The notes under the pieces: model-generated
What the model saw: only the letters and a program-made list of their open reading frames with translations
Databases searched by the model: none
What the model was told of the DNA's origin: nothing
Translations under genes and position numbers: made by a program
Assembly: GCA_964590575.1 (NCBI GenBank)
Contig: CAZPWM010000027.1
Coordinates: 1 to 37,000 of the forward strand
DNA length: 37,000 nucleotides
Direction of reading: 5' to 3'
DNA from: an uncultured archaeon
Lineage (GTDB): Archaea; Asgardarchaeota; Thorarchaeia; Thorarchaeales; Thorarchaeaceae
Shown here: piece after piece, positions 1 through 37,000 of the stretch
Layout: every line of letters starts with the position of its first letter
Numbering within the stretch: position 1 is the stretch's first letter

Positions 1-2
1 GG

Positions 3-752
3 GAAAATGGGATTCAGAATCTTACAATTCTCTATGCTAATTCAAATCTGTATGACCGGGATGGTGATGCTCTCGAAGCGCTCCTTGATGGGGAGATAGG
101 AATTACTCTAACCATGTTCGATGGTCAACCATGGATTTCATTTCCAGATACCATCAGTAGGATTCATCTAGAAAACATGGTTGTTGTAGATCCTTGCGTA
201 GTTGCTATAACCAATGAAACATATCTTGAATCTCAACCGGATGGGTTCATTGAATATCTGCTCTCTTCTGAAGGTCAAGCAATATGGCTAGATAATGATA
301 GCGGGTTTTTGCCTGTAAGTCGCAAGGCATTTGATACTATAGTTGCTGACCCGAGCATCTACTCAGAGTTTAATTGGATTGCCAATAGTGAAGGTGCTGG
401 TGTAGCAATCTCCTATTCAAGTGAAGATATCGCACTTGGGATCTACATGGATACTACTTCATTATTGCCTCATAGTAATCTATCCAATTGCTGGCAGAAT
501 ACATTTAGAGCCTATGAGAATGGCTCGATAAATGGAATTCAATTCAACTATTTCACAGAAAATCTTGGTAAGCCTCTCACAATAGTTGGTCCAATCTCAT
601 ATGTCAATGAGAGCTTCACCAAAGAGTATGCCCAAAGAATCTTACTTGACTTATACAATGAAGACTTTGCTTGCGGGGTCACTTACCGCTGGTTACTGGC
701 TGCAAATGAGAGGTATGAAACAATCCTCAGTGAGATCTCAGATCTGATGTAG
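3..752 (+). CDS. 5'-truncated extracellular solute-binding protein (ABC transporter substrate-binding type), C-terminal part
   Basis: Frame is open from position 3 (ENGIQNLTILYANSNLYDRDGDALEALLDGEIGITLTMF...), upstream of the listed ATG at 114. 'FIEYLLSSEGQAIW...GFLPVS' matches the conserved C-terminal helix of Fe/thiamine/polyamine-type SBPs. Several N-glycosylation sequons. Confidence 0.65.
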   Translation, partial: ENGIQNLTILYANSNLYDRDGDALEALLDGEIGITLTMFDGQPWISFPDTISRIHLENMVVVDPCVVAITNETYLESQPDGFIEYLLSSEGQAIWLDNDSGFLPVSRKAFDTIVADPSIYSEFNWIANSEGAGVAISYSSEDIALGIYMDTTSLLPHSNLSNCWQNTFRAYENGSINGIQFNYFTENLGKPLTIVGPISYVNESFTKEYAQRILLDLYNEDFACGVTYRWLLAANERYETILSEISDLM

Positions 753-763
753 ACGTTTTTGGT

Positions 764-901
764 CTATCTCGATTTCCTCCAATCTCTCAGTGCTAAAAGC
801 ACTATCAGTAGATACCATACTGCTGATAGAACAAGAAAAATCAGAACGAGGGGTATTGCTTCGGTAGCAGTTGGTACAATAATGACTGTAAAGACAGCCA
901 A
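764..901 (-). CDS. Possible small membrane protein or gene remnant (45 aa)
   Basis: Translated by hand from TTG at 901: (M)AVFTVIIVPTATEAIPLVLIFLVLSAVWYLLIVLLALRDWRKSR*. One long hydrophobic helix followed by a basic tail. Confidence 0.35.
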   Translation of the reverse strand: MAVFTVIIVPTATEAIPLVLIFLVLSAVWYLLIVLLALRDWRKSR

Positions 902-951
902 GGATTTAACATGTTCGAGTTAAAGGAAGAAGTAGTCACGGAGGCAATGTA

Positions 952-1551
952 TTGGAAAAGAAGGAACGATTCTCCAAACAAATAGAGTTCATTGTTGAGA
1001 TTGACAAGTTAAAACATATTGAAAGACAGTCAGCTCTATGTGATGGGACACGCCAAGAGAATGACACTGAACACTCATGGCACATAGCACTCATGGCTAT
1101 ACTCCTATCTGAGTATGCAAACAATGTCGACATCAATTTACTAAAAGTCGTCAAGATGCTTCTGATTCATGACTTAGTCGAGATAGATGCTGGAGACACT
1201 TTTGCTTATGACATCACCGGCAATATGCATAAGGAGAAGCGTGAGAGAGAAGCAGCGACACGCATCTTCGGAATTCTGCCAGAGGACCAGAATAAGGAGT
1301 TGCTTTCACTTTGGGAGGAATTTGAGTCTATGTTAACTCCTGAGGCTCGATTTGCTTCGGCGCTGGATAAGCTACAGCCACTAATCCTCAGCTACAATAA
1401 CAAAGGTTGGTCCTGGAAGAAACACGGTGTTGCCAGTAAACAGATTATCGAGAGTAAGAAGAATATTACCAAAGGATCTGAAGATCTGTGGGATTATGCT
1501 AAAAGTCTCATACGGAAATCGATTGACGCCGGCTTTCTGGCTGAGGGATAG
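952..1551 (+). CDS. HD-domain phosphohydrolase (YfbR/HDDC2-like 5'-deoxynucleotidase family)
   Basis: Motifs 'DKLKHIERQ', 'ENDTEHSWH', 'LIHDLVEIDAGD', 'LWEEFE', 'ALDKLQP'. GGAGG upstream of the TTG start. Confidence 0.9.
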   Translation: MEKKERFSKQIEFIVEIDKLKHIERQSALCDGTRQENDTEHSWHIALMAILLSEYANNVDINLLKVVKMLLIHDLVEIDAGDTFAYDITGNMHKEKREREAATRIFGILPEDQNKELLSLWEEFESMLTPEARFASALDKLQPLILSYNNKGWSWKKHGVASKQIIESKKNITKGSEDLWDYAKSLIRKSIDAGFLAEG

Positions 1552-1581
1552 AATACAGTAGAAAACTGGAGGATATAGATA

Positions 1582-1923
1582 GTGTCAAAGACAAGGAAAG
1601 AACTTGCTTCACTCAAATGTGTTCCCTGCAGAGGCGGTGTACCTCCAATGGAAAGCGGGAAGATCAAATTAATGCTGGATGTTGTACCAGACTGGACTAA
1701 GTCAACGGGGGATATTGATAAAATAGAGAGGCTCTTCAAATTCAAGGACTTCAAAGAAGCAATGAATTTTGTAAACAAAGTAGCTGAAATCGCAGAGGAG
1801 GAAGGTCATCATCCAGACATCTTCATTCAATGGAATAAAGTCACTCTCACACTTTGGACTCATGCCATCAAGGGTCTGTTCGAGAATGATTTCATTTTAG
1901 CTGCTAAGATTGATGAACTATAG
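1582..1923 (+). CDS. phhB: Pterin-4-alpha-carbinolamine dehydratase
   Basis: Family signature 'FKDFKEAMNFVNKVAEIAEEEGHHPDI...LWTHAIKGL..NDFILAAKID'; N-terminal CxPC. Confidence 0.93.
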   Translation: MSKTRKELASLKCVPCRGGVPPMESGKIKLMLDVVPDWTKSTGDIDKIERLFKFKDFKEAMNFVNKVAEIAEEEGHHPDIFIQWNKVTLTLWTHAIKGLFENDFILAAKIDEL

Positions 1924-3649
1924 AAGCTTTTGTTTCTCTGGGACTTTTTAACCAATAGATAAAACCTCCAATCAGACCCACTCCAATTACAAGACCAATC
2001 ACAACCCCAATTGTAAGAATGCTAAGAGGGAAGGCCCACAACAATGTCATCAGGGCTGTAGCGAATGTCATCATCAAAGCTACAACTAAACCATACCGAA
2101 TCACATCGCCCTCAATGCCAATCTCGTCAATTACAGCTGCTGCATTTTGTATCTTGGCTGGACTTAGGACGCTTGCTAATCCACCACCTATCCCATTAGA
2201 TGCAGCTACAACAACCGAGTTAGCTCCAATTGCTATACTTGCTTGATAGTGATAATTCGTAAACATTGCAATAGCAGAAGTTTCGGAACCTGATATGAAA
2301 CCAGCCAGTAGACCAAGAAATGCAGCAGTCAGAGGATATGCTGCTCCAAGAGATGCGGAAGTCAGTGATGCGAGTAGATAGATCATATTATTTGTTGGAT
2401 TTATCGGGAATATCCATATCCCACCAGCATCAGGTATAAACCCACTGAAATTCATAACTTCAGCCATTGCGAAAAAGATGGCAGCTGCAAGAACTGGACG
2501 TGGTGCCCTCTTGATGAATTTTCTATAGGTATTCCTCAGAACTGTTCTGTCATTTTTGAAGAAAGGCATAGAAACCAATGTTGCAATCAACATGAGGGTA
2601 TATGCTTGCCAAAGAAATTTCGTACTAATACTTAGATCACGAACGGCTAGGTCAGCACCCTGATACTGAACGAAATTGACAACAAAATCAAGTTGGACTA
2701 CGAGAAGATTCCTGATAGGGTCAATCAGAGTAGTAAGAAGTGAGAGAAATACGAGTATAACCCACGGAATGCTTGCACGCTTAAGACTCATTGTTCTTTC
2801 AGTTTCTCTATCTTTGTCATCAATCTGTTGTCTATCCATGAATGGCTTCTTGGATAGTTTGTTGTACGCAAACAAAACTCCAAGAACAGCGGTACCTGCT
2901 ATAACATTAGTAAGTCGAGTTAGATTGACCATTTCTAGATTGCAGATGATTGCTGTAATCCCAGCGGTCAATCCTGCTAGAAAGGCAAGAAGAATTCCTT
3001 CTTTATTTAACAACAACTTCTTTCCACCCGCAATCCATAACATCGAAATTGCTATTCCTATTGATACAACAGGCATGAAAGAAGCAAACACTGAACCAGC
3101 GAACCAAAGATCTATTGGGGTACCTGAAACGCTTGAATACACATCAGTAAAAACCTGAGCAGGCACTCCAAGCAAGGCAAATGTAGTAAGTGGGTCGTAA
3201 CCAATTGAGGGTAAGGCAACAGCAACCAATGGAGAAAAGCCAAGAGCCAACATGACAGGTGGTAACATTGACACGGGAGTCGCTCCAATTCCCACCAAGA
3301 ATAATCCGAGTCCGAAGCTAATTAATAGAATTTGCATAGGACGACTGCCACCTCCAAGAGTCTTGAAGAAGACAATCAGTCGTTGGAGAGCCCCAGTTTC
3401 TTGCATATAGGTCATCATTAGAATTGAGGTTGCAACCATCAAAGAAATAGGAAATGATCGAACGACCCCAATCAAGCTTGCCGTTAGTGCAACGCCAATA
3501 TCTGTCTGAAAAGCAATGATAGCGATGATCACCGTAGTAAGCCAAACTACAACTCCAGTAGTATCTGCCGCTTTTTTCAAGAAGACTAGAAGAACAAGTG
3601 CTAATATGATAGGGAGAATAATTAGAATGAAACCTAGAGCTGCATCCAT
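1904..3649 (-). CDS. lctP: L-lactate permease family transporter
   Basis: 581-aa polytopic membrane protein with LctP-like motifs 'MQETGAL', 'LALGFSP', 'GFISGSETS', 'GGGLASVLSPAKI'. Confidence 0.8.
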   Translation of the reverse strand: MDAALGFILIILPIILALVLLVFLKKAADTTGVVVWLTTVIIAIIAFQTDIGVALTASLIGVVRSFPISLMVATSILMMTYMQETGALQRLIVFFKTLGGGSRPMQILLISFGLGLFLVGIGATPVSMLPPVMLALGFSPLVAVALPSIGYDPLTTFALLGVPAQVFTDVYSSVSGTPIDLWFAGSVFASFMPVVSIGIAISMLWIAGGKKLLLNKEGILLAFLAGLTAGITAIICNLEMVNLTRLTNVIAGTAVLGVLFAYNKLSKKPFMDRQQIDDKDRETERTMSLKRASIPWVILVFLSLLTTLIDPIRNLLVVQLDFVVNFVQYQGADLAVRDLSISTKFLWQAYTLMLIATLVSMPFFKNDRTVLRNTYRKFIKRAPRPVLAAAIFFAMAEVMNFSGFIPDAGGIWIFPINPTNNMIYLLASLTSASLGAAYPLTAAFLGLLAGFISGSETSAIAMFTNYHYQASIAIGANSVVVAASNGIGGGLASVLSPAKIQNAAAVIDEIGIEGDVIRYGLVVALMMTFATALMTLLWAFPLSILTIGVVIGLVIGVGLIGGFIYWLKSPRETKASIVHQS

Positions 3650-3651
3650 AG

Positions 3652-4647
3652 CTACGACCTCCTTTCAAGAAGACCATTTTCGAAATACCAGTCAATCGCT
3701 CTTTGGAATGCCTCGACCATACTGATTTGAGGCGCCCATCCAAGCAAACGTTTTGCTTTCTCGTTTGAATACACATGATTCGACAGTATCATATCTACGG
3801 ATTTTCCATGCCAAAAGAAAGTCATCTTTTTCCGATTCTTGAATGGACTCATCAGAACCATCCCAAATTTAGCCAAAATACCAGGGACACGAAGTCGTGG
3901 AGGTTTCACACCTAATCGTTCAGTCACGACATCTACAAACTCCTCCCAACTAACGGCTTCATCGGGACAGAGAATAATCGTGTTATTTAGAGCAGACATA
4001 GGTGTTAGTGCAGCAACAAACGCAGCAACCACATCATCAACGTGGATAAACATGATTTGAGAACTCATATTGCGGGGTAGTGCAAAGACCTTTCCATTAT
4101 ACAATTCTTTAGCAACCTCATATATGATGTAAAGGTCACCTTCACCCGTCACGCCAGATGGGCGAAGAATGATATGTGCCAACCCCGTATCCTCAGTGAT
4201 CTCACGAATTGAATTCTCAGAAAGTATCTTGCTTTCTCCATAACTGAAATCAGGTCTTAGTTCTGTATCTTCAGTTCCAGGAGGGAATCTGACTGAACCA
4301 ATAGTTTCAGTTGTGGAACAGTAAATGAATCTCTCGACTTCAGTTCCTACACATGCGTTCATCAAGTTCGTGGTACCTTCCACATTCACCTTGAACATCA
4401 AATCTTCATCGCTAGGATAGAAATCGAAGTATGCAGCGAGGTGGATTACAACATTCACTCCTTGGACAGCAGCATTAAGACTTGGGATGTCAAACAAATC
4501 CGCTTCTCGAATCTCAATGGTCTTCGGTAAACCTTCTGTGTTACTAGTTGACCTTATGAGAGCTACGACCTCATGACCTGCTTCCAAAAGCTTTGGAATT
4601 AGTCTTCCTCCAATGAAACCAGATGCTCCTGTAACTAGGACCTTCAC
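3652..4647 (-). CDS. NAD-dependent epimerase/dehydratase (extended SDR)
   Basis: 'VLVTGASGFIG' Rossmann motif, 'HLAA', 'NVEGT', catalytic 'YGESK'. GTG at 4647 preferred over ATG at 4686 because similarity begins there. Confidence 0.9.
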   Translation of the reverse strand: MKVLVTGASGFIGGRLIPKLLEAGHEVVALIRSTSNTEGLPKTIEIREADLFDIPSLNAAVQGVNVVIHLAAYFDFYPSDEDLMFKVNVEGTTNLMNACVGTEVERFIYCSTTETIGSVRFPPGTEDTELRPDFSYGESKILSENSIREITEDTGLAHIILRPSGVTGEGDLYIIYEVAKELYNGKVFALPRNMSSQIMFIHVDDVVAAFVAALTPMSALNNTIILCPDEAVSWEEFVDVVTERLGVKPPRLRVPGILAKFGMVLMSPFKNRKKMTFFWHGKSVDMILSNHVYSNEKAKRLLGWAPQISMVEAFQRAIDWYFENGLLERRS

Positions 4648-4766
4648 TCGGACTCGCCTCGGACCAGTCCTCAGATGTCCCCTCATTTATCTCTATCTTA
4701 TCATCTCTACCAAAAGTAATATTCGTTCAGGTGAAATATAATCAGAGCAAATAGGTGTAGGAGATA

Positions 4767-5954
4767 GTGGAACCAGAGAATCGTAATGGCCAAGAAGGAA
4801 ACGAGGCATTGCCAACAGATGACACACCAACTGACTGGTTCAACATGGGTTGCTCACTTGCAACCACAGGAAAGCCTGTAGAAGCAGAGAGAGCGCTCAA
4901 GATTGCAATTAACGAACAAGAAGAGTATCCAATCGCGTGGGCGATTCTGAGTGCAGTACTTCTTTCTCAGGGGCGAGAAACTGATGCTGAGAAAGCCGGT
5001 AAGATGGCGCTAGGTCAATGTAAGGACCTGAAAATGACCTGGCCCAAGCTTAGAAGTATAATGTTCGCCCATGCAATCCAGAAGGGAGAAGATTGGAAGA
5101 GTCCGAGAAGAGTTAGGTTTGAGATTTCAAACACCACGGAGTGGGGTATAACACTCACTAAGTTGAGTGAATCCAGCAATGAAAAACTAGACAAGATTGG
5201 AGCAATTCAAGAAGAAACTTCTGATCCTACAATCATTGTAGACCATGATGAGGGGATTGCTGACGAAGAAGTCACATTGAAAGTCATGGAAGAAACACCC
5301 ACCTTACAGGAGGTTAGTATAGATGATTCTAGGTCAGCGGAAGTTTGGTTCAGTCTAGGAAGGGATCACCTGAACGCGAAAGAATTCGATAAAGCTGAAG
5401 TAGCATACATGAGGGGTCTGACTCTAAATCCTGAGAATGGTGATGCATTACTTAGAGTTGGTTCTCTATTGATGAGAAGGAATGCTTATGATAAAGCCGA
5501 GGACTCATTGGTGTTAGCTGTGAAGTATATACCTGAAAACCCTGAAGCATGGTTTCAACTAGGGATATGTCTCCAGGAGTCAGAAAGGTGGGTCGAATCA
5601 GTAGATGCTCTGAAGATGGCTAAGGACCTTAACCCGCAGAATCCCGAGGTGTGGGTAAAACTTGGAGAAGCAGACTTCTTTAGAAGCTTGTACCAAGAAG
5701 CAGCAAGTAGTTTCCTCAGAGCATTGAGAATTAATCCTGACCACATCTATGCAATGTTCTACCTCGGTCGGTGTATGGAATACAGGGGTAATGAAAATCA
5801 TGCACTCCGAATCTACAACAAACTACTCAATATTAATCCAAAAGATCCAGAAATTCTTGAGGAGCTAGCAAAATCGTTTCATCGCCTTGGTTCAACAAAT
5901 GATGCGCAACGTGCTAAGAGTCTAGCTGCGTATCATCGTAAATCAAAATTATAA
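4767..5954 (+). CDS. Tetratricopeptide-repeat protein
   Basis: About 2 N-terminal TPRs, an acidic linker, then about 6 tandem 34-aa TPRs (W..LG....A...A..L.P periodicity). Confidence 0.88.
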   Translation: MEPENRNGQEGNEALPTDDTPTDWFNMGCSLATTGKPVEAERALKIAINEQEEYPIAWAILSAVLLSQGRETDAEKAGKMALGQCKDLKMTWPKLRSIMFAHAIQKGEDWKSPRRVRFEISNTTEWGITLTKLSESSNEKLDKIGAIQEETSDPTIIVDHDEGIADEEVTLKVMEETPTLQEVSIDDSRSAEVWFSLGRDHLNAKEFDKAEVAYMRGLTLNPENGDALLRVGSLLMRRNAYDKAEDSLVLAVKYIPENPEAWFQLGICLQESERWVESVDALKMAKDLNPQNPEVWVKLGEADFFRSLYQEAASSFLRALRINPDHIYAMFYLGRCMEYRGNENHALRIYNKLLNINPKDPEILEELAKSFHRLGSTNDAQRAKSLAAYHRKSKL

Positions 5955-5967
5955 TTGAGATGTTTGA

Positions 5968-6711
5968 CTAACTCAAGAGCTCATCGAGCGCAGGTAGTAT
6001 CTCTCCGGCTTTTCCTGATATATGAATGTCTACTAGTCCTGTTAACGTAGTATGCTCTACATTGATCTCAATGATTTTCCCACCCCGCTTTTTTACAATA
6101 AGAGGGAACGATGCCGCAGGTTGCACAAGAGCTGAAGTTCCTATGATAATGCAAGTGTCTGCACGTTCTAGTTCGGTGTAAACTTGACTCATTATAACTG
6201 GGTCTAAAGACTCTCCAAACCACACAACATCAGGTCGTAGATGATTGTTGCATTGTGGACATAATGGAATTCCAGAAGCAGGCTTACTCAGTCGACTCCG
6301 ATATTCACATGAAGTACATTTGAGAGCCCATAGATTACCATGAACCGCATGGACATTTACTGACCCAGCCCGATTATGAAGGCCATCTACATTCTGTGTG
6401 ATTAGTGCTTTGAGGATACCTCTCTTCTCCCAACTCACTAGCGTATAATGTGCTGGATTGGGTGTGCATTCACCAATCAATCCTTGTCGCCAACTATACC
6501 ACTCCCAAACAAGAGATGGATTTCGCTCGAAAGCATTGGGTGTTGCAAGCTCCATAGCATCATAGTTACGCCATAATCCATCCTCACCCCTGAATGTGGG
6601 TATATTGGATTCCTTGGAGATACCTGCACCAGTTAGTGCTACAAGATAGTCTGTTTTCATTATAAAACCTGCAGCTTCATCGAGAGGACTCACATTCATT
6701 TTGAAACACAA
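5968..6711 (-). CDS. cobB: NAD-dependent protein deacylase (sirtuin, class III-like)
   Basis: 'TGAGISKESNIPTFRG', 'WY.WR', 'TQNVDGLH..AG', 'HG', CxxC..CxxC, 'RPDVVWFGE', 'GTSALVQPAA'. Confidence 0.95.
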   Translation of the reverse strand: MCFKMNVSPLDEAAGFIMKTDYLVALTGAGISKESNIPTFRGEDGLWRNYDAMELATPNAFERNPSLVWEWYSWRQGLIGECTPNPAHYTLVSWEKRGILKALITQNVDGLHNRAGSVNVHAVHGNLWALKCTSCEYRSRLSKPASGIPLCPQCNNHLRPDVVWFGESLDPVIMSQVYTELERADTCIIIGTSALVQPAASFPLIVKKRGGKIIEINVEHTTLTGLVDIHISGKAGEILPALDELLS

Positions 6712-6840
6712 GATACCAAGTACGTTTCTCTTTCTTAAGCTTGGCCCCTTGAAATTTACAAAAATTCGACAAAGCCATCATGCTTATTAGGTGATAGGAT
6801 AAAGAAATATTCACTATTGTGAACAAACAGGAGGAGAAAG

Positions 6841-7341
6841 ATGTCTGCTAGTGACTCCAGTAGGGAAAAACAAGTCAAACGAAGAACTTGGATGATGCCT
6901 CAGGAAGTGGAGGTATGGTATGTTCTTCCTGCAATCAGAAGAGAACTTGCTAAGGTGATGAAGACCAAGCTCGTTTCTCGTGCAGACGAGGATGGTAAAA
7001 TGGCGGACCACAAGATCACTCAGAAAGAGATTGCAAGGATGCTCGGCGTTACTGAACCAGCAATCACACAGTACTTGCTGAAGAAGAAGGGACAGAGGTC
7101 GAGAGGGGATCAAGTTAATCTTCCAGAATCCATTTTGAAAGAAATCGACAAATCAGCAGACATTATGATTGCAGAATATGAGAAAGCAAGAATGAAGGAC
7201 GATGAGGATATCTTTGAAGAAATGACGAGTGAAATCAACCGTATCATCAGAGCCATGAGGGATGATGGCGTGATGTGCGACATTCATAGAGAGTTTTGTG
7301 CCCATGTAAAGGATTCCTGCGATGCTTGCAGTACTAAGTAG
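6841..7341 (+). CDS. Archaeal HTH transcriptional regulator (COG2522-like) with C-terminal Cys/His cluster
   Basis: 'PQEVEVWYVLPAIRRELAK', HTH 'TQKEIARMLGVTEPAITQYL..KRG', C-terminal 'CDIHREFC......CDAC'. AGGAGGAG upstream. Confidence 0.85.
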   Translation: MSASDSSREKQVKRRTWMMPQEVEVWYVLPAIRRELAKVMKTKLVSRADEDGKMADHKITQKEIARMLGVTEPAITQYLLKKKGQRSRGDQVNLPESILKEIDKSADIMIAEYEKARMKDDEDIFEEMTSEINRIIRAMRDDGVMCDIHREFCAHVKDSCDACSTK

Positions 7342-7419
7342 AAGAGTTATTAGTTACACAACACCAGCGGAAGGATTTATTCGGGATTAGTGTACACCTT
7401 GAACTCCTAAGTAGGGTGT

Positions 7420-8157
7420 TTGTTAATGAACGGAGAAATCAAGGTCAGCATTGAAGATGCCTATGCAATAATTACAATATCACGTCCTGACAAGTTGAAC
7501 GCAGTCACTAGAGATATGCTTGTTGATTTCAATGAACAGGTTTCACAAGTCGCTAATAATCCACACATCAGAGCGATCATTTTCACAGGCGAAGGTGATA
7601 AGGCGTTTAGTGCAGGTTTTGATATTGAAATGGTAACGAGTCTTTCTGCAGACGAAGTAACTGATTTCTTCAAACTACTTGAACGTACAATGCGATTGAT
7701 TCGAGAAAATAGAACGTGTCTGACCATTGCATCAGTAAACGGATATGCAATCGGTTTTGGTGCTATGGTATTGCTCGCTTGTGATTTTCGAATATTCTCA
7801 GAGAATGCAATATTCAGATTGCCTGAAGTGGACATGGGAATTTTTCCTGGAGCGGGCGCTGCATCTAATCTCTTGCATCTAGTAGGTCCAGCTCGTACAA
7901 AAGATATCGTAATGACTAGTAGGAAGGTTTCAGCAAGAGAAGCACTTCAAATTGGACTAGCTGATATGCTTGTGAAACCTGATGAACTATCGAAAAGTAC
8001 CATGGAATATGTTGAAGGTCTACTGAGTAAAGATGCGAAGATACTCCTCAGAACAAAGACACTGATAGATGGAATGACTGGAAAGGAAATCTCAGAAGCA
8101 GATGAGCTTGAAACAGCTTATCTTGATGAGTGGCTTCGTGAGAGAGAAGAATCCTAG
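7420..8157 (+). CDS. Enoyl-CoA hydratase/isomerase (crotonase) family protein
   Basis: 'RPDKLNA', 'FSAGFD', 'ASVNGYAIGFG', 'LACDFR', 'LPEVDMGIFPGAG'. Confidence 0.92.
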   Translation: MLMNGEIKVSIEDAYAIITISRPDKLNAVTRDMLVDFNEQVSQVANNPHIRAIIFTGEGDKAFSAGFDIEMVTSLSADEVTDFFKLLERTMRLIRENRTCLTIASVNGYAIGFGAMVLLACDFRIFSENAIFRLPEVDMGIFPGAGAASNLLHLVGPARTKDIVMTSRKVSAREALQIGLADMLVKPDELSKSTMEYVEGLLSKDAKILLRTKTLIDGMTGKEISEADELETAYLDEWLREREES

Positions 8158-8168
8158 ACAGAATGCGA

Positions 8169-9182
8169 CTAGAAGGGTTCCTCTGAAACTTTCACCATGA
8201 GTTTTCCTTTATTTGATCCATCAAAGAGTTTGCCAATCGCTGTGGGAGCGTTCTCCAGACCATCAACTATGTCAACCCGATACTGTATACGTCCCTCCTT
8301 AATCCATGTCTGAAGATCTGCAATGGCCTCTTTAGCGCGATTAAAGTAATCGGTGACAATGAATCCTTCTATACGAGCTCGGTTGGTGATGATGCTGGCA
8401 AGACTCGGACCTGAGCCCGTAACATTGTACTGGGAGATTAATCCACAAAGGACTATCCGGGCTCGGACGTTAATGAGATTCAAGACAGACTTAAAGAGTG
8501 CTCCACCAACATTTTCAAAATAGATATCAATTCCGTCGGGGCAGTGCTTTGACAGACTTTTATAAAGTGATTCAGTCTTGTAGTTAATGGCTGCGTCAAA
8601 ACCAAGCTCTTCGGTAAGCCATTGACATTTTTCATCGGTTCCTGCTGCACCAATCACACGACACCCCTTTATTTTCCCAATTTGGCCAACAATTGACCCT
8701 ACAGCCCCTGCTGCAGCTGAGACTACCAATGTTTCCCCTGCCTTAGGTTTCCCAATATCCAGCAGCCCGAAATAAGCAGTAAGTCCTGTAAGACCAAAGA
8801 TGCTTAAAAACGCGGGAAGCTGAATTGAGGAAGTTTTTGGCAATCTCATCAGTCCCTTCCCATCAGTAACAGCATAATCCTGCCACCCTAGCATCCCATA
8901 TACAAGATCACCTAGTTGGAATTTGGCATTAAGCGATTGTTCAACAACACCCAAGGTGATTCCGTGCATGACGTCACCAAGGGCCAATGCTGGCACGTAG
9001 GAAATCCATTCCTGCATCCACCCCCATGCAGCTGGGTCAAGCGAGAGGTATATATTGCGTACAAGAAATTCACCATCTCTGGGAGTTGGTACAGACCCCT
9101 CCTTCCATGCAAAGTTAGTTGGTTTGATATGACCTTCCGGACGTGAAGCCAGGCGCCACTGACGATTAACTTTAGTTGGCAT
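8169..9182 (-). CDS. NADP-dependent oxidoreductase (CurA/prostaglandin-reductase-like MDR)
   Basis: 'NRQWRLASRP', 'YLSLDP', 'GLTAYFGL', 'VSAAAGAVGS', 'YFENVGG', 'CGLISQYN', 'GLENAP', 'NKGKL'. ATG at 9182 follows AAGGAG. Confidence 0.93.
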   Translation of the reverse strand: MPTKVNRQWRLASRPEGHIKPTNFAWKEGSVPTPRDGEFLVRNIYLSLDPAAWGWMQEWISYVPALALGDVMHGITLGVVEQSLNAKFQLGDLVYGMLGWQDYAVTDGKGLMRLPKTSSIQLPAFLSIFGLTGLTAYFGLLDIGKPKAGETLVVSAAAGAVGSIVGQIGKIKGCRVIGAAGTDEKCQWLTEELGFDAAINYKTESLYKSLSKHCPDGIDIYFENVGGALFKSVLNLINVRARIVLCGLISQYNVTGSGPSLASIITNRARIEGFIVTDYFNRAKEAIADLQTWIKEGRIQYRVDIVDGLENAPTAIGKLFDGSNKGKLMVKVSEEPF

Positions 9183-9288
9183 CAATCGGTTCTCCTTTTC
9201 GTAGTGCAATGCAAGAAAACACTGTGTCGTCAGCCTTAATTAGGATTGGTGTCCCCAAATTGACCTCTGTTCAAGAGAGTTGATTTCA

Positions 9289-10266
9289 ATGGCAAAGACA
9301 GCTGTAATCGCAATTGGTGGAAATTCACTAATCAAAGATAAAGAACACAAGAGTGTACCAGATCAGTATGCTGCTACTGCTGAAACATGCAAGCATATTG
9401 CAGATATGATCCAACAAGGATGGAATGTCGTAATCACGTCAGGAAACGGGCCTCAAGTCGGATTCATCTTGAGAAGGTCTGAACTTGCAGAACATGAACT
9501 CCACCCAGTGCCACTTGACTACTGTGGCGCAGACACTCAGGGAGCAATAGGGTACATGATTCAAAGATCTCTTTACAACGAATTTCACAAACGAAACATG
9601 AACAGACATGTAGCATCTTTGGTGACCCAGGTTAGAGTTTCAAAGGACGATCCAGCATTTGAGAATCCAGCTAAACCCATTGGCTCGTTTATGGATGAAA
9701 AAGACGCCAAGAAAAAAATGGAAGAAGAGGGTTGGCAAATGAAGGAAGACTCCGGAAGAGGATGGAGGCGAGTTGTAGCCTCACCGATTCCCATTGAGAT
9801 TGTAGAACTTCCAGCAATCAAGGCACTACTCAACGATGACATTATTGTCTATGCTGTTGGAGGAGGTGGAATTCCCGTAGTCGCAAACGAAGCTGGTGAC
9901 CTTGAAGGCATTGCCGCAGTCATTGACAAGGATAGAGCATCTAGTCTTTTAGCGACTGACCTTGATGTAGATGTCCTTCTCATATCAACAGCAGTGGAGC
10001 AGGTCTACCTCAATTTTGGTAAGGAGAATCAAAAAGCAATCGATAAGATGGACCACATTGAGGCGCAGAGATACATCGAAGAAGGTCACTTCACTCCTGG
10101 AAGCATGCTTCCTAAGATAGAAGCTTGTGTTCAATTCATCAAGAATGGTGGAGATATGGCAATCATTACAGATCCGCCAAATATTACACGAGCGTTACAA
10201 GGAGAAACCGGAACCAGAATCGTTGCTGGTTTTGCTGTCCCACCTCCACCAGAGAGAAGACCGTAA
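9289..10266 (+). CDS. arcC: Carbamate kinase
   Basis: 'AIGGNSL', 'GNGPQVG', 'TQGAIGY', 'DPAF.NP.KPIG', 'GWRRVVASP', 'GGGGIPV', 'AVIDKD', 'GSMLPKIEA'. Confidence 0.95.
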   Translation: MAKTAVIAIGGNSLIKDKEHKSVPDQYAATAETCKHIADMIQQGWNVVITSGNGPQVGFILRRSELAEHELHPVPLDYCGADTQGAIGYMIQRSLYNEFHKRNMNRHVASLVTQVRVSKDDPAFENPAKPIGSFMDEKDAKKKMEEEGWQMKEDSGRGWRRVVASPIPIEIVELPAIKALLNDDIIVYAVGGGGIPVVANEAGDLEGIAAVIDKDRASSLLATDLDVDVLLISTAVEQVYLNFGKENQKAIDKMDHIEAQRYIEEGHFTPGSMLPKIEACVQFIKNGGDMAIITDPPNITRALQGETGTRIVAGFAVPPPPERRP

Positions 10267-10305
10267 CCACTAGATTAATCGTGGACCGATGCATCAGTGT
10301 ATCTG

Positions 10306-10692
10306 ATGAAAATGAAGATTACACGAGTTTCAACAGATAATGCACCAAAGGCAATTGGCCCATATTCTCAAGGCATCAAGGCAAACGGGTTTGTTTTTTG
10401 TTCTGGACAGATTCCAGCAAACCCTGAAACTGGAGAACTGGTGACCGGATCTATCACGAATCAGACTAAACAATCTCTCTCTAATGTGAAAGGAGTGATT
10501 GAAGCAGCAGGTTCCTCAATGGACAAAGTCGTGAAATGCACGGTATTCCTCAAGAATATGAATGACTTCTCTGAGATGAATGCAGAGTATGCCAAGTGGT
10601 TTTCGGATCCACCACCTGCTCGTGCAGCAGTTGAAGTTGCTCGTCTGCCAAAAGACGTTAGTATTGAGATCGAGGCAATTGCATTATTGTAA
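10306..10692 (+). CDS. ridA: RidA family reactive-intermediate deaminase
   Basis: '[10 protein letters not shown]', 'SGQIP', '[23 protein letters not shown]' with the catalytic Arg. Start uncertain (10297, 10306 or 10312). Confidence 0.93.
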
Positions 10693-10885
10693 TCTAAGCA
10701 ATCTAGAAGGATATAGGCTAATATAAGCCCCAGTTCAACAACTGTGTATTGTCAGGACTATACCGACGTTATTCGCTGGGGAGTAAATGGGTACGCGCCG
10801 CTGTGTCACCGCACTTAATCACAAACCGAACTCTTATATTGTGGTTCGATTGGCACCATTGTGCATATCGAGCCAGGTGAATCAT

Positions 10886-12046
10886 TTGAGCGGACAACAA
10901 AGAAAACTCGGTGTGGTTTTAGCTATTACGGTGCTGGTTGTTATAGGTGCCTTTGGAGCAGTGATGGTAATGGTCCCAAATGTACCAAATCTGGACCCAG
11001 TCCCTGAAGTCCTTCTTACTGGAGGGGATGGAAGAACAACAAGCATCACTCTCACAGAAATGACCGAGATGACGGTAATCGATAGAAACGGTTCATATCA
11101 GAATTCATATGGTAACGTTCGAGGAGAAGGAAACTACAAGGGGATACTGATAGCAGATCTTGTGAACTTGGTTGGGGGTATGCAGGACATAGATCTAGTC
11201 ACCATAATTGCTGATGATGGATACAATCAGACCTTTGAGTACAGCAAAGTCTTTCCCAATGCATCCATATGGGGTATACAAGGGGATATGGTTCTGGCAT
11301 ACGAATTTAATGGGTCAATTGTTCCGGACTACGAGGATGGGTACAAACTCATGTTCCTTCCAGAGGATGGATATTACGACAATGCTGATGCTAATGCAAC
11401 AACAGATCCAGACCCATATGCTGCTGGACCTCAATGTGTATCCAATGTGGTTGAGATTCGAGTCATTAGCATGACACCTGCATTGGTTGTTGATGTTGCA
11501 GACACGATTCAACATTTCAGCTTCGGCGAGATATTTGGAATGACGTCAGTCACGGGTGAGGGAGGATACAAGAAAACATCAGGTACAATCGCCGGTCCCA
11601 ATACTTTCACAGGAGTCACCGTCTTGTCACTCCTTGTACATGTCGCGACTCTTCCTGCAAACTACACAGTGACAGCCTATTCTCGTGATGGAAGGACTAC
11701 TGAATATACAAAGGCAATTGTGGAAGGAACTGTGAATGGATACACTCCAACAGGAGACCCTCTTGATTCAATTGAATCTACAATGGTACTAGCATATCTG
11801 ATCAATGGAGCACCTCTTGAAACTGGAGATGGACCTCTCAGGGTTGTCTTTTTGAACGAAGATGGTAATCTCACGGACGGCACTAGATGGGCAAAAGATG
11901 TAGTGAATATCACTGTCACAGAAGTGCCTCTTTCAGGATTGGTTCTAGAGGTACAAAATGTTTCAGTGACAGGTGAGTCACTGGTTGAAATGCAATTATG
12001 CAGTCAGAGCAAGCTTTTTACCTATACAGTCATGCGCAGATTTTAG
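10886..12046 (+). CDS. Membrane-anchored extracellular protein with two tandem molybdopterin-oxidoreductase-like domains
   Basis: TTG at 10886 follows AGGTGA. N-terminal TM helix. Two repeats: 'YKG..IADL / A.DGY / MVLAYEFNG / GYKLM / VSNVVEI' and 'FTG..VLSL / SRDG / MVLAYLING / GPLRV / AKDVVNI'. Nine N-x-S/T sequons. Confidence 0.65.
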   Translation: MSGQQRKLGVVLAITVLVVIGAFGAVMVMVPNVPNLDPVPEVLLTGGDGRTTSITLTEMTEMTVIDRNGSYQNSYGNVRGEGNYKGILIADLVNLVGGMQDIDLVTIIADDGYNQTFEYSKVFPNASIWGIQGDMVLAYEFNGSIVPDYEDGYKLMFLPEDGYYDNADANATTDPDPYAAGPQCVSNVVEIRVISMTPALVVDVADTIQHFSFGEIFGMTSVTGEGGYKKTSGTIAGPNTFTGVTVLSLLVHVATLPANYTVTAYSRDGRTTEYTKAIVEGTVNGYTPTGDPLDSIESTMVLAYLINGAPLETGDGPLRVVFLNEDGNLTDGTRWAKDVVNITVTEVPLSGLVLEVQNVSVTGESLVEMQLCSQSKLFTYTVMRRF

Positions 12047-12067
12047 AAAACCATGGAGAATTGACCG

Positions 12068-12697
12068 TTGGATCCGACCTATTCCGAAGGTGGAGAGGTA
12101 GACTCTCTTGTAGAACAAGCCTCTTCATTAATTAAGAAGCAGTTATTCAATGAAGCAGTTACTAAGCTTCAGAGAGGGCTCTCTGTCGATCCAACAAATG
12201 TACAAGCTTTGGAGAGCCTAGTTGTCTGCAATTTGGAGCTAGGGAAACCAAAGATGGCAATTCAAGCATTGAATAGCCTCCTTAAAATTGAGCCTACATC
12301 CTCATCTAAATGGGGAGATAAAGGCTTCATCCACCTAATGCTCAATGAAAACTCTGAGGGAATTGGAGCGTTAAGACAGAGCCTCAAGTTACAACCACGA
12401 GATGTTCGTAAATGGGAACTACTCGCAACTGCGCTTATCTCTGAGGAACAGTGGGAGGAAGCAATTGATACTTTGGAAAAATCATTGGACTTGGACCCAT
12501 CCTCTGCAGTAACGTGGTATAATTTAGCGGTCTGCTATCTATACTTCGAGGATTTCTCAGCTGCAATCCAAGCAGCTGAGTATGCAATTACAATCGACCC
12601 CTCCATAGCTGAGCTAGCGGAGGAGTGGATGGACCTTATTGATGAGGATTTCATCGAGGAAGAGTATCCATCAATTGACGGAATAGCTGCATCTTAG
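12068..12697 (+). CDS. Tetratricopeptide-repeat protein with acidic tail
   Basis: About 5 tandem TPRs (A...L..AL.LDP, W..LA). C-terminus EEWMDLIDEDFIEEEY. Confidence 0.88.
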   Translation: MDPTYSEGGEVDSLVEQASSLIKKQLFNEAVTKLQRGLSVDPTNVQALESLVVCNLELGKPKMAIQALNSLLKIEPTSSSKWGDKGFIHLMLNENSEGIGALRQSLKLQPRDVRKWELLATALISEEQWEEAIDTLEKSLDLDPSSAVTWYNLAVCYLYFEDFSAAIQAAEYAITIDPSIAELAEEWMDLIDEDFIEEEYPSIDGIAAS

Positions 12698-12712
12698 AAA
12701 TATCTATGTATC

Positions 12713-14620
12713 CTAATTGCTTGTACCTGGTTTTTCTTCAGGATTAATCTTCTCGATTTCCTTTTGAATAGCCTTTTGAGCGTCTTTAAGCTTGAATTCA
12801 TCTGCTGCTACAAGAGCTTGTTCAAGTGCAGCGAGTATTTGGCTCGTTTCAAGTGTTCTCTCAGTTTCATTTACTATGGTATGAAGTGCTTCGATCTTCT
12901 TAGGCAGCACACTCAGAAGACCTTCAATTGCTTCTTGAGCCTCTTCTTTTGATGTGAATGATGTGTCTTGTTCAGAGTCGTAGGAAGTCACTATTCTGTC
13001 TATCTGACCATATAGTCGTCTATATTCATCCAGCGCCCGTGTAAGAATCTGTTTCACTTCACCTTCAGAGTCTGCATGTTCAAGAGCAGATTCCAGTTTT
13101 TCTATAGCACTCTCAAGAAACTCCTTTCGCTCTGGTAGTTTCGTGCGTTTACGTTCCTTCCAACGCCATTCATTGGAAATCTGCCGGGTTAAGGCAAGTG
13201 CATTATTGATAGTTTCTCGAAACACATCAAACTTAGACATGGCTGCATTCAGGTCTTTTTCGAGTGTTTCGATAACGTGTGTGAGCTGGTAACTGAGCAT
13301 GTCACTAGCTTGTGCTTCTGCTAGTACATAACTCTCCTTGATTGCCCGACCAGCCAACCCCCACAAGCGCTCGATGTCCTCAGGAGACCTATCAGTTCTT
13401 TTTCGAATATCAAGTTCCTCTGACAGTTGTTGAATCTCGTGACTGATTGTCTGTAGCTCTTGGATTTTAGCTTTCAGAAGTGCTTTGCCAAGTCTGGTGT
13501 TCAGTTCATCAGTGAGGATCTGACGTTCTTCAGGAACTTCTTGGAGCGCATGAGTATTATCAATTAGCAATTGCAGCGCATGCTCATAATCAAGTACAGA
13601 TTCATGAAACAATCCGTCTTGATAATGTTGATCCGCTTTCTTCTCAAGTTCAAGAGCTCCTTCTAGCACATCATACGGAGATGTCTTTAGCAAGCTATCA
13701 GCTAGAATGGGAGGAGAATCAGAACAAACATCAAAAGGTCTTCCTGCGGTTATCAGTCGGACTATTGTGATCCCTTCCTGCGTTGCGATATAGAGAAGAT
13801 CGTGATCAGCTTTGACCCATTCTATCGTCTGGCTATCTATCTGCAGCTCTCCAATCTCTTCCCCTCTCTTCAAGTCCCACATAGTAACAATCCCGTTTGC
13901 CATCGCGGACACTAGGTAGTAACTACTTGCCCACATAGATGTAATTGGATGTGAACTCCTTGACTCAAGAGTCCGAACCAGACCCCATTCAACGCGATCA
14001 TAGACATCAATCTCACCAATTGATGTTCCCACCAACACAAATTCATTATTCCCTGAGAGAACTCCACCCTTGCCCTTCTTATCTAATCGAGCCAGTTCAG
14101 AAGGTGCAGTATCACGGTCTTTCAACCATACATGGGGTTCCTCTTTTTTTGTGCTGGTGCATATGATTTTGTCATCAGACCAGAGACTTGTAAGGTCTGA
14201 TTTGTGAAGTTGCCAACTTGAGGTTTCATGTGTATCTTTCTGGATAGATACTAATCTTCCATCCCTTGCCCCCACATAGAAATAATCTCCATGAAGAGTC
14301 GAGGTCAAAGCCTGATAGCTTAACTCAAACCACCCAGTTAATCCCCAAGTTTCTTTCTTCCAGACATAGACTCTGCGTTCACATGTAGCAAAGACTTGAG
14401 TGTTATCGACATCAACAATAAGTGGAGGCGTATCAGTATCCTTTAGTTCAGCCACTTTCCGCCAATCGGTTTTCGACCAAACCCGTACTCGATAATCTTG
14501 GCAAGCAGCATACAAATAATGCTCATCATATGTAATATCAACTGCAGGTGCATCTAGTTTGATTACTATCTCATGACTTAGAGATGCACTGTCATTTGAG
14601 CCCAAGGAGCCTTTATCCAT
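12713..14620 (-). CDS. WD40-like beta-propeller fused to helical (MIT-like/coiled-coil) C-terminal region
   Basis: aa 1-290 contain about 7 repeats of ~40 aa ('DYRVRVWS', 'RRVYVWK', 'DGRLVS', 'GEIDVYD', 'NGIVTMWD'). aa 318-635 are E/K/L/A-rich helices. Confidence 0.8.
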   Translation of the reverse strand: MDKGSLGSNDSASLSHEIVIKLDAPAVDITYDEHYLYAACQDYRVRVWSKTDWRKVAELKDTDTPPLIVDVDNTQVFATCERRVYVWKKETWGLTGWFELSYQALTSTLHGDYFYVGARDGRLVSIQKDTHETSSWQLHKSDLTSLWSDDKIICTSTKKEEPHVWLKDRDTAPSELARLDKKGKGGVLSGNNEFVLVGTSIGEIDVYDRVEWGLVRTLESRSSHPITSMWASSYYLVSAMANGIVTMWDLKRGEEIGELQIDSQTIEWVKADHDLLYIATQEGITIVRLITAGRPFDVCSDSPPILADSLLKTSPYDVLEGALELEKKADQHYQDGLFHESVLDYEHALQLLIDNTHALQEVPEERQILTDELNTRLGKALLKAKIQELQTISHEIQQLSEELDIRKRTDRSPEDIERLWGLAGRAIKESYVLAEAQASDMLSYQLTHVIETLEKDLNAAMSKFDVFRETINNALALTRQISNEWRWKERKRTKLPERKEFLESAIEKLESALEHADSEGEVKQILTRALDEYRRLYGQIDRIVTSYDSEQDTSFTSKEEAQEAIEGLLSVLPKKIEALHTIVNETERTLETSQILAALEQALVAADEFKLKDAQKAIQKEIEKINPEEKPGTSN

Positions 14621-14669
14621 AATGTCGCCCCAAGATTTTCAATAAGTGTTCTCCCTCAATTTTAGAGTG

Positions 14670-14787
14670 CTTAAGGGTGTTTCTTTCACAGCTAAATGGC
14701 TGAAAATGAGGCTAATTTGTTATTTTAAGGAACTCAATACATGATACAATCGTTGAAAAGGGAGGACCCACACAGAAAGAACTTAAG
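14670..14787. promoter_or_regulatory. Putative divergent BRE/TATA promoter pair
   Basis: On +, GAAAGAACTTAAG at 14775-14787 lies 45 nt before the 14832 start. On -, GAAAGAAACACCCTTAAG at 14687-14670 lies 50 nt before the 14620 start. SD GGAGGT at 14819-14824. Confidence 0.45.
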
Positions 14788-14831
14788 ACATCCACCACCA
14801 AAAACAGTCATATTAGACGGAGGTAGGCATC

Positions 14832-17522
14832 TTGGATACCAGCGGATGGAGACGAGAATTAGATAGACTCGCGGAATTAAAAGGAATCCTTGTTTCAGTC
14901 AACCCTGCGATGGAAGAGCAAGCGGACCGACAGGTTCGACAGCTCTACGACATCTTCGCAAACTTGACCAAGATGGAAAATGATCTTGCCACATCAGGAT
15001 TTATGAAAAAGAGAAAGTTTCAAGCTCAGGTCGACAAGACAAGTAATGATCTTGAAACAGATTTTATGAGAGTAACTCGTGACTTTGCAGAGTATTTTCG
15101 TAAGGAACACAAAGACACACTTACCATTACACCAAAGATTCAGGCAATCAAACCCGCAGAGGTTAAGGGAATCATGGCTCTGAATTTTCCTGGTATTGGA
15201 GCGGGAGATATCAAGGATTTTGCGAAACTTCATGAGTTTGCTAAGGCATTCTCAAAACTCTACAGTGTCATTCATGAAGACGTCGAGCGGGATGTTAAAT
15301 CAACTCTTGATGAGAACAAGGCCATAGTAGATACCTATGAACGACACATCACGATAGACAAAAGCGAGGTTGCTACAACAGTATCCAATGATGATGTAAT
15401 CGGTATGTCCCTAAGGGATCTTATCATTTTGAATGAAAAACTACAGGTAGATAGACAGTTTCTAGATGGCAGGAAAGATGAAGTAAGTAGACTACTCAGT
15501 TCATCACTTGTTGGTTCTACAGAATCTCTCCAAGCATCTGTGGAAACTGCGGCTAGACTTGGTCTGGAACTTCCAATGGAGTTCTCCCAAGAACTAAGAA
15601 TAATCGCTAGGGATGCCTCCAAGGCAGACACGCTCACAGCTCTAATATCTCTTGAGAACCAGCTTCACTCAGCACGGTTGAAGGTAGCTAATGCACTCCG
15701 TGACAGAATCATAAACATCAAACATGAAGTAACAACGAAGATAGTAGCAGGTGGAATCCCCACGACTGCTGATGTCATCCCAACGCCACCAAATGTGAGT
15801 GTGGAAGGAGACGAAATTGCACCCCTATTATCCAGCTACCAGCGTATGGTTGAGTGGGAAGGACAGGTGAAAATCGCTCTCAGAGAACGTTTGTTTGAGC
15901 TGCTTGATGATATCGAGAAAGCGACAGAAGCCCCCGATGATGCTGGAATTAAGGATATAGTTGCAGTGCGTCAGTTCATCGCAGACTCGAAGAAAACTTT
16001 GAAGAAAGCGGGTATCGACGATATGGTCAGAGTCTATCTCCAATCTAAGACGATGGATGATGAATATCGTAAAAACATCACTGAGAGTATCCGCGGTTAT
16101 TTAACTAGATTTAATGAACTAGCAACTTCAGCTGACCGAGTCCTCGATCATGCTCAACTAAGCAAGAAAGCTCCTAAGGTTGAGGAACTTGAGGGTGGCA
16201 TTGTCTACTTGCTTGGTTCACTAAAAAGTCTAAAAGACGCTGTCGAGAGCGGCGTTGCTACATTCCGAGAAGCTTGTGAACAAGAGATTGATGCCATCGT
16301 GCATGACCTCCAGACGGTCAAGCCAGCTTATGCTGAAATTTTCATGCCCATCATCATTGACCTAGATGAGGGATCAAATAGAATCAAACTATTGGATGAC
16401 TTTGCTGAAATCAAGTCTGAGATGCGGTCTATCAAGGATAACATTCTCGTCAAAGCGAAAGATGCACTAGAGAACCTCAGGTACAGACTTGGTGTTAAAA
16501 TAAGATTGGCTGCAGCCAAGTTAATGGGTGCAGGAGTGGAAATACCACCTGAAGCACAAGAAGCAATTAGTGAACTGAATAATGTTGGCGTAGCTGCTGA
16601 TACAGTATTCAGTCTACCAGCAATAGCACGAAAAATGGTAGAGATTTACGAAAAGAAGATTCAGGAGAAGATAGTTGAGAAGCTCGGAGTCGAAGTTGAT
16701 TCGCTCATATCTAGTCTTGACAGAGCAAGTAGTATTGGCGTGAAACTTGGAAAGGAATTGAAAATGCTCAACGACCTCAAGACCAATCCACCAACTGAGC
16801 TCGAAGACGCAGCGGAGGCATTTGACAAACTCATGAATCTGACTACTTCGCCTAATGTTCACAAGAAAATCAGGGAACGAGTAGACGAGGCATACGTTCA
16901 GATTAAAGGAGCGCTATCATTGTTCGAGGAACAGGGTATGTCTGAATTTGTCGAACGTCTGAAAGTTCTCATTGATCAAGTTCCAGCTAAACTGGAAACA
17001 GATTCACCGCATGTGAATGAAGCATTAGATGTCTGTCTGACATTGGCAAACATCCAGGAAGAGATGCTCCAGATGATCAAGAGTATGGCTAGTAAGAATG
17101 GCGAAGCACACGAAGCTGAGTTGAAGGAGAAAAGTCAGTACTACTCAACAATTCAGAGAGTAGCTGAGAATCATCCTGCGGACTTCAGTAAGCTTGTGTT
17201 TGATATCAAGAAGATGAAGTCACTCGAGGAGGGTCTTACCGAAGCTGTTGACCTAGATGTAGCGATTGCAAACTTCCATGAGCTTGGAAGGCTACGTAAA
17301 CAGTGGTTGGACAAGGCGGTTTCAATGGATGACTGGCACAAGTCACTCAGAATGTTCATGACAGGTTTCAGTCCAGCTGACAAACCAGAAGTACGTGACA
17401 AATTCATTGATGACGCCATAAGGAAAATAAGAGAGACCTACAGCAGAGAGGATATTAGTTCCTACCTCAGTTGGGCCATCAAAGAGAGCGCTCTAGCTTT
17501 GGTCGATTCAAGGAAGAAATAG
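14832..17522 (+). CDS. Large alpha-helical/coiled-coil repeat protein, function unknown (896 aa)
   Basis: Long ORF with strong SD, E/K/L/A/D-rich helices, recurring G-[LVI]-x-[LI]-P turns. No TM segment and no Walker A motif seen. Confidence 0.8.
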   Translation: MDTSGWRRELDRLAELKGILVSVNPAMEEQADRQVRQLYDIFANLTKMENDLATSGFMKKRKFQAQVDKTSNDLETDFMRVTRDFAEYFRKEHKDTLTITPKIQAIKPAEVKGIMALNFPGIGAGDIKDFAKLHEFAKAFSKLYSVIHEDVERDVKSTLDENKAIVDTYERHITIDKSEVATTVSNDDVIGMSLRDLIILNEKLQVDRQFLDGRKDEVSRLLSSSLVGSTESLQASVETAARLGLELPMEFSQELRIIARDASKADTLTALISLENQLHSARLKVANALRDRIINIKHEVTTKIVAGGIPTTADVIPTPPNVSVEGDEIAPLLSSYQRMVEWEGQVKIALRERLFELLDDIEKATEAPDDAGIKDIVAVRQFIADSKKTLKKAGIDDMVRVYLQSKTMDDEYRKNITESIRGYLTRFNELATSADRVLDHAQLSKKAPKVEELEGGIVYLLGSLKSLKDAVESGVATFREACEQEIDAIVHDLQTVKPAYAEIFMPIIIDLDEGSNRIKLLDDFAEIKSEMRSIKDNILVKAKDALENLRYRLGVKIRLAAAKLMGAGVEIPPEAQEAISELNNVGVAADTVFSLPAIARKMVEIYEKKIQEKIVEKLGVEVDSLISSLDRASSIGVKLGKELKMLNDLKTNPPTELEDAAEAFDKLMNLTTSPNVHKKIRERVDEAYVQIKGALSLFEEQGMSEFVERLKVLIDQVPAKLETDSPHVNEALDVCLTLANIQEEMLQMIKSMASKNGEAHEAELKEKSQYYSTIQRVAENHPADFSKLVFDIKKMKSLEEGLTEAVDLDVAIANFHELGRLRKQWLDKAVSMDDWHKSLRMFMTGFSPADKPEVRDKFIDDAIRKIRETYSREDISSYLSWAIKESALALVDSRKK

Positions 17523-17534
17523 GAGTAAAAATCA

Positions 17535-18929
17535 ATGTTCGGTAGCAGTCCACCTAAAAAACCCGTTGAGAGTGATGACACGACAAAAGCAGCCGAAGTC
17601 TTCGCCATTGGAATTGGTGAATGTGGCTCAAATATAGTGGGATCGTATCTGCAGACTAGCAGGGATAAGAAACTACCCTCAAGAGTAAGAGGCTATTTAC
17701 TCATCAACACTGACAGAGCAGACCTTACAAAGGTGCGTCAAAAATACGGCATCCCGAAAGAGAACACGCTCCTATATGGTGCAAGTGAAATCGGTGTCGG
17801 TGGTCGTTTCATGGATGGGTATAATTCCATTATGGAATCCAAAGATATCATTTTCGACCAACTCGGTAATCTTGGCTTTGAGGGTGTATCAGGTTTCTGT
17901 ATCTTCACGAGCTTGGGTGGAGGAACAGGTTGTGGAGGTACCCCAGCACTAATTGAATTACTTAAGCAGAGATTCCAAGAGGAAGAAGGACGTCGGATTT
18001 TCGTCTATGTTGTTGGCATACTTCCGTTCGAAGGGCAGTCCAGCGAGGCACTAAACTCAATCTGGGCTGTATCCAAGTTACTACGTGCACAACTGCAAGA
18101 ACGTGGAGCAGACCTTACAATACTTCTGTCGAACAGAACTATGTTGAAGAGAATCCTACAGTGGAGAAAAGGTGATACTGTTGACTACCTTCGAAGAGAA
18201 CTTGAAGTTGACATCGCCGATATTGATTCAATTGAAACAATGGTACCATCTACCTTAGAAGAAGCCACTGCAGTGGAGGCTCGAACTGAACAGGCGTTCG
18301 TTGAGCTTGTTAACCCCTTAGCACTGGATGTAGTTGAAGCAATGCTCTCTCCTGGTGTCTGGGAGAAATCAAAGGATGTGTTCCCAACAACAGACCTTGC
18401 TGATTATGCAAGAAAATTGGACCCAGTTGTAGTGCCAGCACTCTATGCAGACATAGGTCTAATTCCTGATGCAGGAAGCATGCCTAAACAACTCAAGGCA
18501 ATGATTGACTATGCTGTAACAGAGTGTTCCTACGCAGATGTTGGTGATGAACCGAATGCTGAGAGTGTCTACTATGTCATGTCTGGACCAAGCAATATAG
18601 CAAAAGCCGAATATGGAATGCACCTTAAGGAAGCTCTAGACAAATTCATTGCTCCTGGTGCAGCGATAACGCCCTGCTACGTGCAATACCATGACAAAAA
18701 TCCATCAACAAGCTTACTACTTCTTCTGGGGCTTCCAAAGATTCCTGAACTAGTCCAAATAATAAATGAAGCAACGCAGCTAGTCAATCTACATAGTGGT
18801 GCTTCGCCATTGAAGCAGGGCTGGTTCATGAGGTCAAAAGGAACCACTCGAAAAGAACTTGTCGATGCAATCAACGACTTCCGTGAGTTGTTCAGCTACT
18901 ACATGACTCCAAGTGACGCAGTAGAATAA
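17535..18929 (+). CDS. Divergent tubulin/FtsZ-superfamily GTPase
   Basis: T1 'GIGECGSNI', T2 'INTD..DL', T3 'GVGG', T4 signature 'SLGGGTGCG', T5 'ILPFEG', T6 'LSN', T7-like 'TDLADY'. Confidence 0.92.
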   Translation: MFGSSPPKKPVESDDTTKAAEVFAIGIGECGSNIVGSYLQTSRDKKLPSRVRGYLLINTDRADLTKVRQKYGIPKENTLLYGASEIGVGGRFMDGYNSIMESKDIIFDQLGNLGFEGVSGFCIFTSLGGGTGCGGTPALIELLKQRFQEEEGRRIFVYVVGILPFEGQSSEALNSIWAVSKLLRAQLQERGADLTILLSNRTMLKRILQWRKGDTVDYLRRELEVDIADIDSIETMVPSTLEEATAVEARTEQAFVELVNPLALDVVEAMLSPGVWEKSKDVFPTTDLADYARKLDPVVVPALYADIGLIPDAGSMPKQLKAMIDYAVTECSYADVGDEPNAESVYYVMSGPSNIAKAEYGMHLKEALDKFIAPGAAITPCYVQYHDKNPSTSLLLLLGLPKIPELVQIINEATQLVNLHSGASPLKQGWFMRSKGTTRKELVDAINDFRELFSYYMTPSDAVE

Positions 18930-18945
18930 ATTTGGCGGTGACAAA

Positions 18946-20013
18946 TTGTCGGATTCCTCATCATTCCATTACGAAGATCTCATCGATAGACTTCTCCTTG
19001 TAGTCACATTGAACTCAACACTCATCCACTTTCTCCTCAGCTCTCAGGTTGAGGATACAATAGATCCGGACAGAGTTGATTCACTGACTCAAGGTCTTCT
19101 GAGAACACGTAAATGGATGGAGGAAGCAACGACGATGAAAGGAATCCCACCATCAACTCAGAACATCATGAGTCTTATCGTGAAGCGGCTTTCGCAAGTT
19201 GAAAGTCTATTGCCCAAACTTTCCAATAAAGCTAAACAAATAGAATCTGGATCCGCGACTCAAGAGATTCTATCTTTCCTTGATGGAAAGGAACCTCAAA
19301 CCAAAAGACCAACCCCCACAAGTGTATCTGCAACAGACCAAGATCCCGAGTTGGTACCATTAGTTGGAGGCGAACAACCGAAACCGATTGAACCATTTAG
19401 AAAAGTCGATGTTGAAGATGATCAGTTTGGTCTTATCGGTCAAAGTCAGAGGTTGATTCAGCAGTATTCAAGTAGGTGTCACGTTTTACTTCCTACATTC
19501 TGGTTGGAATCATTAAGAGAAATTCATCGTTACAGGTCCGAATCACCATATCTTGGTGATGTTGTAGAACTTCCAGCACGGATCCTCGTTAAGACTGCTA
19601 AAGGTCTCCTAACGGAGGCACCTGGAGCTCGACTACTACAAGATCTCTTGAAACATCGTCAACAAGAAAATTACCTGAATGGTTCCGAGATGGAGCGCAT
19701 CGAAAGAGCTGTAGCGAAATATTTCCAAGGAGTAGAACCGATTCTCAAAGAAGAGAAAGTAAACGTCAAGGAAAAGATCCTTGAAGCACAGACTGCCTTC
19801 GATGGGTTTGGATGGGGAGGTCCTGAACTTGAGAAACGCATCATCAAGAGACTGAACCAACAGGTGGAAGAAGCACTCCAAAATGCAGAATCAGGTACAG
19901 ACCCAGCACGACAGGTCATCTATGCAGAGATAGCCAAATTGTTATGCAAACTTCAACATGCTCTGTTAGCTGAACCAAGACAAATAGAGATTCTAGCTCA
20001 GATGAAACCTTGA
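18946..20013 (+). CDS. Hypothetical helical protein (355 aa), third gene of the tubulin-like operon
   Basis: TTG start 16 nt after the upstream stop, preceded by GGCGGTGA. Two helical regions separated by a Pro/Thr/Gln-rich linker. Confidence 0.75.
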   Translation: MSDSSSFHYEDLIDRLLLVVTLNSTLIHFLLSSQVEDTIDPDRVDSLTQGLLRTRKWMEEATTMKGIPPSTQNIMSLIVKRLSQVESLLPKLSNKAKQIESGSATQEILSFLDGKEPQTKRPTPTSVSATDQDPELVPLVGGEQPKPIEPFRKVDVEDDQFGLIGQSQRLIQQYSSRCHVLLPTFWLESLREIHRYRSESPYLGDVVELPARILVKTAKGLLTEAPGARLLQDLLKHRQQENYLNGSEMERIERAVAKYFQGVEPILKEEKVNVKEKILEAQTAFDGFGWGGPELEKRIIKRLNQQVEEALQNAESGTDPARQVIYAEIAKLLCKLQHALLAEPRQIEILAQMKP

Positions 20014-20107
20014 TTAAGCAAGATGGCATCTGAAGTTCATTCGTTCACATGCATAGCCCATATAAGGGATGCAAGCAACCCACAGCAAAGACAGACGAGG
20101 GTGCGAG

Positions 20108-21514
20108 ATGACTGGCCTCAAAACGATGCTTAATCCAAAAGTGACTGCTGTAGTTGGTGTTTCAACTTCAAATCCCTTCAGTCCAGGAAACGTGATTTTT
20201 CGAAAACTTGCTTTTGAAAATGGGCTCCCGACTTATCCTATCAATCCTAAAGGAGGAACTGTTGAAGGAGTTGCTGTTCACAAATCTATCACTGCAGCTC
20301 CAGATGATATCGAGCTCGCTGTGATTTCAGTGGCTGCGAAATATGTGCCGGGTGTTTTGACTGAATGTGGAGAGAAAAACATCAGGTCTGTAATCGTAGT
20401 TTCCGGTGGATTTAGCGAAGTGGGAGATACGGGTGCGACCCTGCAGTCAGAAATAGTTGAAATTGCTAATAGATACAAAATCTCGATGGTGGGTCCAAAC
20501 TGCATCGGTGTATTCGTTCCCGAGGTCTTAGACACGTTCTTCCTCCCCTCAGAACGTGTTGCTCGACCACGTAAAGGAAAAGTGGCAATCATATCACAAA
20601 GTGGAGGATGGCTTATAGAGAGACTTGAAGAGTTTGCAGCAAGACATGTTGGAATTGCTGCGGCGATCTCTATCGGCAACGCAGCACAGACAAATGTGAC
20701 TGATTTCGTTGAACACTTTGGTAGGGATGACAATGTTGATGTCATTCTGGCGTATATAGAAGGTTTTGGCGCGGGAGAAGGTAGGGATTTTGTGGATGCT
20801 TGCAAGAAGATAGCTCCAAAAAAACCAGTGATTGTCCTCAAAGGTGGAGAGTCTGAAGCAGGTCATAGAGCGACTCAGAGTCATACTTCATCGCTAGCAG
20901 GCGATCAAGCAGTCTCTAAAGATGCTTTCAATCAGTATGGCATTATCCAGGCTGTGGATGAAGACGAAGTGATGGCTTACGCAAAAGTGTTTTCATTCAA
21001 ACCCAAGCATATGTTAGGTCCAAGAGTTGGTACACTAACTGTAAGTGGTGGACATGGTGTCATTGCTAGCGATGAGGCATCACACTACGGTCTCATAATG
21101 CCTCCATTCAATAAGGAGCAACAGGAGGCAATGCGAGAAGTGATGACTCCAGCCTACCAAGGGATTGCCTCATTTCGTAATCCGTGCGACCTTACAGGGA
21201 GCGCAGCGGATATAGATTATGAACAAGTCCTCGATAAGATGCTTGGCTTCGATACAATTGATGCAGCACTCTTGCTTTTGTTGCCATATGCTCCGGGGAT
21301 CTCACTTCAAATTGGAGCAAGGGTTGCTAATGTGGCAAAGCGACATGACAAAACCGTCATTGCATATGTCCCAAATTTGGACAAGTATGAAGTCATTATG
21401 CGCGGTTTCGAGTTGAATGGTATTGTAGTTGGGGACACAATTGAAGAAGCAGTCCAGATGTTGAATGGAATTCGAACACGTTCGAAATATCTTCAACGCA
21501 TAGGTATTCTCTAA
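20108..21514 (+). CDS. acdA: Acetate/acyl-CoA ligase (ADP-forming) alpha subunit
   Basis: CoA-binding 'AVVGVS', 'YPINP', 'GGFSE', 'GPNCIG', 'SQSGG', 'SIGN', 'YIEG', phospho-His loop 'SHTSSLAG', 'SGG.G', 'NPCDLTG'. Confidence 0.9.
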   Translation: MTGLKTMLNPKVTAVVGVSTSNPFSPGNVIFRKLAFENGLPTYPINPKGGTVEGVAVHKSITAAPDDIELAVISVAAKYVPGVLTECGEKNIRSVIVVSGGFSEVGDTGATLQSEIVEIANRYKISMVGPNCIGVFVPEVLDTFFLPSERVARPRKGKVAIISQSGGWLIERLEEFAARHVGIAAAISIGNAAQTNVTDFVEHFGRDDNVDVILAYIEGFGAGEGRDFVDACKKIAPKKPVIVLKGGESEAGHRATQSHTSSLAGDQAVSKDAFNQYGIIQAVDEDEVMAYAKVFSFKPKHMLGPRVGTLTVSGGHGVIASDEASHYGLIMPPFNKEQQEAMREVMTPAYQGIASFRNPCDLTGSAADIDYEQVLDKMLGFDTIDAALLLLLPYAPGISLQIGARVANVAKRHDKTVIAYVPNLDKYEVIMRGFELNGIVVGDTIEEAVQMLNGIRTRSKYLQRIGIL

Positions 21515-21515
21515 T

Positions 21516-22637
21516 TTAGATTCCACCAGCAACTTTCTTGTAATCGATGCCTAGAGATTTCAGAGACTGGACAAGCTTGCCACTCAAAATGAGTTGCTTT
21601 GAGGATAGTTCCTCTACCTTCTGGGCACCTGTAAGATACATTGCAACACGAAGACCTTCAAGGTAACGTTCAAGCTCGACTACAACATCAAGTGAAGAAC
21701 CATAAACGGCCTGTCGAAGTATAGGATGGGCAATCCCAGCAGCAGTCGCCCCTAAAGCTAAAGCCTTCGCAATATCAAGTCCGCTACGGATCCCGCCTGT
21801 AGCAATAACATCAAGTTCAGTAGCGTCAAGCACCATAATCACACTCAGAGCTGTAGGAATACCCCAATCCCAGAACTGAAGACCAAGCTGTGCTTTAAGG
21901 TCGTCATCTTCTTTCTGAGCACGAAAGTACTCAACTCCAGCCCAACTAGTACCACCTACACCACCTACATCGATACCAGCAATGCCAACTTCTTCAAGGC
22001 TCTTAGCAACATCTCCAGATATTCCAGCACCAGTTTCCTTGATAATGACTGGAATATCAACAGAATCAACAATTTGAGCTATGCTATCCAGAGCTCCTTC
22101 AGAGTTGCAGTCGCCTTCTGGCTGGATGGCTTCTTGAAGTGGATTAAGATGAACAGCTAAAATGTCCGCATCGATCATAGAAACAGCATCAGGAGCTACT
22201 CGAACATGCGTTGCTCCAATGTTTGCAATCACTGGAACTGAAGGAGCTGTTTCTCTTACAATTGTGAATGTGTCTGCAAGCGATGGGTCTTCAACAGCTG
22301 CTCTCTGACTACCAACACCGATGGGCAATCCAAGCTCTTGAGCAGCACTTGCTAGTTTTTGATTGATGCTTTTAGTTTTCGGGTGTCCACCTGTCATAGC
22401 CGCAATGATGAGTGGTGCACCAGCTCTAAGGCCAAAAAAATTGGTTGTGAGATCGATTTTGTCTTTATCTATCTCAGGCAATGCATTATGTACAAATTCG
22501 ATATCTTCGAACATTGTAGACCGTTGACATTGAACTTCTTCATCCAGACATATTTCGATGTGTTCTAGTTTTCTTCGTTTCGTCATTGATGATTCATCCT
22601 CAATGTCGGAATCATCAAACGGTCTTCCTTCAACCAT
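21516..22637 (-). CDS. fni: Type 2 isopentenyl-diphosphate delta-isomerase
   Basis: 'RK.EHI', 'HNALPE', 'AMTGG', 'GVGSQR', 'NIG', 'HLNPLQE..QPEG', 'KETG.G', 'GGTSW', 'WGIPT', 'GGIR.G'. Start at 22637 follows GGAGGT. Confidence 0.96.
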   Translation of the reverse strand: MVEGRPFDDSDIEDESSMTKRRKLEHIEICLDEEVQCQRSTMFEDIEFVHNALPEIDKDKIDLTTNFFGLRAGAPLIIAAMTGGHPKTKSINQKLASAAQELGLPIGVGSQRAAVEDPSLADTFTIVRETAPSVPVIANIGATHVRVAPDAVSMIDADILAVHLNPLQEAIQPEGDCNSEGALDSIAQIVDSVDIPVIIKETGAGISGDVAKSLEEVGIAGIDVGGVGGTSWAGVEYFRAQKEDDDLKAQLGLQFWDWGIPTALSVIMVLDATELDVIATGGIRSGLDIAKALALGATAAGIAHPILRQAVYGSSLDVVVELERYLEGLRVAMYLTGAQKVEELSSKQLILSGKLVQSLKSLGIDYKKVAGGI

Positions 22638-22784
22638 CACTGTACCTCCAGCTATAGAGATGGTTAAATGAAAATGCAGATAGGAGTTGTGGTTGGGTTT
22701 CAAAATTGCAGTAATCTCAATTTGTTGCGTGATGCGAAGACTTTATTCAATGACCAAACGGATTCTCAGGAGAGTGTGGCGTTA

Positions 22785-23333
22785 ATGGCAAACGAGGAAA
22801 AGTATAGAATTGAAACTCCTGATGAGGAAGAAGAGCCTGAAGAGAAGAAGGGATTTTTTAGACCATTACCAACAAAAGAAGAACCACGATATATCGATAA
22901 AAATGGTAGACCTCAACCTATTGTTAAGCTATTAGGAGTGTCGATGACTGAGAAAAGAAAGGATCTCTTGATGCTGTTGCTTATTCCCGCTTTAGTTGCC
23001 ATTATTGATACATCATTCTACTCCTTTATTCTGATTTCCGTAGTAGAAAGTTCGACTACAACTTTGTTCGTTATACCTGCAATTGTTGCTATTCCAATTG
23101 GTCTCACATCACCTGATGCTGGAAAGGCGCTGGTCAGTGGTTTTATCGGAGCGATATTTTTCTTGATATTCTTCATCGCCTTTCTCGCGTCGCCAGGCCT
23201 GGTCTTACCAGAGTTAGGTATTGATAGCTTAATATTTAGCGCTGTTGCTGTTGCAATTGTCTACTTCATTCTAATGACAACAGCGACAATTCTTGGTTCA
23301 GTAATTGGAGCCCTTTTACGCGAATTCTTCTAA
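22785..23333 (+). CDS. Hypothetical membrane protein (about 4 TM)
   Basis: Charged N-terminus followed by four hydrophobic helices. ATG at 22785 avoids overlap with fni. Confidence 0.75.
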   Translation: MANEEKYRIETPDEEEEPEEKKGFFRPLPTKEEPRYIDKNGRPQPIVKLLGVSMTEKRKDLLMLLLIPALVAIIDTSFYSFILISVVESSTTTLFVIPAIVAIPIGLTSPDAGKALVSGFIGAIFFLIFFIAFLASPGLVLPELGIDSLIFSAVAVAIVYFILMTTATILGSVIGALLREFF

Positions 23334-23449
23334 TAGGAAAAGGATTGAGCGAAATTCCAAAACTGAGAATCCCAAAGCTGGATAGAACAAAGATAGAAGC
23401 CGTTTCCTCAAGTGGTAGATTATATTAGTGGCGATATTCTCGCAACGTT

Positions 23450-23581
23450 CTCAAAGACCTCTATTTTACGTGTTTGGATGGAAAATACCCTTCAGAGCAT
23501 GCCAAGAGAATCCGTGATAAGGTTCAAGAACTTGGTACAACACATTATAATCGAAACTATCAGAGGGATTTGTCGGGATGA
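23450..23581 (+). pseudogene. purF: Probable 3' remnant of amidophosphoribosyltransferase
   Basis: Hand translation LKDLYFTCLDGKYPSEHAKRIRDKVQELG...LSG* resembles the PurF C-terminal 'LC.AC..G.YP'. In-frame TAG upstream at 23426-23428. Its TGA overlaps the next ATG (ATGA at 23578-23581). Confidence 0.55.
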
Positions 23582-23712
23582 AGATAGGGATTATCGCAAG
23601 TCATAGCGCCTTGAGTATTATTTCTGGCGCAAAGGTAGAAGGGTTTGATACAGAACTCTATTGCATAATTGCAGCAGTAAAAGAAGACAACTTAAGCGAG
23701 GTGTCGACATGA
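23578..23712 (+). pseudogene. purP: Internally deleted PurP-family (FAICAR synthetase) gene
   Basis: 44-aa ORF MKIGIIASHSALSIISGAKVEGFDTELYCIIAAVKEDNLSEVST. The PurP N-terminal 'SHSAL.I..GAK.EGF.T' is joined to a PurP-like C-terminal tail; full PurP is about 330-360 aa. Confidence 0.8.
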
Positions 23713-23757
23713 TTTTAACAAACACTCCGAGCCAAAATTACAATCCAAGGAGCTGAA

Positions 23758-24726
23758 ATGATGGACCTTATCCATGAAGGGAAAGTGAAGAAAGTCTTTC
23801 AGGACCCGCAATCATCTGATAGAGTAATTATTGAATTCAAAGATACTGCTACAGCGGGCGAGGGTGAGAAGGAACAAAAGGTTGCTGGCAAGGGTGTACT
23901 TGCGTGTAAGATGACGGAATTCCTTCTCGGATATCTTGAAGGCAAGGGTATTGACACCTATTTTGTGAAAGCACTTGAAGGTCCCAAAGTTCTCTGCAGA
24001 AAAGTGGACATTTTTCCTGTTGAGGTTGTGTGCAGGAACCTTGCTGCAGGATCATTCTGTAAACGTTATGGAGTTGAGAAAGGAAAAAACTTGGATAGTC
24101 CACTCGTTGAGTTCTTTTTGAAAGATGACAGCCTGAATGATCCATTGATTACAGAAGATGCAATCACAAGATTAGATCTTGTAACATACCAGAATTTACA
24201 GTTGATGCGGTCAGTTAGTCTGTCTGTCAATTATTATTTGTCAGAGTTGTTTAAGCAAAAGAATCTTAGTCTAATAGACTTCAAGCTGGAGTTTGGATGC
24301 ACTAAAGCAGGATACATTGTTCTAGCAGATGAGCTATCAGGAGACACAATGCGAATCTGGGATATTAAGTCAAAATCATTGAATAAGGATGTTTTCAGGG
24401 AGGACAAAGGAAACCTAATAGAGGTCTATACGAAACTTGTCGATGCACTTACTCATACTAAACCGGAAATTGTCAAGGCTAGACAGGAAATAGTCCAAGT
24501 CATCGTAAAGCCTAAGACTGGAATCAAGAATCCGCCAGGCGAGGTTACAAAGAAAGCATTAATCCGTCTAGGATTTGGTGTGGTTGATGAAGTCCGAGTT
24601 GGAAAGATTTTCAATATCTTTCTACCGAAACCTGTGACATCTGAAATTCTATCGCAGCTCAACATTATGAATATTAAACTACTCTCAAATCCAATATCTG
24701 AGAAGCATGAGGTGAGGCTCAGCTAG
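23758..24726 (+). CDS. purC: SAICAR synthetase fused to C-terminal PurS domain (PurC-PurS)
   Basis: 'EGK.KK', 'GKG', 'EVVCRN..AGS', 'KDD...DP', 'DFKLEFG', 'LADE'. The last ~80 aa ('V.VKPKTGIKNPPG....AL.RLGF..V.EVRVGK...KLLSNP..E') are PurS-like. Confidence 0.9.
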   Translation: MMDLIHEGKVKKVFQDPQSSDRVIIEFKDTATAGEGEKEQKVAGKGVLACKMTEFLLGYLEGKGIDTYFVKALEGPKVLCRKVDIFPVEVVCRNLAAGSFCKRYGVEKGKNLDSPLVEFFLKDDSLNDPLITEDAITRLDLVTYQNLQLMRSVSLSVNYYLSELFKQKNLSLIDFKLEFGCTKAGYIVLADELSGDTMRIWDIKSKSLNKDVFREDKGNLIEVYTKLVDALTHTKPEIVKARQEIVQVIVKPKTGIKNPPGEVTKKALIRLGFGVVDEVRVGKIFNIFLPKPVTSEILSQLNIMNIKLLSNPISEKHEVRLS

Positions 24727-25418
24727 TGTCAATCGCAGTGATTAGATTCCCCGGTACAAGTAATGAGAATGATGTGCTACGTGCACTTGCACAGATTCCA
24801 GGAGCGAAACCATACATCGTGCCTAGTAGAAAGGGACTTGCAGGAATAGAAGATGCGGATGGTGTTGTGATTCCAGGAGGGTTCTCATATGGAGACTATC
24901 TTAGAGCGGGAGCAATAGCATCGGTGGAAGTCATCGTTGAAGGTATTCGAGACCTTGCTGAAGATGGCAAACCAGTTCTTGGAATCTGCAATGGTTTCCA
25001 GATACTTGCTGAAACAGGACTATTACCCGGTGCACTACTACCAAATCACTCTGCGCATTTCATCTGCAGGTGGGTCTATCTTAAGGTCTGTGAAACTGCG
25101 TCAATATTCACTGAGAATTTGGAGAACGCAGTTATCCGACTACCTATAGCTCATTCTGAGGGCAATTTCTTCTGCTCAGATGAACATTTAGTGGCGCTGA
25201 CTGACGAGGGACGAATTCCATTCAAATATTGTGATGAACATGGAGATATTACTCCGGATTCTAATCCAAATGGATCACTTGAGAATATTGCTGGAATCAT
25301 AAATCAGAGAGGAAATGTACTTGGATTGATGCCTCATCCAGAGAGGGCGTCAAGACCTATTCTAGGTTCTACTGACGGACTGTATATTTTGGAGAACTTT
25401 GTGAGGGCGACTCAATGA
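24726..25418 (+). CDS. purQ: FGAM synthase glutaminase subunit
   Basis: 'FPGTSN', 'PGGFSYGDYLRAG', 'GICNGFQIL', 'MPHPER'. Confidence 0.95.
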   Translation: MSIAVIRFPGTSNENDVLRALAQIPGAKPYIVPSRKGLAGIEDADGVVIPGGFSYGDYLRAGAIASVEVIVEGIRDLAEDGKPVLGICNGFQILAETGLLPGALLPNHSAHFICRWVYLKVCETASIFTENLENAVIRLPIAHSEGNFFCSDEHLVALTDEGRIPFKYCDEHGDITPDSNPNGSLENIAGIINQRGNVLGLMPHPERASRPILGSTDGLYILENFVRATQ

Positions 25419-27583
25419 TAACCAAAAAAGAGCTCCAACATGCCACAAAGGTCCTTGGGCGTGAACCAACCAAAACAGAACTTGCTATGCTCGATGTACT
25501 CTGGTCTGAGCATTGCAGCTACAAAAGCAGCAAACGTTGGTTCTATCTATTCAATACCACCGCTGAAAATGTTGTACTCGGAATTGGAGAAGGTGCAGGT
25601 TTGGTTGATATCGGTGAGGGGCATTATGTTGGAGTCGCGATGGAATCCCACAATCATCCAAGTCAGATTGATCCATACAATGGAGCGGCTACTAGCGTTG
25701 GAGGAATTATCCGAGATGTAATTTCACAGGGATGCAAGGCAGTGGGGCTCATGAATTGTTTGAGATTTGGTCACCCAAAGAAACCACACAACGCATACCT
25801 GCTTGAGAATGTTGTAAGAGGAATTTCTGAATATGGGAATAGCGTGGGTATACCTGTGGTTGGAGGAGAAATAGAATTCGATGACTCCTTTGATGAGAAT
25901 TGCCTTGTCAACTCAGTGTGCATAGGATACGTAAAACCAGAGAAGGTTGTTCGAAGCAGTGCTAGAACACCAGGATATCATCTCGTTGTGTTCGGATCAA
26001 CTACTGGCCGCTATGGCATAGCTGGAGTTAGCTTCGCATCAGAAATCTTTTCGGATGAAGAACAAGATAATCGAAGTACAGTCCAAATTGGAGACCCCCT
26101 AGCTAAAAAAGTCTTGATAGACACACTGACAGAGCTTATTGAAGAAGAGCTGATAGATGGTCTTCAGGACTTTGGTGGCGGCGGAATGGTATCTGCTGCA
26201 GGTGAACTTGCTCGTGCTGGAGGGACTGGTGTTGAGATTAATCTTGAGAAAGTACCACTTAGAGAAGAGGATATGGACCCCTCAGAGATACTCATCTCTG
26301 AGTCGCAAGAACGAATGCTAGCTGTTGTTGCTCCAAAGAATTTAGAGCGAGTAATAACTTTATTTGAAAAGAATGACACGCCTTACGCAGTGATTGGAAA
26401 AGTCACCAAAGAGGGCAATTACACCGCCAAGTACGAAGATGAAACTCTTGCCAACCTTCCAATTAGTCTGTTAGTTGATGGTTTCCCAGTACCAGAGAGA
26501 GTTGAAGGGAAAATTCCCACTCAAACGGATTCACTCAGCTGGTTAAAGGAACCCGATAATTATAGAGATGCTGTACTGAATTTGCTTCGTTCCATAAATA
26601 TCTGTGACCGTTCGTGGGTTTATAGTCAATATGATCAGCATGTTCAAGCAAATACAGTTGTGGACTTAGGGCAAAATGCAGGAGTCTTGGAGTTTCCCAA
26701 TGGTAGACTCTTAGCTTTTACTAGCGATTGTAATTCTTTCTGGTGCTTGTTAAATCCTCAAATAGGTACAGCAAATTCTGCTGCGGAATCACTCAGGAAT
26801 ATTGTATCAATGGGTGCGCGACCTCTATTTATAGCAGATTGCTTGAACTTTGGAAATCCTGAACGTCCTGAGTCTTATGCCCAATTTGTAGAATCAGTAA
26901 GGGGTCTTGGGAGATTCTCACACGACTTCAGAATCCCAATCATAGGAGGAAATGTATCACTATATAATGAAACAGAAGTTGATGAACAACGAAAAAGAAT
27001 CAATCCAACTCCACAGATAATGATTGCAGGAATATTTACTCAAGGGTTTTCACCAGTCAAACGTAATTTAGTCACACCATGGGCAAACGTCATCCTAGTA
27101 GGAGAAACATTTCCTGAGTTGAACGGAAGTGAATTTCAGAGAACAACTCTCGGTGAAGTGAAAGGTGAACCACCAGATTATAGGCCAAGCTGGGAGAAGC
27201 GGTCAATGAATGTCATCCTTGAGGCTCATGAACGGGGGCTCATTAGGTCTTGCAATAATGTTGGTCGCGGAGGTGTTGCTGTTGCGCTCATGAAGATGTT
27301 AATGAATAGTGAATATGGGTTCAAACTTAATTTGGATTATATTCCGGGCACAGTCAACAGCTTAGCTCAAGCTCTCTTCTCAGAGACCTCTGCTCGCTAC
27401 TTAGTCGAGGTAACTGAGAGCAATCAACCTGAATTCCTAAAGATTATAGAGAAGCATCAAACCACATCATGCGAATTGGGGCTTACGACTTCTGACCCCG
27501 TTGCAGATTTTGGTAAATTCACCATACCTCTAGATGAAGCAAGAGCAGCTTTTTCAGGAGGGTTGAACAAGTTTCTGGGGTGA
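25415..27583 (+). CDS. purL: FGAM synthase synthetase subunit (small PurL)
   Basis: 'WSEHCSYKSS', 'ESHNHPS', 'ESQERM', 'QYD', 'DCLNFGNPE', 'GGNVSLYNE', 'LFSE'. Confidence 0.95.
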   Translation: MITKKELQHATKVLGREPTKTELAMLDVLWSEHCSYKSSKRWFYLFNTTAENVVLGIGEGAGLVDIGEGHYVGVAMESHNHPSQIDPYNGAATSVGGIIRDVISQGCKAVGLMNCLRFGHPKKPHNAYLLENVVRGISEYGNSVGIPVVGGEIEFDDSFDENCLVNSVCIGYVKPEKVVRSSARTPGYHLVVFGSTTGRYGIAGVSFASEIFSDEEQDNRSTVQIGDPLAKKVLIDTLTELIEEELIDGLQDFGGGGMVSAAGELARAGGTGVEINLEKVPLREEDMDPSEILISESQERMLAVVAPKNLERVITLFEKNDTPYAVIGKVTKEGNYTAKYEDETLANLPISLLVDGFPVPERVEGKIPTQTDSLSWLKEPDNYRDAVLNLLRSINICDRSWVYSQYDQHVQANTVVDLGQNAGVLEFPNGRLLAFTSDCNSFWCLLNPQIGTANSAAESLRNIVSMGARPLFIADCLNFGNPERPESYAQFVESVRGLGRFSHDFRIPIIGGNVSLYNETEVDEQRKRINPTPQIMIAGIFTQGFSPVKRNLVTPWANVILVGETFPELNGSEFQRTTLGEVKGEPPDYRPSWEKRSMNVILEAHERGLIRSCNNVGRGGVAVALMKMLMNSEYGFKLNLDYIPGTVNSLAQALFSETSARYLVEVTESNQPEFLKIIEKHQTTSCELGLTTSDPVADFGKFTIPLDEARAAFSGGLNKFLG

Positions 27584-27590
27584 TCAGCGG

Positions 27591-27700
27591 TTGTCGCGAG
27601 TTCTCATCATCGCAGGAAGCATGAGCGACGAGCCAGAGTTTGAAAAAGCCTTCAAACGTTCTGGAAGAGCTCAATATAAGCTATAGAGTTGTGTATAATC
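27591..27700 (+). pseudogene. purE: Frameshifted 5' remnant of N5-CAIR mutase/AIR carboxylase
   Basis: TTG at 27591 follows GGGGTGA. MSRVLIIAGSMSDEPEFEKA, then a +1 shift near 27651 gives SNVLEELNISYRVV. Compare PurE 'V.IIMGS.SD.....A...LEE.GI.Y...V'. Similarity then breaks off. Confidence 0.75.
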
Positions 27701-27813
27701 TCACTTCGAATTCTCCAAGAACAATTGGGTGGTATTTTAGCATTCTAGAACTCATTTCAATTTAAACCACAGACTTAGAAAGGATAATGTAATCCTATGC
27801 GTAAAGGCGCATA

Positions 27814-28962
27814 ATGATGAGAAACAAACTTGTCTATCCCTATTCAAATGCACTCTTAGATTATGAGTTTAAAAAAGACCACCCGTTAAAACCGGATAGA
27901 TTGAAGCTAACATATCTTCTCTCTAAGCAACTTGGGTTATTAGATAAAGTGAAAGAGATAGAACCAAATCCTGCCTCAAGGCAAGAACTCGAACTGTTTC
28001 ATTCGTCAGAGTTCATTGATGCAGTTGAGGATAGTGGTAAAAACAACAACATACATCCTCGATACGGTCTCGGCACTTCTGACAATCCCATCTTTCCTTT
28101 GATACATGATGCAGGAGCAAGATATGTTGGGGCCACGCTAGATGCGATGAGAGCCATTATGAATGGAGCATCGAACGCGTTCTGTATCTCGGGTGGACTT
28201 CATCATGCACACGAGAGTGCAGCCTCTGGTTTTTGTATATACAACGATGCTGCAATCGCAATCAAGATGCTTCAACAGAAAAAAACACGCAAAGTATTGT
28301 ATTTCGATTTCGATGCGCATCACGGAGACGGTGTCCAAAATGCCTTCTACAGGTCTAAGGACGTCATGACAATCTCCGTGCATCAAACAGGAAAGACTCT
28401 CTTTCCCGGAACTGGGTTCATCTATGAAACCGGTGGTGCTGAGGGGGTCGGATATTCAGTGAACGTTCCGCTATTACCTGGTGCAGGAACTCCCGAACTG
28501 ATTCGCGTTTTCGATGAGGTTGTTGTTCCACTCTTTGAGTCCTTCAAGCCAGACCTTCTTGTAACTCAAATGGGGGTTGATGGGCATTATTTGGATCCTT
28601 TAGCTAATTTGGCTTACACATCATACGGTTTCGAAACTATAATCCGAAAACTTCGAGACATGTCATCCGATATCTGCAAACTTGGTTGGCTTGGTGTGGG
28701 TGGAGGAGGATATCACCCAGTCAACGTTGCTCGGCTATGGACATTATTTCTCGCAGTGATGCTTGATGAAGATGTACCTCATGAGATACCTACAGAGTTC
28801 AAAGAAGCATGTATCCAATTAGGATATCAGGACATCCCAGACCTCATGAGAGATGAGGAGGAAGTAGTCCAGATGTACGTCCCTAGTGAGGAGGTTGCCC
28901 TTGATCTTGAGAGAACAATTCGTAGGGTGATTGAATTGATATTTCCATATCATGGACTCTGA
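27814..28962 (+). CDS. acuC: Zn-dependent histone-deacetylase family protein (AcuC/class I-like)
   Basis: 'HPLKP.R', 'GGLHHA', 'SGFCIYND', 'DFDAHHGDG', 'FPGTG', 'NVPL', 'GVDGH..DP', 'GGGGY'. Confidence 0.92.
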   Translation: MMRNKLVYPYSNALLDYEFKKDHPLKPDRLKLTYLLSKQLGLLDKVKEIEPNPASRQELELFHSSEFIDAVEDSGKNNNIHPRYGLGTSDNPIFPLIHDAGARYVGATLDAMRAIMNGASNAFCISGGLHHAHESAASGFCIYNDAAIAIKMLQQKKTRKVLYFDFDAHHGDGVQNAFYRSKDVMTISVHQTGKTLFPGTGFIYETGGAEGVGYSVNVPLLPGAGTPELIRVFDEVVVPLFESFKPDLLVTQMGVDGHYLDPLANLAYTSYGFETIIRKLRDMSSDICKLGWLGVGGGGYHPVNVARLWTLFLAVMLDEDVPHEIPTEFKEACIQLGYQDIPDLMRDEEEVVQMYVPSEEVALDLERTIRRVIELIFPYHGL

Positions 28963-28964
28963 AC

Positions 28965-29606
28965 TCAATCTTCAAATGACGTAGATAGTGAGATGTCAAT
29001 CCATTTTCGGATCAATTTTACTACCATATCAGATGTTGCGGCTATTATTATCGAATCTGCATCCTCGCTTAGCAATGATGATGGATCCACTCCAGATTGA
29101 GCAACTCTAAGAAGAGCAGGATAGCAAAGAAAACCAAGACCCTCAATAATATTCAAGTTATCTGAACCCGATATCTTCAAACTACTGCCAAGCGCTTCAA
29201 ACGGTGATAGCTTAGGATCGCTGTCACAGATAGCTATGAGTGTGTCATAAGTAGCAATGAAGATCACATCAGGTTCAATGCATTCATCGTATACGGTGGT
29301 TTTTCCCCTTTCAAAGACAATCGAGTACTCTTCATCAGTATCTGATGGTTTTAGACAAATAGTCAAGTTTCTAAAGGAGTCTTGTACAGAACTGATATGC
29401 CCTTCAAAATCCTCCTCTGACATCTTATCCAAGAACTGTGCTTTCTCAAGACTGACATTGAGGGCAGCCCTACATCCATCTACAACAGGACCTAGATACT
29501 CCATGAGCATAAACCGATCACTGTTGATATTCTGAGAGATATGTCTTAGGCTCCTCTCTAGATTCCTTATTTGATCATCATCGCTCAAATGAATCAGCTC
29601 GAGCAA
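28965..29606 (-). CDS. Hypothetical protein with SCP2 (sterol-carrier)-like domain
   Basis: 'YSIVFERGKTTV...EPDVIFIATYDTLIAI.....LSPFEALGSSLKISG' resembles the SCP2 consensus (PDVT...D..TL.....L.P..A...LKI.G). Confidence 0.5.
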   Translation of the reverse strand: MLELIHLSDDDQIRNLERSLRHISQNINSDRFMLMEYLGPVVDGCRAALNVSLEKAQFLDKMSEEDFEGHISSVQDSFRNLTICLKPSDTDEEYSIVFERGKTTVYDECIEPDVIFIATYDTLIAICDSDPKLSPFEALGSSLKISGSDNLNIIEGLGFLCYPALLRVAQSGVDPSSLLSEDADSIIIAATSDMVVKLIRKWIDISLSTSFED

Positions 29607-29697
29607 GGGTACTCAAACCGCTTTTTAGAGGTGCTGCTATTGACAGGTATGTCATACATGAATAGAAAAGTGATTTAGTGAACTCAAACTAGAGTTA

Positions 29698-30456
29698 TTG
29701 ATGACTACTGACATACACACTCATCTCGGGATGGGTCGGACAGAAGTTTCCGAGGTTACTAGTGATAACTATGTAGAGCATGTTGACATGTTGATCTCAA
29801 GAATGGATACATTTGGTATCGATAAGGCGGTCCTTACACCTCATGAACCAATAACTTGTACTGATCTGTACATTGAAGCGTCTATGATTTATCCAGACCG
29901 ATTATTCTCTGCATGTTCAATTGTATCTAGACCAATTGACATGGCAAAACAAAAGCTTCATGACTTCATAGACAAGGGATGTGTTGCTCTGGTTTTAGAT
30001 GAAAAAACCTATCATCCACAAGACCCTGCTGCGGAAGCCCTAGTATATGAGGCTGTCAGGAAAGACCTGCCTATCTACATAAATAACGATATCATGACGA
30101 GCGAAACAATAACATTCTTAGATCGCATTTCGATTCTTCATAATGAAGGAAAATTTGTAGTTTTAAACATGGGAGGATTGTTCGGGTTCCCACAAATCAT
30201 TCCTCTGATGTCAAGGTCAAATATTTGGCTTGAATTATCAACAACTTTCTACAAACTCGTGGAATCACCATTGCGGGTATTCCTCGACGCCGTGGTTCAA
30301 GATTTTGGAGTTAGAAAACTCGTTTTTGGTTCAGGATATCATAGTCAATATCCAGACATTATGGCAGCGTTGAACATGATTGATCTCAATATTGAAACAA
30401 TCAGACTAATCATGAAAGAGAATGCTTGGTTGATTCTTGGTTTGGCTTTCGCTTAG
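29698..30456 (+). CDS. Amidohydrolase_2-family TIM-barrel protein with degenerate metal site
   Basis: 'DIHTHLG', 'MD.FGID.AVL', 'YPDRL', 'LPIY', 'NIWLELS', 'KLVFGS', 'IMKENA..IL'. Confidence 0.8.
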   Translation: MMTTDIHTHLGMGRTEVSEVTSDNYVEHVDMLISRMDTFGIDKAVLTPHEPITCTDLYIEASMIYPDRLFSACSIVSRPIDMAKQKLHDFIDKGCVALVLDEKTYHPQDPAAEALVYEAVRKDLPIYINNDIMTSETITFLDRISILHNEGKFVVLNMGGLFGFPQIIPLMSRSNIWLELSTTFYKLVESPLRVFLDAVVQDFGVRKLVFGSGYHSQYPDIMAALNMIDLNIETIRLIMKENAWLILGLAFA

Positions 30457-30458
30457 TT

Positions 30459-30803
30459 CTAACTTGCCAGCATAGTCTGGTGAAGTAATAGTTCGATATC
30501 CTCAGAGCTGGGTAGTCCGATAATTTGTGAGTTGCCAATTAGTATCATTGGCAATGCAATGACATTGAGAGCTTCAATAATCTCAGGCTGTTCCTCAACT
30601 GAGGTTTCTATAACCTCAATAGGCATGTTAAGTTGGCGGAACTTTCTTGCAGCTTCCCTTGCGGCTTCAAGAGCTTCATTGCAGAAAGCGCAAGATGCGC
30701 TCGTGAATACGTTAATCCTTAAAGATTCAGACTCCTTGTAGAACGTATCCACGCTCTCCCACCCAGCTAATTCATTTCTCTGCATCATGGTCTCGTACTC
30801 CAA
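30459..30803 (-). CDS. Archaeal thioredoxin/glutaredoxin-like protein
   Basis: 'VFTSASCAFC' CxxC, cis-Pro 'IALPMILI', 'IGLP'. Confidence 0.85.
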   Translation of the reverse strand: MEYETMMQRNELAGWESVDTFYKESESLRINVFTSASCAFCNEALEAAREAARKFRQLNMPIEVIETSVEEQPEIIEALNVIALPMILIGNSQIIGLPSSEDIELLLHQTMLAS

Positions 30804-30832
30804 ATTTGTATCCGCGAGAGTAGAGTGATTTC

Positions 30833-31066
30833 CTACTCAGCAAAAACTGGGGGCTTTAAACGGATATGTTCTGATACTGAATCAACTGCTTTTAGTGGAA
30901 TAGCTTCCCATGTGCTCTTGTTCTCTGATTCAGTTCCACGTTCAACTATCACAAGAGGGCCGTTACTTTCGTCAAACCACACTTTCCTTACTTTGCCCAA
31001 AGGAAATCCTCTGAAATCAGTCACAATCTTCCCTTTCAGCAACCATTTCATCTCTTCGCGTTCCAT
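30833..31066 (-). CDS. PRC-barrel domain protein
   Basis: 'LLKGKIVTDFRG..LGKVRKVWFD....LVIVE.....AIPLKAV.SVSEHIRLK'. Start uncertain (31051-31090). Confidence 0.75.
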   Translation of the reverse strand: MEREEMKWLLKGKIVTDFRGFPLGKVRKVWFDESNGPLVIVERGTESENKSTWEAIPLKAVDSVSEHIRLKPPVFAE

Positions 31067-31174
31067 TGTGCTCAACAAGTTGTTTATCACTTAGACATAG
31101 AAGAGCGTGTGTACTACGTGGACTATTCTAGCGTAACACTTACTAGGGTTGAAAAATCTAACCGAAATTTTTGG

Positions 31175-31780
31175 TTAGTTCCCCGGGTTTGTTTGATTGT
31201 CCTCGTTTTTGTCCTCATATCCCCAATCCACAATTATGTCACTGTCAGTAGGTAGGAATGAACCAGCGACGAAATATCCAGCAATCCCCATTGCCAGACC
31301 GAGGATATTCATAGATCCCCCAATGAGTATCCATAGTCTGGAGTCGCTTACTTGTTTAAAACCTAGGTCAATCCTACCGATACCAATTAATTGACCAACA
31401 GTAATCGTATAATTTCCATAGGGAACATCAACTATTGTACTACCTTGGAGAAATGTTGCATCGTTTGTTTCAACTATGTTGTCTGCATTCAATGATATAT
31501 TGACGATGATTGTGTCAAGTGTCGTATTTTCCTTGAGTACACACCCAATCTCTACATTCGTCGAATTTCCAAGCCTCATTGAAACAGAAATTTCAAGCTG
31601 GGGGTAGAATCCAGTTTGGTCCAATACGCTGAATGTTCGTTGATCATTCTCAATGATTGCGTAACTGATAAAGTGATATGGAGCCATCAACACAATAGCT
31701 CCACCAATTAGAATAATTGCAGCACCACCGAAGTAGAGAAATGCTTTCTTGCTAAACCAGACACTGCCCATCGATTTCAA
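31175..31780 (-). CDS. Hypothetical membrane protein (2 TM flanking a beta-rich extracellular domain)
   Basis: N- and C-terminal hydrophobic helices; central region carries several N-x-S/T sequons. Confidence 0.7.
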   Translation of the reverse strand: MKSMGSVWFSKKAFLYFGGAAIILIGGAIVLMAPYHFISYAIIENDQRTFSVLDQTGFYPQLEISVSMRLGNSTNVEIGCVLKENTTLDTIIVNISLNADNIVETNDATFLQGSTIVDVPYGNYTITVGQLIGIGRIDLGFKQVSDSRLWILIGGSMNILGLAMGIAGYFVAGSFLPTDSDIIVDWGYEDKNEDNQTNPGN

Positions 31781-31851
31781 CCGAAGTCTACACAGCGTTT
31801 ATAGAATATAGATGTAACGAACAATGTAATCATGTGCGGAGGCTCCTAAGA

Positions 31852-33525
31852 ATGACCGAATTTGTCGTGCTTGCAGAAGTTCTTGATAGAATCAGTAAGA
31901 CAAAGAAGAGGAGTGAGATAGTGACTCTAGCAGGAGAGTTCCTTCGCAAGGTTGAAACTGATGAGGTTAACCAAGCAGCACTCTTCCTGAGCGGAAAGAT
32001 ATTTGCCGAAAGAAACCAAAGATCGCTCAATATTTCCTGGAAAGGACTTTTAAATTCTCTCAAAAGAATTATTGATATCGATGAAAAGACTCTCTCTGCT
32101 GCTTATGAAGGAGATACCGGTGAAGCAATTGCCAAAGTTCTAGAAGACGCGAAAGAAAAGCATCAGTCTACTCTGCACTCAGAACCACTATCGATAGCAA
32201 TAGTCAGTACGACCTTGAAAAAGATTGCAGATATTCAGGGAAAGGGATCTGGAAAAGAGAAACAGTCTCTACTCGCCGGTTTATTCATGGATGCTTCTCC
32301 TAAAGAGGCGAAATATCTTGCGGCATTAGTGTTGGAAGATATGAGAACAGGACTTGCAGAAGGATTACTTGCAGAAAGTATAGCATTTGCATTTGGTGTA
32401 GATTCAGCACTTGTGAGAAGGGCTTGGAGCTTCAATGGCAATCTTGGAGAAGTGGCAAGGCTTGCTTCTGAGGGAGGATCAGACACTCTACAAGCAGTAT
32501 CGGTTCAAGTCATGCGTGGACTCAAACCCATGCTCGCTAGTCCCATTCAAGACATAGAATCATTATTCGAGTCTCAACCGAGCAAGTACTCCTTTGAATT
32601 CAAATTAGATGGAGCAAGAGTTCAGATTCACAAGAGTGGCAATGAAGTTCGGATTTTCTCGAGACGGTTGAGTGATGTCACAAATAGTCTTCCAGACATA
32701 GTGCAAGTAGTGAGAGAGGGAATCAACTCAGAAATTGTTATTCTTGATGGAGAAGTCTTAGCAGTTGATGATGAGGGAACACCATTCCCGTTCCAAGTTG
32801 TTATGAAGAGATTTGGTCGATCTCGTGATATTGAAGATGCATTCAAAGATGCTCGTCTTGCGCTTGTCTTGTTTGATATCCTTCTCATTGATGATGTTCA
32901 GCTAGTTGATGAAGATTATTCAGAGAGGCGACGAAGGCTTGAAGAGATAGTACCTGCTAAACTTCTAGTAGATAATCTAGTAACAGAAGAGATTGATTCC
33001 GCGCAAGCGTTCTTCAAGAAGAGCCAGGAGCTCGGACATGAAGGTCTTGTAGCTAAGAAACTGGAATCACGCTACATCCCGGGAGTGCGTGGAAAACACT
33101 GGTTTAAGATTAAACATACGCTGGACACTTTGGATTTAGTAATTGTAGCAGCAGAGTGGGGGCATGGTCGACGTAAAGATTGGCTTTCTGATTATCACTT
33201 GGCGGTACGAGATGAAGAATCTGGTGAGTTCAAGGTCGTTGGTAAAACATACAAAGGATTCACTGATAAAGAATTCCAGGAAATCACTCAGAAACTACTA
33301 AATCTAAAGGTAGGATCTCATAGACATATTGTTCAAGTCAAACCAGAAATTGTTGTAGAAGTGATTGCCTCCGAGATTCAAGAAAGTCCCACATATGAGT
33401 CGGGTATGGCATTGCGATTTGCGAGGATTAGTCAAGTCCGCGGCGACAAAGGACCAATGGATGCGATGACATTGGTTGAATTGAGAGATCTCTATGACAG
33501 GCAGTTCCGCTTTAAGGCACGCTGA
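31852..33525 (+). CDS. lig: ATP-dependent DNA ligase (archaeal)
   Basis: 'KPMLA', motif I 'EFKLDGAR', 'ILDGE', 'FDIL', 'EGLVAK', 'WFKIK', 'LDLV...AEWG.GRR', 'ALRFAR...R.DK'. Confidence 0.97.
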   Translation: MTEFVVLAEVLDRISKTKKRSEIVTLAGEFLRKVETDEVNQAALFLSGKIFAERNQRSLNISWKGLLNSLKRIIDIDEKTLSAAYEGDTGEAIAKVLEDAKEKHQSTLHSEPLSIAIVSTTLKKIADIQGKGSGKEKQSLLAGLFMDASPKEAKYLAALVLEDMRTGLAEGLLAESIAFAFGVDSALVRRAWSFNGNLGEVARLASEGGSDTLQAVSVQVMRGLKPMLASPIQDIESLFESQPSKYSFEFKLDGARVQIHKSGNEVRIFSRRLSDVTNSLPDIVQVVREGINSEIVILDGEVLAVDDEGTPFPFQVVMKRFGRSRDIEDAFKDARLALVLFDILLIDDVQLVDEDYSERRRRLEEIVPAKLLVDNLVTEEIDSAQAFFKKSQELGHEGLVAKKLESRYIPGVRGKHWFKIKHTLDTLDLVIVAAEWGHGRRKDWLSDYHLAVRDEESGEFKVVGKTYKGFTDKEFQEITQKLLNLKVGSHRHIVQVKPEIVVEVIASEIQESPTYESGMALRFARISQVRGDKGPMDAMTLVELRDLYDRQFRFKAR

Positions 33526-33539
33526 AACCAGTTTATATA
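33526..33539 (+). promoter_or_regulatory. Putative TATA box for the TGT-like gene
   Basis: AACCAGTTTATATA immediately after the lig stop; TTTATATA is a consensus archaeal TATA box. Confidence 0.45.
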
Positions 33540-33598
33540 CCATTGAAAGACAACAGAACTGTGGAGCTGTTCCTTGGCATGGGGACAGCAGGGGGCAT

Positions 33599-34687
33599 TT
33601 GTATTTGAGGGCGAAAGGAAAATCCCAAAGACTATCTCGACTTATACCAAAATTTCACTTTTGCTCAGTTTCATTGTTTCGGGAAGAACCGCTAATCAAC
33701 TGGACGTATACAGATGCGGTCCTTTTCACAGCCTATGACGTATTCCGGTCTGATGACTTCTGGCTGGATATGGTTGTAAGCTCAGGTGCAACACTGAAAG
33801 AAGCACTTATCGATCTTGGTTTTCCGAAGACAAACTCTCTCGTTGTCGATACAGGTGTGTTTGAGATTGAAGCAAAGAAGGCAGGAATATCTAGAGACCT
33901 AGGAATTGATGTCGACATACAATTGACTAACGCACAGATATTCGAGGCGTACGAGTTATCTGGTGCAGACTTCTTTGTCGCGCCTGATGAGATTATTCTT
34001 CCGTTGGATGGTCCCGAAACTGTCAAAGAGAAGATAGATGTCATCAAGGGGAATCTTATAGATCTCCTCGAAATCGTTCCCGCATCAAAGGTCGTTGCAG
34101 TAATTCAAGGACAGCAGAGAGAGGTTGTAGATGGTCTTCTTGATTTCTATCGAGAGAATGGGATTGTGTTTTTCGCTGTTGGAGGGGTGATTCCGTTGTA
34201 TTATCATGATGAGGACCTCTTGCAGAGGCACCTAAACTTTGTAAGAGAATCTACGAAAAAAGAGTGGTTGCATATCTTTGGCTTACCACAGCTGTCTTTA
34301 CTCTCGTATTATCTACATGAAGTGCGAGTTGATAGTGTGGATACATCAACACTCACATATCTGACAGCGCGTAGAAAATACCTAATGGGTCTAACACCAA
34401 AACCAGTTAGATTGGCCAATTTTGAAGATTGCGATTGTCAAGGGTGTGATGCACTTTCCAAAGATATGTCACCTAGGAGTCCAAAATTCTTTGCGAATCT
34501 GTATATTCACAACATAGTGACAGCCACAAAAGAGAGTCTAAAGAAAAAAGAGATCAAGGTAGCAGGGATACCAAAGACGACTAAATCCAAAAAAAGATCG
34601 ATTGATCTATTCTCAAATTCCATTGATGTTCATAAAAAAAGCTGGATGACAGCTGACGAGGTCTTAAAGGATAAGAAAAGTGACTAA
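33599..34687 (+). CDS. Divergent tRNA-guanine transglycosylase (TGT)-fold protein
   Basis: 'VDTGVF' (DSGGF equivalent), 'APDE', 'VIQG', 'AVGGVIP', 'HIFG', 'VDSVDTS' (nucleophile Asp), Zn site 'CDCQGC-x20-HN'. Start uncertain (ATG 33494 or TTG 33599). Confidence 0.8.
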   Translation: MYLRAKGKSQRLSRLIPKFHFCSVSLFREEPLINWTYTDAVLFTAYDVFRSDDFWLDMVVSSGATLKEALIDLGFPKTNSLVVDTGVFEIEAKKAGISRDLGIDVDIQLTNAQIFEAYELSGADFFVAPDEIILPLDGPETVKEKIDVIKGNLIDLLEIVPASKVVAVIQGQQREVVDGLLDFYRENGIVFFAVGGVIPLYYHDEDLLQRHLNFVRESTKKEWLHIFGLPQLSLLSYYLHEVRVDSVDTSTLTYLTARRKYLMGLTPKPVRLANFEDCDCQGCDALSKDMSPRSPKFFANLYIHNIVTATKESLKKKEIKVAGIPKTTKSKKRSIDLFSNSIDVHKKSWMTADEVLKDKKSD

Positions 34688-34801
34688 TAAACTAGAGAAT
34701 GTACATTGACCGGAAGTGGAACTCAATCGTAGGCATTGACCGTGAGCTTTATAGGTGCAACTTGTCGGGAAAGGAACCATACGCACATGGAGTCCTCTGC
34801 T

Positions 34802-35191
34802 ATGTGGTTTGAGATAATGATATGGCCATTTGTGATAATAGTAGTGCTGTTTTTCATTTTTTGGATTGTACACGAGGGGTCTCGTTGGCAAAAGCACCCT
34901 CAGTTGGGTGCGTTTGCGAGATTCATTCAAGCTTCTCCAGCAAGAGCATTCTTTACCTTCTTGATGCTGTTTATCCTGCTAATCCCAACAGCTCTTATTT
35001 TAATGACAGGAGTGTGGTTGGATAGTCTTGTAAGTATAGCTGGACCTCAGAAGTCTGATGTTGTAGTGGTTATGCTGTTTGTATTCCTTGTGCTAGCTTT
35101 TACATTTCCTGTAATGTACAGCGCTCTTGGTACTTGGCGTAACGCTAAGCGGGCAGAAGCTGAGATGAAAGTTAGACCCACAGAAATGTAA
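34802..35191 (+). CDS. Hypothetical membrane protein (3 TM)
   Basis: Three hydrophobic helices and a basic C-terminal tail. Start uncertain (34787 or 34802). Confidence 0.7.
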   Translation: MWFEIMIWPFVIIVVLFFIFWIVHEGSRWQKHPQLGAFARFIQASPARAFFTFLMLFILLIPTALILMTGVWLDSLVSIAGPQKSDVVVVMLFVFLVLAFTFPVMYSALGTWRNAKRAEAEMKVRPTEM

Positions 35192-35272
35192 AACCAGAAT
35201 AATTATTGGCTGATAGTCCGATATTACGAACTATTCAGCTCATTCATCTTATCAGAATTAGGTTGAGGAAGA

Positions 35273-36184
35273 ATGACTTTTTCCAAACTTGCTGAGGGAG
35301 TCTATGTCGTCATCGGTGGTACCTTTCCAAGATGCAACACTATCGTCGTCATTGCGGATGAAGTGGTAGTCATAGACCCCGGTTGTGCAGTCGAAGACCT
35401 TCGGAAGTTCTTAATGATTCATGACCTTAACCTCAAAGATATTGATACCATCATTCTAAGTCATATACATCCGGATCATATTACTCACACAATGAGACTC
35501 AACCGACTTTCGAACTGTCGAATCGCAGCTAACGACATCACGGCTCCTTTGTTCAATAACAAAGAAGAGATGAAACGATTCCTTGGTTTTGACAAGAGAA
35601 ATCCAGTTCGTAAACTCTGGGAGGATCTTGTAAATGATAAGATGTACGGGGCATTTGACGAAGGGCGAGTGGATGAGGTTCTGAGCGATGGTGACAAGTT
35701 CAGTTTCGGGGACATCACTCTAAGGACTCTTTACGCACCCGGCCACCTTCCAGATCACATGTGCATTGAGATTCTTGAGCCAAATTTAGTATACGCTTCT
35801 GACATCGACCTGACAGAGTTCGGACCCTACTATGGTCATCCTAACTCGTCGATACGTGACTTCAAGAACTCCATTCGAAAGATTCAGCATGGAAAATATG
35901 AGGGGCTCATTAGTGGGCACCTGAAAGACCCCCTCGTTGTAGATTACAAGGATAGACTTACGGCATACTCGCGTCAGATTGGAATGCGAGAAGATCTAGT
36001 GCTCTCTGCTATTCTTGATGGGGCAAAATCAATTCCGGAGATAACAGCCAATCCCATCATCTATCCTTCTCTAATTAATCCGGTCTTTCTTCAATTTGAA
36101 ACGTGGATGATTGAACATCACGTGTCTTCATTACTCGCAAGTGGACTTATTGAGGAAAGTAAAGGGAAACTTACACCTCTTTAG
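35273..36184 (+). CDS. MBL-fold metallo-hydrolase with C-terminal winged-helix-like extension
   Basis: 'VIDPG', 'SHIHPDH' (HxHxDH), 'PGHLPDH', 'SD', 'SGH'. Confidence 0.9.
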   Translation: MTFSKLAEGVYVVIGGTFPRCNTIVVIADEVVVIDPGCAVEDLRKFLMIHDLNLKDIDTIILSHIHPDHITHTMRLNRLSNCRIAANDITAPLFNNKEEMKRFLGFDKRNPVRKLWEDLVNDKMYGAFDEGRVDEVLSDGDKFSFGDITLRTLYAPGHLPDHMCIEILEPNLVYASDIDLTEFGPYYGHPNSSIRDFKNSIRKIQHGKYEGLISGHLKDPLVVDYKDRLTAYSRQIGMREDLVLSAILDGAKSIPEITANPIIYPSLINPVFLQFETWMIEHHVSSLLASGLIEESKGKLTPL

Positions 36185-36867
36185 AGAATTATTGGTAATT
36201 GCAATAGTCCTTCTAGGATTATATAGGGGATGATGATAGCAATCAGCGCTTCAACCAAATTAGATTTCAGTGGAATAAAGGGGAATAGAAAACCAACCTT
36301 CATTCGGTACTTTTTCCATTCCTCACCAAATTTCTTCTCAAGATGCATCTCTTCAGCCCACGCAAGAATAACATATGCGCCCAATGTCAGAATCCAGAGT
36401 ATTTTAGTTTCATCCGCTGTAAGCCAGCCCATACCAAAGGTGTGCTGGAGTATCCAAACACTCTGGTAGGTCATTATCAGAGTGAAGATTATCAGACTAA
36501 AGTATTGAGGGTGACGACAGATACGGTAAGGGCCGCTTGTAACAATGCCCTTTGTTTTTGCTCTCCAAAGATGAATTACTGAATACAATAAAAGAAGAAG
36601 TCCCAGACCTGCACATGTTAGCACAAGTATTGTTCCTGGCTGAGTTATGTCTGGAAAAGGTATTGGTGCTGTGGTTGCATTTCCAAACATCATCATTAGA
36701 TAGATGATGAAGGGGACTGTCATGAGACCGCTCCATGCGCCTAGCGGAGGCAGAGAAGCCATGAATGGTAGAAGATACCCAATGGTGGTGGTCACCTTAG
36801 TCCTTAAGCTCTCAAAGCGATTTTGATTCTCAGATTCAATCGCTGTAGAATCACTCATCATCGACAC
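36181..36867 (-). CDS. Isoprenylcysteine carboxyl methyltransferase / PEMT-like membrane methyltransferase
   Basis: 'IVTSGPYRICRHPQY', 'EEMHLEKKFGEEWKKYRMKV..LFP'; multiple TM helices. Confidence 0.82.
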   Translation of the reverse strand: MSMMSDSTAIESENQNRFESLRTKVTTTIGYLLPFMASLPPLGAWSGLMTVPFIIYLMMMFGNATTAPIPFPDITQPGTILVLTCAGLGLLLLLYSVIHLWRAKTKGIVTSGPYRICRHPQYFSLIIFTLIMTYQSVWILQHTFGMGWLTADETKILWILTLGAYVILAWAEEMHLEKKFGEEWKKYRMKVGFLFPFIPLKSNLVEALIAIIIPYIILEGLLQLPIIL

Positions 36868-37000
36868 CTATGACCAGACTATCTTGACTGCTTATCTAGC
36901 CTTGTTTCTGCGTAAAAGAGTCAGTGTCAAATAACAATAGTTAATAACAAATATATGAATCAAAGTATGCCCTTACTCGGAGGAGTAGAAGTGATCACTA

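What the first reader, a model, noticed from the sequence alone, without database searches (positions are those of the whole stretch)
12713..14620. WD40 propeller + MIT-like helical protein head-to-head with the tubulin-like operon
Seen: after a ~7-blade propeller, aa 318-389 (nt 13669-13454) read 'LEGALELEKKADQHYQDGLFHESVLDYEHALQLL...PEERQILTDELNTRLGKALL'. This follows the MIT pattern (A.EL..KA...D..G.Y.EA...Y..AL.LL.....E.K..L...I...L.RA). A second similar segment, 'AIEKLESALEHADSEGEVKQILTRALDEY', lies near nt 13000-13135. Known: MIT domains bind ESCRT-III or microtubules (Vps4, spastin, katanin p60), katanin p80 is a WD40 protein, and propeller + helical stack is the protocoatomer layout. 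Inference: an adaptor linking the tubulin-like filament to ESCRT-III or membranes. A single TPR hairpin could mimic the pattern.
Basis: partly seen in the sequence, partly recalled or inferred. Interest (0 to 1): 0.7.

Follow-up and report, generated by a model that had tools for sequence, protein, structure and literature searches.

The report
WD40 propeller with helical rod
This gene encodes a scaffold-type protein found only in one family of Thorarchaeota, built from a seven-bladed WD40 propeller and a rod of three-helix bundles; it lies beside a conserved tubulin-like gene cluster, but nothing shows it is a true MIT-domain protein or works with ESCRT.

Summary
The ORF (12713-14620, minus strand, 635 aa) is real and conserved: 226 homologues, and full-length relatives were found only in one Asgard family (33 of 43 sampled genomes). 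A confident model (pLDDT 86) shows a 7-bladed WD40 propeller (aa 14-293), a linker with an invariant LLKTSPYDVLE motif, and a rod of four three-helix bundles (aa 315-625).

It superposes on whole solved MIT domains (Z 9.6-10.2, rmsd 1.6-3.0 Å). It superposes equally well on a terminal TPR plus capping helix (Z 9.6-10.7). By sequence it behaves as a single TPR-like motif, and the Pfam MIT model does not hit the window copy. Its third helix runs on into the next bundle, as in spectrin repeats. The "second MIT-like segment" shows no similarity to the first.

The gene is divergent from an Asgard-wide three-gene module built around a CetZ-related tubulin homologue. That adjacency holds in 31 of 33 relatives. 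However, the whole ~12-gene block is syntenic, several genomes keep the module without this gene, and the ESCRT genes lie on another contig.

Verdict: a lineage-specific WD40-rod scaffold. The link to the tubulin-like module is plausible but unproven, and the ESCRT link is unsupported.

The parts
12713..14620 (-). Gene F: 635-aa WD40 plus helical-rod protein (P0001); stop codon at 12713-12715
   Evidence: ORF list and translation. 226 homologues, the best 120 at 57-92% identity. No 19-residue window with Kyte-Doolittle hydropathy above 1.6, so probably soluble.
13742..14581 (-). Seven-bladed WD40 beta-propeller, aa 14-293; blades covering aa 60-137 are the most conserved
   Evidence: 28 strands in the model, pLDDT mostly 86-95. 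Foldseek: beta-TrCP 3e-18, WDR5, COPB2, LIS1, KIF21A. Pfam propeller hits are all below their cut-offs. Conservation 0.83-0.84 for aa 60-137.
13679..13741 (-). Linker aa 294-314, low confidence at 305-311, ending in the invariant motif L311-T313-S314-P315-Y316-D317-L319-E320
   Evidence: pLDDT below 50 at aa 305-311. Invariant columns in 39 sequences. Conservation 0.93 for aa 310-314.
13463..13678 (-). The H2-H3 loop is invariant (D354, N355, H357, L359, E361, V362, P363, E365, R366).
   Evidence: Models. VIA-align matches to MIT domains (2w2u_B Z 10.1, rmsd 1.9, 72 aligned of 74; 5lb7_B Z 9.6, 76 of 78) and equally to TPR plus cap (4it4_A Z 10.7; 5mgx_E Z 9.6). TPR-type sequence signals.
13226..13462 (-). 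Three-helix bundle 2, about aa 387-465: second half of H363-406, H413-436, first half of H441-490
   Evidence: Secondary structure. Spectrin-repeat alignments span model residues 72-250 (1u5p_A Z 9.9, 171 aligned, rmsd 4.5; 1u4q_B Z 10.4, 229 aligned). Bundle limits are my reading of the helix lengths and aligned ranges.
12965..13225 (-). Three-helix bundle 3, about aa 466-552: second half of H441-490, H495-515, H521-550.
   Evidence: generic three-helix matches at model residues 147-250. Invariant W485, L495, R498, L502. No similarity to bundle 1.
12740..12955 (-). Three-helix bundle 4, aa 556-627 (H558-581, H585-608, H612-625), after a low-confidence break at 549-554; the least conserved part
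   Evidence: pLDDT 79-86; below 50 at 549-554. Conservation 0.50-0.65.
14621..14831 (.). 211-bp divergent intergenic region between F and G
   Evidence: ORF coordinates. The same divergent arrangement is seen in relatives. No promoter analysis was done.
14832..20013 (+). Neighbouring module G-H-I (functional link to F unproven): G 14832-17522 (896 aa, family unknown), H 17535-18929 (464 aa, CetZ-related tubulin/FtsZ GTPase), I 18946-20013 (355 aa, family unknown)
   Evidence: Pfam Tubulin 70.8 bits for H; nothing for G or I. H is nearest to CetZ 4b46 at E 2.4e-10. The trio is conserved in 10 of 10 loci outside the family, with I in 9 of 10.
12068..12697 (+). Gene E: 209-aa TPR protein, convergent with F. 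It lies directly upstream of G on the same strand in genomes that lack F.
   Evidence: Pfam TPR_2 at 1.2e-20. Present in all 19 family loci examined.

Best explanation
F is a soluble scaffold or adaptor protein restricted to one Thorarchaeota family. Its N-terminal 7-bladed WD40 propeller offers a binding platform for a protein or peptide. A flexible linker carrying an invariant LLKTSPYDVLE motif joins it to a rod of about 310 residues made of four successive three-helix bundles. In the first three bundles, long helices run from one bundle into the next, as in spectrin repeats.

It is a TPR-clan-type helix-turn-helix plus a third helix. It has the shape of an MIT domain, but it is built into the rod and is not a recognisable member of the MIT family.

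Inferred mechanism (not shown): the protein acts as a two-ended spacer. The propeller holds one partner. The conserved tip of bundle 1 (the pre-helix motif plus the H2-H3 loop) and the basic EWRW.ERKRT patch hold another, or mediate self-association.

The most likely client, at roughly one chance in three, is the neighbouring Asgard-wide module of a CetZ-related tubulin homologue (H) with its two unknown partners (G, I). F would be a late, dispensable, lineage-specific accessory to that module.
For: Architecture:
- Full-length model: pLDDT 86.4, 28 strands, 11 helices. C-terminal model: pLDDT 86.2, pTM 0.61.
- The propeller matches WD40 structures at E 3e-18 and weaker.
- Bundle 1 matches both MIT and TPR-plus-cap structures at Z 9.6-10.7. 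Model residues 72-250 match six spectrin or plakin repeat entries at Z 9.0-10.4.

TPR-type sequence signal in bundle 1:
- The profile against PDB is best on consensus TPR CTPR390 (E 1.2e-4), at profile positions 22-63.
- TPR_11 and TPR_2 each hit 16 of 27 orthologues.
- In the profile search of 1.84 billion representatives, 34 of 58 hits matched only positions about 4-114, in 3-21 repeated stretches each. Of the 9 I scanned, 8 are TPR proteins and 1 is a WD40 protein with repeated TPR-like units.

Restricted range:
- Full-length matches occur in 33 of 43 genomes of family f1. Outside f1 there are only WD40-only hits.
- The rod profile finds no other architecture.

Linkage:
- In 31 of the 33 family genomes with F, F or an F fragment lies divergently next to G (28 genomes) or at the expected distance from H (3 genomes). 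The other 2 sit at contig ends.

Other:
- All five proteins E-I lack hydrophobic segments.
- Conservation peaks at blades covering aa 60-137, at aa 310-314 and at aa 355-386.
Against: No binding partner was shown by any test.

Adjacency is weak evidence here. The whole block AAk-RidA-Moly-TPR-[F]-G-H-I-CoA ligase-like-IDI2-221aa is syntenic across 19 loci and includes plainly metabolic genes.

F is missing while G-H-I is kept. In 5 of 19 loci, E abuts G with gaps of 119-243 nt. Those genomes are 93-99% complete. They have no F match with the full protein or with the rod profile (positive controls matched in 3 of 3).

Outside the family, the G-H-I module has unrelated housekeeping neighbours and no F-like gene.

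H's conserved C-terminal helix is the same in genomes with and without F.

Helical-bundle matches at Z about 10 are below the level (about 13) at which the tool says such folds are more than a common arrangement. 'Spectrin-like' and 'MIT-like' therefore describe shape, not descent. The full-length pTM is 0.49, so the relative position of propeller and rod is not known.
Confidence: 0.55

Rival explanations
1. One reading: aa 318-389 is a genuine MIT domain that binds ESCRT-III MIM tails (or the tubulin-like filament). F would then couple the tubulin-like filament to ESCRT-III or to membranes, in the manner of katanin, spastin or Vps4.
For: Bundle 1 superposes on whole MIT domains:
- archaeal Vps4 2w2u_B: Z 10.1, rmsd 1.9, 72 aligned of 74
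- calpain-7 8uc6_B: Z 10.2
- yeast Vps4 2v6x_A: Z 9.8, 80 of 82
- SKD1 2cpt: Z 9.7, 23% identity
- MITD1 4a5x_B: Z 9.7, 71 of 73
- katanin p60 5lb7_B: Z 9.6, rmsd 1.6, 76 of 78
- Vta1 and USP8: Z 9.2
In addition, 4 of 27 orthologues give a weak Pfam MIT hit (best E 0.0095). The divergent linkage to the tubulin-like operon is conserved. H ends in a strongly conserved amphipathic helix that could be a ligand (the ligand idea is inference).
Against: TPR-plus-cap structures match equally well or better (4it4_A Z 10.7, 1p5q_A 10.4, 2fbn_B 9.8, 5mgx_E 9.6). The Pfam MIT model does not hit the window copy. A six-frame search of the genome with the MIT model finds only Vps4. The rod profile finds no MIT chain in PDB at E<=10. 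hhalign against 29 Thorarchaeota Vps4 MIT domains gives 4-5% probability, no better than against the neighbouring TPR protein at 6-11%. Helix 3 is 44 residues long and is shared with bundle 2, so the domain is not free-standing. Vps4 and ESCRT-III lie on another contig. None of E-I has a membrane segment.
Confidence: 0.1
2. F has nothing to do with the tubulin-like module. It is a general WD40/TPR-like scaffold for an unrelated process, and it sits next to G only because it was inserted into a block whose gene order is inherited across the family.
For: The whole ~12-gene neighbourhood, metabolic genes included, keeps its order in 19 of 19 loci. F is absent from 10 of 43 family genomes although G-H-I is present in 16 of 16 genera. 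F evolves faster (41-82% identity) than H (79-94%) and G (57-88%). One genome has 2.4 kb inserted between F and G (L034). The module's neighbours differ in other Asgard families.
Against: F lies divergently beside G with a short shared intergenic region (211 bp in the window) in 31 of 33 judged genomes. No genome was seen with F elsewhere. WD40-plus-helical proteins are frequent partners of cytoskeletal filaments (recalled general knowledge).
Confidence: 0.35
3. F is a protocoatomer-like membrane-coat or tethering protein: a beta-propeller followed by an alpha-solenoid, as in COPI, Sec31, nucleoporins and HOPS/CORVET.
For: The domain order is N-terminal propeller followed by a helical region. 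The beta'-COP (COPB2) propeller is among the Foldseek hits, at E about 1e-14. A 2026 preprint reports 34 Thorarchaeia sequences in a CORVET/HOPS-like propeller-solenoid structural cluster (PMC13734099, passages read). Whether F is one of them cannot be told, because the supplements are closed.
Against: The helical part is only about 310 residues. It is built of three-helix bundles with two very long helices of 44 and 50 residues, not of stacked helical hairpins. Foldseek finds no helical-repeat match at E<=1e-3, and TM-scores are about 0.2. No membrane or lipid-binding element was seen.
Confidence: 0.05

Closest known systems
MIT domains of Vps4/CdvC, katanin p60, MITD1, calpain-7 (Pfam PF04212)
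   Same: The three-helix bundle of aa 313-386 superposes on the whole domain (70-80 residues, rmsd 1.6-3.0 Å, Z 9.6-10.2).
   Different: There is no significant sequence match for the window copy. The third helix continues for 20 more residues into a second bundle. The domain lies in the middle of the protein, not at a terminus on a flexible linker. There is no ESCRT gene nearby.
Terminal TPR motif plus capping helix, as in FKBP38/FKBP52/Cpr7-type and consensus TPR proteins
   Same: An equally good structural fit (4it4_A Z 10.7; 1p5q_A 10.4; 5mgx_E 9.6 with rmsd 1.7 over 79 residues). It is also the only significant sequence signal (CTPR390 E 1.2e-4; TPR_11 and TPR_2 each in 16 of 27 orthologues; repeated hits in multi-TPR proteins).
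   Different: There is a single motif, not an array. The window copy itself falls below the Pfam TPR thresholds.
Spectrin/plakin repeats
   Same: Successive three-helix bundles in which one long helix ends one bundle and begins the next. Six such entries align over 164-229 residues at Z 9.0-10.4.
   Different: No sequence similarity was found: no Spectrin family among the 8 Pfam rows for the window copy at E<=1. The rmsd is high (4.5-7.7 Å). The bundles are not detectable duplicates of one another. Convergence on a simple fold is likely.
Eukaryotic WD40-plus-helical cytoskeletal adaptors (katanin p80, coronin, NEDD1); recalled, not tested
   Same: A propeller followed by a C-terminal helical region, associated with tubulin or actin systems.
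   Different: No homology beyond the generic WD40 fold was found. NEDD1 and KIF21A appear only as weak WD40 sequence hits.
'Halo_adaptin' loci of haloarchaea (Makarova et al. 2024, PMC10936438; passages read)
   Same: Propeller-containing proteins are encoded together with a CetZ-like tubulin homologue. The authors propose a sorting or remodelling role.
   Different: Those proteins carry Ig-like adaptin-appendage domains and sit with a Vps4-like ATPase and a PspA/ESCRT-III-like gene. Neither is at this locus.

Membership tests
MIT domain (PF04212) | Significant match to the family's sequence profile | tested here: not met
   The window copy has no MIT row at E<=0.01 or at E<=1 on the C-terminal part. 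4 of 27 orthologues hit weakly, best E 0.0095. A six-frame search of the genome at E<=0.01 finds only Vps4 on C13. The rod profile finds no MIT chain in PDB at E<=10. hhalign against 29 Thorarchaeota Vps4 MIT domains gives 4-5%.
MIT domain (PF04212) | Antiparallel three-helix bundle of about 70-80 residues | tested here: met
   2w2u_B (72 aligned of 74, rmsd 1.9, Z 10.1); 4a5x_B (71 of 73); 5lb7_B (76 of 78, rmsd 1.6); 2v6x_A (80 of 82). The match is not specific, since TPR-plus-cap structures score the same.
MIT domain (PF04212) | Free-standing module whose helix grooves are open for MIM peptides | tested here: inconclusive
   Helix 3 spans aa 363-406 and continues into the next bundle.
MIT domain (PF04212) | Binds ESCRT-III MIM tails; gene association with ESCRT | tested here: not met
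   This verdict covers gene association only. Vps4 and an ESCRT-III-like gene are on contig C13, not in the window, and no ESCRT gene is in the 19 syntenic loci. Binding itself is not testable with these tools.
TPR (Pfam TPR_1/2/11 families) | Match to the 34-residue helix-turn-helix motif profile | tested here: inconclusive
   16 of 27 orthologues hit TPR_11 and 16 of 27 hit TPR_2 (best E 2.3e-5), but the window copy hits neither. The family profile hits consensus TPR proteins at E 1.2e-4 and, repeatedly, multi-TPR proteins.
TPR (Pfam TPR_1/2/11 families) | Tandem array of three or more motifs forming a superhelix | tested here: not met
   Only one motif region (profile positions about 17-64) is matched. 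The remaining helices form bundles with helices of 44 and 50 residues.
WD40 beta-propeller | Closed propeller of four-stranded blades | tested here: met
   28 strands between aa 14 and 291, i.e. 7 blades. Foldseek: beta-TrCP 3e-18, WDR5, COPB2, LIS1.
WD40 beta-propeller | WD40 repeat profile above the curated threshold | tested here: not met
   PF00400 scores 16.9 bits against a cut-off of 27. All ten propeller families fall below their cut-offs. This is a divergent WD40-like propeller.
Protocoatomer (propeller + alpha-solenoid) | C-terminal alpha-solenoid of stacked helical hairpins | tested here: inconclusive
   Foldseek finds no helical-repeat match at E<=1e-3, with TM-scores about 0.2. The VIA rows are MIT, TPR or spectrin-like, with no coat protein listed. 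The helix lengths argue for bundles.
Spectrin repeat | Tandem three-helix bundles joined by a continuous helix | tested here: met
   1u4q_B (229 aligned, Z 10.4); 1u5p_A (171 aligned, rmsd 4.5, Z 9.9); also 1s35_A, 5j1g_B, 3f57_A, 1cun_A. Helices of 44 and 50 residues. This is shape only, and Z is below the tool's caution level of about 13.
Spectrin repeat | Sequence match to the family | tested here: not met
   No Spectrin family is among the 8 Pfam rows for the window's C-terminal part at E<=1. None is among the PDB sequence hits.

The most novel reading that the evidence does not exclude
F is a lineage-specific accessory adaptor of a so far uncharacterised, Asgard-wide tubulin-superfamily module (G-H-I). 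Its MIT-shaped first bundle grips a helical tail motif, either the strongly conserved C-terminal amphipathic helix of the CetZ-related protein H or an ESCRT-III MIM. The propeller, held at the end of a spectrin-like spacer, ties the filament to a second structure. That would be a prokaryotic forerunner of the MIT/WD40 logic used by katanin and by spectrin-type cross-linkers.
Probability: 0.12. Interest if true: 0.65.

Novelty: new variant of a known kind. Interest (0 to 1): 0.35.

Why it matters
Taken alone, the gene is a lineage-restricted scaffold of familiar folds, which is of modest interest.

Its value lies in what it points to. Beside it sits a three-gene module built around a CetZ-related tubulin homologue. 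That module is conserved at 43-94% identity in several Asgard families, and its two partner proteins have no known relatives. If F does work with that module, it would give a first handle on the interaction partners of an unstudied Asgard cytoskeletal system. It would also be an example of an MIT-shaped, TPR-derived bundle built into a rod.

The case is also a caution. A three-helix 'MIT pattern' cannot be told from a single TPR plus a capping helix, either by pattern or by fold.

Tried and rejected
1. Co-folding of H (alignment A3, 464 aa) with F aa 1-390 (alignment A1). The score was 0.00 in both runs and the tool's verdict was 'no answer', so this is evidence neither for nor against binding. 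F with ESCRT-III tails, F with G or I, and F with itself were therefore not tried.

2. Foldseek of the rod model against PDB. Nothing at E<=1e-3; generic TPR and 14-3-3 rows at TM about 0.2.

3. ESM Atlas for the rod (best score 0.84) and for G (0.88 to its own Thorarchaeota cluster). Both are below the level at which a hit counts as more than a lead.

4. NCBIfam for F. Only a chance-level LpoB hit (18 bits against a cut-off of 110).

5. Profiles of G (A4) and I (A5) against PDB sequences. Nothing below E 0.01.

6. hhalign of the four bundles against each other. No internal duplication detectable; best probability 5.9%.

7. RNA evidence. One metatranscriptome run held 7% of the sampled words. 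When laid, its contigs cover parts of G and H only and none lies on F. That shows nothing about F's expression.

8. P0175, a 613-aa WD40 protein hit by the rod profile at E 2.8e-4. BLASTP shows that its C-terminus is three repeated TPR-like units, each resembling aa 330-365 of F. It is therefore not a homologue of the rod.

9. Literature searches.
- 'Thorarchaeota' + 'CetZ': 0 papers.
- At least 4 of Asgard/tubulin/Thorarchaeia/FtsZ/WD40/Thorarchaeota: 13 papers, 10 listed, none on this gene by title or abstract.
- 'MIT domain' + WD40 + Asgard: 3 papers, 1 listed.
- 'spectrin repeat' + Asgard: 0 papers.
I found no description of this protein in those searches. Supplements are closed. The cluster tables of PMC13734099, the tree files of 10.64898/2026.02.15.705738 and the tables of PMC10936438 could name F or H without my seeing it.

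Groove exposure and the propeller-rod interface could not be measured.
Full report
**What is there.** The minus-strand ORF 12713-14620 encodes 635 residues. It is a real, conserved gene. A search of 5.8 billion proteins gave 226 hits at E<=0.001. The best 120 are 57-92% identical, nearly all about 630 residues long, and labelled mostly Thorarchaeota where a name exists. The window lies on contig C27 of a 3.4-Mb, 91%-complete assembly that also carries two canonical FtsZ genes.

In a sample of 201 genomes of the phylum, full-length matches occur only in the window's own family f1 (33 of 43 genomes). Outside f1, only the propeller region gives weak hits, at E 2.9e-12 or weaker.

**Architecture.** I built an alignment of 39 family members (A1) and used it for structure prediction.
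- AlphaFold2 gives mean pLDDT 86.4 and pTM 0.49.
- Residues 14-291 form 28 strands, i.e. seven four-stranded blades.
- Foldseek matches ordinary 7-bladed WD40 domains: beta-TrCP at 3e-18, then WDR5, COPB2, LIS1 and KIF21A.
- Pfam sees only sub-threshold propeller hits, so the propeller is divergent.
- A low-confidence linker (aa 305-311) ends in the invariant motif LLKTSPYDVLE.
- The rest is all helical: H315-334, H338-354, H363-406, H413-436, H441-490, H495-515, H521-550, H558-581, H585-608 and H612-625.
- A separate model of aa 305-635 (alignment A2 of 27 sequences) gives the same helices, with pLDDT 86.2 and pTM 0.61.
- No segment of F or of its neighbours E, G, H and I is hydrophobic enough for a membrane span.

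**Is aa 318-389 an MIT domain?**

By fold the resemblance is real. An exhaustive VIA-align search of 48,161 PDB representatives placed model residues about 9-82 (aa 313-386) on whole MIT domains:

| Chain | Protein | Z | rmsd (Å) | Aligned |
|---|---|---|---|---|
| 2w2u_B | Sulfolobus Vps4 | 10.1 | 1.9 | 72 of 74 |
| 8uc6_B | calpain-7 | 10.2 | 2.1 | 70 |
| 2v6x_A | yeast Vps4 | 9.8 | 3.0 | 80 of 82 |
| 2cpt | SKD1 | 9.7 | 2.0 | 70 |
| 4a5x_B | MITD1 | 9.7 | 2.0 | 71 of 73 |
| 5lb7_B | katanin p60 | 9.6 | 1.6 | 76 of 78 |

The same residues fit a last TPR motif plus capping helix just as well: 4it4_A Z 10.7, 1p5q_A 10.4, 2fbn_B 9.8, 5mgx_E 9.6, and also 2hr2_A and 7kak_F. The tool warns that Z below about 13 for helical bundles may reflect only a common arrangement.

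By sequence the signal is TPR-like, not MIT.
- The A2 profile against all PDB sequences is best on consensus TPR proteins (CTPR390, E 1.2e-4, profile positions 22-63). It finds no MIT chain at E<=10.
- Pfam on the 27 orthologues gives TPR_11 and TPR_2 in 16 of 27 each (best E 2.3e-5) and MIT in 4 of 27 (best E 0.0095). The window's own copy hits neither.
- A profile search of 1.84 billion representatives returned 58 proteins. 24 are single-stretch family members or fragments. The other 34 matched only profile positions about 4-114, in 3-21 repeated stretches each.
- Of the 9 I scanned from those 34, 8 are TPR proteins. The ninth is a WD40 protein whose tail is three TPR-like repeats.
- hhalign of aa 312-408 against 29 Thorarchaeota Vps4 MIT domains gives 4-5% probability. 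Against the neighbouring TPR protein it gives 6-11%.
- A six-frame scan of the genome with the MIT model finds only Vps4 on contig C13, next to an ESCRT-III-like gene.

The bundle is also not free-standing. Its third helix is 44 residues long and runs on into the next bundle.

It has no detectable similarity to the first bundle (0.5%).

**The rod.** Model residues 72-250 align with six spectrin or plakin repeat entries: 1u4q_B (229 residues, Z 10.4), 1u5p_A (171 residues, rmsd 4.5, Z 9.9), and 1s35_A, 5j1g_B, 3f57_A and 1cun_A. The helices of 44 and 50 residues each span two bundles. That is the connectivity of tandem spectrin repeats (recalled knowledge). I therefore read the C-terminal half as four successive three-helix bundles, the last one set off by a flexible break at aa 549-554. 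This is a statement about shape. There is no sequence similarity to spectrin, and the bundles are not recognisable duplicates of each other. Foldseek found no helical-repeat or solenoid match. The protocoatomer comparison is therefore not supported.

**Neighbourhood.** F is divergent from three co-oriented genes:

| Gene | Size | Identity |
|---|---|---|
| G | 896 aa | no family in Pfam, NCBIfam, PDB profile or Atlas |
| H | 464 aa | Pfam Tubulin 70.8 bits; nearest solved relatives are CetZ 4b46 (E 2.4e-10), 3zid and 4b45; Asgard tubulin AtubA only at 1.8e-3 |
| I | 355 aa | no family |

H is not special to Thorarchaeota. Relatives at 50-63% identity carry Loki-, Hod-, Heimdall- and Hermod-type labels, and one is named 'Tubulin-like protein CetZ'. 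It occurs in 76 of 201 sampled genomes of the phylum, in eight families. In 10 of 10 loci from seven other families, G precedes H, and in 9 of 10 I follows it. [quoted passage not shown] This may be the H family, but I could not check.

**Does linkage imply function?**

For a link:
- Among the 33 other family genomes that have F, F or an F fragment lies divergently beside G in 28.
- In 3 more it lies at the expected distance from H.
- The remaining 2 are at contig ends. No genome shows F elsewhere.

Against a link:
- The entire block amino-acid kinase, RidA, molybdopterin oxidoreductase-like, TPR (E), [F], G, H, I, CoA-ligase-like, IDI2, 221-aa keeps its order in all 19 loci I fetched. Adjacency is thus inherited with everything else.
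- F is cleanly missing, with E abutting G on the same strand, in 5 of those 19 loci: one species of the window's own genus, three of genus g4 and one of g9.
- These genomes are 93-99% complete. They show no F with the full protein or with the rod profile. The profile did match 3 of 3 positive controls.
- G-H-I is present in 16 of 16 genera.
- Outside the family, the module's upstream neighbours are unrelated housekeeping genes.
- H's conserved C-terminal helix is unchanged in genomes without F.

F is therefore at most a dispensable, late accessory of the module.

**Most likely mechanism.**

Shown: a soluble two-part protein with a propeller and a rod. Its most conserved surfaces are the blades covering aa 60-137, the pre-helix motif with the H2-H3 loop at one tip of bundle 1, and a basic EWRW.ERKRT motif in bundle 3.

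Inferred: a two-ended adaptor or spacer. I put about one chance in three on the G-H-I module being its client, and about the same on an unrelated client.

**Comparison and novelty.** The folds are known. What is not described, in the searches I ran, is the combination of a divergent WD40 propeller with a rod of three-helix bundles whose first bundle is a TPR-derived, MIT-shaped unit. The nearest published analogy for a propeller protein encoded with a CetZ-like gene is the haloarchaeal 'Halo_adaptin' locus (PMC10936438, passages). Its proteins and partners are different.

A 2026 preprint lists Thorarchaeia propeller-solenoid and WD40 structural clusters (PMC13734099, passages). The supplements were closed, so F could be among them without my knowing.

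I rate F a new variant of a known kind with modest interest. The G-H-I module is the more interesting object.

Noticed in passing
window 14832-20013 (+); loci L074-L083: The three-gene module G (about 900-1185 aa, helical, no known family), H (CetZ-related tubulin/FtsZ GTPase) and I (about 300-360 aa, no known family) is conserved across at least eight Asgard families. H is 43-94% identical and was found in 76 of 201 genomes. G-H occur together in 10 of 10 loci outside the family, with I in 9 of 10. It appears uncharacterised.
   Followed up: partly
window 18800-18929 (H C-terminus); 19 loci: H ends in a nearly invariant amphipathic helix (consensus TRKELV.AI.DFRELFSYYM) followed by a short variable acidic tail. 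This is reminiscent of the partner-binding tails of FtsZ and tubulin. It is conserved whether or not F is present.
   Followed up: partly
window 12068-12697 (+): The 209-aa TPR protein E is present next to the module in all 19 family loci. In genomes lacking F it lies directly upstream of G on the same strand, with gaps of 119-243 nt. It is absent from the module's neighbourhood in other Asgard families. It could belong with G-H-I in this family.
   Followed up: no
L034 (G131:C21) 4902-7345: One genome carries about 2.4 kb with two small ORFs (205 and 124 aa) inserted between F and G.
   Followed up: no
L030 (G179:C11) 4636-6137: In one genome H is split into two overlapping ORFs (396 aa and 106 aa). 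This suggests a frameshift or an assembly error.
   Followed up: no
L078 (G139:C10) and L077 (G139:C6): One genome of another Asgard family has two copies of the G-H pair. The second copy lacks a recognisable I.
   Followed up: no
G016:C94:6190-6747; G016 and G108 rows: Some genomes carry further ORFs of about 610-680 aa with WD40 matches. One 623-aa ORF in G016 gives a weak hit (E 3.2e-5) to the C-terminal half of the rod profile. These are possible distant paralogues of F.
   Followed up: no
window 15631-16594 and 17886-18889: A sediment metatranscriptome run (X1) holds short contigs of 85-154 nt on G and H, with 0-15 differing letters each. The library is RNA, but DNA carry-over cannot be excluded, and some contigs may come from relatives.
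   Followed up: partly
window 23758-24726 (+): A 322-aa ORF combines PurC (aa 5-207) and PurS (aa 245-321) in one protein. It is followed by purQ and purL.
   Followed up: no
L037 (G037:C69) 10975-12831: In one genome of genus g4, the gene after H is a 618-aa ORF with no BLAST match to I. Its two congeners have a normal I.
   Followed up: no
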